Shown here: positions 1 to 32,000 of the stretch, one piece after another
How positions within the stretch are numbered: position 1 is the first letter of the stretch
Layout of the letters: each line of letters starts with the position of its first letter
NCBI RefSeq assembly: GCF_001049895.1
Contig: NZ_CVPE01000006.1
Coordinates: forward strand, 176,441-208,440
DNA: 32,000 nucleotides
Direction: 5' to 3'
From: Rubeoparvulum massiliense
GTDB taxonomy: Bacteria; Bacillota; Bacilli; Rubeoparvulales; Rubeoparvulaceae
Translations under genes and position numbers: made by a program
Notes under the pieces: generated by a model
Databases searched by the model: none
What the model was told of the DNA's origin: nothing
The model's input: the letters and a program-made list of their open reading frames with translations, nothing else

Positions 1-129
1 TACATATATCCTCTGCTATGTTTAGCTTCTGTCATGTTATCCACCCCAATCATAATATAACATATATCAGATATTTTACAGGTTATTACCACTAAATATC
101 AGAATTTTTTCTAATCACTAAGTTAATAG

Positions 130-790
130 ATGCTGGACAATTGACGTGTCAAAAGACACGCTTTGTCCGAAGCCGTTTCATCTCATGGTTAAAGCCACGA
201 GTGTTCTCGGCTATTCCATAAAATAATATAAGGGGTCTTGATGACCTCGATGGGCACCACTTCATCATCAATAAACCTTTTTAGGATCGCTTGAAGTAAT
301 AATACATCATGAACTTTTTGAAATTCGTGATTTCAGAAAGTTTCTGAATGAGAGCAGAATAGGAGGCTTTAGGAAGAACTGGATACTTTAAAATAGCTAC
401 ATTCAATCTGGAGGATTAAACCGTGTTGTAACCTTCTCCGCAAGTCTTTCACCGGGGGAATCCGTGCGATGATTCAGGCAATAAACAAGTATAACATCGT
501 TTCTTTGTTGATTTCCATTGAAGCTTCATGGAGGGACTTTTTGGAGATCGTCTGAAGAATAGAGACCGTGTCCAGAATGGAAAAAATGCATCAAAACATC
601 GGGGAAGTTCTGTGTCGAATAAATCTTATATCCCAAATAAGTCACCTTGTAATATAATGGTAATAAGGAGTTCTCCTCCAATCTCAGGGTTTTGGTTGCA
701 ATTAGTTTTTTCGAGATTTGAGGAATTACTCCTTGTTCTAGGCGTTAAAGCCTTGAAACTGTTGGGCATAAATTTATGAAAATGATTCAT
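130..790 (-). pseudogene. Degraded C-terminal remnant of a Tn3-family (DDE_Tnp_Tn3) transposase
   Basis: Minus-strand translation, hopping between frames, gives these fragments in the expected order: ..ILQTISKKSLHEASMEINKETMLYLFI / IPPVKDLRRRLQHGLILQIECSYF / YSALIQKLSEITNFKKF / KTPYIILWNSREH. They parallel the conserved C-terminal blocks of Firmicute Tn3-family transposases as I recall them (SYSKQxxLYxALxEFGRIxKTxFIL; DxELRxxIxxQLNKxExxNxF; aIIxWNxxY). The fragments are separated by stops and frameshifts, and that strand has no ORF longer than 60 aa. Only about the last 200 of roughly 1000 codons remain. Boundaries are approximate. Confidence 0.55.
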
Positions 791-907
791 TTAATATCCT
801 GACTATATTTTTATCCCATGCAAAGAAATATAGAAAAATAAAATAAAGAAGGATATTAATGGGTATATAAGATCCATTTAAAAAACCATATGCTACCATT
901 AAAATAG

Positions 908-2491
908 ATGGAAAAAGGCTACTTCTTATTCAATGATTTTCAAAGGAAGGAGGAACTTGTCATATCAACTTATTATCAGCGATTAATCTCGTATTTGATC
1001 CTCTTCTTTTTACTCTGTTTTTGGATAACAGTCCTAATTGCTCCTGCAGTATATAGCTCCAGTGGACCATTCTCTCCGGATGATTTCTCTTATCCAACCG
1101 ATCTCAAACCTACATACTATCCTACACCCCAAGTAGTAGTCCCCAATGGTACCTCTGATGCAGGTACTGTTACACTTCCTACGATAGAAGTAGACTCCGT
1201 CCAACTAACAGCCTTGGAAATTGCATACCATAGTATAAGTGAAGTTGTATCTCATACTTTGGAGCAAATTAAGATCTATGCGCCAATTGGATGGGAACAA
1301 GGTTCCAAATGGTTCGCCGCTTTTGTAATTCAACCTACTACCTATCATTTCCACGTTCTCTATAATAGTAGAATAGATTCACTAGCATATTGGCATGCAT
1401 TCTTCAATCTTACACTAATGCTTAGTACAATTGTACTAAGCACGATTGTTGCTAGGCAGATCGGAGGCCAATATGTTGCTTCATCCATGCTATGGAATAG
1501 TCTCCAATATGGTCGCTTCAGTATTGGAATACTTCCAGTAACAACTACAACCACCTCCCGATTGATTTCTTCTAGTTGGATAGGCGGATGGATAAGGGGT
1601 AAACTCCCCATCCGAGAGGCTTTTGCCAGTAGGTTTTGGAAAGGAAGAAAGAGCAAGACTTCGGTGATAAATGCTTCTTCTGTTATGAGAGTAAGGCCAC
1701 AACAGTTAGGAGTCATTAGAAATCCATTGACAGGGAATCAGCCACGTTCTTTACAGTCAAAACCAGGTACGATACGATATGCTCAAGTAAATAAGTACCT
1801 AAAAAACAAATTACTTGAGGGGAAAGGGTATCGAGGTGGTGGAGGCTTTTCATTTCGGGGCGAGTTTCGTCAACAGATCGATGCTCCGAGATCAAGTCCC
1901 CCTGCATCTGCGAATCGTGGAAATACATCGAGTTCTTCTAGTTCAGGAAGTAGATCTACGTCAGGATCGATTCGAGGGAATAAGTTTCAATTGCCTAAAA
2001 ACTATAAGGAATACATCAAAGCTGTTGAAAATATGGGTCCAATCTATCGCATCACTAGAGAGCGTTTAAAACTGCCCAGTTCATCCTCCTCTCAGGGAAC
2101 GAAAGGGAAGGGTGAAACTAGACCTACCTGGAAACAGTCCGAAAAGGATGTGGCCAAGGAATATCCAGGCTATAAAGAACAGCAATCTTTTAAAGGCGGG
2201 GAGTCAGTGCAACATGGTACGAGGGGAAGTTCGAGGCCAGATCTTTATATTAAGGGTCATAGTATTGAGGTCAAAAATTATAATGTGACAACTACCTCAG
2301 GTCGAAGCAATTTGGTAAATAACGTATCTAATCAAGTGAATAAAAGAGTAAGTGATTTGCCTATAGGTACAAAACAAACTGTAATTATTGATGTTAGAGG
2401 ACAAAACGTTAGTAGACAGATATTACGAGAGATTAAGTTAGCAATAAATAACAAGACAAATGGAATAGCCAACATTATTTTTAAACAGTAG
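908..2491 (+). CDS. Membrane-anchored polymorphic-toxin-like protein with a C-terminal PD-(D/E)xK (restriction-endonuclease-fold) nuclease toxin domain
   Basis: 527-aa ORF. The N-terminus has a hydrophobic anchor or signal (LISYLILFFLLCFWITVLIAPAVYSSS) and a second hydrophobic segment lies near residue 170. A Gly/Ser/Arg low-complexity linker follows (RGGGGFSFRG...SSSSSSGSRSTSGS). The last ~110 aa read TWKQSEKDVAKEYPGYKEQQSFKGG..GTRGSSRPDLYIKGHSIEVKNYN...QVNKRVSDLPIGTKQTVIIDVRGQ. This is a PD...ExK nuclease core with the flanking pattern I recall from Tox-REase-type C-terminal toxin domains of Gram-positive polymorphic toxins. A small candidate immunity ORF follows immediately. Confidence 0.7.
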   Translation: MEKGYFLFNDFQRKEELVISTYYQRLISYLILFFLLCFWITVLIAPAVYSSSGPFSPDDFSYPTDLKPTYYPTPQVVVPNGTSDAGTVTLPTIEVDSVQLTALEIAYHSISEVVSHTLEQIKIYAPIGWEQGSKWFAAFVIQPTTYHFHVLYNSRIDSLAYWHAFFNLTLMLSTIVLSTIVARQIGGQYVASSMLWNSLQYGRFSIGILPVTTTTTSRLISSSWIGGWIRGKLPIREAFASRFWKGRKSKTSVINASSVMRVRPQQLGVIRNPLTGNQPRSLQSKPGTIRYAQVNKYLKNKLLEGKGYRGGGGFSFRGEFRQQIDAPRSSPPASANRGNTSSSSSSGSRSTSGSIRGNKFQLPKNYKEYIKAVENMGPIYRITRERLKLPSSSSSQGTKGKGETRPTWKQSEKDVAKEYPGYKEQQSFKGGESVQHGTRGSSRPDLYIKGHSIEVKNYNVTTTSGRSNLVNNVSNQVNKRVSDLPIGTKQTVIIDVRGQNVSRQILREIKLAINNKTNGIANIIFKQ

Positions 2492-2494
2492 GAT

Positions 2495-2920
2495 GTGAAT
2501 AAGATGGCAGTAGGTTTTTTAGTAGATTGCTTTTTTTATGAGGTTGGGAGAGGTGATTTTCTTCATTCATTTTTCTCAACAATTTCTTACCACTTAGAGA
2601 CGGAAGGATGGGGAACGAAATACCCCTATTTATTAAAAAGGCTATACAGGGATAAACTTTCATGGCTTGATGTAGGCAAGGCGCGTGAAGAATTAAGAGA
2701 TATTGAACGCCAATTGCAAGTGATGAGTCCAGATAAAGTAATATGGGACATTGATGATTTATCTCAAAAGCCTCCTTGGGGAGAAAATATTAGTCCAAAA
2801 GTAACAAATCTCGCAAACTATTTTGCTTCAAGTGATGGGAGAACTTTTTTTGAGTTACTATATGCTGCTTTTCAGGTTGCGGAAGAGGATAGGTGTGATA
2901 TTATTATTCACCAGGTATAA
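2495..2920 (+). CDS. Candidate cognate immunity protein for the upstream nuclease toxin
   Basis: 141-aa ORF that begins 3 nt after the toxin stop codon (TAG 2489-2491). The start is GTG 2495, or more likely ATG 2504, which has AGGA about 9 nt upstream. It is small, acidic and cytoplasmic-looking, with no TM segment. Position and size are typical of immunity genes. No family is named with confidence. Confidence 0.6.
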   Translation: MNKMAVGFLVDCFFYEVGRGDFLHSFFSTISYHLETEGWGTKYPYLLKRLYRDKLSWLDVGKAREELRDIERQLQVMSPDKVIWDIDDLSQKPPWGENISPKVTNLANYFASSDGRTFFELLYAAFQVAEEDRCDIIIHQV

Positions 2921-2964
2921 GGGGTCAGTCCCCCAGTGCGTTAAAGCGACGGGGGACTGACCCC
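2921..2964. repeat. GC-rich palindromic element, copy A (short variant); probable terminator for the toxin/immunity pair
   Basis: GGGGTCAGTCCCCC-AGTGCGTTAAAGCGAC-GGGGGACTGACCCC forms a perfect 14-bp stem. It starts directly after the TAA stop at 2918-2920. The outer 14 bp on each side, and most of the left arm, are shared with copy B at 3863-3914. Confidence 0.8.
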
Positions 2965-3034
2965 TATGTAATTATATCAACCTTGTGAAATTAGGAACAA
3001 AACAGTTCCATCTCACAGTAAAAGTTGTTAAGAT

Positions 3035-3859
3035 ATGTTGGGTCGATTTGAACAGGTAGATATTATCAGACAACATGAGTTGTTTTGCAGAAAAAAGGTG
3101 AAATCCTTGGATTCATTGTTTATCATACTATTAGTGATTGGGACGATCTCCTCATTTATTGGAACCTTAGCAGGTGGAGGTGGTCTAATCACTCTACCAG
3201 CCATGATGCTTGTAGGCATTCCTATCCATACAGGCATTGCTACGAATAAGTTTTCTTCAGCCTTTGCTGCATTAACCAGTGTCTCCTATTTACTCAAAGA
3301 GAAGCAGCTAACAGCTAAGGCCATTGGCTTTCTCGTCATGGTAGCTGCATTTGGAGGATTATTCGGCGCACTCATTACTGCCAGCATTGCAGAAAAGGCC
3401 ATGAATATTGTTGCCTTTATCCTTCTGCTTTTTGCCTTAGTTTTTACATTAGCCAATCGCAAATTGGGTGAGGTAGAGCAGAAGGAGAGTATGCCCCCTA
3501 GTTTTATCTCGAAAACGATGCCATTCTTGATCGCAACCTATGATGGTGGCTTCGGTCCCGGTTCATCTACATTTGGTATTCTCCACTATATGAATCAGCG
3601 AAGCACCTATATAAAAGCGGTTCAATTAACCAGGGTTCTCACCCTAGGTAGTAGCATCGGTGCCTTTCTTGTTTTTTATCAGACAGGCTATGTGAATTGG
3701 CATCATGCCATCGCCATGGCCATCGGCTCCGCACTAGGCTCCCAGCTAGGGTTGCTACTAGTGCCAAAGATTCCGCTCCGCTATGCGAAAGTGTTATTAC
3801 TAACCATCATGTTTTTACTGGTGGGAGAAGTGTTATATAAGATTCTGCAAGTGGTATAA
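3035..3859 (+). CDS. TSUP (TauE/SafE, DUF81) family anion/sulfite-exporter-like permease
   Basis: Polytopic membrane protein with the family-typical N-terminal motif GTLAGGGGLITLPAMMLVGIP..GIATNKFSS and a second internal repeat half. The true start is probably TTG 3107: AAAGGTG lies 6 nt upstream, the product would begin (M)DSLFIILLVIG, and the first 24 codons of the ORF are not family-like. Confidence 0.85.
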   Translation: MLGRFEQVDIIRQHELFCRKKVKSLDSLFIILLVIGTISSFIGTLAGGGGLITLPAMMLVGIPIHTGIATNKFSSAFAALTSVSYLLKEKQLTAKAIGFLVMVAAFGGLFGALITASIAEKAMNIVAFILLLFALVFTLANRKLGEVEQKESMPPSFISKTMPFLIATYDGGFGPGSSTFGILHYMNQRSTYIKAVQLTRVLTLGSSIGAFLVFYQTGYVNWHHAIAMAIGSALGSQLGLLLVPKIPLRYAKVLLLTIMFLLVGEVLYKILQVV

Positions 3860-3860
3860 A

Positions 3861-3916
3861 AAGGGGTCAGTCCCCCACTGCGTTAAAGCTTTAACGTGGT
3901 GGGGGACTGACCCCTT
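3861..3916. repeat. GC-rich palindromic element, copy B (full variant); bidirectional terminator between convergent genes
   Basis: The element is aaGGGGTCAGTCCCCCACTGCGTTAAAG|CTTTAACGTGGTGGGGGACTGACCCCtt. Two 26-bp arms abut in inverted orientation with only 2 mismatches. It lies 3 nt after the TSUP stop codon and 5 nt before the yhhQ-family stop codon. On the minus strand it is followed by TTTTTAT, and on the plus strand by TTATTGTTATTG. Confidence 0.8.
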
Positions 3917-3920
3917 ATTG

Positions 3921-4667
3921 TTATTGATATTCTTCCCTAGGTTGAAACTCCTCTTGAAAGGTCTGTCCCCGTCGAAATAGATTGCGAGCGAGGTAGACAA
4001 AGGGTGTATCCAGTAAGGCCACGAACCACTTAATCACATAGGTGGTGATAATAATATCGATGAAGACGTCGGTAGGATAGACGCCGATAAAAGCAACGGT
4101 GGTAAAAACCAAGGTATCAATGAGCTGGCTGATCATGGTGCTACCATTGTTACGAAGCCAGAGGTAGCGGTCGCCGGGGAAGTGCTCACGCCACTTCTCA
4201 AAGGCCCAGATATCGAAGCGCTGACTGATCAAGTAAGCTAGTAGACTGGCGATCACGATCCTTGGCATAAAGCCAAAGATGGTCAGCAATGACTCATGGG
4301 CAAAGTCATCGGCTGCTGGGATAAACCAGAGGACAATCTGCATAATAATCATCGTAGAGAGCAAGGTAAAAAAGCCCACCTGTACGCCCTTGGCTGCAGC
4401 CTTCTTGCCATAGATTTCGGACAGAATATCGGTGGCTAAGTAGCTGGTTCCATAGACGATATTCCCCAATGTGGCCACCACGAAGAAAAAGTCCACTGTT
4501 TTGACCACCTGAAGATTAGCAATGATGGCCGCGATGGCAATCCAAAAATAAAGCCCTGTCTTTCCAAACCATTTAAATGCAAGAATAATGGCGGAAAAAT
4601 TGACAATGAGAAGTATGAACCAATAGAGCACATTGGCATACTCCGGAGAAAAATGAAGCGGATTCAA
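3921..4667 (-). CDS. yhhQ: Queuosine-precursor (preQ0/preQ1) transporter, YhhQ/COG1738 (DUF165, VUT) family
   Basis: Family-typical sequence is present: FGKTGLYFWIAIAAIIANLQVVKTV, YGTSYLATDILSEIYGKK, LRNNGSTMISQLIDTLVFT. The 291-aa track ORF is over-extended because its first 43 codons cover the preQ1 riboswitch and promoter. The start is placed at TTG 4667-4665, with AAGGAG about 9 nt upstream, giving (M)NPLHFSPEYANVLYWF. Confidence 0.9.
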   Translation of the reverse strand: MNPLHFSPEYANVLYWFILLIVNFSAIILAFKWFGKTGLYFWIAIAAIIANLQVVKTVDFFFVVATLGNIVYGTSYLATDILSEIYGKKAAAKGVQVGFFTLLSTMIIMQIVLWFIPAADDFAHESLLTIFGFMPRIVIASLLAYLISQRFDIWAFEKWREHFPGDRYLWLRNNGSTMISQLIDTLVFTTVAFIGVYPTDVFIDIIITTYVIKWFVALLDTPFVYLARNLFRRGQTFQEEFQPREEYQ

Positions 4668-4685
4668 TTGTATCGACTCCTTATA

Positions 4686-4724
4686 CCGTAGTTTTGTTTT
4701 AGGACAGGATATTGCGAACTGTCC
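4686..4724 (-). promoter_or_regulatory. preQ1-I riboswitch aptamer
   Basis: The minus strand reads GGACAG-UUCGCAAUAUC-CUGUCC-UAAAACAAAACUACGG. This is a 6-bp P1 stem, a loop beginning UUCGCA and ending in C, and an A-rich tail containing ACAAAACUA. It matches closely the known B. subtilis queC aptamer (AGAGGUUCUAGCUACACCCUCUAUAAAAAACUAAGG) and the Thermoanaerobacter aptamer (CUGGGUCGCAGUAACCCCAGUUAACAAAACAAGG). It sits just 5' of the SD sequence of a YhhQ-family transporter gene, which is the classic genomic context. Confidence 0.8.
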
Positions 4725-4743
4725 GTGTAGATCACAAGGACAT

Positions 4744-4752
4744 ATTATACCA
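4744..4752 (-). promoter_or_regulatory. Extended -10 promoter element (TGgTATAAT) for the riboswitch-yhhQ transcript
   Basis: The minus strand reads TGGTATAAT, with TATAAT at 4749-4744, about 20 nt upstream of the aptamer. The -35 region is weak (aaGACg at 17-nt spacing). Confidence 0.5.
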
Positions 4753-4938
4753 TAGCATGGTGTATTCGTCTTGATGATTTTATGGAAAAAGAACACGTGT
4801 TCGCAAATCGTTACATATTAACGTATAATATAAGGAAATGAGACTGTGCTTTTACCTCTAAAGGTGAAGTATTCGCAGAGCTACACTGGTTGCTACTCTC
4901 ACGAAGCGCAAGCAGAAGATAAAGGGGTGAATCCTCCG

Positions 4939-5361
4939 ATGGTGGAGAATGATGGTGTATTATATTTTCCTGCTGAGTACGAAGCGTTTGTTCAGCTCGT
5001 TCGCCAACAGGTGGTGCTTCAGCTCCTTTGGCGAATGGTCATCTATGATCAAGAAAGGCTAAAAGCAGAGACGGAGCAGACCATCAAGGCAGCTCGGATT
5101 TTTCATGCCTATCTCCAAGCGGTGGAGCCGAAAATTATCGAGAATGTGAAGCAGGTGAAGCGTGATCTCCGCCAATTAGGTGGTCAAATCCTCCAAGAGA
5201 AGCAGGAGAAGCATGTTCGCGTCGTGGAAGCGCGCTTTCGAGGTTTTATTTATACCCAGCATTTTCATAATGTATTCCTCAAAACCTTATGTGAACAAGA
5301 ATTATTGGCTTATCTCGGCGATGTAGACGGAAGTTTGTTGATGAAACAAATGTTTGTATAG
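4939..5361 (+). CDS. Hypothetical cytoplasmic protein (helical/coiled-coil-like), family not recognised
   Basis: The ORF is open from GTG 4846. ATG 4939 is preferred because AAAGGGGTG lies about 9 nt upstream. Codon usage resembles the neighbouring genes. No diagnostic motif was found. Confidence 0.55.
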   Translation: MVENDGVLYFPAEYEAFVQLVRQQVVLQLLWRMVIYDQERLKAETEQTIKAARIFHAYLQAVEPKIIENVKQVKRDLRQLGGQILQEKQEKHVRVVEARFRGFIYTQHFHNVFLKTLCEQELLAYLGDVDGSLLMKQMFV

Positions 5362-5382
5362 AGCTCGCTTTTGTGATAAAAT
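5354..5382 (+). promoter_or_regulatory. Candidate sigma-A promoter of psuK-psuG
   Basis: TTGTAT (5354-5359), a 17-nt spacer, then TAAAAT (5377-5382) preceded by TG at 5374-5375 (extended -10, TGaTAAAAT). It overlaps the end of the upstream ORF. Confidence 0.4.
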
Positions 5383-5433
5383 GTAAAAAGAAATTGTGAA
5401 AAAGAGTACAGGAATTGAACGTGAGGTGGAACG

Positions 5434-6555
5434 ATGACAGAGAAAGAGCGACAAATATTACAGATCATTAAGGAACAGCCTTTTTTATCACAGGCGGAGC
5501 TCGCTGAACGGTGTGGCTTATCACGGTCAGCTGTGGCAGGCTATATTTCACAATTGATGAAAAAGGGTGAGATTATTGGACGTGCCTATATTCTCCGTGA
5601 GCATGCTCCCATTACCTGCATCGGGGGCGCTAATGTGGACTGGAAGGCGCAGGCCCTCGATCCCTTTGAAATGTATACATCCAATCCAGGCAAGGTGGAT
5701 AAATCTACCGGCGGTGTGGCACGTAATATGGCGGAGAATTTAGCCCGCTTAGGGGTAGAGGTGCAGTTGGTTAGTATCGTCGGTCGTGATGAAGAAGGGG
5801 AATGGCTCCGTGAGCAAACAGCAGCCAATGGTGTGGATGTCCATGGCATTATTCAGTCCGTCACATCGCGGACAGGCAGTTACATGGCTGTCATCAATGG
5901 TGCAGGTGAGATGGTGACCGCCATTGCCGATATGGGAATTTATGATGAGCTGACACCGGATCAGCTCTCCCATCTTCAAGCGCGTCTTGCCAAGTCAGAC
6001 TGGCATGTGCTAGACACCAACATCCCTAAAGAGACCATTGAATCCCATATCAAGTTTGTGAAGGAGCGGGGAGGTAAGGTGGTCGTTGATCCTGTCTCCA
6101 ATGTGAAGGCCATGAAGCTGCGGGATACGCTTTCCCTCATCGATGTCTTTGTTCCTAATCGCTATGAAGCAGCGGCCTTAACTGGAATTGATACATCCAC
6201 GCTGGATGGCTGCATCGATGCAGTGCAGTATTTCCGCCAGCTGGGGGTAGAGCTGCCGATAATCACCATGGCGGAGCAAGGTGTGCTCTTTGCCAATTAC
6301 GATGGGATCTTCCAAGTGACATGTAACCCAGTGCCTGTAAAGGACGTAACGGGTGCAGGTGATGCCTTTGCCGCAGGCTTAATCTACGCACTTCATCAAG
6401 GTGAGGAAGACCTGATGGCGATCCAATGTGGCATGAATACGGCCAATATCACCATTCAATCCAGTCAGACCGTCGCCCCAGAGATGTCCTTGGATACCAT
6501 GCGGCGCGAGTTGAAGCAGACTGAGTTTCATGTGAAGCGCTTGTCTAAACGTTAA
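5434..6555 (+). CDS. psuK: Pseudouridine kinase (PfkB family) with an N-terminal winged-helix DNA-binding domain
   Basis: The N-terminus, MTEKERQILQIIKEQPFLSQAELAERCGLSRSAVAGYISQLMKKGEI, is a wHTH domain. It is followed by a PfkB ribokinase-like body (GGANVD...GGVARNMAENLARLG...DVTGAGDAFAAG). It lies directly upstream of psuG, the usual pairing. GAGGTGG RBS. Confidence 0.85.
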   Translation: MTEKERQILQIIKEQPFLSQAELAERCGLSRSAVAGYISQLMKKGEIIGRAYILREHAPITCIGGANVDWKAQALDPFEMYTSNPGKVDKSTGGVARNMAENLARLGVEVQLVSIVGRDEEGEWLREQTAANGVDVHGIIQSVTSRTGSYMAVINGAGEMVTAIADMGIYDELTPDQLSHLQARLAKSDWHVLDTNIPKETIESHIKFVKERGGKVVVDPVSNVKAMKLRDTLSLIDVFVPNRYEAAALTGIDTSTLDGCIDAVQYFRQLGVELPIITMAEQGVLFANYDGIFQVTCNPVPVKDVTGAGDAFAAGLIYALHQGEEDLMAIQCGMNTANITIQSSQTVAPEMSLDTMRRELKQTEFHVKRLSKR

Positions 6556-6590
6556 CAGCAAAGAATAACTAGAGAAAGGGGTCATAGCAC

Positions 6591-7502
6591 ATGAAAGAGT
6601 ACATGGTGATTCATCCAGAAGTTGCAGCAGCATTAGCAGCTCATCAACCAGTCGTCGCATTAGAGTCAACGATTATTTCCCATGGGATGCCCTATCCCGA
6701 TAATGTGGAGACGGCATTGGCTGTGGAGGAGGTCATCCGTCAGCAGGGTGTTGTTCCTGCTACCATCGCAATCCTACAGGGGAAGATCCATATTGGCTTG
6801 ACGAAGGACGAAATTGAATACTTAGGTAAGGCAACCGGCGTACGCAAGGTGAGCCGTCGCGATTTCCCTGTGGTCTTGGCGAAGGGCTTAGACGGTGCTA
6901 CCACAGTGGCTGCCACCATGATCTGTGCAGAGCGAGCAGGTATTCCTGTCTTCGTTACAGGAGGAATCGGTGGTGTACATCGGGGCGCAGAAACCACCAT
7001 GGATATCTCCGCCGATTTACAAGAGCTAGCTCATACCAATGTGGCAGTAGTCTGTGCAGGGGCCAAGTCCATCCTCGATCTGGGCTTAACCCTAGAATAC
7101 CTAGAAACATTCGGCGTTCCAGTGGTTGGCTATCAAACCGAGGACTTTCCTGCCTTCTTTACACGGAAGAGCGGCTACGGTGTAGATGTAAGCGCAGAGA
7201 ATCCTGAGGATGTGGCAAAAATGATGAAGGCCAAATGGGATCTTCAGCTCCATGGTGGGATGGTCATCGCCAACCCCATTCCGGAAGCAGATGCCATGTC
7301 CAATGAGGAGATGGAAGGGATTATTCAGCAAGCGCTACAGCGTGCTGAAGCCGAAGGGATTAAAGGGAAGCGAGTTACCCCCTTCCTCCTCTCAGAAGTG
7401 AAGGAGGCCACCCATGGGCGGAGCCTCGTGGCCAATATTGCTCTGGTGAAGCATAATGCAGTGGTAGGGGCGGCTATTGCCAAGGCCTATGCGGCTCTCT
7501 AG
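6591..7502 (+). CDS. psuG: Pseudouridine-5'-phosphate glycosidase
   Basis: Strong YeiN/IndA-family signature: [86 protein letters not shown]. Confidence 0.93.
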
Positions 7503-7572
7503 TATGGAGGCAGAGCTGTTCTAGGTGGAGTATGGCTGTTGGTACTTCGATAAAAATCGGATTGATCGAGTT

Positions 7573-7609
7573 AAAAAGGTGGCGGTAAATGGAACCGTCA
7601 CCTTTTTTT
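7573..7609 (+). terminator. Rho-independent terminator after psuG
   Basis: AAAAAGGTGGCGGT-aaatgga-ACCGTCACCTTTTTTT: a 10-bp GC-rich stem with one G-U pair, followed by a T7 run. Confidence 0.8.
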
Positions 7610-7611
7610 CA

Positions 7612-7640
7612 TTGTCAACAAGAGTTATTTGGCGTACAAT
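7612..7640 (+). promoter_or_regulatory. cad operon promoter
   Basis: TTGTCA (7612-7617), a 17-nt spacer, then TACAAT (7635-7640), immediately upstream of and overlapping the operator palindrome. Confidence 0.65.
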
Positions 7641-7665
7641 ACATTCAAACAGACATTTGAATGTA
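7640..7665. promoter_or_regulatory. CadC (ArsR/SmtB) operator, 10-6-10 perfect inverted repeat
   Basis: TACATTCAAA-cagaca-TTTGAATGTA. It has the same TCAAA..N..TTTGA core as the staphylococcal pI258 cad operator as I recall it. It sits between the -10 element and the cadC start. Confidence 0.7.
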
Positions 7666-7669
7666 AGGG

Positions 7670-8038
7670 ATGATGATGATGGTAGCAGATCGCTGTGATA
7701 TCTATCAATTTGATAAAAATAAAGTGGAGCATAGTCAAACAGCATTGGCCCAAATTCCTGCAGAGGGGATGGTGGCCATCTTTAAGGCGTTGGCCGATGC
7801 CACAAGGATGAAGGTAGCCTATGCACTCAGTATTGAAGCGGAGCTCTGCGTCTGTGATGTAGCCAATATTATCGGTGCCTCCACTGCCACGGCCTCTCAT
7901 CATCTGCGCTATCTCTTAAAGCGCCAGGTGGTAAAATTTCGTCGCGATGGGAAGATGGTCTATTACTCCTTAAAGGATGAACATGTGAAGCAGCTCTTAG
8001 AAATCGCCTACCTCCATGCAAAGGAGGAACAACGATGA
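7670..8038 (+). CDS. cadC: ArsR/SmtB-family Cd/Zn/Pb-responsive repressor CadC
   Basis: ELCVCDVANIIGASTATASHHLRYL (the alpha-3 CVC metal site plus the HTH) and an N-terminal Cys (DRCDIYQFD). It is translationally coupled to cadA by an ATGA overlap. The start may be one of four consecutive ATGs at 7670-7681. Confidence 0.9.
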   Translation: MMMMVADRCDIYQFDKNKVEHSQTALAQIPAEGMVAIFKALADATRMKVAYALSIEAELCVCDVANIIGASTATASHHLRYLLKRQVVKFRRDGKMVYYSLKDEHVKQLLEIAYLHAKEEQR

Positions 8039-8115
8039 GCTCAGAAGCGATGAAGCAAGTTTGGCGTGTACAGGGTTACTCCTGAGCAGACTGTGCTGCT
8101 CAGTTTGAGCAGAAT
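8035..8115 (+). other. cadA: Orphaned 5' end of cadA: start codon and N-terminal part of the HMA domain, containing an in-frame TGA (8083-8085)
   Basis: ATG 8035 has AAGGAGG 7 nt upstream and is in frame with the 8116 ORF. The translation is MSSEAMKQVWRVQGYS*ADCAAQFEQN, against the canonical CadA sequence YRVQGFTCANCAGKFEKN. The stop occupies the position of the first Cys of the CxxC motif. Confidence 0.8.
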
Positions 8116-10185
8116 GTGAAGAGGATTCCAGGTGTTGTCGATGCGAAAGTGAACTTTGCTGCAGCGAAAATAACTGTCTGGGGTGAGGTTAGTCGTGAAG
8201 CAGTGGAGGAAGCTGGTGCCTTTGAAAGCTTAAAACTGATGGAGGAGCAGGCCACCTTCACTGACCAGAAGGTTCCTATTTGGAAACGTCCTACCTTCTA
8301 CCAGGTGGTGGGGAGTGGACTCTCGCTCATCCTAGGTTGGTGGACACTGCTTACTGATGTGGAGGAAATCTGGCCTACCTTCTTCTTCGTCTTTACCATT
8401 ATTTTGGGCGGATATGCGCTAATTTGGCGCGGGTTAACGAACCTGACACGCCTCCGCTTTGACATGAGTACATTGATGACGGTTGCTATTCTTGGTGCTG
8501 GTGCATTAGGAGAATGGGGAGAAGGAGCGACCCTCGTCTTTCTCTTTGCCATCAGTGAATGGCTTGAGCGTATCTCCATGGATCAGGCCCGCTCCTCGTT
8601 GCGTAATCTACTGGAGTTGGTGCCACCCGTTGCCCAAGTGATACAAGGAGATGAAGTGATTGCTACCCCTGTTGCGGAAGTGCACCCTGGCGCACGCTTA
8701 TTAGTTCGTCCAGGGGAACAGATTCCCCTAGATGGCATCGTTGTGAAAGGTCTCTCAGCGGTGAATCAAGCGGCCATTACAGGGGAAGCGGTTCCAGAGC
8801 AGAAGCAGCCTGGCGATCCAGTCTATGCTGGTACCTTGAATGGTGATGGCTTGCTCGAGGTAGAAGTGACGAAGGAAGCAGAGGAGAGCACCTTAGCCCA
8901 GGTGATTCAGCTAGTAGAAGAAGCACAGGAGAAGAAGGCACCTGCTCAACAGCTGGTAGATCGCTTTGCCCGCTATTATACCCCCTTGATTATCGCCATC
9001 GCTGGGGCGGTAGCCATTCTGCCTCCACTCTTGGTAGGTCAGGATTGGCAGGCTTGGATCTACCGTGGTCTAGCCATTCTCGTGGTAGGCTGCCCTTGCG
9101 CCTTAGTGATTTCTACACCGGTTGCCATCGTCACAGCTGTTGGCAATGCAGCACGTAATGGTGTACTCATTAAAGGCGGTGCCTATCTTGAAGAGGTGGG
9201 GCGACTCACCACCATCGCCTTCGATAAAACAGGCACCCTAACCCAAGGTAAGCCGCAGGTTACCGATGTGATTCCCCTTGCCGCAGGAGTGGGAGGATCT
9301 GATCTACTTCTCCTTGCCCATCAGCTAGAGGAAGGCTCCAATCATCCATTGGCCACAGCCATTCATCAAGCGGTGGAGGATGGCAAGCTAAAGGGATCCC
9401 CACAACGAGAGCTCATGGAATTTCGAAATCTCCCTGGGAAAGGGATTACCGCCACCATTGCAGGGAAGTCGTACCGCTTGGGACAGAGTAATTGGCTGCT
9501 TTATGAGGAGAAGGTACAATATACGCCTGTCGTGGAGGAATGGATTGAACGCCTTGAGCAGGCAGGCAAAACGGTGATGCTCTTAGCTGATGAGGGGCAG
9601 ATTCTTGGAGTCCTTGCAGCACGTGATGAGCTACGGCCAGAGATCCCCCATGTGGTTCGGACTTTGAAGGAGCTGGGCTTGAAGCATACGGTGATGCTAA
9701 CAGGGGATCATCAACAAACAGCCGTAACCTTGGGAGCTGAAGCAGGCATCGATCAGGTTCAAGCACAGCTCTTACCAGAGGAGAAGCTACGCTATATTGA
9801 GGAACTTGCTCAGCAGGAGCGCGTTGCCATGGTAGGCGATGGCATCAATGATGCGCCGGCGCTGGCTCGCGCCCATGTAGGTATCGCTATGGGTGGCATT
9901 GGTACTGCTGCTGCCATGGAATCGGCACAGATCATTTTGATGGCTGATGATTTACAAAAGCTGCCCTTTACCGTTCGCTTAAGCAGAAGAACCCTGCGGA
10001 TTATTCGCGAGAATATTACAGTGGCGTTGGGATTAAAGCTATTCGCACTCATCTTGATCATCCCAGGTTGGCTGACACTCTGGATGGCCATTTTTGCCGA
10101 TATGGGGGCTACCTTATTGGTGACATTGAATGCATTGCGTCTGCTCCGTGTGAAGAACCACGAAGTGTGCAGAACTGCTGAGTAG
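8116..10185 (+). CDS. cadA: Cd2+/Zn2+/Co2+-translocating P1B-type ATPase CadA (longest uninterrupted ORF; the ancestral start is at 8035)
   Basis: The rest of the HMA domain is present (VKRIPGVVDAKVNFAAAKITVWG). So are the TM metal site VGCPCALVISTP, the phosphorylation site FDKTGTLT, the HP motif (SNHPLA) and the hinge VGDGINDAPALA. Apart from the upstream TGA, the reading frame is intact. Confidence 0.85.
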   Translation: MKRIPGVVDAKVNFAAAKITVWGEVSREAVEEAGAFESLKLMEEQATFTDQKVPIWKRPTFYQVVGSGLSLILGWWTLLTDVEEIWPTFFFVFTIILGGYALIWRGLTNLTRLRFDMSTLMTVAILGAGALGEWGEGATLVFLFAISEWLERISMDQARSSLRNLLELVPPVAQVIQGDEVIATPVAEVHPGARLLVRPGEQIPLDGIVVKGLSAVNQAAITGEAVPEQKQPGDPVYAGTLNGDGLLEVEVTKEAEESTLAQVIQLVEEAQEKKAPAQQLVDRFARYYTPLIIAIAGAVAILPPLLVGQDWQAWIYRGLAILVVGCPCALVISTPVAIVTAVGNAARNGVLIKGGAYLEEVGRLTTIAFDKTGTLTQGKPQVTDVIPLAAGVGGSDLLLLAHQLEEGSNHPLATAIHQAVEDGKLKGSPQRELMEFRNLPGKGITATIAGKSYRLGQSNWLLYEEKVQYTPVVEEWIERLEQAGKTVMLLADEGQILGVLAARDELRPEIPHVVRTLKELGLKHTVMLTGDHQQTAVTLGAEAGIDQVQAQLLPEEKLRYIEELAQQERVAMVGDGINDAPALARAHVGIAMGGIGTAAAMESAQIILMADDLQKLPFTVRLSRRTLRIIRENITVALGLKLFALILIIPGWLTLWMAIFADMGATLLVTLNALRLLRVKNHEVCRTAE

Positions 10186-10223
10186 GAGAAAGTGAAGAAA
10201 CTTCATATCATAAAACAACGAAG

Positions 10224-10264
10224 ACGGCACTGTTTCTCCCTTAAAAATAGAGAAACAGCGCCGT
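10224..10264. terminator. Hairpin between convergent cadA and the DUF378 gene (probable bidirectional terminator)
   Basis: ACGGCACTGTTTCTC-ccttaaaaata-GAGAAACAGCGCCGT: a 15-bp stem with 1 mismatch, followed by TTTAGTTTAT on the plus strand. Confidence 0.6.
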
Positions 10265-10344
10265 TTAGTTTATCTGATCCTACTCTTCGTTATTTTGAAC
10301 ATGGTTGTTTTGAACACGACATCAATGCTACATCATCATGTCTG

Positions 10345-10548
10345 TTATGCTGTTCTCTCAGGTTGGCGATCGCGAAAGAAGAGCGAGATGGCATAGAGGG
10401 CCGAGATACCAACTATTGCATAGATAATCCGACTGATCAATCCCGATTGCCCACCGAAGAGCGCAGCGACTAAATCATATTGAAAGAATCCGATTAAACC
10501 CCAGTTGATTCCACCAATTATAACCATTGCAAGTGCAAATTTTTCCAC
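10345..10548 (-). CDS. DUF378 family small membrane protein
   Basis: (M)EKFALAMVIIGGINWGLIGFFQYDLVAALFGG...IIYAIVGISALY is the DUF378 signature. GTG start with GGGAGG 9 nt upstream. Confidence 0.85.
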   Translation of the reverse strand: MEKFALAMVIIGGINWGLIGFFQYDLVAALFGGQSGLISRIIYAIVGISALYAISLFFRDRQPERTA

Positions 10549-10634
10549 AGTAATGAACCTCCCTTTTTATCAGTACTTAATCTTATTGTGGTACTTTAAA
10601 GGGAGTTTTATACATGGAGTCAACGGAAGTGGTA

Positions 10635-11069
10635 TCATTCCAATTGGACTGGAGTTTTACGAGGATCATCAAGCCAGTAGCGCAGGTAAATGAGATGATC
10701 CGTCGCTTCTTCCAGTAGGATTTCTCCAGATGGTGCGATCCATTGCTCCATCTCACGAAAGGTCTCAACCATATACTCATCGGTCTGGGATTGCTCCACC
10801 ACGACCCAAGAGAATTGCTGTTGTACGGAAGGTGATGGCTGATAGGAAAGCTCACCCTCTAAATATTGGGTAATAGGGATCGTCCGGGCATTATCTACAT
10901 AGGGAAGGTGCCGAATTATTTGGGGGATGGTAAAGGAGCAAAACAGGACGAGACAGCTCATCAGGTAGATGATCAGGAGTTTTTCTAAGGGATGCTTTAG
11001 CGTACCTTGAGAAGCGGTTACTTCATCCATCAAATGATGCTGCTGTTCTTCTAATTGTTCCGGTGACAT
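10635..11069 (-). CDS. Hypothetical single-pass membrane protein
   Basis: 144-aa ORF with a strong RBS (GAGGAGGG 6 nt upstream of the ATG) and one TM segment (LLIIYLMSCLVLFCSF). Family not recognised. Confidence 0.6.
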   Translation of the reverse strand: MSPEQLEEQQHHLMDEVTASQGTLKHPLEKLLIIYLMSCLVLFCSFTIPQIIRHLPYVDNARTIPITQYLEGELSYQPSPSVQQQFSWVVVEQSQTDEYMVETFREMEQWIAPSGEILLEEATDHLIYLRYWLDDPRKTPVQLE

Positions 11070-11172
11070 GCTTATCCCTCCTCGCTACATTGTATGGATT
11101 TGTCCCTTTAATTATGATTAAATGGAATGGAAGTAATACGCATTGGTTGAATGCAGATTGGGAGGAATGAAG

Positions 11173-11694
11173 ATGAGTGTAAGTGAACATAAAAAGGAAG
11201 CACCTACCACGGTTCAATGTGCCATCATCACGGTGAGTGATACAAGAACTGAGGAAACGGATAAAAGCGGACAATTGATCAAAGCTTTATTAAATGAAGC
11301 CGGGCACACCGTAGTGGCGTATCATATCATGAAGGATGATTATGAAGGAATTCAGCGCCTTCTTCAAGAATTGGTACATCATGAGAAGGTGGAAGCCATC
11401 CTTCTCAATGGCGGAACAGGTATTGCACTCCGTGATACTACATATGAGGCGGTAAAAGACCTCTTGGTGAAGGAGTTACCTGGTTTTGGTGAAATCTTCC
11501 GCTACCTTAGCTTTACAGAGGATATTGGAACTGCAGCCATACTTTCCCGAGCCATCGCTGGCGTCTACAACAATCGTGCCATTTTCTCCATGCCTGGTTC
11601 ATCTGGAGCAGTCCGTTTAGCGATGGAGCGCATCATTCTACCAGAACTTGGTCATGTGATGCGGGAGATTAATAAAGACCTAGCTCGTCATTAA
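11173..11694 (+). CDS. moaB: Molybdenum cofactor biosynthesis protein B (MoaB/MogA family)
   Basis: CAIITVSDTRTEETDKSG, ILLNGGTGIALRDTTYEAV, FGEIFR..S, AILSRAIAG..NNRAIFSMPGSSGAV. The ORF is open from 11143, but GGGAGG at about 11160 best serves ATG 11173 (or 11167). Confidence 0.9.
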   Translation: MSVSEHKKEAPTTVQCAIITVSDTRTEETDKSGQLIKALLNEAGHTVVAYHIMKDDYEGIQRLLQELVHHEKVEAILLNGGTGIALRDTTYEAVKDLLVKELPGFGEIFRYLSFTEDIGTAAILSRAIAGVYNNRAIFSMPGSSGAVRLAMERIILPELGHVMREINKDLARH

Positions 11695-11731
11695 GCGGTG
11701 AATTATTTAGTTATGGGGAGGATGTGTTAGC

Positions 11732-12199
11732 TTGCAAAGGAATTCTGCTTTGCTCGGAATCTTTCTAATTGCCCTTGGAGGCTTATTCCTACTGGTTCAA
11801 CTAGGGTTTCAAATTTCCATGGAGTTTGTCTGGCCTTTATTTATTTTAATTCCCGGTATTCTCTTTCATCTAGCCTATTTTGCAGGGTGGATCCGTTCAG
11901 CAGGACTTTTAATTCCTGGAGGGATTTTAACCACCTATGGGATACTGTTCTACTACTGTATTATTTTTGGCTGGGAAACCATGGCATATATGTGGCCCTT
12001 CTTCATCATGGGGGTTGCTATTGGTTTGCTGGAATTCGGTCTTGCTGATCAGCGGCAGCCTGGTGTTCTCATCGCTGCAGGCATTATTGGGATCATTGGC
12101 TTACTCAACTTTTTGATCTCTGTGATGATGGGTGCCTTTAGCTATATTCTTGCTGTATTGTTTATTTTGGTGGGGATCTGGCTACTCATGCGCCGTTAG
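11732..12199 (+). CDS. Hypothetical polytopic membrane protein
   Basis: 155 aa and almost entirely hydrophobic (4-5 TM segments). TTG start with GGGGAGG 10 nt upstream. Family not recognised. Confidence 0.6.
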   Translation: MQRNSALLGIFLIALGGLFLLVQLGFQISMEFVWPLFILIPGILFHLAYFAGWIRSAGLLIPGGILTTYGILFYYCIIFGWETMAYMWPFFIMGVAIGLLEFGLADQRQPGVLIAAGIIGIIGLLNFLISVMMGAFSYILAVLFILVGIWLLMRR

Positions 12200-12374
12200 T
12201 GATCAATTACGTGATGATAAGCATGCTCGTGACAAGATAATCAATATGATGAGAGGCAGCATTCTGCAAAAGGAGTGTTGCCTTTTCTTAACCATCCCAT
12301 TGAACCCCATAATTCGTTTAGTTTAGCCAAGACGAGGCATACTAGATGAAAAGGTTAAGAAAGGATGGTCAACC

Positions 12375-12779
12375 ATGCTTCGACAACGCACTCAACGAGT
12401 TGTAGGTCATTTCATGATAGTCATTCTATTCGCATCTTTGTTATTATGGATACAGGCATTGCCTACTGTGCATGTATCGGCTCAATCATTGGCAGAACAA
12501 AAGAAGACCATTCAGGTGATCCATCACGTACGTAATTCGAATCTCTATTTGGAGTTTCGTACACGGGATGTTCAGCTTACATCACCAGCCCATCGTAATA
12601 CCAAAGGGACTGGTTATATTCAGCTTTACCTTGATGGTCAGCCCTATACGCAAATTTATCGGGCAGCCTATGTATTGAAGCAGCTTCCAAAAGGGGAGCA
12701 TACGGTACAGTTAGAGCTACGCTCCCATGGTCATGAGCCTCTAGGATGGCGTAACCATTTTAAGATCATGGTACCTTGA
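12375..12779 (+). CDS. Hypothetical secreted protein with an N-terminal signal peptide
   Basis: MLRQRTQRVVGHFMIVILFASLLLWIQALPTVHVSA-QS looks like a signal peptide. The mature part is about 95 aa and beta-rich. RBS AAAGGATGG. Confidence 0.6.
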   Translation: MLRQRTQRVVGHFMIVILFASLLLWIQALPTVHVSAQSLAEQKKTIQVIHHVRNSNLYLEFRTRDVQLTSPAHRNTKGTGYIQLYLDGQPYTQIYRAAYVLKQLPKGEHTVQLELRSHGHEPLGWRNHFKIMVP

Positions 12780-12836
12780 AGAATTCTGTAAAAGAATTTC
12801 AAGGTAAAAAATAGAATGGAAGAGGAGGGGACAAGG

Positions 12837-13295
12837 ATGGTAGCTCACAGCATTTATGATACAATCTTCTACGACCGTTCAGTGGAATTGGCGGATATGC
12901 TGGTTAATTCCGCAATCGCCCATGAATATCACGAAGCGAAGCAGGCCCTTGCCCTGGATCAGGTCGCACAGGAAGCGATTCATCGCTTTCAGCATGCCAA
13001 GGAGGAGTACGAGGAAGCGCAACGCTTTGGCAAGTATCATCCCGATTATCAACAGTATCGTCAGACGGTACTAGAGCGGAAGCGGGAGTTGGATCTTCTA
13101 CCAACGGTGGTACAGATGAAGCGAGTGGAGCGAGAACTGGAGCAGCTTCTCTATGAAATTGCTTATCTTCTATCCCGTAGCATCTCAACAACCATTAAGG
13201 TACCGAGCGATGATCCCATTCTCAACCTGCAGGGATCGGCAGGCTGCGGCGGAAGTTGTGCAAGTGGAGGATGTACAACCTGTGGAAATCATTAA
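12837..13295 (+). CDS. ylbF: YlbF/YmcA-family regulatory protein (Com_YlbF) with a Cys-rich C-terminal tail
   Basis: EEYEEAQRFGKYHPDYQQYRQTVLERKRELDL closely parallels B. subtilis YlbF (EQYEDVQRFGKYHPDYREISRKMREIKRELDL). The tail GCGGSCASGGCTTCG resembles SCGGGCGSGGSCGC. ylbG follows, as in B. subtilis. ATG 12837 has GGAGG 8 nt upstream; the ORF is open from 12816. Confidence 0.88.
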   Translation: MVAHSIYDTIFYDRSVELADMLVNSAIAHEYHEAKQALALDQVAQEAIHRFQHAKEEYEEAQRFGKYHPDYQQYRQTVLERKRELDLLPTVVQMKRVERELEQLLYEIAYLLSRSISTTIKVPSDDPILNLQGSAGCGGSCASGGCTTCGNH

Positions 13296-13378
13296 GCAGA
13301 ACATCATTTTCCCTTGCTTAGCTTGGACACCAATGATAAAATCAAATACATCATCGTTTTTCGAGAGAGGTGTTTAGG

Positions 13379-13660
13379 ATGTTTCGAAAACGAATCGGTG
13401 TAGCCGTCTATATTGACCACTTACGATCAGCCAAACGCTTACGTCGCTTCGGACATATTCACTATGTTTCTAAACGTCTTCTCTATGTCGTCATGTATAT
13501 CGACCACGAGACTGCAGAACAGGCCATTGAAGAGCTAAAACAATTACCTTTTGTGAAGGATGTATTGCTCTCACACCGTCATGAAATGACTACTGAATAC
13601 ACGAATCTTCGAGACAAAGCGAAAGAGTATGATTATGGAGTGCTACAATCCAAGGCATAA
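13379..13660 (+). CDS. ylbG: UPF0298/DUF2129 protein YlbG
   Basis: YIDHLRSAKRLRRFGHIHYVSKRLLYVVMYID..........LKQLPFVKDV matches the YlbG pattern (LK.LRKFGNVHYVSKRLKYAVLY...LPFVK.V). ATG 13379 lies 8 nt after GAGG; the ORF is open from GTG 13370. Confidence 0.88.
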   Translation: MFRKRIGVAVYIDHLRSAKRLRRFGHIHYVSKRLLYVVMYIDHETAEQAIEELKQLPFVKDVLLSHRHEMTTEYTNLRDKAKEYDYGVLQSKA

Positions 13661-13688
13661 TCAGGAACGGTCTGTTCCTGATTTTTTG
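13659..13688 (+). terminator. Rho-independent terminator after ylbG
   Basis: AATCAGGAAC-ggtct-GTTCCTGATT followed by TTTTTGTT. Confidence 0.85.
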
Positions 13689-13765
13689 TTAATTTATACT
13701 TAGAGTCCCGAAATATATAAAAACAAAGAGTTTAATGAGCAAATGGGAGCAGGAGGGTCAATTGT

Positions 13766-14974
13766 ATGCCCCAGTGGAGAAGAAATATTTATATTCTTTT
13801 ATTTGCACAGTTTCTTGTCATGAGTTCTATGTCGCTGGTGATGCCATTCCTACCACTCTATATTCAAGAGATGGGAGTAGCCCAAGATAAAGTGGCCTTT
13901 TGGGCAGGGTGGATCTTTGGGATCAACTTTCTCTCTTCTTTCATTGTCTCACCCATCTGGGGTAATCTTGCAGATCGCTATGGTCGGAAGGTGATGGTAC
14001 TACGGTCCGGTTTTGGTATGGCCATTATTACGGGCTTAATGGGTGCTGCTAGCAATGTTTGGCAGCTTCTGATTCTTCGTCTCTTTAATGGGATGATTTC
14101 AGGCTTTATCCCTGCATCCATCGCACTGGTAGCAGCGACGACACCAAAGAGTCAGATCGGGTACGCCATGGGCTTATTACAGGCAGGTGGCGTAGCAGGG
14201 AGTATTCTCGGTCCTTTTATTGGTGGTGTACTGGCCACATGGATTGGCTTCCGTGAGATCTTCTATATCACAGGCTTTTTGCTCTTTATGGCTGCTTTAC
14301 TGGTACTTTTCTTAGTGAAAGAGGAGAATAAGCCTAATCCGAAGGATCATCCCCGTGGGCAATTTATTCAGAATTACAAACGGGTGCTACAAACCCCATA
14401 TATTTTACCGCTCTTTTTCATCGGTTTCATGATTCAATTTGCCACCTTGCTCAGTCTACCCCTGATCTCCCTCTATGTTCAGGAGCTGATGCCTACCAGT
14501 GACAAGATTGAATTATTTGCTGGAATTACCGCAGCAGTGATGGGTTTCTCCAATATGCTATTTGCCCCGATTCTTGGGCGCTGGGGAGACCGCCATGGCT
14601 CACAGAAGATCTTATTCTATTCTGTGCTTGGTGCAGCAGTGGCCTTTATTCCTCATGCCTTTGTAGTGAATATCTGGCAACTTCTTATCTTGCGTTTCCT
14701 CTTAGGAATGTGTGTGGGCGGCTTACTGCCTTCTCTTAATAGTCTGGTCAAAAAATATGCCAATAAGGATCTGGAGAGCTTGACCTATGGCTTTAGCAAT
14801 AGCTCTGTGGCATTGGGGAACTTTCTAGGACCGATTATCGGGGGATACCTTGTAGGCTTGATAAGCCTGCGTGGACTCTTTATCATGGCTTCCATACTGC
14901 TCTTCATTACCTGGTTATGGATGAAGAGGATGTTTGCGAGGGAAGACACCCATGAGATGTTGAATAATTTGTAA
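13766..14974 (+). CDS. MFS transporter, DHA1/MdtG-like multidrug efflux family
   Basis: 12-TM profile. SLVMPFLPLYIQEMGV...SPIWGNLADRYGRKVMVLRSGFG (MFS motif A) is collinear with E. coli MdtG over the N-terminal half. Confidence 0.88.
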   Translation: MPQWRRNIYILLFAQFLVMSSMSLVMPFLPLYIQEMGVAQDKVAFWAGWIFGINFLSSFIVSPIWGNLADRYGRKVMVLRSGFGMAIITGLMGAASNVWQLLILRLFNGMISGFIPASIALVAATTPKSQIGYAMGLLQAGGVAGSILGPFIGGVLATWIGFREIFYITGFLLFMAALLVLFLVKEENKPNPKDHPRGQFIQNYKRVLQTPYILPLFFIGFMIQFATLLSLPLISLYVQELMPTSDKIELFAGITAAVMGFSNMLFAPILGRWGDRHGSQKILFYSVLGAAVAFIPHAFVVNIWQLLILRFLLGMCVGGLLPSLNSLVKKYANKDLESLTYGFSNSSVALGNFLGPIIGGYLVGLISLRGLFIMASILLFITWLWMKRMFAREDTHEMLNNL

Positions 14975-15014
14975 CAATTGCTTTACGATTATTCTGTCTT
15001 TGTTAAATTCTGTC

Positions 15015-15023
15015 TGCTATAAT
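15015..15023 (+). promoter_or_regulatory. Extended -10 element (TGcTATAAT) upstream of the usp gene
   Basis: Perfect TATAAT at 15018-15023 with TG at 15015-15016, 28 nt upstream of ATG 15051. The -35 region is poor and is overlapped by a 9-bp direct repeat. Confidence 0.45.
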
Positions 15024-15050
15024 ATGGATAAAAGAAATGGAGGGATCGCC

Positions 15051-15491
15051 ATGTTTAAAAAAATCTTAGTGGCTATTGATGGATCAAATCAGGGGAATAA
15101 AGCGTTGGATTCTGCCATCGCTATTGCTCAAGGTGCTGAGGGTGAGCTACATATTATGCACGTGATCAAGAATGATATGGTTCCTAGCTATGTGTTAGCA
15201 GAATTGTCTACCATCAGCTTTCAGGTCGACTTTATTGAGGTAGCACGGAAACATGGAGATACCATCCTTGAGTTGGCTGCGGAAAAAGCGAAACAGGCAA
15301 AGCTCACCACCTATACCCATCTGCTAGAAGGTGATCCCGCACGGATGATTAGTTCCTTCGCTGAGGAGCATGATATGGATTTAATTGTTTTAGGAAGCAG
15401 AGGACTTACACAGATGAAGGAATGGATGCTTGGTAGCGTAAGTCATCGCGTTTCCCAATATGCAGAGAAGCCGATTCTCATCGTTAAATAA
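15051..15491 (+). CDS. Universal stress protein (UspA family)
   Basis: MFKKILVAIDGS...HIMHV......DLIVLGSRGLT......LGSVSHRVSQYAEKPILIV is a classic Usp ATP-binding-type pattern. RBS GGAGGG lies 6 nt upstream of ATG 15051; the ORF is open from 15000. Confidence 0.9.
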   Translation: MFKKILVAIDGSNQGNKALDSAIAIAQGAEGELHIMHVIKNDMVPSYVLAELSTISFQVDFIEVARKHGDTILELAAEKAKQAKLTTYTHLLEGDPARMISSFAEEHDMDLIVLGSRGLTQMKEWMLGSVSHRVSQYAEKPILIVK

Positions 15492-15530
15492 GTAAAATCA
15501 GTAAAACTTGTAGAACTGGATTCGATGATC

Positions 15531-15560
15531 GAGAGCTCTTTTTGAGCTCTCTTTTGTTTT
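15531..15560 (+). terminator. Rho-independent terminator after usp
   Basis: GAGAGCTC-ttttt-GAGCTCTC followed by TTTTGTTTTT. Confidence 0.8.
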
Positions 15561-15645
15561 TGTGTGATATGATAAAGTAGACTTGGTTCAGGTGAAGGTA
15601 TTCGTGACGCGTCTGAGATAAAAAGTGATATTTACATAGAGTAGG

Positions 15646-17580
15646 ATGATCTTCTTGCGTATGAAACCAATTCAACGATGGAGCATAATTATTTCTTCAA
15701 TTATACTTCTGATCACAGCACTGCTATTCTACTACTTCAATGCTACCAAGCCCACCGGAAGCGAAGAAGAGGAAGAACTTCAACCACTCAATCTGGAGAA
15801 GCTACCATCTCTGCAGATCGATTTGCATGCCCATTATCAATTGGAGGCCACCCTTCTCCCACAGGAACGTCTGATTGTGGGGACCGCTATCATCACCTTC
15901 GATCTCCCGCCTACATCGGAGGTACATTTCTACTCCTATGCCTACGAGTGGCAACCGATGCAGATTCAGAAGGTGACGCAACAGGGGAAGGAGAAGGAAA
16001 AATCCATTCCCTTCACCTATGACAAGCGTACCATTCAGATTCAAACCAAGGATCTTCAACAAGAGGATGGTCGGAGCAGCTTAACCATCGCCTTTAAGAC
16101 CCCAATCCCAGCGGGGGGTACACGGATGGGGGTGAAGGATTCCATCTGGCTCCTGACCAATTGGCATCCTCAGCTCGGTGTTCTTGATCAGCAGTATCTT
16201 TGGAAGGAACGCCCCCGTCCTCGTGGCTTCGGTGATCCCTTCTACTATTCCCGTGGAGATTATGAGGTGCTCTTTCATGCTCCAGCAGGGTATCACTGGG
16301 TGGTAAGTGGCATGGAAGAGGAGGAGAAACAACAGCAAGATCAGCAGGTGACCTGGTCCTGGAAGGGAAAGGAATTACATAATTTTGCTCTTGTAGGGAG
16401 TCCACATTTTATCATGGAGGATGTGAGGATGGAGGATGGGACGGTGATTCGTTTCGCTGCTTCCGATCCCACGCACTTAGCACAACTAAAGGCCATCGGC
16501 ATCGCTGCGTATCAAGTTTACACAACAGAGTTTGGCCAACTTTCCACCAAGCATTTCGGTGTCATCGAAACAGGCTCAGGAACCAATTATGCTATTGAGC
16601 ATCCCAATCTGGCCATCGTATCACGGGATATGTATGCATATGATCTGATTCAACACTGGTTGCCCCATGAGATTGCCCATTGGTGGTGGTACAATAATCT
16701 TTCCACATGGGAGATCGAGCATGGCTGGGTCGATGAGGGCTTGGCAGAGTTCAGTGTCTATCTCTATACGAAGCAGATGTTCGGTGAAGAGCAGGGTCAT
16801 CAATTACTGAAAGAGTATCAAGATGGTCATCAGCGCCTAATGCAGCTCTTTCCCAATGGTCACCTCGATCAAGGACTCCACAGCTTTTCCAGTCATGAAC
16901 AGTTTGACTACACCTGGTATGATGGTGGCGCCATGCTCTTTTTCAATCTACGGGAACGTATCGGGGAAGAAGAGTTTCTTCATTTTCTTCAACGTTTAAC
17001 CAAGGAGTATGCAGGGATGTATGTGGATGCTCGTCATCTCGATGAAGCCTTAAGTGAGGTTCTCCATGGGAAGGTGAACTATTTTCAGAAAAACGTAGCT
17101 CAGGCCAATCATCATCACTTTGTGGACCCTGATTGGGAGACGGAACCAGGGATTCTCTTTGCACCAGGTAGTGAGATTTTACATCAGCCAAAGGCGTTTA
17201 CAGACCATGCTTATGCCAAAAATGGGCAGCTCTATCTCCCCCTCCGTCCATTGCTAGAGTTAACAGGGGCTGAAGTAAATTGGCATGGAGAAGATGGCTA
17301 TGTGGAATTACGAGATGTTCTGATTGATGAAGGAGAACTATCAGACACATCCGATACGAAACGTAATTCAACGCGTCTCATTACTGTCACCATTCCTTTG
17401 GATGGGAATGTGGTGACACTGAAGGAGAATGAGGTGGAAAGTACCTTCACCATTCCCATGAAGGCATGTAATCGGAATGGTACACTCTATCTTCCTGTTC
17501 AATTCTATGAGACCATTTATAACTGGGAGATCGATTGGCTTAAGGGCGAGAATCAGCTTATCATCGGCGGTGATATCTAG
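15646..17580 (+). CDS. Membrane-anchored M1-type (gluzincin) zinc metallopeptidase with a C-terminal copper-amine-oxidase-N-terminal-like domain
   Basis: N-terminal TM segment (WSIIISSIILLITALLFYY). HEIAHWWW followed 18 residues later by E (WVDEGLAEF) gives the HExxH-x18-E motif. The C-terminal ~100 aa (NGQLYLPLRPLLELTGAEVNWHGEDGYVEL ... NGTLYLPVQFYETIYNWEI) resemble the Cu_amine_oxidN1 'stalk' repeat common in Bacillales exoproteins. Confidence 0.8.
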   Translation: MIFLRMKPIQRWSIIISSIILLITALLFYYFNATKPTGSEEEEELQPLNLEKLPSLQIDLHAHYQLEATLLPQERLIVGTAIITFDLPPTSEVHFYSYAYEWQPMQIQKVTQQGKEKEKSIPFTYDKRTIQIQTKDLQQEDGRSSLTIAFKTPIPAGGTRMGVKDSIWLLTNWHPQLGVLDQQYLWKERPRPRGFGDPFYYSRGDYEVLFHAPAGYHWVVSGMEEEEKQQQDQQVTWSWKGKELHNFALVGSPHFIMEDVRMEDGTVIRFAASDPTHLAQLKAIGIAAYQVYTTEFGQLSTKHFGVIETGSGTNYAIEHPNLAIVSRDMYAYDLIQHWLPHEIAHWWWYNNLSTWEIEHGWVDEGLAEFSVYLYTKQMFGEEQGHQLLKEYQDGHQRLMQLFPNGHLDQGLHSFSSHEQFDYTWYDGGAMLFFNLRERIGEEEFLHFLQRLTKEYAGMYVDARHLDEALSEVLHGKVNYFQKNVAQANHHHFVDPDWETEPGILFAPGSEILHQPKAFTDHAYAKNGQLYLPLRPLLELTGAEVNWHGEDGYVELRDVLIDEGELSDTSDTKRNSTRLITVTIPLDGNVVTLKENEVESTFTIPMKACNRNGTLYLPVQFYETIYNWEIDWLKGENQLIIGGDI

Positions 17581-17687
17581 ATTCCCGCCTTTTCTGGTGT
17601 GACATAAAGGTGACCTTCAATCATTGCTTTACTAGGTATAATCCCTTATTCTATAAAGAGAAGGAAAATTGAAGTAGAAGAGAGGGA

Positions 17688-18239
17688 ATGATTGTGGGAC
17701 AAACAGAGAATAAAGCAGCAGTAACGCGGAATTATACTCCAACGATTGTCATCTTAACCATTGTAATTAATCTGGTCGTAGCCATTCTCTTTTTTATGCC
17801 GAAGTATGAAGGGGCCACCCAGTTTGATATTACGGTTCTACCGATGATGAATGCGATTTTTAATAGCTTTACCTTTGTCTTTCTTGTAGCAGCCTTATGG
17901 ATGATTAAGCGTAGCAATATTAAAGCGCATCGTGGCTTTATATTCGCAGCCTTTACAACCACAGCACTTTTCTTAATCACCTATGTAACGTATCACTTTT
18001 TAGCAGAATCCACACCCTATGGCGGTGATGGTGCTCTACGTTATATCTATCTCTTTATTCTTTTAACTCATGTGGTGCTGGCTGCAGCCATCGTTCCCCT
18101 TGCTTTAACAACTCTAGCGCGGGGATTGAATATGCAGACGGAACGGCATCGCAAAATTGCACGCTGGACCATGCCACTCTGGCTCTATGTGAGCATCACT
18201 GGTGTGGTGGTCTATCTGATGATCTCGCCTTATTATTAA
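17688..18239 (+). CDS. DUF420 family membrane protein (YozB/CtaM-like)
   Basis: LPMMNAIFNSFTFVFLV..LWMIKR.NIKAHRGFIFAAF..TALFLITYVTYHF ... YIYLFILLTHVVLAAAIVPLAL.TL.RGL......HRKIARWTMPLWLYVSITGVVVYLM is the DUF420 pattern. GTG 17694 may be the real start because GAGGG lies 7 nt upstream of it. Confidence 0.85.
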   Translation: MIVGQTENKAAVTRNYTPTIVILTIVINLVVAILFFMPKYEGATQFDITVLPMMNAIFNSFTFVFLVAALWMIKRSNIKAHRGFIFAAFTTTALFLITYVTYHFLAESTPYGGDGALRYIYLFILLTHVVLAAAIVPLALTTLARGLNMQTERHRKIARWTMPLWLYVSITGVVVYLMISPYY

Positions 18240-18267
18240 GCAGGAGATATTCATTAGCGTAAAAGGA

Positions 18268-18304
18268 AGACCCAGGTGGAGGAGCATCTCCATCTGGGTC
18301 TTTA
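18268..18304. terminator. Hairpin between convergent genes (bidirectional terminator candidate)
   Basis: AGACCCAGGTGGAG-gagcat-CTCCATCTGGGTCT followed by TTTAT: a 14-bp stem with one G-U pair. Confidence 0.65.
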
Positions 18305-18345
18305 TGCGTGGTGTCCTTATATAGCAATGAATCGAGCGTACAAAG

Positions 18346-18681
18346 TTATAAGGTAAGCACTTCGTATTGGTTGGCCAATTCAATAAAGTGTTTCATACTA
18401 GAGAGCTCACCGACGGTCATTTGATCCTGCAGTCCATAATAGTCGATACAGGTTTTGCATGCCAGAATGGAAACACCACTCTTTTCAAGCGCCTTTAACT
18501 GTAAGGAGATCACTGATTTGGCGGTGAGTGTAAAGACACCGCGATTCAAGCAGAAGATAGCCACCGGCTTCTCCTCTTCCTGTTTTAAAATAGTAAAGAA
18601 ATTCTCCAGTAAAGCTTCACCTAGCTCTTCATCGCCAGTGCCTAAGCGGTCTGATTGAAGAAGAATTACACGATTTTTCAT
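18346..18681 (-). CDS. DsrE/DsrF-like family protein with a CxxC motif (resembles the C-terminal domain of YedF-type 'selenium metabolism' proteins)
   Basis: 111 aa. LGTGDEELGEALLENFFTIL...PVAIFCLNRGVFTL......L..LEKSGVSILACKTCIDYYGL.D...VGELSSM follows the DsrE-like/YedF C-terminal domain pattern as I recall it, including the redox-type Cys pair (CKTC). There is no N-terminal TusA/SirA domain. Confidence 0.65.
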   Translation of the reverse strand: MKNRVILLQSDRLGTGDEELGEALLENFFTILKQEEEKPVAIFCLNRGVFTLTAKSVISLQLKALEKSGVSILACKTCIDYYGLQDQMTVGELSSMKHFIELANQYEVLTL

Positions 18682-18751
18682 AAGGCTGTGTCCTTTCTAA
18701 GTTAGATAGACTACATTTACTATTGTAGCAAAAGTAGGGTGTACATGCGTG

Positions 18752-19672
18752 TTAACCTTTGAGCGGTTGTTTATTCTCATCTAAGGTGAAGCCTTCACCA
18801 AAGACCTCTCTTGCATCGGAGACCACGATAAATGCATAGGGATCTACTTCATGGACGAGATTGCGGAGCAGGATTAATTCACCCCGTGGAACAACACAAT
18901 ATAAGACTTCCTTTTCACTGCCGGTATAGCCACCTCGTCCTTTTAAGAGCGTGGTTCCTCTACCCATCCGCTGGGTGATGGTACTGGAGATGGCGGGGGC
19001 TTGCTCAGAGATAATCATGGTAGCCTTGGCAAGGGAGGCTCCCTCTAGTACAAAGTCAATGACGCGTGTCCCTGTATAGATAGCCACCATGGTGTACATG
19101 GCATAGGTTAGATCGAGATAGATGGTGGAAAGGGCGATGACAAAAATATCAAACATGAGGAGTACCTTACCCATGCTGATCCCCTTATGCTTATTCACAA
19201 TTCGGGCCACAATATCTGATCCCCCTGTTGTTCCACCAAAGCGGAAGACAATGCCGAGACCGATGCCGACGAAGACCCCTGCATAAAGGGCTGCTAAGAT
19301 TAGATGATCAGGCATAGGATAGGCAATTCCTTCGAAGATCCAGAGAAAAAGGGAGACAAAAAGCGTTCCAATAATCGTATAGATCATGGTGGATTTGCCA
19401 AGCTGCCGATAACCGATAATAAATAAGGGGATATTGAGTGCAAGGTTGGTAATTGCCGGGTTAATATTAAAGATATATTTTAATAGCAAGGCGATTCCGG
19501 TGAAGCCACCTTCAGAAAGATTATTGGCAATATTAAAGGTATTGATGCCGAAGGAAAAGATGGCAGTACCCAGCATGATTCCTAAGATATTTTGCCAGCG
19601 TAATCGGAATTTTTTGGGTGGGATCGATTGATGGAGCAGGGTTGTATCGGTGCTTTGTGACATGATTGGCAC
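18752..19672 (-). CDS. YitT-family membrane protein (UPF0750) with a C-terminal DUF2179 domain
   Basis: Five or six TM segments, then ...GRGTTLLKGRGGYTGSEKEVLYCVVPRGELILLRNLVHEVDPYAFIVVSDAREVFGEGF (DUF2179). It occupies the position of B. subtilis ypjC, divergent from ypjD. Confidence 0.88.
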   Translation of the reverse strand: MPIMSQSTDTTLLHQSIPPKKFRLRWQNILGIMLGTAIFSFGINTFNIANNLSEGGFTGIALLLKYIFNINPAITNLALNIPLFIIGYRQLGKSTMIYTIIGTLFVSLFLWIFEGIAYPMPDHLILAALYAGVFVGIGLGIVFRFGGTTGGSDIVARIVNKHKGISMGKVLLMFDIFVIALSTIYLDLTYAMYTMVAIYTGTRVIDFVLEGASLAKATMIISEQAPAISSTITQRMGRGTTLLKGRGGYTGSEKEVLYCVVPRGELILLRNLVHEVDPYAFIVVSDAREVFGEGFTLDENKQPLKG

Positions 19673-19810
19673 ATCCTCTCTAGCTTCAGCTTCTCTGTAG
19701 TTAAGTATACTTTAGTTTTGATTTTGATGACAATATGTTGGAGGGATGTTGGCAAATCGTCTGGTATGAATTAACATGAAGATATGTAAGAGGGATAGGA
19801 GGAACAGCAG

Positions 19811-20176
19811 ATGCAGTTGGAGATTGAACATCCAGAGCAGGAGAAGATGCTACGCGCTTGGCAGGAAGAGGTGGATCAATATATCTCGCAATTTAAAGAG
19901 GGGTACTTTTCTCCACTTGCCATGCTGGCCCGACTTTCAGAGGAATTAGGGGAGTTAGCCCGTGAAGTGAACCATACCTATGGTGAAAAGCCGAAGAAGC
20001 CCACTGAGCAGGCTGGCAGTATTGAAGAGGAGCTTGCTGATTTACTCTTCGTGCTCATCTGTTTTGCCAATTCACAAAATATTAGCCTTGATGCTGAATT
20101 GAACAAAGTCATGGAAAAGTTTCGGACACGCGATAAGGATCGTTGGACCAAAAAGGAGGAGTGCTCCCATGAATAA
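19811..20176 (+). CDS. ypjD: MazG-like nucleotide pyrophosphohydrolase (YpjD family)
   Basis: LARLSEELGELAREVNHTYGEKPKK......IEEELADLLFVLICFAN is the EExxE/ExxD MazG helix pair. It is located immediately upstream of dapB and overlaps it, as in B. subtilis. Confidence 0.88.
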   Translation: MQLEIEHPEQEKMLRAWQEEVDQYISQFKEGYFSPLAMLARLSEELGELAREVNHTYGEKPKKPTEQAGSIEEELADLLFVLICFANSQNISLDAELNKVMEKFRTRDKDRWTKKEECSHE

Positions 20177-20981
20177 ACCAATTCGAATCGTTGTAGCAGG
20201 TGCCAAAGGACGGATGGGACAAGAATGGATACATTATATGGAGGGAGAACCCACATTCCAGCTGGTAGCTGCGGTGGATCGTACATTAGAGGGCGTTGAT
20301 GTAGGCAATGCCTTGGGAGGCTCATCCCAAGCGCCCTTCTATACCTCCCTTGCAGAAGCTATCGAAAAGGAAAGACCCGATTGCTTAGTGGATTTCACAA
20401 CCCCAGAGGCAGGCTATCGTAATGCGCTTACGGCCATGGAGCATGGAATTCGTGCGGTCATTGGTACCACAGGCTTTAGTGAAGAGCAGCTCAAGCACTT
20501 GGAGGAGGAGCATGCCAAGCATCCTGCGGGAATGTTGATCGCTCCGAACTTTGCCATCGGTGCTGTATTGATGATGCAATTTTCAAAAATGGCTGCCCGT
20601 TTTCTACCAGATGTAGAGATAATCGAGATGCATCATAACCAAAAGCTAGATGCACCATCAGGTACAGCAAGAAAGACAGCAGCCATGATTCAAGAGGTGC
20701 GGCAGGCTCACCAGCAAGGTCATCCTAATGAATTGGAGCATATGGCCGGAGTTCGCGGTGGTGATATGGAAGGGATCCGTATCCATAGTGTCCGTCTGCC
20801 TGGTCTTGTAGCTCATCAAGAGGTAATCTTTGGCGGTGAGGGAGAGACCTTACATATTCGCCATGATTCCAATTCTCGCCGCTGCTTTATGCCAGGGGTT
20901 GCCTTGGGTATACGCTATGTAATGGAGCATCCCCAATATATCTATGGGTTGGAGCATATTCTGGGAGGGGAAATGGCATGA
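20169..20981 (+). CDS. dapB: 4-hydroxy-tetrahydrodipicolinate reductase
   Basis: [100 protein letters not shown]. Collinear with B. subtilis DapB. Confidence 0.95.
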
Positions 20982-21403
20982 ATATCGCCTTGATTGCCCA
21001 TGACCGCAAAAAAGATGAGATGGTCAACTTTGCCATTGCCTATGAGCCTCTGCTTCAAAAACAGACGCTCTATGCTACAGGAACCACAGGACTACGGATT
21101 ATGGAGCAGACCAAGCTCAAGGTGAATCGGAAAATGTCAGGCCCATTAGGAGGCGATCAGCAGATTGGCTCTATGGTGGCTCAGAATGAGCTGGATCTGG
21201 TGATTTTTTTCCGCGATCCATTAACAGCGCAGCCCCATGAACCGGATATTCTAGCCTTACTACGGCTATGTGATGTGTATGGCATCCCCCTTGCCACCAA
21301 TGTGGCCTCTGCAGAGATTATGATCCGTGCCTTGGATCGCGGTGAGCTCAATTGGCGTGAAGTGGTTCATAAGTATCGTAATGAGATGCTTGCTAAGGAG
21401 TAA
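20978..21403 (+). CDS. mgsA: Methylglyoxal synthase
   Basis: [74 protein letters not shown] overlap with dapB. Confidence 0.95.
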
Positions 21404-21470
21404 GCCATTCGACATGGCTCTCCAGAATGGAGCAGGAAGCAGGTAGAGATGATTGGAAGATAGAAAGGAA

Positions 21471-22175
21471 ATGGCTATGGAAGCATGGGAAAGCGTTGAT
21501 ATTGTAGCATTTGGTGCCCATCCTGATGATGTGGAAATTGGTTGTGCAGGCATCTTGCATCGCCATGTGCAGATGGGGAAGCGGGTCCTCATCTGCGATC
21601 TAACCAAGGCGGAGCTCTCGTCTAATGGGAACGTGGAGCTGCGCCAACAGGAGGCAGCGCATGCCGCTGAAATCATAGGGGCGAAGCGGATCAATCTCGG
21701 GATGGCTGATCGGGGGATCGTGGAGGATACAGACTCGATCCGTAAGGTGGTTGCTGTGCTACGGCGCTATCAGCCAAAGCTAGTACTGGCACCGTATTGG
21801 GAGGATCGTCACCCTGACCATATGGCTTGCTATCATTTGGTCTACCAGGCCATCTTCTCTGCAACCATTCGTAAATTTGTAGTGGATGATCTGCCACCCC
21901 ATCGAGTTAAACAATACTTTGCTTACTTTATCAATCAGATTACGACACCAAGCTGCCTCATGGATATCTCCCAACAATGGGAGACGAAGCGGGCAGCCTT
22001 ATTAGCTTATGGCTCACAGTTCTCTGCACAGCCCGGTACGGTAAGTACGCCGTTAAATGCTGGATACCTCGCTTCCCTCGAAGGACGGGAGCGCTATTTT
22101 GGCTCACAGCTGGGCGTTCAGTATGCCGAGGGCCTCGTTAGTAAAAATCCCCTCCAGCTCACCCAGCTGGTGTAA
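21471..22175 (+). CDS. bshB1: N-acetyl-alpha-D-glucosaminyl L-malate deacetylase (bacillithiol biosynthesis, LmbE/PIG-L family)
   Basis: VDIVAFGAHPDDVEIGCAG, ICDLTKAELSSNGNVELRQQEAAHAAEI, VLAPYWEDRHPDH, and the C-terminal YAEGLVSK. Collinear with B. subtilis YpjG. The ORF is open from TTG 21453; ATG 21471 or 21477 follows AAAGGAA. Confidence 0.92.
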   Translation: MAMEAWESVDIVAFGAHPDDVEIGCAGILHRHVQMGKRVLICDLTKAELSSNGNVELRQQEAAHAAEIIGAKRINLGMADRGIVEDTDSIRKVVAVLRRYQPKLVLAPYWEDRHPDHMACYHLVYQAIFSATIRKFVVDDLPPHRVKQYFAYFINQITTPSCLMDISQQWETKRAALLAYGSQFSAQPGTVSTPLNAGYLASLEGRERYFGSQLGVQYAEGLVSKNPLQLTQLV

Positions 22176-22183
22176 GGAGGCCC

Positions 22184-23326
22184 ATGATGAAGATTGGAAT
22201 CACGTGCTATCCTTCACTAGGTGGATCAGGGATTGTGGCTACGGAGTTAGGAAAATTTTTGGCGGAGCGGGGACATACGGTTCACTTCATTACATCAGGT
22301 GTACCATTTCGCCTCGGTACTTATATGCGGAATATCTATTATCATGAGGTGGAAGTGAATAGCTACTCCGTCTTTCGTTATCCTCCCTATGATCTAACGC
22401 TGGCCAGTCGGATGGCACAGGTGGCTCGTATGGCGGAGCTGGATCTTCTCCACGTTCATTATGCCGTTCCTCACGCTGTAAGTGCATATCTTGCGAAGTT
22501 GATGGTGGGAGACCACTTGAAGGTGGTTACCACCTTGCATGGGACAGATATTACTGTACTAGGGTATGACCCGACGCTTATTGATATAATCCGCTTTGGT
22601 ATTCAGCGGAGTGATTATGTGACTGCCGTCTCTGAAAGCTTGATTCAGGAGACGAAGCAATTGATCTGTCATGATCAAGAGATCGCTTGTATCTATAATT
22701 TTATCGATCCAGCGCAATATTATCGCCATGATGTAACTGCTCTTCGTCGTGAATATGTAAATTCGGAACAGAAACTGCTGGTTCACCTCTCTAATTTTCG
22801 CAAGGTGAAGCGTGCGCCTGACTGTGTTCGCATCTTGCAACAGGTTCGACAGCAGGTGGATGCGAAGCTACTCTTCATCGGAGAGGGGCCTGAATTGCCA
22901 GCGGTACAGCAATTAACCTTTGAACTGGGTCTACAGGATTATGTAATGTTTTTAGGGAAGCAGGAGGATATAACGCCCATGCTCTCTATGGCTGATCTCA
23001 TGCTGCTTCCTTCGGAGAAGGAGAGCTTCGGCCTTTCTGCCCTAGAAGCCATGGCATGTGGTGTGCCGGTTATCGCTTCCCGAGCAGGAGGTATCCCCGA
23101 GGTGGTGATCCATGGGGAAACAGGCTTCCTTGCACCCATTGGCGCTGTAGATCAGATGGCAGCTGATGCCTTGAAGCTTCTAAAGCATCCGATGCTATGG
23201 GCAGAGATGTCCCAGCATGCAGTCAATTGGGCGAAAACCCATTTTGCTGCGGAACGGATCGTAACACAATATGAGGAGATCTATCGTAAGGTCCTAGAGG
23301 GTGAAGGCCGGAGGGAAGGAGCCTAG
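22184..23326 (+). CDS. bshA: N-acetyl-alpha-D-glucosaminyl L-malate synthase (GT4 glycosyltransferase, bacillithiol biosynthesis)
   Basis: [42 protein letters not shown], and the C-terminal GT4 motif [38 protein letters not shown]. It follows bshB1, as in Bacilli. Confidence 0.93.
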
Positions 23327-23332
23327 ACTAGT

Positions 23333-25444
23333 ATGAAAGATGATGAATTTTTAATAAATGGCCAGGCCTTGCCTCCACTACTTGAAGTAGGCCGAGAACT
23401 TCTTCATGTACTGAACGAAGCAGGCTATGAGGCTTATTTTGTTGGCGGTGCAGTACGAGATTATTTGCTCCATCGGCCCATTCACGATGTGGATATTACA
23501 ACCAATGCCTTGCCCGATGAGGTGGTTCAGCTCTTTCCAGCCGTAATCCCAACAGGAATGGCTCATGGTACGGTGACGGTACGCTGGAAGGGCTTCTCCT
23601 TTGAAGTCACCACCTTCCGCACCGAGGGAGAGTACCTCGATCACCGACATCCTGCAGCGGTTCAATTCGTTCATTCCCTCACGGAGGATCTAGCCCGCCG
23701 TGACTTAACCATCAATGCCATGGCCATGGATGGGGAGGGGAAGCTATACGATCCCTATGGAGGGAGGGAGGATCTTCAGAATCGGCTGTTGCGAGCGGTA
23801 GGTGATCCTCAACAACGTTTTGCTGAGGATGCCCTGCGGATGATCCGTGTTTTCCGTTTTCAGTCACAGTACCAATTTCAGATTGAAGAGACCACGTTGC
23901 AGGGCATCAAGGCGGAAAGAGGTGGTCTTCCTCTAATTGCTGCAGAGCGGATCGCCGATGAGTTTTGCAAGCTTCTTCGTGGACCAGGGTTTCTCCATGC
24001 CCTTCAACTGCTCGCGCAATTTCTTGTGCTTCAGCATCCTCGCTTACCTATACTGGAAAAACTGGTGAAGCATCCACCTGCTCTGTTCTTGCAGAGACGG
24101 ATAGATTCCCTCCACTTCCTGGCTGAAGAGCCAATGGACCCACTGATTCTCCGGCTCTTATTACTTGGGCACATGGCCACGCTCAGTGAAGCAGAGTTTA
24201 GTAAATTGGGCTATGAGCTATTTTTGCCCCGCGAGACGCGAAGGCTTCTCACAAGCTCCTATGGCTTACTCAGTGAATGGATTGAAGAGAAGTATGCAGA
24301 GAATCACTGGAAGGCAGAATGGCTGGATCTGCCACAGGAATGCATCGCCTATACGTGGGCGGCCTATTGGATCTGTGGGAAGCTCAGCAAGGGAGAGCAA
24401 GAGATAGCTGAGCTTGGGGGTGCAAATCTTCATGAGCTCTATCAATCAGAACGTAGCCAGTGGCAACGTTTCTATGAGGAACTCCCCATCCGTCACTCCC
24501 AGGAATTGCAGCTCGATGGAAACCTGCTGCTGCAGTTGATTCCTGTAGCAGCAGGACCATGGATTGCGCGACGGCTAGAGCAACTGGTCTTGGCTGTTCA
24601 TATGGGGCATCTTAAGAATGATCGTGAGGAGCTATGCCACTTTCTGCAGCAGGGCTATGCCGAAGAACTGCAAATCCGTGAGCATCTTCATACTGAATGG
24701 CTAGGTCACCAACTCTATGTCCTACCTGTAGTGGATAGCACGCAACGGGAAGCACAACGACTGTGGAAAAAGGGTGGTGCTAATGGAACGGTGGTGGTAG
24801 CACAGCATCAAACTGCTGGTCGTGGTACGAGAGGACGAATCTGGCATTCGCCTCCACAATCAGGAGCTTGGTTTAGTATGCTCTTGCAGCTCCCCATCGA
24901 TCTTAAGAGGGCACCTATCATCACCCTCCTTACAGCGGTGGCACTTTATGAAACATTGCTCAACTGGTGTCAACCAGAACAGCTTCAGATTAAATGGCCC
25001 AATGATCTCCTTCTAGCAGGGAAGAAATGTGCAGGTATCTTAACAGAGCTACATCATCATGATGAGCATGGTGCTCAATTGGTCATCGGTGTTGGGGTCA
25101 ACCTGAACCAGGAGCACAATGACTTTCCAATGGAATTACAGGAGCACGCAACCTCCTTAGCTATGGGAACTGGCGAAAAGGTCCAACCTTCATTGCTGAT
25201 TGCCTTATTCTTAGCTAAAATGGAGGAATGGCTGGCCCTATATCAACAAGAAGGAAATTCGGCTGTGCTTCATGCATGGACAAGCTATGCTGGAATGATC
25301 GGTCAACGGGTCATGACACAGCTAGAAGGCAAGGATACCAATGTGATTATCCATGGCTTGGATGAGCAGGGTAGACTCCTTCTCCTTGATAAGCAGGGTA
25401 CTATTCACACTTTAGTTTCAGGGGAGATCAGACTCAATCCTTGA
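23333..25444 (+). CDS. cca/birA: Fusion protein: CCA-adding tRNA nucleotidyltransferase (residues 1 to ~442) joined in frame to the catalytic and C-terminal domains of biotin-[acetyl-CoA-carboxylase] ligase BirA (residues ~443-703); the BirA wHTH domain is absent
   Basis: Cca part: AYFVGGAVRDYLLHRPIHDVDITT, RRDLTINAMAMD, FAEDALRMIRVFRF, and the C-terminal GPWIARRLEQLVLAVHMGHLKNDREEL (B. subtilis has GKWVSEELQWIEQAVVTGKLSNQKKHI). BirA part: from A443 (nt 24659), AEELQIREHLHTEWLGHQLYVLPVVDSTQ...VVAQHQTAGRGTRGRIWHSPP..GAWFSMLL...IKWPNDLLLAGKKCAGILTE is collinear with B. subtilis BirA from about residue 68 onward. It is a single uninterrupted 703-codon ORF. Confidence 0.85.
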   Translation: MKDDEFLINGQALPPLLEVGRELLHVLNEAGYEAYFVGGAVRDYLLHRPIHDVDITTNALPDEVVQLFPAVIPTGMAHGTVTVRWKGFSFEVTTFRTEGEYLDHRHPAAVQFVHSLTEDLARRDLTINAMAMDGEGKLYDPYGGREDLQNRLLRAVGDPQQRFAEDALRMIRVFRFQSQYQFQIEETTLQGIKAERGGLPLIAAERIADEFCKLLRGPGFLHALQLLAQFLVLQHPRLPILEKLVKHPPALFLQRRIDSLHFLAEEPMDPLILRLLLLGHMATLSEAEFSKLGYELFLPRETRRLLTSSYGLLSEWIEEKYAENHWKAEWLDLPQECIAYTWAAYWICGKLSKGEQEIAELGGANLHELYQSERSQWQRFYEELPIRHSQELQLDGNLLLQLIPVAAGPWIARRLEQLVLAVHMGHLKNDREELCHFLQQGYAEELQIREHLHTEWLGHQLYVLPVVDSTQREAQRLWKKGGANGTVVVAQHQTAGRGTRGRIWHSPPQSGAWFSMLLQLPIDLKRAPIITLLTAVALYETLLNWCQPEQLQIKWPNDLLLAGKKCAGILTELHHHDEHGAQLVIGVGVNLNQEHNDFPMELQEHATSLAMGTGEKVQPSLLIALFLAKMEEWLALYQQEGNSAVLHAWTSYAGMIGQRVMTQLEGKDTNVIIHGLDEQGRLLLLDKQGTIHTLVSGEIRLNP

Positions 25445-25473
25445 GATCCCACCACTTAGAGGAGTGAATCCCA

Positions 25474-28287
25474 ATGCAACATACATATGTCATAATCGAC
25501 TTAGAAACAACAGGTCATTCACCGAAGAATGGCGATTCCATACTGGAAATTGGGCTGGTGGTAATGAGAGGAGGAAAGGTGGAGTACACCTTCGAGTCCC
25601 TGGTGAATCCTCAAGGGGAGATCCCTTCTTATATTCAAACCTTAACTGGAATCACACCAGAGATGGTGCAAGGAGCACCACAGATAGAAGAGGTTCTACC
25701 TACTGTACTTAAAGCATTAGATCAAGGGATATTTGTGGCTCATCATGCCAGCTTCGATTGGACTTTTTTACAGGAAACCTTAGAAATCCATGGCTATTCG
25801 CCATTAACCAATCCCGTATTGGATACCGTTGAACTGGCCCGCACCTTCCTACCCACGCTCCCTTCTTACTCCCTGGGCTATCTAACAGAAACCTTGGGCA
25901 TCAGCCATCTTCAGCCCCATCGTGCCTTGTCTGATGCAGAGGCTACGGCGATTCTATTGCATCGCTTGCTTCAGCACCTGGAGGAGCTACCACTTCCCAT
26001 TATTCAACAACTCCAAGCGGTGGCACCCTATTTACAGAGTGATTGGCCGCTGCTTATCAATAATCAGCTTGTAAAGAAAGGGAACTGGCAGAGGTCTGAG
26101 CAGTTCAGGGAGCAATATGGGGAATATAGAGGGGTGATTTGGCGGCGTGCAGGGGAGGGCTCAGCCGCTTTAAGCAATGCTTCTTGGCAGGCCTCACAAG
26201 ATGTAGAGACTACCATTGGGTGCTACTTTGATCCAACGAAGCCCTACTCCTTCCCTGCGCAGATGCAAGGGTATGAGGTGCGTGAGCAACAGCAAGCTAT
26301 GATGGAAGCGGTACAGGCAGCTCTCAATCAGGGGAAGCATCTCCTTGTGGAAGCAGGTACAGGGATGGGGAAAACATTAGGCTATGCTCTGCCTTCCATC
26401 CTCTGGGCTTTACATGAAGGAAAAAGAGTAATCTGGAGCACACAGACGCTGCAATTGCAGGATCAAATCTTGTATCATGAGATCCCGCTGCTCCGACGTG
26501 TTCTACCTTATCCATTCCGCGTCACATTGCGTAAAGGAATTCAACAATATCTTTGTTTTGAGCAGTTCTTTCGGTGGATGGAGAATGAACCCTATACCTA
26601 TGATGAAGCGCTGGCACAGGCGCAGCTATTGATCTGGCTCTATTCCACGGAAACAGGGGATTTAAGTGAGTTGAATCTGCCTTCCCATGGGAAAACCTTG
26701 CTGCCTCAGCTTACTTGTACCTCATCAGATTGCCTCGGTGCATCATGTCCGTGGGCAGAGCACTGTTATTATCAAAGGGCGAAGCAGGATGCTCATCAAG
26801 CGCAGATCGTCATTGTGAATCATGCCTTGCTTGCCCAGGAATTACAACAGGAGGAGGGAATTCTTCCCTCCTACGAGGCATTGGTGATCGATGAGGCTCA
26901 TCAATTTGTCGAAACTCTAGCACAACACTGGACGGAAGAGGTTAGTACGGAGCTCGTCCATCCGTTAATGAATAAGATGATAAGCGGTAAGCTGTGGGAC
27001 TGGATTGCTTTTAGTACAGGGGCACCTACAAGCTGTGAGGAGTTTCGCCGCCTAGCTCTCCAATGGCTCAACATCTATCAGGATTGGGAGGAAGAGGTGC
27101 TCTCTCTGGATGGGAAGAGAGGGAAGCAGGAAGAATCCTCCTTCATCCGTTATGAACGGGAACAGTTTACAGAGGGGGAACCTTTATTACAGGCAACAGC
27201 CCGCCTCTATACCGCGTGGCAAGCGTTGAATCAGCATATGATGGAGACGTCTGCAGTAGGGGAAAGCCAGAAGCATCTAGAACGTTTATGGCGGGATTTT
27301 CAACAGTTTGCTTCAGCTTTACCCCAGTTGCTTATTGCAAATGAGGCTCAGCTAGAGAGGGATGCTGAAGGTGAAAATGAAGGGGAACCCTATCAATATT
27401 GGATCACTTATGAATCCCTATCCTCTCGCAGTTTCACCTTGCTTGCCATCCCAACCCATGTGGCGCAACAGCTGAATGAGCGCTTATTTAAGGTGAAGGA
27501 GTCGGTGATTCTCACATCAGCTACCTTAACGGTGAATGGTTCCTTCCAATATATTCGCCGATTATTAGGCTTACATGAGGAGAGTGACACCGAGCAGGTG
27601 CGAGAAGCAATTTTTCCGTCTCCTTATCAATACGACCAACAGATGAAAATTGTGGTTCCTGAGCAGATCCCCTTGTTGCATGGTGAGGGAGATGCCCAAT
27701 TTATTGAACATGTGGCCCAATCCCTCGCGCAGGTGGTGAAAGAAGCAGGTGGCGGCTGTCTCGTGCTATTCACAGCGAAGGAGATGCTTTTACGCATTCG
27801 TGAGCGATTGGTTGAGCTTTTAGAGGGAACACGGATTCAAGTGCTAGCGCAAGGCGTTGATTCTAATAACCGGACGCGACTAGCTCAGCGTTTTCAGGCA
27901 GAGGGAGCCAGTGTCCTACTAGGAACGGCAAGCTTCTGGGAAGGGGTCGATATTCCAGGTGATGCTTTGCGGCTCTTGGCCATCGTCCGCTTACCTTTTG
28001 TTCACCCTGAGGATCCCTATTATCGGACGCGGATTGTAAGCCTAGGGTTAAAGCCACAGGAAGGCTTTTTTCGCCTTGCCTTACCCCAAACCATTCTTCG
28101 CCTCCGGCAAGGCATGGGAAGATTGATCCGTTCTACCAAGGATCGGGGGATGGTGATCCTCTATGATCGGAGGATTATCACAGGTCGATATGGAAAACAG
28201 ATTCTCCGCGCCTTGCCAGGTGCACCATTTTATGAAGTATCACAAGAGGAGCTGATCCATGAGATTCAGACTTGGTTCCATGGCTAA
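25474..28287 (+). CDS. dinG: DinG-family protein: N-terminal DnaQ-like 3'-5' exonuclease fused to an SF2 (Rad3/XPD-like) ATP-dependent helicase
   Basis: Exo motifs YVIIDLETTG, VAHHASFDWTFL, HRALSDAEATA. Helicase motifs EAGTGMGKTLGYALP (Walker A), VIDEAHQF (DEAH), and the C-terminal FWEGVDIPG, RLRQGMGRLIR. Size and architecture match B. subtilis DinG (YpvA). Confidence 0.92.
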   Translation: MQHTYVIIDLETTGHSPKNGDSILEIGLVVMRGGKVEYTFESLVNPQGEIPSYIQTLTGITPEMVQGAPQIEEVLPTVLKALDQGIFVAHHASFDWTFLQETLEIHGYSPLTNPVLDTVELARTFLPTLPSYSLGYLTETLGISHLQPHRALSDAEATAILLHRLLQHLEELPLPIIQQLQAVAPYLQSDWPLLINNQLVKKGNWQRSEQFREQYGEYRGVIWRRAGEGSAALSNASWQASQDVETTIGCYFDPTKPYSFPAQMQGYEVREQQQAMMEAVQAALNQGKHLLVEAGTGMGKTLGYALPSILWALHEGKRVIWSTQTLQLQDQILYHEIPLLRRVLPYPFRVTLRKGIQQYLCFEQFFRWMENEPYTYDEALAQAQLLIWLYSTETGDLSELNLPSHGKTLLPQLTCTSSDCLGASCPWAEHCYYQRAKQDAHQAQIVIVNHALLAQELQQEEGILPSYEALVIDEAHQFVETLAQHWTEEVSTELVHPLMNKMISGKLWDWIAFSTGAPTSCEEFRRLALQWLNIYQDWEEEVLSLDGKRGKQEESSFIRYEREQFTEGEPLLQATARLYTAWQALNQHMMETSAVGESQKHLERLWRDFQQFASALPQLLIANEAQLERDAEGENEGEPYQYWITYESLSSRSFTLLAIPTHVAQQLNERLFKVKESVILTSATLTVNGSFQYIRRLLGLHEESDTEQVREAIFPSPYQYDQQMKIVVPEQIPLLHGEGDAQFIEHVAQSLAQVVKEAGGGCLVLFTAKEMLLRIRERLVELLEGTRIQVLAQGVDSNNRTRLAQRFQAEGASVLLGTASFWEGVDIPGDALRLLAIVRLPFVHPEDPYYRTRIVSLGLKPQEGFFRLALPQTILRLRQGMGRLIRSTKDRGMVILYDRRIITGRYGKQILRALPGAPFYEVSQEELIHEIQTWFHG

Positions 28288-28290
28288 TTA

Positions 28291-29226
28291 ATGCTCTTTC
28301 TTCATAGACTGATAGGAGTAGATGACGAAAGGGTGTGGCCATTGATGCTCCATAGGTTTCTCCAATTTTTCATCCTTTTTTCCATGCTCTTCATGCTATT
28401 TGCATGTGGGACCATTGATGAGCATATGGCTGTGCCTGCGGAATATCAGACACGAATCCTCACGGAGGAGGAGGTTCGTCGTGCACTACAGATCCATTTT
28501 CTCCCCATTGCCGAACAGGAGACGATGGTAATCCAATTCCCAGATCGAAGAGTGGTTCTTGTGGATAGTGGAACCATGGAGCACTGGAAAGAGGTAGAGG
28601 AGCAACTGAAGCAGTTAGGGATCAAGAAGATCCATGATCTTTTCATACCTTTACCAACCATCAAACGAATGGAGCTGGTTCCTGTCTTGCATGAGGAATA
28701 TGGCATTGAACGTGTGGGTTTTCCGAGTTGGTATAACGCCACGGTGAATAAGATCCAACTACCCTCCACAGTACAAATGATTCCCTTGCAAGCAGGTGAT
28801 CATTGGGATTATGAGTTCGGTGTCTCCATCCGTGTTCTTGCTCCCTTTCCACCATTATCTCGCTCACCGCAAAATAATAGCTTAGTGCTGATGGTGGAAA
28901 GAGGAAAGATTGAGCTCCTTTATGCATCTAGTATTCATGCAGAACGGGAACTCCAATTGATCCAGCGCTATGAGTTAAAGACGACAGACATTTTGAAGGT
29001 GAGTGATTTTGCCAGCATCCATGGCTCCCATCCTCTTTTCATTGATGAGGTAGATGCTCAGGTGGGGGTCCTCTTTTTTAGTAAAGAGGTGCATGGTCGG
29101 GAGGAAGTACTTGAACGTTTGAAGGAGAACTGGTTTAATCTGTTTGAAACTGATCTTCATGGATTGATTACGGTATTAGTAGCAGAAGATAATTATGAGG
29201 TGATTCTTCCTTATCAACGGAAATAA
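28291..29226 (+). CDS. Putative lipoprotein with a ComEC-C-terminal-like metallo-beta-lactamase fold whose metal-binding motifs are degenerate
   Basis: Signal/lipobox-like FFILFSMLFMLFAC-GT. The body is collinear with the ComEC/Rec2-type MBL domain (VHFLDVGQGD..LIDtG ... lvlTHxDxDHiGG ... NNSsvVL ... LKVgHHGS). Here these positions read IHFLPIAEQE, LVDSG, LFIPLPTIKRM, NNSLVLMV and LKVSDFAS, so the His/Asp ligands are missing. The likely start is ATG 28345. Confidence 0.6.
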   Translation: MLFLHRLIGVDDERVWPLMLHRFLQFFILFSMLFMLFACGTIDEHMAVPAEYQTRILTEEEVRRALQIHFLPIAEQETMVIQFPDRRVVLVDSGTMEHWKEVEEQLKQLGIKKIHDLFIPLPTIKRMELVPVLHEEYGIERVGFPSWYNATVNKIQLPSTVQMIPLQAGDHWDYEFGVSIRVLAPFPPLSRSPQNNSLVLMVERGKIELLYASSIHAERELQLIQRYELKTTDILKVSDFASIHGSHPLFIDEVDAQVGVLFFSKEVHGREEVLERLKENWFNLFETDLHGLITVLVAEDNYEVILPYQRK

Positions 29227-29304
29227 GTATAGGCTCATGTACTGCTCTCACTCTATGGAAGAAAAATCGCATGCTCTCATCAATTCATGGTACACTATAG
29301 GTAA

Positions 29305-29322
29305 TTGTGATAAAAATAACAA
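29305..29322. promoter_or_regulatory. Candidate Rex operator (ROP box) upstream of rex
   Basis: TTGTGA-taaaaa-TAACAA against the consensus TTGTGAA-N6-TTCACAA, with one mismatch in the right half-site. It lies 23 nt upstream of the rex start codon. Confidence 0.45.
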
Positions 29323-29344
29323 TACGCGATTGGAGTGGGACGAA

Positions 29345-29980
29345 ATGGGAGAGAAGCCAGAGAAAATTTCGGAGTCGGTAGTACGACGCTTACCAATTTA
29401 CTTACGCTATTGTCATCAGTTGCAGAAGAATGATGTAAAGACTGTTTCTTCTAAAAAATTGGGGGAACTCCTGCAACTGAACCCTGCCCAGATTCGTAAG
29501 GATCTAGCATACTTTGGTGAGTTCGGTCGGAAGGGCGTGGGGTATGAGGTTGATTATCTCGTAAGTAAGATTGAGCAGATCTTACATGTGGATCAAATTA
29601 TTCCAATCGTTGTCATCGGTGCTGGCTCCATGGGTCATGCCTTGTGTAAATATAATGATTATCTCAAGCAGCACATGCAAATTGTTGCCATTCTAGATCA
29701 TGATCATGCGAAGGTGGGAAAGGTTGTTCACCATCTACAGGTGGAGCATATTGACCAATTGAATGAGATCGTGGCTGAACGGAAAATCAAGATTGGTATT
29801 ATTGCCGTCCCTTCCCATGCTGCACAGGATGTCTGCAATCAGCTAATGGATGCAGGGATTCATGCCATCCTTAACTTCGCACCGATCCGTCTCAAAACAA
29901 GACCTGGTGTACGCGTGCAACAAACGGATGTAGCCCGTGATTTACATACTTTGGCTTTCTATTTAACTGGAGAAGAGTAA
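29345..29980 (+). CDS. rex: Redox-sensing transcriptional repressor Rex
   Basis: VVRRLPIYLRY...L......VSSKKLGELL.LNPAQIRKDLAYFGEFGRKGVGYEV.YL (wHTH domain), then the Rossmann motif VVIGAGSMGHAL. ATG 29345 has GGAGTGGG 5 nt upstream. The 36 extra N-terminal codons of the track ORF are not Rex-like and cover the putative operator. Confidence 0.92.
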   Translation: MGEKPEKISESVVRRLPIYLRYCHQLQKNDVKTVSSKKLGELLQLNPAQIRKDLAYFGEFGRKGVGYEVDYLVSKIEQILHVDQIIPIVVIGAGSMGHALCKYNDYLKQHMQIVAILDHDHAKVGKVVHHLQVEHIDQLNEIVAERKIKIGIIAVPSHAAQDVCNQLMDAGIHAILNFAPIRLKTRPGVRVQQTDVARDLHTLAFYLTGEE

Positions 29981-30031
29981 TCGGTAAGAATACGTAACTA
30001 AATGAGATCATAAAACGTCTATAAGAAAGGG

Positions 30032-31144
30032 ATGACCCGTGGAAAGGAATCGATGTACATGGAGAAGGAAACAAACAATCAAGACCAAAGTTATTTTCGC
30101 AGAAACCGTAAGTGGCTACTACCACTTTTGATCACTCTAGCTGTTCTACTCATTGCAGGTGGGACAGTTTATGGCTATATTTTGCAAAAGTATGAGAAGA
30201 TGAAGATCGATCAGGGTGACTCGATTTATCATCAAATGGAGCAGACAGAGCCAGAAGAATCTGCATCAAATCAAGAAGACGCCGATCTTGTTGTTCTGCT
30301 CATTGGTTTAGATAGTCGTAAGGGTCATGCCTCGATGAATACGGATACGATCCTGTTACTTCGCTACCAATATGATCAGCATGCCCTACAGATGCTTTCC
30401 ATTCCTCGTGATCTGAAGACCATCTATCAAGGCGAAGCGATGAAAATTAACAGTATCTTTTATCAGGGAACATTGAAGGCCCAAAAATATATGAAGGAAA
30501 ATGGAATCCAAGATAATGATTTCACCCATTTTGGAGGTCTTGTCTTTGGGCAAAAGATGTTCGCGACCTCTGCAGATGTCTTGAAGGCTCAGGTAGAGAA
30601 GGAATTTGATCTAAGGATTGATCATGTGGCCATGGTGAGTTTTGACTTCGTTCAGGAAGCTGTGGATGCAGTGGGCGGAATTGAAGTTGAGGTGGATCGT
30701 AACATGAACTATGATGATCCTACGGACAATACACATATCCACCTAAATAAAGGTGTTCAGACCTTGGATGGTAAGCAAACCTTAGATTTTATTCGGTTTA
30801 GAAAGTCCAATGATGGCTATCATTCCAGTGATATTGAACGAGGAATTCGACAGCAAAAGGTGATTCAGGCTTTATCAGCTGAGGTGCTTTCATGGAAGAG
30901 TGTGCCACAGGCCATTAATCTCATCGATAGTCTCAGCAATCATTTTAAAACCACATTCACTTTGTCAGAAATGACACAATTGGTCAAGCAGGAGTATAGT
31001 CAATTTGATAGCAAGCGGATTACCCAAATTCCTTTTGAGGTTGAATTTGAATCCAATTTTGTGATCATTCCTGATCAAGAGAAGGAGCGAATTCGCATGC
31101 TATTCAATGAGGACTCTGCTTCTTCTGAAGGAGTGAAAGAATAA
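30032..31144 (+). CDS. LytR-CpsA-Psr (LCP) family cell-envelope phosphotransferase
   Basis: N-terminal TM segment (WLLPLLITLAVLLIAGGTVYGYIL), then VLLIGLDSR.......NTDTILLL......... LSIPRDL, and later LDGKQTLDFIRFRKS..GY.SSDIERGIRQQKVIQAL. These are typical LCP blocks. The start could also be ATG 30053 or 30059. Confidence 0.88.
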   Translation: MTRGKESMYMEKETNNQDQSYFRRNRKWLLPLLITLAVLLIAGGTVYGYILQKYEKMKIDQGDSIYHQMEQTEPEESASNQEDADLVVLLIGLDSRKGHASMNTDTILLLRYQYDQHALQMLSIPRDLKTIYQGEAMKINSIFYQGTLKAQKYMKENGIQDNDFTHFGGLVFGQKMFATSADVLKAQVEKEFDLRIDHVAMVSFDFVQEAVDAVGGIEVEVDRNMNYDDPTDNTHIHLNKGVQTLDGKQTLDFIRFRKSNDGYHSSDIERGIRQQKVIQALSAEVLSWKSVPQAINLIDSLSNHFKTTFTLSEMTQLVKQEYSQFDSKRITQIPFEVEFESNFVIIPDQEKERIRMLFNEDSASSEGVKE

Positions 31145-32000
31145 TGCATACATTGATTAAAAATGTAGATATCCTTACGATGAATCCCAGCCTCGAAGAA
31201 TGGTTCGATGGCTGGATTGCTTTTGCTGATGGGAGGATTACATACGTTGGTCCCGGGCAAAATCCAGAAGTAGAACGGCAATATGACGAAGTGATCGATG
31301 GTCATGGGTACTGGTTGATGCCTGGCTTGGTCAATACCCATGGTCACGCTGCGATGATCCTGCTCCGTGGGCTCGGTGATGATCTGCCATTACAAGAATG
31401 GTTAGAAGCCAAGATGTGGCCATTGGAAGCTCGCTTTACAGCGGACCATGTTTATTGGGGTACATCCCTTGCAGCTGTAGAGATGATCAAATCTGGAACA
31501 ACCCTCTTTCTCGATATGTACGCCCATATGGATCAGGTAGGCAAGGTGGTGGAACAGGCAGGACTTCGTGCCACCTTATCCCGCGGTATGATCGGACTCT
31601 GCTCAGAGCAGGAGCAACAAACCAAGCTCGACGATACCGCTGCATTCATTCGACAATGGCAGGGAGAGGCTCAGGGACGGATCGCTACCATGATCGCCCC
31701 TCATAGTGCCTATACCTGCCCACCGTCCTTTATCATGAAGGCATTGGAATTGGCTGACGAGCTGGAGATACCTGTTCATACGCATCTATCGGAAACTGCT
31801 CGGGAAGTAGCAGAAAACGAGGTCCGCTATGGCTGTCGCCCTGTTGAACATTTAGAAAAATTAGGCTTCTTTCAACGCTCTGCCCTCGTAGCCCATGCGG
31901 TTCATGTGAATGATGAGGAGATTCATTTGCTGAAAGAACATGATGTACGGGTTTCGCATAATCCTATGAGTAATTTGAAATTGGCCAGTGGCGTGGCTCC
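31144..32000 (+). CDS. mtaD: 5-methylthioadenosine/S-adenosylhomocysteine deaminase (amidohydrolase), 5' part; continues beyond the window
   Basis: This ORF is absent from the ORF track because it has no stop in the window. Manual translation from ATG 31144 (TAATG overlap with the LCP stop) gives MHTLIKNVDILTMN...GWIAFADGRITYVG...IDGHGYWLMPGLVNTHGHAAMILLRGLGDDLPLQEWLEAKMWPLE...TLFLDMY...HSAYTC....ELADELEIPVHTHLSET..EV. This is the MtaD signature and is open to position 32000. Confidence 0.9.
   Translation, partial: MHTLIKNVDILTMNPSLEEWFDGWIAFADGRITYVGPGQNPEVERQYDEVIDGHGYWLMPGLVNTHGHAAMILLRGLGDDLPLQEWLEAKMWPLEARFTADHVYWGTSLAAVEMIKSGTTLFLDMYAHMDQVGKVVEQAGLRATLSRGMIGLCSEQEQQTKLDDTAAFIRQWQGEAQGRIATMIAPHSAYTCPPSFIMKALELADELEIPVHTHLSETAREVAENEVRYGCRPVEHLEKLGFFQRSALVAHAVHVNDEEIHLLKEHDVRVSHNPMSNLKLASGVA

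Follow-up and report, generated by a model that had tools for sequence, protein, structure and literature searches.

A toxin-immunity gene pair of Rubeoparvulum massiliense, a gut member of the Bacillales, joins a nuclease domain of an already-known type and its immunity partner to an N-terminal region of about 260 aa that appears to be new. The pair is chromosomal and lies at positions 908–2920 of a stretch of 32,000 nucleotides (hereafter the window; all coordinates count from its first letter). On the whole it is probable that it represents a polymorphic toxin-immunity cassette for intercellular delivery, in which a Tox-REase-10 nuclease with its Imm70 partner is carried on a Sec-signal, species-specific N-terminal module. 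Judging by its sequence, the toxin fits best among polymorphic toxins that combine a Sec signal with a constant N-domain restricted to one lineage, and toxins of this category have been described before. Its toxin and immunity domains are textbook, and the novelty lies in the N-terminal module, which comes from one little-studied species. The two genes and the regions of the toxin are as follows.

908..2491, plus strand: toxin ORF, 527 aa as annotated (WP_048601855.1, 'hypothetical protein', Rubeoparvulum massiliense)
977..1054, plus strand: hydrophobic export signal or signal-anchor, residues 24–49 (hydrophobic segment 24–52), LISYLILFFLLCFWITVLIAPA followed by VY
1055..1378, plus strand: conserved acidic region, residues 50–157, pI 4.7
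1379..1471, plus strand: second hydrophobic segment, residues 158–188, Kyte-Doolittle maximum 1.92
1472..1687, plus strand: very basic region, residues 189–260, pI 12.0, ending in RFWK(G/E)R
1688..2119, plus strand: low-complexity linker, basic and rich in Arg/Gly/Ser, about residues 261–404, pI 11.3
2120..2491, plus strand: predicted Tox-REase-10 nuclease domain, residues 405–527 plus stop codon
2495..2920, plus strand: Imm70 ORF, at most 141 aa from GTG 2495, likely start ATG 2504 (138 aa)

Both ORFs are present as an earlier note on this DNA had described them (527 aa, and 141 aa when read from the GTG). The C-terminal part of the toxin, about 125 aa, is assigned to the known Tox-REase-10 type of PD-(D/E)xK nuclease domain by its signature residues and predicted fold. 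The published signature consists of E, Q, D/E, ExKNY, R and DxRG (Zhang, de Souza, Anantharaman, Iyer and Aravind 2012; PMC3482391); the toxin carries E412, Q425, D445, E454-x-K456-N457-Y458, R480 and D495-x-R497-G498. In an alignment of 31 sequences the signature columns (E28, near-invariant; Q41; D61, which is D or E; E70-V-K72-N73-Y74; R96; D111-x-R113-G114) are invariant or nearly so and coincide with those published. The motifs QSE (410–412), RPDLY (443–447), EVKNY (454–458) and DVRGQ (495–499) had been placed correctly in the earlier note, and the PD-(D/E)xK fold proposed there is indeed predicted: an AF2 model of the domain (pLDDT 90, pTM 0.81) has the order alpha-beta-beta-beta-alpha-beta, with the catalytic residues on the expected elements of the fold. 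The best Foldseek matches are for the most part PD-(D/E)xK nucleases (Hef/XPF/Mus81, BstEII, Card1/Can2/Cdn1), and from a probability of about 0.8 upwards they are so without exception; the E-values are weak (best 0.025). Neither the single sequence nor a profile of the toxin domain found a related entry in a sequence search of the PDB, and no determination of the Tox-REase-10 substrate (DNA or RNA) was found in the literature. An upstream extension of the domain to about residue 361, suggested by protein P0038, was traced to a gapped alignment of low similarity and discarded; the domain begins with RPTWKQSE at residue 405.

Residues ~400–527, and only these, are matched by 62 proteins (50–70% identity), among whose N-termini are LXG, PT-TG, RHS, Hint, DUF4280, WXG100 and DUF4244. 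The same toxin domain thus occurs on other trafficking modules, as in polymorphic toxins.

The next gene is recognisable as that of the cognate immunity protein. The acidic, cytoplasmic immunity candidate that had been suggested for the canonical position proved to be Pfam Imm70 (PF15601; E 9.5e-53, 177.8 bits against a cut-off of 26.7), with the match spanning positions 2–131 of the 131-position profile. The protein is acidic (pI 4.9) and has neither a signal sequence nor a hydrophobic segment, the latter pointing to a cytoplasmic location. Tox-REase-10 is the only toxin partner given for Imm70 (PMC3482391), and of the two immunity genes that mark a Tox-REase-10 toxin when directly downstream, Imm70 and Imm54, the former stands at this place. 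A PDB sequence search with Imm70 returned designed repeat proteins only, which are spurious. The earlier view of the junction holds for the adjacency of the two genes but not for the 3-nt gap: ATG 2504 is a more likely start than GTG 2495, and the gap is therefore more likely 12 nt, with an Imm70 of 138 aa. Gene callers in three other assemblies also gave 138 aa.

The new part of the toxin is the N-terminal region of about 260 aa, which reads as a conserved module opening with a Sec-type hydrophobic signal and has no match in Pfam, NCBIfam, PADLOC or PDB. The signal-anchor, the second hydrophobic segment and the Arg/Gly/Ser linker announced earlier could all be located by residue. No canonical lipobox is present in the signal, whose APA motif could be a site for signal peptidase I. 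The acidic region carries the family motifs SSSGPF..PTDLKP..PTPQ..SDAG and VIQPTTY and shares 44% identity with P0064 and 37–40% with P0065, the two paralogues introduced below, in which the counterparts of the second hydrophobic segment are glycine-zipper-like (GIVGVGALLSWGMVG). In the very basic region the conserved motif RFWK(G/E)R occupies residues 242–247 (nt 1631–1648); deletions in its Gly/Ser-rich part have made this region shorter than its counterparts in the paralogues. The linker has no homologues; its residues 261–395 include 25 R+K and 41 S/G/T. In accordance with the earlier statement that the first ~400 aa hold no known trafficking module, Pfam and NCBIfam searches of the whole 527-aa protein gave no LXG, PT-TG, RHS or other domain at E ≤ 1. 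A model of the N-terminal module is helical at low confidence (pLDDT 36, three-sequence alignment).

Since the first search gave homologues for the C-terminal quarter only, and weak minus-strand matches appeared at 1501–1539, the gene could be seen as what is left of an LXG/T7SS toxin after a frameshift or rearrangement, its N-terminal 400 codons being a chance or antisense frame. This reading is extremely improbable and is refuted by several results. A tblastn comparison of the 63 matches with the other five frames of positions 1–3200 gave nothing below E 0.1; phmmer with the N-terminal region found P0064 (E 3e-41) and P0065 (E 5e-29); an alignment of the N-module profile with an 11-sequence LXG profile (hhalign) reached a probability of 0.04%, with no PF04740 at E ≤ 1; and 395 stop-free codons are expected by chance with p ~2e-12 at the local base composition. 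The minus-strand match arises, as does a self-match at 1369–1500, from a short palindromic low-complexity stretch, AGTACAATTGTACT, that codes for STIVLSTIV on either strand, and no significant rearrangement or inverted repeat was found within the toxin ORF.

When 1.84 billion cluster representatives were searched exhaustively, two relatives of the N-terminal module came to light, both from R. massiliense; among 5.8 billion proteins, a profile search recovered P0065 and P0001 and nothing else. GTDB representative genomes and JGI metagenomes, when scanned, yielded pattern matches, none of them a confirmed relative. Three family members are known so far, all from a single species, and the paralogue counts are lower bounds, as the source genome seems to be missing from these collections. 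P0064 is R. massiliense WP_048601806.1 and lies on the same 1.23-Mb contig as the window. P0065, from locus L002, adjoins a gene identical to R. massiliense WP_048601969.1, and sample SRR33304997 holds it together with a window-type allele.

The earlier note had proposed a survey for alternative C-termini on homologues of the N-terminal region, and these were found, so that the outcome named there as refuting a polymorphic toxin, one and the same C-terminus throughout, did not occur. In the alignments the module is joined to no fewer than three distinct C-termini, so far only in R. massiliense: the nuclease in the window, a Phospholipase-like domain (PF26363, GHSKGG) in P0065 and an unrecognised one in P0064. 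A constant N-region with varied C-termini, as in polymorphic toxins, is therefore present, with recognisable toxins in two of the three. The C-terminal 430 aa of P0064 have no Pfam, NCBIfam, PHROG or PADLOC match and no homologue, and on these grounds do not qualify as a toxin. Overlapping the stop codon of P0065 is an ankyrin-repeat ORF that carries an LSSC lipobox; the PADLOC match of this ankyrin protein to candidate PDC-M72A (E 6.7e-10) is probably repeat-level.

All three proteins have a hydrophobic N-terminal segment. Read from an upstream start, P0065 has a classical lipoprotein signal with an LIGC lipobox (RLKAKRSFTIALLLILLIGC). In the window protein and in P0064 the hydrophobic core is 24 residues long and a lipobox is missing, so that both may be uncleaved anchors. 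The earlier terms 'orphan' and 'no recognisable delivery type' were accordingly too strong, a Sec-type signal being present and one paralogue having a lipobox. As to the 'new delivery architecture' also proposed, the domain is new, but a new delivery system is so far no more than a possibility: besides the Sec-type signal, Tox-REase-10 is already among the Sec ('T2SS') exported toxins, and lineage-specific constant N-domains after a signal peptide have been described, so that a new domain in a known architectural class is at hand (PMC3482391).

In an intercellular toxin of this kind the N-terminal signal would direct the protein to the Sec translocon, and the constant module would serve to anchor the protein in the envelope or to present it there. 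Between hydrophobic helix and toxin, the very basic stretch might help the nuclease to reach and cross the membrane of a competitor, a role with a precedent in Gram-positive S8-PTS/BetaH toxins, whose homing peptide is cationic; processing close to the RFWK(G/E)R motif is conceivable. The nuclease would degrade nucleic acid in cells lacking Imm70, while cytoplasmic Imm70 would guard the producer and its kin. The toxin-immunity cassette may have been recombined from the Bacillaceae pool of LXG/T7SS toxins (~70% identity) onto a resident constant module.

One feature is at odds with simple Sec export. After the helix of residues 158–188 come some 200 very basic residues (pI 11–12), and by the positive-inside rule these, and the toxin domain with them, would stay in the cytoplasm of the producer. 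We weighed a membrane-tethered toxin, in which the two hydrophobic segments form a hairpin with the acidic residues 50–157 as a surface loop, while linker and nuclease remain in the producer's interior in complex with Imm70. To be delivered or activated, such a toxin would depend on a route other than Sec, for instance regulated intramembrane proteolysis, membrane vesicles, lysis or another exporter; or else it would act in cis, as an effector of addiction or of abortive infection. Both hydrophobic segments are strong, the part following the second has pI values of 12.0 and 11.3 with 35 R+K and would be inside, Imm70 lacks a signal sequence, the long signal core without lipobox resembles an anchor more than a cleaved signal peptide, and a mixture of cargo as in this family (nuclease, phospholipase-like, hydrophobic) is also typical of the effectors of defence systems. 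Nevertheless, we regard this arrangement as unlikely. PADLOC at E ≤ 0.1 assigned none of the toxin, Imm70, P0064 and P0065 to a family, and no sensor or protease gene was found adjoining the pair. The partner of P0065 is an exported ankyrin lipoprotein, which implies that the lipase attacks from outside and thus argues for intercellular delivery. Furthermore, Imm70 and Tox-REase-10 have been described in polymorphic toxin systems only (PMC3482391). The abortive-infection option raised in the earlier note has consequently found no positive support.

The flanking DNA and the start of the toxin gene bear on the history of the locus. The following features were mapped there.

76..167, no strand: conserved non-coding stretch of 92 nt, 84–89% match to unannotated plasmid DNA
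652..858, no strand: indel segment of 207 bp, present in the window and missing from an otherwise 99% identical contig (L001)
877..905, plus strand: promoter-like site, −35 TTTAAA, spacer 17 nt, −10 TAAAAT
949..964, plus strand: candidate true start, Shine-Dalgarno GGAGG 949–953, spacer 8 nt, in-frame ATA 962–964
2920..2965, no strand: perfect 15-bp inverted repeat with a loop of 16 nt, overlapping the Imm70 stop codon

The greater A+T content reported for this part of the window is borne out by a GC of 0.35–0.41 at positions 1–2920 versus 0.47 at 5000–32000; GC3 is 0.28–0.33 versus 0.44–0.54 in the flanking genes, which fits an island acquired horizontally or evolving fast. A transposase remnant beside the pair could not be substantiated: its sole support is the stretch 76–167, which matches one Brevibacillus and 38 Enterococcus plasmids and may be a mobile-element fragment. 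The four short minus-strand ORFs at 149–790 had no Pfam match, and tblastn of the concatenated putative remnant hit only the same, unannotated Brevibacillus spot. The junctions of the indel segment have a TAATGG-type microhomology in common, and two other assemblies (L003, L004) have a break 140 bp upstream of the toxin gene. An Rfam search of positions 1–3200 gave only a snoRNA match at chance level. The inverted repeat is not a canonical intrinsic terminator, since no T-tract follows it. As stated earlier, no T7SS, T6SS or CDI genes were found in the 32-kb window.

The annotated toxin start, ATG 908, has no Shine-Dalgarno sequence and lies 2 nt past the conserved promoter-like −10 element. 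The promoter-like site sits in a block that is collinear with the 5′ part of the paralogue's gene in L002, where the same layout of Shine-Dalgarno and start recurs (GGAGG 1521–1525, ATA 1534–1536); block and Shine-Dalgarno are kept between the paralogues. We infer that the real start may lie about 18 codons past ATG 908, at ATA 962–964.

Selection on the pair may be relaxed. Between strains it shows nine nonsynonymous and one synonymous differences, whereas flanking genes show 5 and 34, respectively (Fisher p 8.6e-6, from small counts). In one allele a near-invariant glycine of the toxin domain is replaced (G465D), and the window copy has lost part of a Gly-rich region conserved between its two paralogues. 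Diversifying selection on toxin-immunity pairs also gives high ratios of nonsynonymous to synonymous change. A decaying or retired locus, kept mainly for the protection that Imm70 would give against REase-10 toxins of neighbouring Bacillales while the toxin drifts undelivered, would account for these changes, for the degenerate and indel-variable upstream DNA and for a start at which ATG 908 lacks a Shine-Dalgarno sequence and the sole in-frame codon rightly spaced from one is the non-canonical ATA. We consider such decay quite improbable. The 527-codon frame is unbroken in all four assemblies compared, the window allele keeps every catalytic residue of the signature, and promoter-like block and Shine-Dalgarno are shared with the paralogue. 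The single Imm70 difference is nonsynonymous, so that the immunity gene is not visibly better kept than the toxin gene, the counts are small, and a high ratio is also expected for a pair under diversifying selection.

Almost all characterised intercellular delivery of large protein toxins in Gram-positive bacteria is by T7SS/LXG or by wall-anchored RHS proteins such as WapA. Beyond the cassette proposed here, the module of ~260 aa could tentatively be seen as a self-contained, T7SS-independent delivery device of monoderms for interchangeable nuclease, lipase and third cargo, although this seems doubtful at present. A Sec or lipoprotein signal would place the module in the membrane, the acidic surface region would recognise the target, and the glycine-zipper helix together with the polycationic segment would carry the cargo across the envelope of a neighbour. 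If true, this would be a new trafficking class for Gram-positive polymorphic toxins, visible only in Rubeoparvulum so far, and a carrier with three kinds of cargo (nuclease, lipase and a third one), unusual in its internal hydrophobic helix with a polycationic segment behind it, would be a potential compact system for the crossing of the Gram-positive envelope by folded enzymes. The Sec-dependent S8-PTS/BetaH system was mechanistically characterised only in 2026 (PMC13556192); a second, unrelated Sec-signal carrier would, if true, mean that monoderms invented such carriers repeatedly.

Among known systems, the Tox-REase-10/Imm70 pairs (PMC3482391) are close relatives, an example being the LXG toxins of the 'ribonuclease YeeF family' (539 aa, Bacillus subtilis group); the C-terminal domain in the window is 63–70% identical to theirs, with the full signature. 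Like those pairs, the window pair has its immunity gene directly downstream and the same partner family; they use LXG (T7SS), PT-TG, RHS, FilH or similar N-termini, whereas the window toxin has none of these. LXG/T7SSb effectors have an N-terminal LXG domain and T7SS and Lap/WXG100 partner genes close by; the window toxin lacks the LXG domain, in a 32-kb window without a T7SS gene. The PrsW-dependent toxins have an N-terminal peptidase with eight transmembrane segments; the window toxin has two hydrophobic segments and no Pfam match.

As a lineage-restricted constant N-domain the module resembles MAFB-N, Microscilla-N, APD1/2 and BetaH, in which a signal peptide (with a lipobox in APD1/2, as in P0065) is followed by a conserved domain and varied C-terminal effectors. 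Microscilla-N is, like the Rubeoparvulum module, reported from a single species. Nevertheless, the module has no sequence relationship to APD1/2 or domains of the Microscilla-N type (no Pfam match), its host is a monoderm of the Bacillales, and an internal hydrophobic or glycine-zipper helix with a long polycationic segment has not been described for them. SitA of Myxococcus (Vassallo et al. 2017, PMC5562445; PMC8546572) is likewise modular, with lipobox anchoring, a family-specific N-region, swappable C-terminal nucleases and adjacent immunity genes as in the window family; its host, however, is a diderm that uses TraAB outer-membrane fusion, which has no monoderm counterpart, and it has no sequence similarity to the window toxin.

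The S8-PTS/BetaH toxins (Li, Tan and Zhang 2022, PMC9424270; Mwangi et al. 2026, PMC13556192) are found in Gram-positive hosts and are Sec-dependent and T7SS-independent. They share with the window toxin the order of N-terminal signal (a signal peptide, which in the window toxin may be an anchor), acidic N-domain of ~110–120 aa, basic motifs, cationic segment, swappable nuclease and immunity gene, and the cationic segment of S8-Ntox35 is an experimentally established membrane-homing element (PMC9424270, PMC13556192). An S8 subtilase gene adjoins S8-PTS toxins, but no S8-peptidase gene was found in the 32-kb window or in the 9.2-kb paralogue locus L002. BetaH consists of a seven-stranded sheet and a helix, whereas the window module is predicted, at low confidence, to be helical (pLDDT 36) and has an internal hydrophobic helix.

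The toxin and immunity ORFs lie exactly where the earlier note had placed them, and all motifs quoted there were found:

908..2491, + strand: toxin ORF, 527 aa
2495..2920, + strand: immunity ORF, 141 aa counted from GTG

The toxin region is indeed A+T-rich, with a GC content of 0.35-0.41 vs 0.47 and a GC3 of 0.28-0.33 vs 0.44-0.54 in the surroundings. The toxin protein (WP_048601855.1) is annotated as 'hypothetical protein' in Rubeoparvulum massiliense, a spore-forming gut member of the Bacillales with a genome of 2.84 Mb and 43.75% GC (PMC5198730). It gave no Pfam or NCBIfam match even at E<=1, and the product of the downstream ORF matches Imm70 (PF15601) in Pfam from end to end (177.8 bits vs a cut-off of 26.7, E 9.5e-53).

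The last ~125 residues of the toxin show 50-70% identity to the C-termini of 62 proteins, whose N-termini carry LXG, PT-TG, RHS, Hint, DUF4280, WXG100 or DUF4244. This set includes LXG toxins of the B. subtilis group (539 aa, 'ribonuclease YeeF family'), which are also represented by PHROG 17521. An alignment of 31 domains revealed the invariant or near-invariant positions ..RPxWxQSE..Q..RP(D/E)..ExKNY..Q..R..DxRGQ. The toxin family Tox-REase-10 is defined by 'E, Q, [DE], ExKNY, R, DxRG'; its immunity proteins are Imm54 and Imm70, and Tox-REase-10 is the only toxin partner listed for Imm70 (Zhang et al. 2012, PMC3482391). AlphaFold2, applied to the 31-domain alignment, yielded a confident model of the nuclease domain (pLDDT 90, pTM 0.81) with the core order alpha-beta-beta-beta-alpha-beta. 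E412 is located in helix 1, D445 at the start of one strand, E454-x-K456 in the next strand, and Q476 and R480 in helix 2. PDB sequence searches with the domain gave no match. When the model was compared to the PDB by Foldseek, E-values were weak (0.025-0.15); PD-(D/E)xK nucleases, including Hef/XPF/Mus81, BstEII, Card1, Can2 and Cdn1, made up most of the top matches and all of those with a probability of at least about 0.8. Pfam apparently contains no Tox-REase-10 model, which would account for the empty Pfam scan of the nuclease domain. The Imm70 match, the signature, the modelled fold and the Foldseek matches thus bear out the call of a PD-(D/E)xK toxin with its immunity gene. Judged from sequence and model, this part is an already known, textbook Tox-REase-10/Imm70 cassette with a predicted nuclease.

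Kyte-Doolittle profiles of the toxin protein show two strongly hydrophobic segments (residues 24-52 and 158-188). The region between them (residues 50-157) is acidic with a pI of 4.7, residues 190-260 are very basic (pI 12.0), and residues 260-395 have a pI of 11.3 with 25 R+K and 41 S/G/T. Given the local base composition, the probability that the first 395 codons are open by chance is ~2e-12. A disguised or frameshifted LXG gene within the N-terminal 400 codons was ruled out for four reasons: none of the other five frames in window 1-3200 showed similarity to any of the 63 hits, the toxin ORF contains no significant internal inverted repeat, an LXG profile and the N-terminal profile proved unrelated (hhalign probability 0.04%), and homologues of the N-terminal part itself exist at the protein level.

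A word-indexed search returned a single full-length match, a 99% identical allele. Exhaustive phmmer comparison of residues 1-395 with 1.84 billion cluster representatives revealed exactly two relatives, P0064 (796 aa, E 3e-41, 44% identity over residues 11-192) and P0065 (611 aa, E 5e-29), which are 53% identical to each other over 318 residues. The shared module consists of a hydrophobic signal at the N-terminus, the stretch VYSSxGPF..FSxPTD(L/I)KP..PTPQ..SDAG, a helical part ending VIQPTT(Y/F), a hydrophobic helix that is glycine-zipper-like in both paralogues, and a Gly/Ser/Arg-rich part ending RFWK(G/E)R. The window copy has diverged further than the paralogues, and deletions have shortened its Gly-rich part. 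P0064 corresponds to WP_048601806.1 of R. massiliense; its gene shares the 1.23-Mb contig with that of the window toxin, whose accession number is ~49 higher. The gene for P0065 lies on L002, a 9.2-kb contig that also encodes a GGDEF response regulator with exactly the sequence of R. massiliense WP_048601969.1; the contig derives from sample SRR33304997, in which a window-type allele is present as well. All three module-bearing proteins belong to one species, R. massiliense. No additional family member emerged when 5.8 billion proteins, 185,579 representative genomes and JGI metagenomes were screened with profiles, and the module had no matches in PDB, PADLOC, PHROGs or NCBIfam. As far as sequence comparison reaches, it appears as a previously undescribed, species-restricted, putative Sec-signal module that carries the textbook cassette.

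The cargo differs between the paralogues, and the earlier suggestion of an unknown, polymorphic N-terminal module, to be doubted if its homologues always carried the same C-terminus, is upheld in this comparison of three proteins, in which two of the cargos are recognisable toxins. P0065 has a Phospholipase-like domain at its C-terminus (PF26363, precomputed annotation), with a GHSKGG nucleophile elbow, and also shows weak Lipase_3, Mbeg1-like and SA1320-family matches. Its stop codon is overlapped by the start of a 310-aa ankyrin-repeat protein with its own lipoprotein signal (LLSSC); such proteins are a recognised immunity class, 'Imm-ank' (PMC3482391). Since this immunity candidate is exported, an attack of the lipase on the membrane from outside is implied. 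The ankyrin-repeat lipoprotein (L002 3435-4367) matches the PADLOC candidate family PDC-M72A (E 6.7e-10), which probably reflects similarity at the level of the ankyrin repeats and not a defence function. The C-terminus of P0064 comprises 430 aa of acidic helical repeats with several moderately hydrophobic segments and had no homologue in the searches. Two small overlapping ORFs (L002 177-903) precede the phospholipase-bearing paralogue, one of 114 aa with HEYSH (HExxH-like) followed by one of 129 aa, neither with a Pfam or NCBIfam match. The two may represent an orphan toxin fragment of the metallopeptidase type and its immunity gene, in which case the locus would be a small toxin island.

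The L002 ORF reaches upstream of the called ATG, yielding MFTIRLKAKRSFTIALLLILLIGC↓S, a canonical lipoprotein signal, and in another assembly the longer version was the one called as the gene product (P0079, 636 aa). In P0064 and the window protein, the hydrophobic core spans 24 residues, includes LLCFW and lacks a lipobox; a possible cleavage site in the window protein is APA↓VY. The 5′ regions of the window and L002 genes (window 877-964; L002 1440-1536) align collinearly and nearly without gaps, including these elements:

Window 877-905: promoter-like block (-35 TTTAAA, 17 nt, -10 TAAAAT), common to window and L002
Window 949-953: Shine-Dalgarno sequence GGAGG, common to window and L002
Window 962-964 and L002 1534-1536: in-frame ATA, 8 nt past the Shine-Dalgarno sequence

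The annotated ATG at 908 lies 2 nt past the predicted -10 element. At their N-termini, the window protein and P0064 seem to share the residues RKEE; in the window protein these are the Shine-Dalgarno sequence read in frame, and by analogy the same may hold for P0064. As ATG 908 lacks a Shine-Dalgarno sequence, and the one present is followed in the window by no in-frame ATG, GTG or TTG but only by ATA, we suspect that the mature reading frame begins ~18 codons later, possibly at this non-canonical codon. The protein would then have ~509 aa and a short signal-peptide-like n-region.

The 900 bp 5′ of the toxin gene are degenerate. Three features were recorded around the gene pair:

Window 76-167: 92-nt stretch, 84-89% identical to unannotated plasmid DNA
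Window 652-858: 207-bp segment missing from the 99% identical contig L001, junctions with TAATGG-like microhomology
Window 2920-2965: perfect 15-bp inverted repeat (AGGGGTCAGTCCCCC / GGGGGACTGACCCCT) with a 16-nt loop, overlapping the Imm70 stop codon

Two other contigs with a window-type locus (L003, L004) both break off 140 bp upstream of the toxin start, suggesting repeated or unstable DNA at this point. The 92-nt stretch, without a match in Rfam, has counterparts at two places in a plasmid of Brevibacillus halotolerans and in 38 plasmids of Enterococcus; of these 39 plasmids, 33 are typed as conjugative. The stretch is plausibly a fragment or end of a mobile element. A transposase remnant was not recovered: the short minus-strand ORFs upstream had no Pfam match, and only the 92-nt piece resembles plasmid DNA. 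The terminator scan made no call at the inverted repeat because no T-run follows it.

Elsewhere, the window has the gene content of an ordinary Bacillales chromosome (TauE, Vut_1, a PfkB-family kinase with HTH domain, pseudouridine-5′-phosphate glycosidase, an ArsR regulator with P-type ATPase, MoCF, YlbF/YmcA, an MFS transporter, Usp, M1 peptidase, DUF420, YitT, MazG, DapB, MgsA, BshB/BshA-like, CCA-adding enzyme plus BirA, a DinG-like helicase, a Rex-like protein and an LCP protein). No T7SS, T6SS, CDI, PrsW or S8 genes were found within the 32 kb, in line with what had been noted for the first three. One 703-aa ORF (window 23333-25444) joins CCA-adding enzyme (PolyA_pol, tRNA_NucTran2_2) and biotin-protein ligase (BPL_LplA_LipB, BPL_C) domains. 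In B. subtilis, cca and birA are presumably adjacent, separate genes, and the ORF could be a true fusion or result from a missed stop or frameshift.

In comparison with L001, L003 and L004, 9 codon changes in the toxin and Imm70 genes are nonsynonymous and 1 is synonymous; the counts are 5 and 34 in the flanking TauE, Vut_1, YhjD-like, PfkB and IndA genes (Fisher p 8.6e-6). The L001 allele (P0001) carries G465D at window 2300-2302, a near-invariant glycine with at least 90% conservation in the Tox-REase-10 alignment; this change may be attenuating or inactivating. The L001 Imm70 has one nonsynonymous change as well. Both the 9:1 ratio and G465D would fit a locus retiring under relaxed selection, which we regard as unlikely, as the frame is intact in all assemblies, the window allele retains its catalytic residues, and the paralogue shares the promoter-like block and Shine-Dalgarno sequence. 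The ratio could also stem from diversifying selection, as would be expected for a toxin-immunity pair. The 171-aa YhjD-like ORF (window 4846-5361; PF26325, precomputed annotation in L003) differs between strains by 2 nonsynonymous and 0 synonymous changes; those in its neighbours are almost all synonymous.

With domain identities, gene order, family structure, signal-like N-termini and charge layout established, we infer that the toxin would be targeted to Sec and held or presented at the envelope by the constant module. The polycationic segment ahead of the toxin domain may aid in engaging and crossing a competitor's anionic envelope, and the nuclease would kill cells without Imm70. Alternatively, the protein could be a membrane-tethered toxin checked by cytoplasmic Imm70: under the positive-inside rule, a hydrophobic helix followed by ~200 residues of pI 11-12 should retain the C-terminus in the cytoplasm of the producing cell. 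We consider this unlikely, and a tethered C-terminus would need an additional release or transfer step. Its variant as an abortive-infection effector, also raised in the earlier note, finds no positive support: there is no PADLOC match, Imm70 as an immunity family is confined to polymorphic toxins, and in the paralogue the candidate immunity protein is exported.

For the proposed export by Sec, known systems offer two comparisons. Sec-exported polymorphic toxins with lineage-specific constant N-domains have been described (MAFB-N, Microscilla-N, APD1/2), of which Microscilla-N is restricted to one species and APD1/2 are placed after a signal peptide and lipobox (PMC3482391). The module falls into this architectural class; the first descriptions of the pair as an orphan and of its N-terminal region as of no recognisable delivery type find no support. 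A further lineage-specific constant domain will not surprise specialists; nevertheless, the internal hydrophobic helix, polycationic segment and apparent T7SS independence in a monoderm mean that it could reasonably serve as a small experimental system. In mechanism, the nearest precedent is the S8-PTS of Gram-positive bacteria, in which a signal peptide is followed by an acidic BetaH domain of ~120 aa, a dibasic cleavage site and a swappable toxin (PMC9424270). In S. aureus S8-Ntox35, cleavage was proposed to expose a cationic amphipathic peptide homing the RNase to target membranes (PMC13556192). Unlike S8-PTS, neither the window nor L002 has an S8 peptidase gene, and the module contains an internal hydrophobic helix and is predicted to be helical instead of beta-sheet (poor model, pLDDT 36). 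Like S8-PTS, it runs from an acidic region (residues 50-157) through basic motifs, e.g. RFWKGRKSK, and a cationic stretch to the toxin.

Follow-up and report, generated by a model that had tools for sequence, protein, structure and literature searches.

A predicted selenocysteine codon in the metal-binding site of the Rubeoparvulum massiliense metal pump CadA

The cadC-cadA operon of Rubeoparvulum massiliense probably encodes a full-length, 716-residue Cd/Zn/Pb P1B-ATPase in which selenocysteine (Sec) takes the place of the first HMA cysteine (U17-A-D-C20); we put the probability of this reading at roughly 80%. On this reading cadA is not a broken gene: it belongs, under a wrong annotation, to a family of selenium-containing metal pumps that is already known, and it involves no new mechanism. 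The annotation is corrected from a 689-aa "truncated" ATPase to a 716-aa predicted selenoprotein. Coordinates refer to the window, which is the whole 32-kb stretch of DNA that we analyzed (Table 1).

Table 1. Features of the cad operon and of the region around the UGA codon
Feature	Position	Strand	Description
Intrinsic terminator-like hairpin, 3' end of psuG	7573..7607	+	14-bp stem, then T run
Sigma-A type promoter candidate, cad operon	7612..7640	+	TTGTCA-17 nt-TACAAT; consensus matches 10/12, consensus match only
Candidate CadC operator	7640..7665	.	Perfect 10-bp inverted repeat TACATTCAAA-N6-TTTGAATGTA, overlaps -10 hexamer
cadC, ArsR/SmtB-family metalloregulator, 122 aa	7670..8038	+	Pfam HTH_5; NF033788 89.8 bits
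Shine-Dalgarno AAGGAGG of cadA	8021..8027	+	7 nt 5' of ATG 8035; read from sequence
Full-length cadA, 716 codons incl. one UGA	8035..10185	+	P1B-type Cd/Zn/Pb ATPase; stop TAG 10183-10185
Alternative hairpin, 8 bp	8082..8103	+	8082-8089 with 8096-8103; encloses UGA, excludes SECIS stem
UGA codon 17, proposed Sec codon	8083..8085	+	First position of U-A-D-C, HMA metal-binding loop
TGT, second Cys (C20) of UxxC, kept	8092..8094	+	Sequence
SECIS candidate	8096..8112	+	Stem 8096-8102 with 8106-8112 (7 bp), apical loop GUU 8103-8105, -8.3 kcal/mol
689-aa ORF from GTG	8116..10185	+	Form of cadA in public protein sets (P0241, NCBI source)
CPC motif of CadA	9091..9099	+	aa 353-355
DKTGT motif of CadA	9223..9237	+	aa 397-401
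GDGIND motif of CadA	9835..9852	+	aa 601-606

The UGA codon of cadA and its recurrence

Apart from the UGA, the cad operon is whole: it has a promoter candidate, an operator-like inverted repeat, cadC, a Shine-Dalgarno sequence, and ATGA coupling, and its 5' boundary is the terminator-like hairpin that closes psuG. The co-oriented ArsR/SmtB gene directly 5' of cadA and the putative operator at the promoter mark this as a cad operon; the inverted repeat resembles the pI258 cad operator. CadC carries an N-terminal Cys (C9) and a CVC motif. The start of cadA proposed in an earlier note on this DNA, with its AAGGAGG and its overlap with cadC, was confirmed from the sequence (the cadC stop TGA is at 8036-8038 and the cadA ATG at 8035-8037).

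From this start the frame reads MSSEAMKQVWRVQGYS-TGA(8083-8085)-ADCAAQFEQNVKRIPGVV..., with no further stop before the terminal TAG. All 699 codons after the TGA are intact and the CPC, DKTGT, and GDGIND motifs are present, in agreement with the earlier claim that the rest of the gene is undamaged. CadA scores 616 bits against TIGR01525 (cut-off 346) and 523 bits against TIGR01512, and it belongs to the heavy-metal P1B-ATPases by TIGR01525/COG2217 together with CPC, DKTGT, and GDGxND. No good Shine-Dalgarno sequence precedes GTG 8116, and we consider the ORF that starts there to be a truncated mis-annotation of the 716-codon cadA.

The N-terminal HMA domain of CadA comprises residues 5-72, and Pfam HMA is matched by residues 11-59 when C is substituted for the stop. 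The domain aligns over 68 residues to the metal-binding domain of Listeria CadA (2AJ0, E = 1.9e-21), and in this alignment codon 17 falls on the first Cys of the CTNC motif, so that the UGA is the first UxxC residue of the domain. Read as Sec, the peptide across codon 17 is VQGYS-U-ADCAAQFEQNVK. The same TGA is present in 100%-identical contigs from an independent sequencing run (SRR29904084) of this strain and in those of a 99.3%-identical strain (SRR33304997 and SRR33304998). TGA is an ordinary stop for 6 of the 30 ORFs in the window, and there is therefore no global reassignment of this codon. No further candidate selenoprotein emerged when the window was scanned for other ORFs broken by an in-frame TGA.

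We examined codon 17 in the 80 closest CadA loci among GTDB species representatives. The codon is TGA in 20 of these loci and TGT or TGC in 60, and none of the 80 has another stop or another amino acid. UGA 17 is thus aligned to Cys codons in 60 homologous loci, which, with the 2AJ0 alignment, bears out the placement of the TGA at the first Cys of the CxxC motif. In addition to the 20 species-representative loci, orthologues with the UGA were found in 18 metagenome contigs: a scan for a pattern consisting of TGA plus the SECIS core gave 18 matches, every one of them in frame at the UxxC of an HMA domain in a CadA-like gene. About a quarter of the closest Bacillales species-representative CadA loci are probably mis-annotated in the same way as R. 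massiliense cadA.

In the protein collection no other CadA is more than 56% identical to that of R. massiliense. Relatives of this CadA at 60-95% identity are absent from it, and close orthologues could therefore be compared between two strains only. A 1237-aa match from JGI (P0002, 47% identity) was set aside as an unrelated tandem double ATPase. More generally, R. massiliense proteins are just 38-56% identical to anything else.

The hairpins around the UGA

The earlier note had described two hairpins at the UGA, and both exist as described. It had proposed the second of them as a bacterial SECIS candidate. The published bSECIS criteria specify an apical loop of 3-9 nt with G in its first two positions (G, then G or U), a stem of 4-16 bp, a UGA-to-loop distance of 16-37 nt, and a free energy of -7.5 kcal/mol or lower (PMC13188914). 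Because 10 nt lie between the UGA and the stem, the UGA-to-loop distance is 17 nt; with its GUU loop, 7 bp, and -8.3 kcal/mol, the hairpin falls within every one of these limits.

Four other Bacillales Sec-form loci (class A) carry the hairpin in an identical register. It is the RNAalifold consensus of the class-A alignment, with 97% of cells paired and double compensatory changes in three of the seven stem pairs. When the metagenome examples were included (15 distinct sequences), 98.1% of cells were paired and 13 cells had double changes; none of 500 shuffles reached these values, and slid controls gave 27-47%. All 18 metagenome matches to the TGA-plus-core pattern have the hairpin, and the three free pairs are all complementary in 16 of the 18, against a chance expectation of about 5%. 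In a leave-one-out covariance model from which the window was excluded, 8083-8115 scored 49.6 bits (E = 2.6e-11), compared with 31 bits for the best Cys-form homologue and 10.3 bits for the next match in the window.

A comparable hairpin was found in none of 56 distinct Cys-form sequences at a threshold of -7.5 kcal/mol (the best reached -5.5; Mann-Whitney p = 6e-11). Even where a Cys-form encodes the identical peptide AAQFEQ, its codons do not pair; by our own calculation, this peptide would yield the full stem and the loop G about once in 256 under uniform codon use. The hairpin is therefore kept with compensatory changes and is confined to the TGA forms, and the earlier proposal of a SECIS candidate is strengthened accordingly. 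R. massiliense CadA also keeps the RVQGxS strand 5' of the UGA, and of the other four class-A genomes, three share the 13-mer of its SECIS core exactly. As the protein is at most 56% identical to other CadA sequences and yet RVQGxS and the SECIS core are kept, this module has been kept up over a long time.

Thermodynamic z-scores against shuffles for 8083-8142 and 8060-8180 were not significant (-0.38 and +0.35), and the hairpin is short. The comparative tests supersede these folding-energy statistics and are decisive in showing that the hairpin at 8096-8112 is more than chance. The naked RNA has the alternative hairpin as its minimum-free-energy fold. Among the other class-A sequences this hairpin is 90% pairable, but 355 of 500 shuffles do as well, and these sequences give it no covariation beyond that of invariant columns. 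The first hairpin of the earlier note thus stands as a structure that can form, without independent support from covariation.

Fates of the UGA codon

We propose that translation of cadA begins at ATG 8035 and is coupled to that of cadC, and that any pairing around the UGA would already be melted once this codon reaches the A site. The GUU-loop hairpin would then fold just outside the ribosome as a bacterial SECIS and would tether SelB-GTP-Sec-tRNA(Sec), and Sec would be inserted in place of termination. In the resulting pump, a selenolate/thiolate pair would form the cytosolic metal-capture and regulatory site. We infer SelB binding and Sec insertion in R. massiliense, as well as the metal specificity of the pump and any advantage of selenium over sulfur.

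The genes selA, selB, selC, and selD were found neither in the 32-kb window nor in a few contigs of R. massiliense that overlap it; the window contains no tRNA gene (ARAGORN), no Rfam family above its gathering score, and no Sel homologue. ARAGORN found no tRNA-Sec in any of the CadA loci that were fetched, and tblastn with E. coli SelA, SelB, and SelD against the window and the fetched loci and contigs gave weak GTPase similarity only. Rubeoparvulum is absent from the tables of the 2016 selenoprotein survey (PMC5029168). The earlier note had taken Sec to be the less parsimonious choice for a Bacillales genome, a view that is at odds with the approximately 60 Sec-utilizing Bacillales in Table S2 of that survey (PMC5029168). 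If our reading is correct, R. massiliense, a deep-branching Bacillales of the human gut, is implied to use Sec.

In cadA, the 99.3%-identical strain and the type strain are set apart by 2 synonymous differences, 6 non-synonymous differences, and one codon indel, whereas neighboring genes have 46 synonymous and 15 non-synonymous differences. The non-synonymous excess has a Fisher p of 0.008, or 0.05 when only differences common to both contigs are counted; between-strain dN/dS is about 1, on tiny numbers from two strains. Relaxed constraint would be consistent with this excess. It is the other strain that has the unusual alleles at conserved sites (S53R and V409I); the window strain keeps S53 and V409.

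These strain differences bear on the possibility that cadA is a fossil selenoprotein gene, a Sec-form in a lineage that recently lost Sec decoding, so that the UGA terminates translation and the gene gives either no useful product or an HMA-less pump by inefficient re-initiation at GTG 8116. The non-synonymous excess and the codon indel favor this possibility, as does the public annotation of the 689-aa ORF. It is nevertheless unlikely, because both strains retain the UGA and the SECIS intact, together with the Shine-Dalgarno sequence, the ATGA coupling, codons 1-16, and all catalytic motifs; cadA has no frameshifts or extra stops; and the window strain has the consensus residue at both S53 and V409. 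A product started at GTG 8116, which has no Shine-Dalgarno sequence, would in addition be missing strand 1 of the HMA fold together with its metal loop, and fossil selenoprotein genes are expected to be short-lived. Another proposal is that one gene gives two products according to selenium supply: a full UxxC pump with selenium and, without it, a pump lacking the metal-binding domain, made by termination at the UGA followed by re-initiation at GTG 8116, with the UGA-enclosing hairpin as a toggle. GTG 8116 lies 6 nt beyond the SECIS 3' arm, in a 13-nt stretch that directly repeats the UGA segment. If true, this arrangement would tie the export of heavy metals to selenium supply; we consider it decidedly unlikely.

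The earlier note had favored a nonsense mutation or a sequencing error over Sec; the presence of the TGA in several runs and strains and in 20 of 80 loci, together with the conserved, covarying hairpin, reverses that preference, and the recurrence of the UGA and the conservation of the hairpin among UGA forms support the Sec alternative that the note had also offered. An error at 8085 is refuted by the presence of the same TGA in contigs of three other sequencing runs from two strains, and we found no point in its favor. A recent TGY-to-TGA mutation that turned a Cys-form cadA into a simple pseudogene, or into a gene for a truncated pump, needs just one base change and could be reconciled with the truncated annotation and with the between-strain dN/dS. 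It would, however, have had to strike one specific codon among 716 and would require a perfect copy of the hairpin already in place at synonymous positions, which none of the 56 distinct Cys-forms has; the same TGA is moreover found in twenty other species. On this comparative evidence the mutation is a very improbable explanation that is effectively refuted. Finally, the UGA might be read independently of SelB by near-cognate tRNA-Trp or tRNA-Cys, inserting Trp or Cys at codon 17. In Bacillus subtilis tRNA-Trp decodes UGA at a low level, which lends such read-through some precedent. Read-through leaves both the conserved, covarying hairpin and the strict alternation of Cys and UGA at codon 17 unexplained, and Trp at this position would destroy the metal site; we give it very little weight.

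Relation to known selenoproteins and cad systems

Cation-transporting ATPase E1-E2 is a published family of predicted selenoproteins with a UxxC motif (Zhang and Gladyshev, PMC1976440 and PMC2398784; PMC5029168; PMC13188914), for which Peng et al. (2016; PMC5029168) listed 32 proteins in 25 organisms. A 2026 review terms the transporter selenoproteins of this family predicted (PMC13188914), and the papers that we consulted report no biochemical confirmation of any cation-transporting ATPase E1-E2 selenoprotein. The prototype is ABB15669.1 of Carboxydothermus hydrogenoformans (...LTGCSUQSCAAVLEERVKKLPGV). It and R. massiliense CadA belong to the same family (TIGR01525/COG2217), both are predicted, and both have Sec as the first residue of the UxxC in the N-terminal HMA domain; the local sequences are similar, with GCS-U-QSC-AAVLEERVKKLPGV in ABB15669.1 and GYS-U-ADC-AAQFEQNVKRIPGV in R. 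massiliense. Unlike the prototype, R. massiliense cadA sits in a classical cadC-cadA operon, and it comes from a deep-branching gut Bacillales with a CadA no more than 56% identical to any other.

The operon layout, the domain order, and the CPC, DKTGT, and GDG motifs are those of CadA from Staphylococcus aureus pI258 and Listeria monocytogenes (2AJ0, 2AJ1). In contrast to the Cys-form CadA proteins of Firmicutes, R. massiliense CadA has a UGA for the first metal-ligand Cys and a hairpin inside the codons of helix 1 (AAQFEQ). Such natural Sec/Cys pairs of one metal-binding site would be useful for probing the role of selenium in Cd/Zn/Pb handling.

At the RNA level, the candidate resembles the bSECISearch consensus in being a stem-loop within the coding sequence, directly 3' of the UGA, with G and then U opening a small apical loop, and its spacing and free energy lie inside the limits of that model. 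The SECIS of E. coli fdhF, the experimental archetype, has a minimal element with a similar spacer of about 10-11 nt. The R. massiliense hairpin differs from the bSECIS/fdhF model in its short, perfect 7-bp stem and its triloop, which opening of the closing A-U pair would widen to the pentaloop AGUUU, and it has neither the bulged U nor the conserved longer lower helix. This compact candidate SECIS, with its 10-nt spacer, 7-bp stem, GUU loop, and natural compensatory variants (among them U-A to C-G and G-C to U-A), offers a resource for experiments.

A further set of Sec-form cadA genes (class B) from other Bacillales, for example Cytobacillus firmus, Bacillus benzoevorans, and Niallia (loci L040, L073, and L047), has the same UGA in the same protein family, and the class-B Sec-form proteins form a tight clade. 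Their RNA differs from that of class A: the UGA is followed by two tandem hairpins, ACGUUC-GAAGA-GAACGU and AAACGCC-UGGAU-GGCGUUU, each of which shows compensatory changes.

An in-frame TGA in an otherwise intact cadA

The TGA stop of cadC overlaps the ATG of cadA, which is preceded, at a distance of 7 nt, by AAGGAGG. Translated from that ATG, the frame gives MSSEAMKQVWRVQGYS, the TGA, and then ADCAAQFEQNVKRIPGVV..., and it contains the catalytic motifs CPC (aa 353-355), DKTGT (aa 397-401), and GDGIND (aa 601-606). With Cys substituted for the stop, CadA scores 616 bits against TIGR01525 (cut-off 346) and 523 bits against the cadmium subfamily TIGR01512. Residues 5-72 match the metal-binding domain of Listeria CadA, for which a structure has been solved (2AJ0; E = 1.9e-21), and in the CTNC motif of that domain the first Cys aligns with codon 17, the TGA. 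The anatomy observed here agrees with the earlier note, which had placed a TGA at the first Cys of the metal-binding motif of an otherwise undamaged gene. In the public annotation, cadA is an N-terminally truncated protein. The candidate cad promoter overlaps a perfect inverted repeat, which we take to be a candidate CadC operator from its resemblance to one. Immediately upstream of the operon is a psuK-psuG pair.

Coordinates of features in the window
Feature	Position	Strand	Description
Protein without Pfam match, then Imm70	908-2920		527 aa; Imm70 immunity protein 4 nt on
psuK-psuG	5434-7502		Pseudouridine kinase (PfkB, N-terminal HTH domains), then pseudouridine-5'-phosphate glycosidase (Indigoidine_A family)
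Candidate cad promoter	7612-7640	+	TTGTCA-17-TACAAT; consensus match
Inverted repeat	7640-7665		10 bp, perfect
cadC	7670-8038	+	ArsR/SmtB family; Pfam HTH_5, NF033788
cadA	8035-10185		716 codons, ATG 8035, ending TAG 10185
First hairpin	8082-8089 with 8096-8103		Encloses the UGA
In-frame TGA	8083-8085		Codon 17
Direct repeat, copy 1	8083-8095		TGAGCAGACTGTG
Second hairpin	8096-8102 with 8106-8112		Loop GTT
Direct repeat, copy 2	8106-8118		TGAGCAGAATGTG
Annotated cadA start	8116		GTG; 689-aa ORF = NCBI protein
CCA-adding enzyme/biotin-protein ligase	23333-25444		Single 703-aa ORF; PolyA_pol domains, BPL_LplA_LipB + BPL_C

The DinG protein encoded in the window is identical to WP_048601878.1 of Rubeoparvulum massiliense. 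The TGA also occurs in contigs assembled from another run (SRR29904084), which match the window at 100% identity; a second strain, 99.3% identical and represented by contigs from SRR33304997 and SRR33304998, shares the TGA and does not differ over 8035-8190. Recurrence of the TGA in contigs from three other runs and two strains leaves essentially no room for the sequencing error that the earlier note had considered. Elsewhere in the window TGA is an ordinary stop, ending 6 of 30 ORFs, cadC among them.

The closest other CadA proteins are at most 56% identical to that of R. massiliense, and no close relative was found. For the 80 best CadA loci among GTDB species representatives, we recorded which codon aligns with codon 17. 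It is TGT or TGC (Cys-form) in 60 and TGA in 20, and none of the 80 has another stop or another amino acid. TGA-form hosts include Cytobacillus firmus, Bacillus benzoevorans, Niallia, Robertmurraya, Litchfieldia, Melghiribacillus, Anaerobacillus, Indiicoccus, Aquibacillus, and Ammoniphilus. That a quarter of the species should have acquired nonsense mutations independently at a single codon is not credible on this alignment, and we reject the recent nonsense mutation favored in the earlier note. As judged from the aligned codons, the distribution is the selenocysteine (Sec)/Cys pattern; such alternation at one codon is the basis of SECIS-independent selenoprotein prediction (PMC13188914).

The Cytobacillus firmus DS1 genome has both Cys-form and Sec-form cadA paralogues (L035, L040). 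Bacillales-type cadA also occurs on contigs labelled "Candidatus Bathyarchaeia archaeon" MAG (L009) and "Haloplasmataceae" MAG (L005), which are probably mis-binned; around the metal-binding site, L005 is identical to a Planifilum contig (L006).

A covarying hairpin downstream of the UGA

Both hairpins described in the earlier note are present, and the second, its SECIS candidate, is borne out by comparison. TGA-form loci sort into two RNA classes. In class A (the window, L019, L041, L055, and L051), a 10-nt spacer precedes a 7-bp stem capped by a GUU loop, and the register is exactly that of the second hairpin. The RNAalifold consensus is this stem, with 97% of cells paired and double compensatory changes in three of the seven pairs (U-A to C-G, G-C to U-A, and A-U to G-C); pairing was 26-46% when the partner strand was slid. 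The window hairpin lies within the published bSECIS model on all counts: the loop has 3 nt and opens with G then U, the stem has 7 bp, the UGA is 17 nt away, and the energy is -8.3 kcal/mol. The first hairpin can also pair in class A because its columns are invariant, and shuffles are equally good.

In the same hairpin search, none of 56 distinct Cys-form sequences reached -7.5 kcal/mol (best -5.5; Mann-Whitney p = 6e-11). Cys-forms encoding the identical AAQFEQ peptide use non-pairing codons (e.g., GCT GCA CAG TTC GAA CAA), and by our calculation AAQFEQ would yield the full stem and loop G by chance, under uniform codon use, in ~1/256 of cases. A leave-one-out covariance model trained only on the four other class-A genomes found 8083-8115 at 49.6 bits (E = 2.6e-11), the next match in 32 kb scoring 10.3 bits. 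Over 1.5 Mb of loci, training sequences scored 47-51 bits, the best Cys-form 31, and others at most 18.6.

We also scanned metagenomes for a UGA plus the invariant core, a pattern that fixes four pairs and leaves three free. All 18 matches, on 18 contigs, fall in frame at xG(F/L/M/I)(T/S)-U-AxC of HMA domains, and 16 of the 18 have complementary bases at every one of the three free pairs, in five different combinations. Across the pooled 15 distinct sequences, with four pairs fixed by the pattern, 98.1% of cells are paired and 13 are double-change cells; no shuffle was as good.

Class B, a second SECIS architecture seen in Sec-form cadA genes of other Bacillales, comprises 15 loci (L073, L020, L018, L074, L048, L069, L042, L049, L064, L040, L047, L076, L062, L033, and L068), compared over 75 nt from the TGA, with two tandem covarying hairpins in place of the class-A stem. 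Both are lost in L054, the single Cys-form examined in this clade. In the second helix, a G-C to A-U compensatory change coincides with an Arg/His change. Class B DNA is near-identical in Cytobacillus, Paenibacillus, and Sporosarcina, which suggests horizontal spread.

A 13-nt direct repeat (12/13 identical) begins at the UGA; its second copy forms the SECIS 3' arm and runs into the annotated GTG. Judged by eye, the other class-A sequences conserve only 8-10 of the 13 positions, and the repeat is probably a by-product of UGAGC/GCUCA complementarity.

Predicted decoding and rival readings

On comparative grounds, we regard the gene as a genuine Sec-form cadA whose SECIS is well defined. The Sec recoding that the earlier note had offered as its alternative is supported by the 20 TGA-form loci of 80, the covarying SECIS, and the lack of a comparable hairpin in the 56 Cys-forms, and we put the probability that the UGA is currently decoded as Sec at about 0.8. 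Transcription would start from the candidate promoter, and cadA translation would be coupled to cadC. With the ribosome at the UGA, the second hairpin would lie just past its footprint and present the G-U loop to SelB carrying Sec-tRNA(Sec), allowing Sec to be inserted. The resulting U17/C20 selenolate-thiolate site may serve the pump by capturing Cd, Zn, or Pb, or may regulate it. We infer SelB recruitment, Sec insertion in R. massiliense, and any benefit of selenium; the anatomy and conservation of cadA are direct observations.

The gene could instead be a fossil in a lineage that has lately lost Sec decoding. No sel genes or tRNA-Sec occur in the 32-kb window and overlapping R. massiliense contigs. 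Between strains (the window versus L001 and L084, contigs of the second strain), cadA has two synonymous and six non-synonymous differences as well as a codon indel, compared with 46:15 for neighboring genes (Fisher p = 0.008; p = 0.05 for differences common to both second-strain contigs). This non-synonymous excess could reflect relaxed constraint, but the counts are tiny because cadA has a very low dS (0.004, several-fold below many neighboring genes), most of the differing sites vary within the family, and at conserved S53 and V409 the window keeps the consensus, from which the other strain departs. Given such caveats, including this unusual divergence, we consider a fossil unlikely rather than negligible. 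Plain nonsense mutation and near-cognate read-through together receive a few per cent of the probability.

By its sequence, R. massiliense cadA belongs to an already known family of predicted selenoproteins, in a deep-branching host: strain mt6 was isolated from the gut, forms spores, and is facultatively anaerobic, and its 16S rRNA is only 92% similar to that of the nearest described species (PMC5198730). In the prototype, Carboxydothermus hydrogenoformans ABB15669.1 (...LTGCSUQSCAAVLEERVKKLPGV), Sec is likewise first in UxxC (GCS-U-QSC), the motif at which U17/C20 is predicted here. The family numbered 32 proteins in 25 organisms, and Sec-utilising Bacillales ~60, several with 5-10 selenoproteins (Peng et al., 2016, PMC5029168); a 2026 review treats these transporter selenoproteins as predicted and says that their roles "require further investigation" (PMC13188914). 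Since the family is already published, this cadA is a further member and not a new kind. Its value lies in annotation and in the handle it offers for experiments; the mechanism is not new.

Other genes in the window

The fusion of CCA-adding enzyme to biotin-protein ligase apparently lacks the BirA N-terminal HTH, and the ORF is also found in locus L003. The 527-aa protein and Imm70 are probably a polymorphic toxin/immunity pair.

What the first reader, a model, noticed from the sequence alone, without database searches (positions are those of the whole stretch)
23333..25444. Natural Cca-BirA fusion that precisely deletes the BirA DNA-binding domain
In B. subtilis and relatives, cca and birA are adjacent but separate genes. 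There BirA (~325 aa) carries an N-terminal winged-helix domain that makes it the biotin-operon repressor.

Here a single 703-codon ORF runs from the Cca start to the BirA stop. The Cca C-terminal helix (..LVLAVHMGHLKNDREELCHFLQQGY) joins directly at about nt 24659 to AEELQIREHLHTEWLGHQLYVLPVVDSTQ... This aligns with B. subtilis BirA from its inter-domain linker (SESEIRFGLKTEVMGQHLIYHDVLSSTQ) onward, so the ~65-aa wHTH domain is exactly missing. No SD/start codon is visible at the junction that could give a separate BirA.

Consequences to test:
- Biotin ligase would be physically tethered to a tRNA-maturation enzyme.
- Biotin-responsive repression cannot be exerted by this protein.

In addition, the panBCD genes that follow birA in B. 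subtilis are absent here, and dinG follows directly.
Basis: partly seen in the sequence, partly recalled or inferred. Interest (0 to 1): 0.65.

Follow-up and report, generated by a model that had tools for sequence, protein, structure and literature searches.

The report
Natural CCA-enzyme and biotin-ligase fusion protein
In the gut bacterium Rubeoparvulum massiliense the neighbouring genes for the tRNA CCA-adding enzyme and the biotin-attaching enzyme have merged into one 703-residue protein that lacks the biotin repressor's DNA-binding domain; the merger is real, rare and apparently undescribed, but is most likely two ordinary enzymes joined by a deletion.

Summary
Window 23333..25444 (+) is one uninterrupted 703-codon ORF. 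It encodes a complete class II CCA-adding enzyme (residues 1 to about 442) joined directly to a biotin protein ligase (BPL) that starts at the BirA inter-domain linker, so the winged-helix (wHTH) repressor domain is missing.

It is not an assembly error. The same intact ORF occurs in four independent sequencing runs as two alleles (99.0-99.5% nt identity; 5 synonymous and 3 non-synonymous changes, no indel).

The organism is Rubeoparvulum massiliense mt6.
- The fusion is its only Cca-family gene and its only BPL.
- AccB is present, so the ligase is needed.
- bioB, panB and panC are absent and BioY is present, so there is no bio operon to repress.
- All 67 tRNA genes encode CCA, so Cca is needed only for repair.

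An exhaustive HMMER search of 1.84 billion representatives found three more wHTH-less Cca-BPL fusion clusters, all metagenomic. One sits at the same operon position. All 40 relatives searched and all 80 fetched genome loci have separate genes, usually overlapping.

Best reading: an in-place deletion in a vitamin-auxotrophic lineage made a bifunctional protein, with no demonstrated functional coupling. The scan had not seen this fusion before on other DNA.

The parts
20978..21403 (+). mgsA (methylglyoxal synthase), an upstream gene of the ypjD-type operon
   Evidence: Pfam MGS, E = 4e-15. Same position as in the B. subtilis ypjD operon (PMC5372718) and in locus L112.
21453..22175 (+). bshB1-like PIG-L deacetylase
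   Evidence: Pfam PIG-L, E = 8e-25.
22184..23326 (+). bshA-like GT4 glycosyltransferase. Its stop codon lies 6 nt before the fusion's start.
   Evidence: Pfam Glycos_transf_1 and Glyco_transf_4; ORF list.
23316..23321 (+). Shine-Dalgarno AAGGAG, 11 nt upstream of the fusion's ATG
   Evidence: Read directly from the sequence.
23333..25444 (+). Whole cca::BPL fusion ORF: 703 codons plus stop, predicted mass about 79 kDa
   Evidence: Intact in L016, L017 and L018 from independent runs.
23333..24658 (+). Cca half (residues 1-442): head, neck, body and tail of a class II CCA-adding enzyme. Motifs GGAVRD, DVDI, RRD and EDALRM are intact. It carries a low-confidence insert of about 45 aa at residues 324-370.
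   Evidence: NF009814 at 354 bits against a cut-off of 290. 1MIV alignment, E = 3.7e-68, reaching residue 394 of 404. AF2 pLDDT above 90 for residues 11-230 and 380-440.
24659..24712 (+). Junction (residues 443-460, AEELQIREHLHTEWLGHQ). The last Cca helix runs into what is the BirA inter-domain linker in relatives. The cca stop, the birA start and about 65-70 wHTH codons are missing here.
   Evidence: Junction alignment against 9 standalone cca+birA pairs. Full-length BirA profiles start at positions 68-71 of 320. E. coli BirA residue 78 equals fusion residue 458.
24671..25441 (+). Biotin protein ligase half (residues 447-703): catalytic domain plus the C-terminal SH3-like domain, group-I-like with no wHTH
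   Evidence: TIGR00121 at 195.5 bits. AF2 on a proper alignment gives pLDDT 91 and pTM 0.90. Foldseek TM 0.85 to S. aureus, M. tuberculosis and E. coli BPLs.
24818..24844 (+). Biotin-binding-loop motif GRGTRGRIW (residues 496-504). Thr499 occupies the position of E. coli BirA Arg118.
   Evidence: Among the distinct BPL domains in hand this column is R in 181, S in 11 and T in 5 rows.
24992..25006 (+). KWPND motif (residues 554-558) with the catalytic lysine
   Evidence: Invariant in the alignment of four fusions and in the alignment to E. coli BirA.
25474..28287 (+). dinG (exonuclease plus helicase), 29 nt after the fusion's stop. panBCD, which sits between birA and dinG in B. subtilis-type loci, is absent.
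   Evidence: Pfam RNase_T and Helicase_C_2. panB and panC are absent genome-wide.

Best explanation
The ORF encodes a genuine bifunctional polypeptide of about 79 kDa. Its N-terminal part is a complete CCA-adding (tRNA 3'-end repair) enzyme, and its C-terminal part is a catalytically complete biotin protein ligase of group-I type.

How it arose (inferred): in the conserved Bacilli operon ypjD-dapB-mgsA-bshB1-bshA-cca-birA, cca and birA are normally translationally coupled and often overlap. A deletion removed the cca stop codon, the birA start and the roughly 65-70 codons of the BirA wHTH repressor domain. This may have happened in one step, or in two steps via a wHTH-less birA.

Why it was tolerated (inferred):
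- The lineage had lost biotin synthesis (no bioB, uptake through BioY), so the repressor function was dispensable.
- Bacillus-type BirA keeps full ligase activity without its wHTH.
- All tRNA genes encode CCA, so Cca is only a repair enzyme.

How it works now (inferred): one translation start gives the two activities in 1:1 stoichiometry. The ligase biotinylates AccB, and the Cca module repairs tRNA 3' ends. No biotin-responsive transcriptional control is exerted by this protein.

Shown here: the ORF, the domain content, the missing wHTH, single-copy status, intactness across strains, the synteny and the existence of other such fusions.

Inferred only: both activities, the absence of processing, and the absence of functional coupling.
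For: - ORF and domains.
- The ligase half folds as a canonical BPL.
- Catalytic motifs of both halves are conserved in all four fusion lineages.
- It is the only BPL and the only PolyA_pol-family gene in a 97%-complete genome. AccB is present, so the ligase must work.
- Two alleles in four runs are intact, with 5 synonymous and 3 non-synonymous changes and none in the ligase half.
- bioB is absent. BioY is present with no palindromic operator upstream. No BirA wHTH exists elsewhere. panB and panC are absent.
- All 67 tRNA genes encode CCA.
- Relatives have separate genes, mostly overlapping by 4-43 nt.
- wHTH-less BPLs sit next to cca as separate genes in Aliicoccus (L034, 17-nt overlap, followed by dinG) and in G008.
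- A second fusion lineage (P0011) sits at the same operon position on at least 4 contigs.
- The P0012 lineage has five intact alleles.
- B. subtilis BirA delta2-63 and delta2-65 are fully active ligases (PMC4016012). The natural breakpoint lies close to these.
Against:
- The biotin-binding loop carries Thr instead of the strongly conserved Arg (E. coli R118). This could alter retention of biotinyl-AMP.
- The Cca half and all wHTH-less ligase halves sit on long branches. This could mean relaxed constraint or a changed function.
- The natural breakpoint falls between the fully active delta2-65 and the partly impaired delta2-74 B. subtilis constructs, and that mapping to B. subtilis numbering rests on my recollection of the sequence.
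- Occurrence in up to three or four lineages could indicate selection for the fusion rather than neutrality.
Confidence: 0.75

Rival explanations
1. The fusion is adaptive, and the two halves are functionally coupled. For example, the Cca module could take over the structural role that the wHTH wing plays in organising the biotin-binding loop. It could instead recruit the ligase to a particular place or partner. The altered loop (Thr499) could also give the tethered ligase changed specificity or leakiness.
For: - The same wHTH-less architecture occurs in four clusters at 33-41% identity.
- Junction linker lengths differ between the four clusters, and the fusions do not form one clade in either free tree. 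This is compatible with repeated origin.
- Three of the four fusions have Thr at the R118 position, against about 8% non-Arg among other BPLs.
- In E. coli the wHTH wing organises the active site (PMC4016012).
Against: - A single origin is not rejected (AU p = 0.16 and 0.30), so recurrence is unproven.
- Thr or Ser at that position also occurs in standalone BirAs (Terribacillus and a gut clade).
- Adjacent overlapping genes fuse easily, so recurrence can be mutational.
- BPL is fused to many unrelated partners in metagenomes, including QueH, HPPK and CoaX.
- The fusion is very rare: 4 clusters among 1.84 billion representatives, none in 40 relatives and none in 80 genome loci.
- No biochemical link between CCA addition and biotinylation is known.
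Confidence: 0.12
2. The long ORF is translated, but a free ligase is also or mainly produced, either by internal initiation near the junction or by proteolytic cleavage of the linker. Functionally there would then still be two proteins.
For: - The ancestral genes were translationally coupled.
- The junction keeps the flexible BirA inter-domain linker.
- AF2 confidence drops at residues 451-468 in the full-length model, although that model was compromised by the alignment.
Against: - None of the in-frame ATG, GTG or TTG codons between residues 380 and 480 has a Shine-Dalgarno.
- The only GAGGAG nearby lies 2 nt before an out-of-frame ATG that opens a frame of about 15 codons.
- There is no stop codon for Cca, so the full-length product must be made in any case.
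- There is no promoter-like site inside the ORF.
Confidence: 0.07
3. Artefact or decay: the merged frame is a sequencing or assembly error, or one half is an inactive remnant on its way to loss.
For: - The original genome is a MiSeq mate-pair draft (PMC5198730).
- Cca is dispensable in principle because all tRNA genes encode CCA.
- Both halves sit on long branches.
- One NCBI copy of the P0012 fusion is split into 217 + 458 aa.
Against: - The same intact ORF is found in Logan assemblies of four runs from two accession series, as two alleles without indels.
- It is the only BPL and the only Cca in the genome, and AccB is present.
- All catalytic motifs are intact.
- The Cca score is above the equivalog cut-off.
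- The split NCBI copy breaks inside Cca at about residue 218, not at the junction.
Confidence: 0.04

Closest known systems
B. subtilis cca and birA, the last genes of the ypjD-dapB-mgsA-bshB1-bshA-cca-birA operon (PMC5372718)
   Same: Same operon, same gene order and the same two enzyme families. The window keeps mgsA-bshB1-bshA upstream.
   Different: In B. subtilis they are two genes, and BirA is a group II ligase-repressor with a wHTH. B. subtilis makes biotin, and about 30% of its tRNA genes lack CCA. Here there is one ORF, no wHTH, no bioB, and all 67 tRNA genes encode CCA.
Engineered B. subtilis BirA delta2-63 and delta2-65 (Henke and Cronan 2014, PMC4016012)
   Same: The wHTH is removed at the domain boundary and a Bacillus-type ligase core is left, which was shown to keep full ligase activity. 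The natural breakpoint maps to about E. coli BirA residue 63-65.
   Different: The engineered proteins have a free N-terminus. Here the N-terminus is occupied by a 442-residue Cca. By my recollection of the B. subtilis sequence, the natural join is a few residues further in, at about residue 68. Activity is untested.
Group I biotin protein ligases, for example M. tuberculosis BPL (3RUX, 9DRN), P. horikoshii PH0147 (1WNL) and A. aeolicus (3EFS)
   Same: Catalytic domain plus C-terminal domain without a DNA-binding domain. Foldseek TM is 0.85 both ways to the M. tuberculosis enzyme.
   Different: Those are free-standing proteins of about 235-270 aa. By sequence the window's ligase is nearest to Bacilli group II BirAs (35-41% identity), so it is a secondarily truncated group II enzyme.
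G. stearothermophilus class II CCA-adding enzyme (PDB 1MIV)
   Same: Best solved relative of the N-terminal half (E = 3.7e-68). All head-domain motifs are identical or conserved, and the alignment runs to residue 394 of 404.
   Different: The window's enzyme has an insert of about 45 aa in the body (residues 324-370, low pLDDT) and a 260-aa ligase attached to the tail domain.
Other natural BPL fusions: BirA-CoaX (NCBIfam NF009862), FolK(HPPK)-BirA, BPL-QueH(PF02677) and Mtq2-BPL
   Same: A biotin ligase joined in one ORF to an unrelated enzyme, often a genomic neighbour (scan notes).
   Different: The partner is different, and here BPL is the C-terminal module that has lost its wHTH. NF009862 scores only 42.5 bits against a cut-off of 761. 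No paper in the held library mentions a Cca-BPL fusion.

Membership tests
Bacterial class II CCA-adding enzyme (NCBIfam NF009814 equivalog) | Score above the curated equivalog cut-off | tested here: met
   354 bits against a cut-off of 290.
Bacterial class II CCA-adding enzyme (NCBIfam NF009814 equivalog) | Head-domain catalytic motifs: GGxVRD, the DxD carboxylates, RRD and the EDxxR nucleotide-selection motif | tested here: met
   GGAVRD, DVDI, RRDLT and EDALRM align identically or conservatively to 1MIV and are invariant in the four fusions.
Bacterial class II CCA-adding enzyme (NCBIfam NF009814 equivalog) | Complete body and tail (the tRNA-binding part) up to the C-terminus | tested here: met
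   PF13735 is matched to position 148 of 149 at residue 437. 1MIV is matched to residue 394 of 404.
Bacterial class II CCA-adding enzyme (NCBIfam NF009814 equivalog) | Adds or repairs CCA on tRNA in vitro or in vivo | not testable with these tools
   This needs an enzyme assay or complementation of an E. coli cca mutant.
Group II BirA (bifunctional ligase and biotin-operon repressor) | N-terminal winged helix-turn-helix DNA-binding domain (HTH_11) | tested here: not met
   There is no HTH_11 hit in the protein. The BirA equivalog profiles align only from position 68-71 of 320 and score 94-151 bits against cut-offs of 293-489. The junction alignment shows the gap.
Group II BirA (bifunctional ligase and biotin-operon repressor) | Palindromic bioO-type operator in front of bio or bioY genes | tested here: not met
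   bioB is absent. There is no inverted repeat of 7 nt or more (6-nt seed) in the 370 nt upstream of bioY. This is a weak test.
Group I (monofunctional) biotin protein ligase | BPL catalytic domain with the GRGRxGRxW loop and the KWPND lysine | tested here: met
   PF03099 E = 3.5e-22 and TIGR00121 at 195.5 bits. KWPND is at residues 554-558. The loop reads GRGTRGRIW, with Thr in place of the fourth-position Arg.
Group I (monofunctional) biotin protein ligase | C-terminal SH3-like BPL_C domain and overall BPL fold | tested here: met
   PF02237 at 27.6 bits. AF2 pLDDT 91. TM 0.85 to solved BPLs.
Group I (monofunctional) biotin protein ligase | Free-standing protein without any N-terminal extension | tested here: not met
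   It is preceded in the same ORF by 442 residues of Cca.
Group I (monofunctional) biotin protein ligase | Biotinylates the cognate BCCP (AccB) | not testable with these tools
   AccB is present and this is the only BPL, so activity is inferred, not shown.
BirA-CoaX bifunctional ligase / type III pantothenate kinase (NF009862) | Score above cut-off and a CoaX domain | tested here: not met
   42.5 bits against a cut-off of 761, and no PF03309 domain.

The most novel reading that the evidence does not exclude
The Cca-BPL fusion arose independently two or three times and is kept by selection because the halves cooperate. The Cca module would replace the lost wHTH as the N-terminal organiser of the biotin-binding loop. 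That loop carries Thr at the E. coli R118 position in three of the four lineages. Alternatively the fusion might tether a somewhat leaky ligase to tRNA-handling complexes, which would make it a natural large-N-terminal-domain class of bacterial biotin ligase with altered specificity.
Probability: 0.1. Interest if true: 0.7.

Novelty: new variant of a known kind. Interest (0 to 1): 0.38.

Why it matters
It is a natural counterpart of the laboratory conversion of a Bacillus group II biotin ligase into a group I enzyme, at almost the same breakpoint and in a lineage that no longer makes biotin.

It shows how translationally coupled operon neighbours can merge during genome reduction.

It produces a bacterial biotin ligase with a 440-residue N-terminal domain, and a CCA-adding enzyme with a 260-residue appendage on its tRNA-binding tail.

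For annotation it matters because source names label such proteins by one half only.

For biology it offers a simple test of whether fusion of unrelated housekeeping enzymes is neutral or useful. The test is easy because both activities can be complemented in standard E. coli strains.

It does not open a long-standing question.

Tried and rejected
I substituted independent Logan assemblies.
- G019 looked like a second fusion because cca and birA were both reported with a 798-aa open frame. Direct reading shows TGA, a 55-nt spacer with GGAGG, and then a GTG start of a full-length birA. It is not a fusion.
- L116 showed an 820-aa open frame ahead of cca. This is a spurious open frame in a high-GC contig, and bshA is in another frame.
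- The search for homologous proteins with the four-fusion alignment returned only standalone Cca proteins. The metagenome scan with P0012 was swamped by the generic KWPND pattern and did not recover P0012. The genomic contexts of P0012 and P0013 therefore remain unknown.
- The genome-contig scan returned 80 loci, none with a single-ORF fusion.
- P0010 and P0060, which are long top hits, are Cca proteins with an internal duplication or a low-complexity insert. They are not fusions.
- Single versus multiple origin could not be decided. The free trees split the fusions, but AU tests do not reject one clade (p = 0.164 and 0.304).
- The first AF2 run on the full-length protein gave a low pLDDT for the ligase half. 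The cause was my alignment, because MAFFT placed the BirA rows against the Cca half. No inter-domain geometry can be taken from that model.
- I considered Thr499 (the R118 equivalent) as a fusion-specific signature, but it also occurs in standalone BirAs.
- I looked for a relocated wHTH or a stand-alone BirA N-terminal domain. The best tblastn hit (E = 4e-4, 2 of 23 queries) is an HTH_11 plus CBS regulator.
- BioQ- and BioR-type regulators were not searched, because TetR and GntR families cannot be assigned by family hits alone.
Full report
**Observation.** Window 23333..25444 (+) is one ORF of 703 codons with an ATG start, preceded by AAGGAG 11 nt upstream and 6 nt after the bshA stop.

Pfam and NCBIfam place a complete CCA-adding enzyme in residues 1 to about 442. 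PolyA_pol covers 34-154, the RNA-binding domain covers 182-235, and the tail domain is matched to profile position 148 of 149 at residue 437. The equivalog NF009814 scores 354 bits against a cut-off of 290.

A biotin protein ligase (BPL) occupies residues 447-703. PF03099, PF16917 and PF02237 all hit, and TIGR00121 scores 195.5 bits against a cut-off of 83.1.

Full-length BirA profiles align only from position about 68-71 of 320 and stay far below their cut-offs, and there is no HTH_11 hit. Alignment to E. coli BirA puts fusion residue 458 at BirA residue 78, so the join (Y442/A443, nt 24656-24661) corresponds to about BirA residue 63-65, the boundary between the wHTH and the linker. Alignment to G. 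stearothermophilus Cca (1MIV) reaches residue 394 of 404.

A junction alignment against nine standalone cca+birA pairs shows the last Cca helix running directly into the BirA linker. The 65-70 wHTH residues are absent.

**Not an artefact.** Instead I used the protein collection.

- The exact window protein (P0009) is encoded on Logan assemblies of SRR29904083 and SRR29904084.
- A three-residue variant (P0001) is encoded on assemblies of SRR33304997 and SRR33304998.
- The variant loci are 99.0-99.5% identical to the window. Within the ORF they differ by 5 synonymous and 3 non-synonymous substitutions and no indel.
- No in-frame ATG, GTG or TTG between residues 380 and 480 has a Shine-Dalgarno.
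- No promoter-like site lies inside the ORF.

**Organism and genomic background.** The genome held for the window has 2,843,796 bases in six contigs. This is exactly the size and contig number published for Rubeoparvulum massiliense mt6, a spore-forming gut isolate (PMC5198730). An earlier scan note gave the name as a lead.

All 40 nearest genomes share only the class with it. In this 97%-complete genome:

- The fusion is the only BPL and the only PolyA_pol-family gene.
- AccB is present, so a working ligase is required.
- bioB is absent and BioY is present.
- No inverted repeat lies upstream of bioY.
- No BirA-type wHTH is found elsewhere. The best hit is an HTH_11 plus CBS regulator.
- panB and panC are also absent.
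- All 67 tRNA genes end in an encoded CCA. This resembles E. coli and differs from B. subtilis, where about 30% lack it (PMC5372718).

So the repressor function had nothing left to regulate, and Cca is needed only for 3'-end repair.

**Distribution.** An exhaustive phmmer search of 1.84 billion cluster representatives put three further long proteins directly after the query. All three are Cca plus BPL without a wHTH: P0011 (730 aa), P0012 (677 aa) and P0013 (640 aa). They are 33-41% identical to the window protein, keep the catalytic motifs of both halves, and have linkers of different length.

- P0011 is encoded on at least four contigs from JGI, ENA and Logan, at the same operon position: mazG-dapB-mgsA-bshB1-bshA-fusion-panB-panC-panD.
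- The P0012 cluster holds five different intact 677-aa alleles (96.8-99.1% identical). One NCBI copy is split inside the Cca half at about residue 218, so its junction is still fused.
- All 40 relatives and all 80 genome loci fetched have separate genes. In most of them the ORFs overlap by 4-43 nt.
- Two lineages have a wHTH-less ligase of about 265 aa as a separate gene next to cca: G008, and an Aliicoccus MAG. In the Aliicoccus MAG it overlaps cca by 17 nt and is followed by dinG, as in the window.

Fusions scoring below the best standalone Cca proteins would not appear among the 150 listed hits. Four clusters is therefore a minimum.

**One origin or several.** P0011 and P0013 are sisters in both half-trees (support 99/98 in the ligase tree). 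The window protein and P0012 sit elsewhere on long branches. AU tests do not reject a single clade (p = 0.164 for the Cca half and 0.304 for the ligase half). The different linker lengths and the different downstream genes (panBCD kept in the P0011 locus, lost here) are compatible with separate events but do not prove them. All wHTH-less ligases have long terminal branches (2.2-4.0 against a median of 0.56).

**Structure.** A first full-length AF2 run gave high confidence for Cca but low confidence for the ligase. I traced this to my alignment, in which the BirA rows had been placed against the Cca half.

The ligase half on a proper alignment gives pLDDT 91 and pTM 0.90. Only the biotin-binding loop is soft. 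The model superposes on S. aureus, M. tuberculosis and E. coli ligases at TM about 0.85. No inter-domain geometry can be claimed.

**Mechanism.** The best-supported account is a deletion in place that removed the cca stop, the birA start and the wHTH codons. An alternative two-step route runs through a wHTH-less overlapping birA such as that of Aliicoccus.

The deletion happened in a lineage where the repressor was dispensable. It was tolerated because Bacillus-type BirA does not need its wHTH for ligase activity: B. subtilis BirA delta2-63 and delta2-65 are fully active, delta2-74 is partly impaired and delta1-81 is inactive (PMC4016012).

The product would supply both housekeeping activities from one start codon. 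Nothing found here links the two chemistries.

One point remains open. The biotin-binding loop reads GRGTRGRIW, with Thr at the position of E. coli Arg118. P0011 and P0013 also have Thr there. Among the distinct ligase domains in hand, the column is Arg in 181, Ser in 11 and Thr in 5 rows. The non-Arg rows include a standalone Terribacillus BirA and a gut clade. The variant is therefore unusual but not specific to fusions.

**Comparison and novelty.** The halves are members of known families: a class II CCA-adding enzyme, and a BPL that is group-I-like by architecture and group-II-derived by sequence. The combination is not covered by any curated model. The BirA-CoaX model scores 42.5 bits against a cut-off of 761.

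Sources name these proteins by one half only. The held literature contains no paper combining the terms for a Cca-BPL fusion.

BPL is fused to many other partners in metagenomes, including QueH/PF02677, HPPK, PF01887 and CoaX. Earlier scan notes describe FolK-BirA and Mtq2-BPL fusions, read as mergers of neighbours, but no Cca-BirA fusion.

I therefore class it as a new variant of a known kind. It is real, rare and undescribed, with an ordinary most-likely explanation.

Noticed in passing
whole genome G000 (contigs C1-C6): All 67 tRNA genes, including tRNA-SeC, carry an encoded 3'-CCA. B. subtilis differs, with about 30% lacking it. This makes the organism's only Cca a repair enzyme.
   Followed up: yes
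window 24818-24844 (residues 496-504): The biotin-binding loop reads GRGTRGRIW, with Thr at the E. coli BirA R118 position, the residue changed in the promiscuous BirA* used for BioID. Fusions P0011 and P0013 share it, but so do a standalone Terribacillus BirA (GKGTKGRSW) and a gut clade (GKGSRGRGW).
   Followed up: partly
L034:1562-3542 (Aliicoccus MAG) and L008 (G008): A wHTH-less ligase of about 265 aa sits as a separate gene directly after cca. In Aliicoccus it overlaps cca by 17 nt and is followed by dinG. G008 also has a second BPL hit elsewhere in a 340-aa open frame. These look like pre-fusion states.
   Followed up: partly
proteins P0280-P0377: Dozens of metagenomic clusters, mostly from ENA, join a BPL domain to PF02677 (QueH/DUF208, a tRNA queuosine-pathway enzyme). 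Others join it to HPPK (PF01288) or PF01887. BPL is a frequent fusion partner.
   Followed up: no
window 24302-24442 (residues 324-370 of the fusion): The Cca body holds an insert of about 45 residues that has no counterpart in other Cca proteins and is modelled with pLDDT about 43. One of the three amino-acid differences between strains (G363S) lies in it.
   Followed up: no
window 5434-6555 (+): A 373-aa protein joins an N-terminal winged-helix domain (HTH_24/HTH_11) to a PfkB-family sugar kinase.
   Followed up: no
G019:C12 (L014:1501-3879, minus strand): the genome search reported the same 798-aa open frame for cca and birA, although a TGA stop separates them. The two genes are in the same frame, so the open_frame_aa column can mislead.
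   Followed up: yes
proteins P0010 and P0060: P0010 is a 612-aa Cca with an exact internal repeat of about 180 residues of the head and neck. This could be a tandem duplication or an assembly artefact. P0060 is a 701-aa Cca with a low-complexity insert of about 400 residues.
   Followed up: no
whole genome G000: panB, panC and bioB are all absent while BioY is present. The organism appears to be auxotrophic for both pantothenate and biotin.
   Followed up: partly
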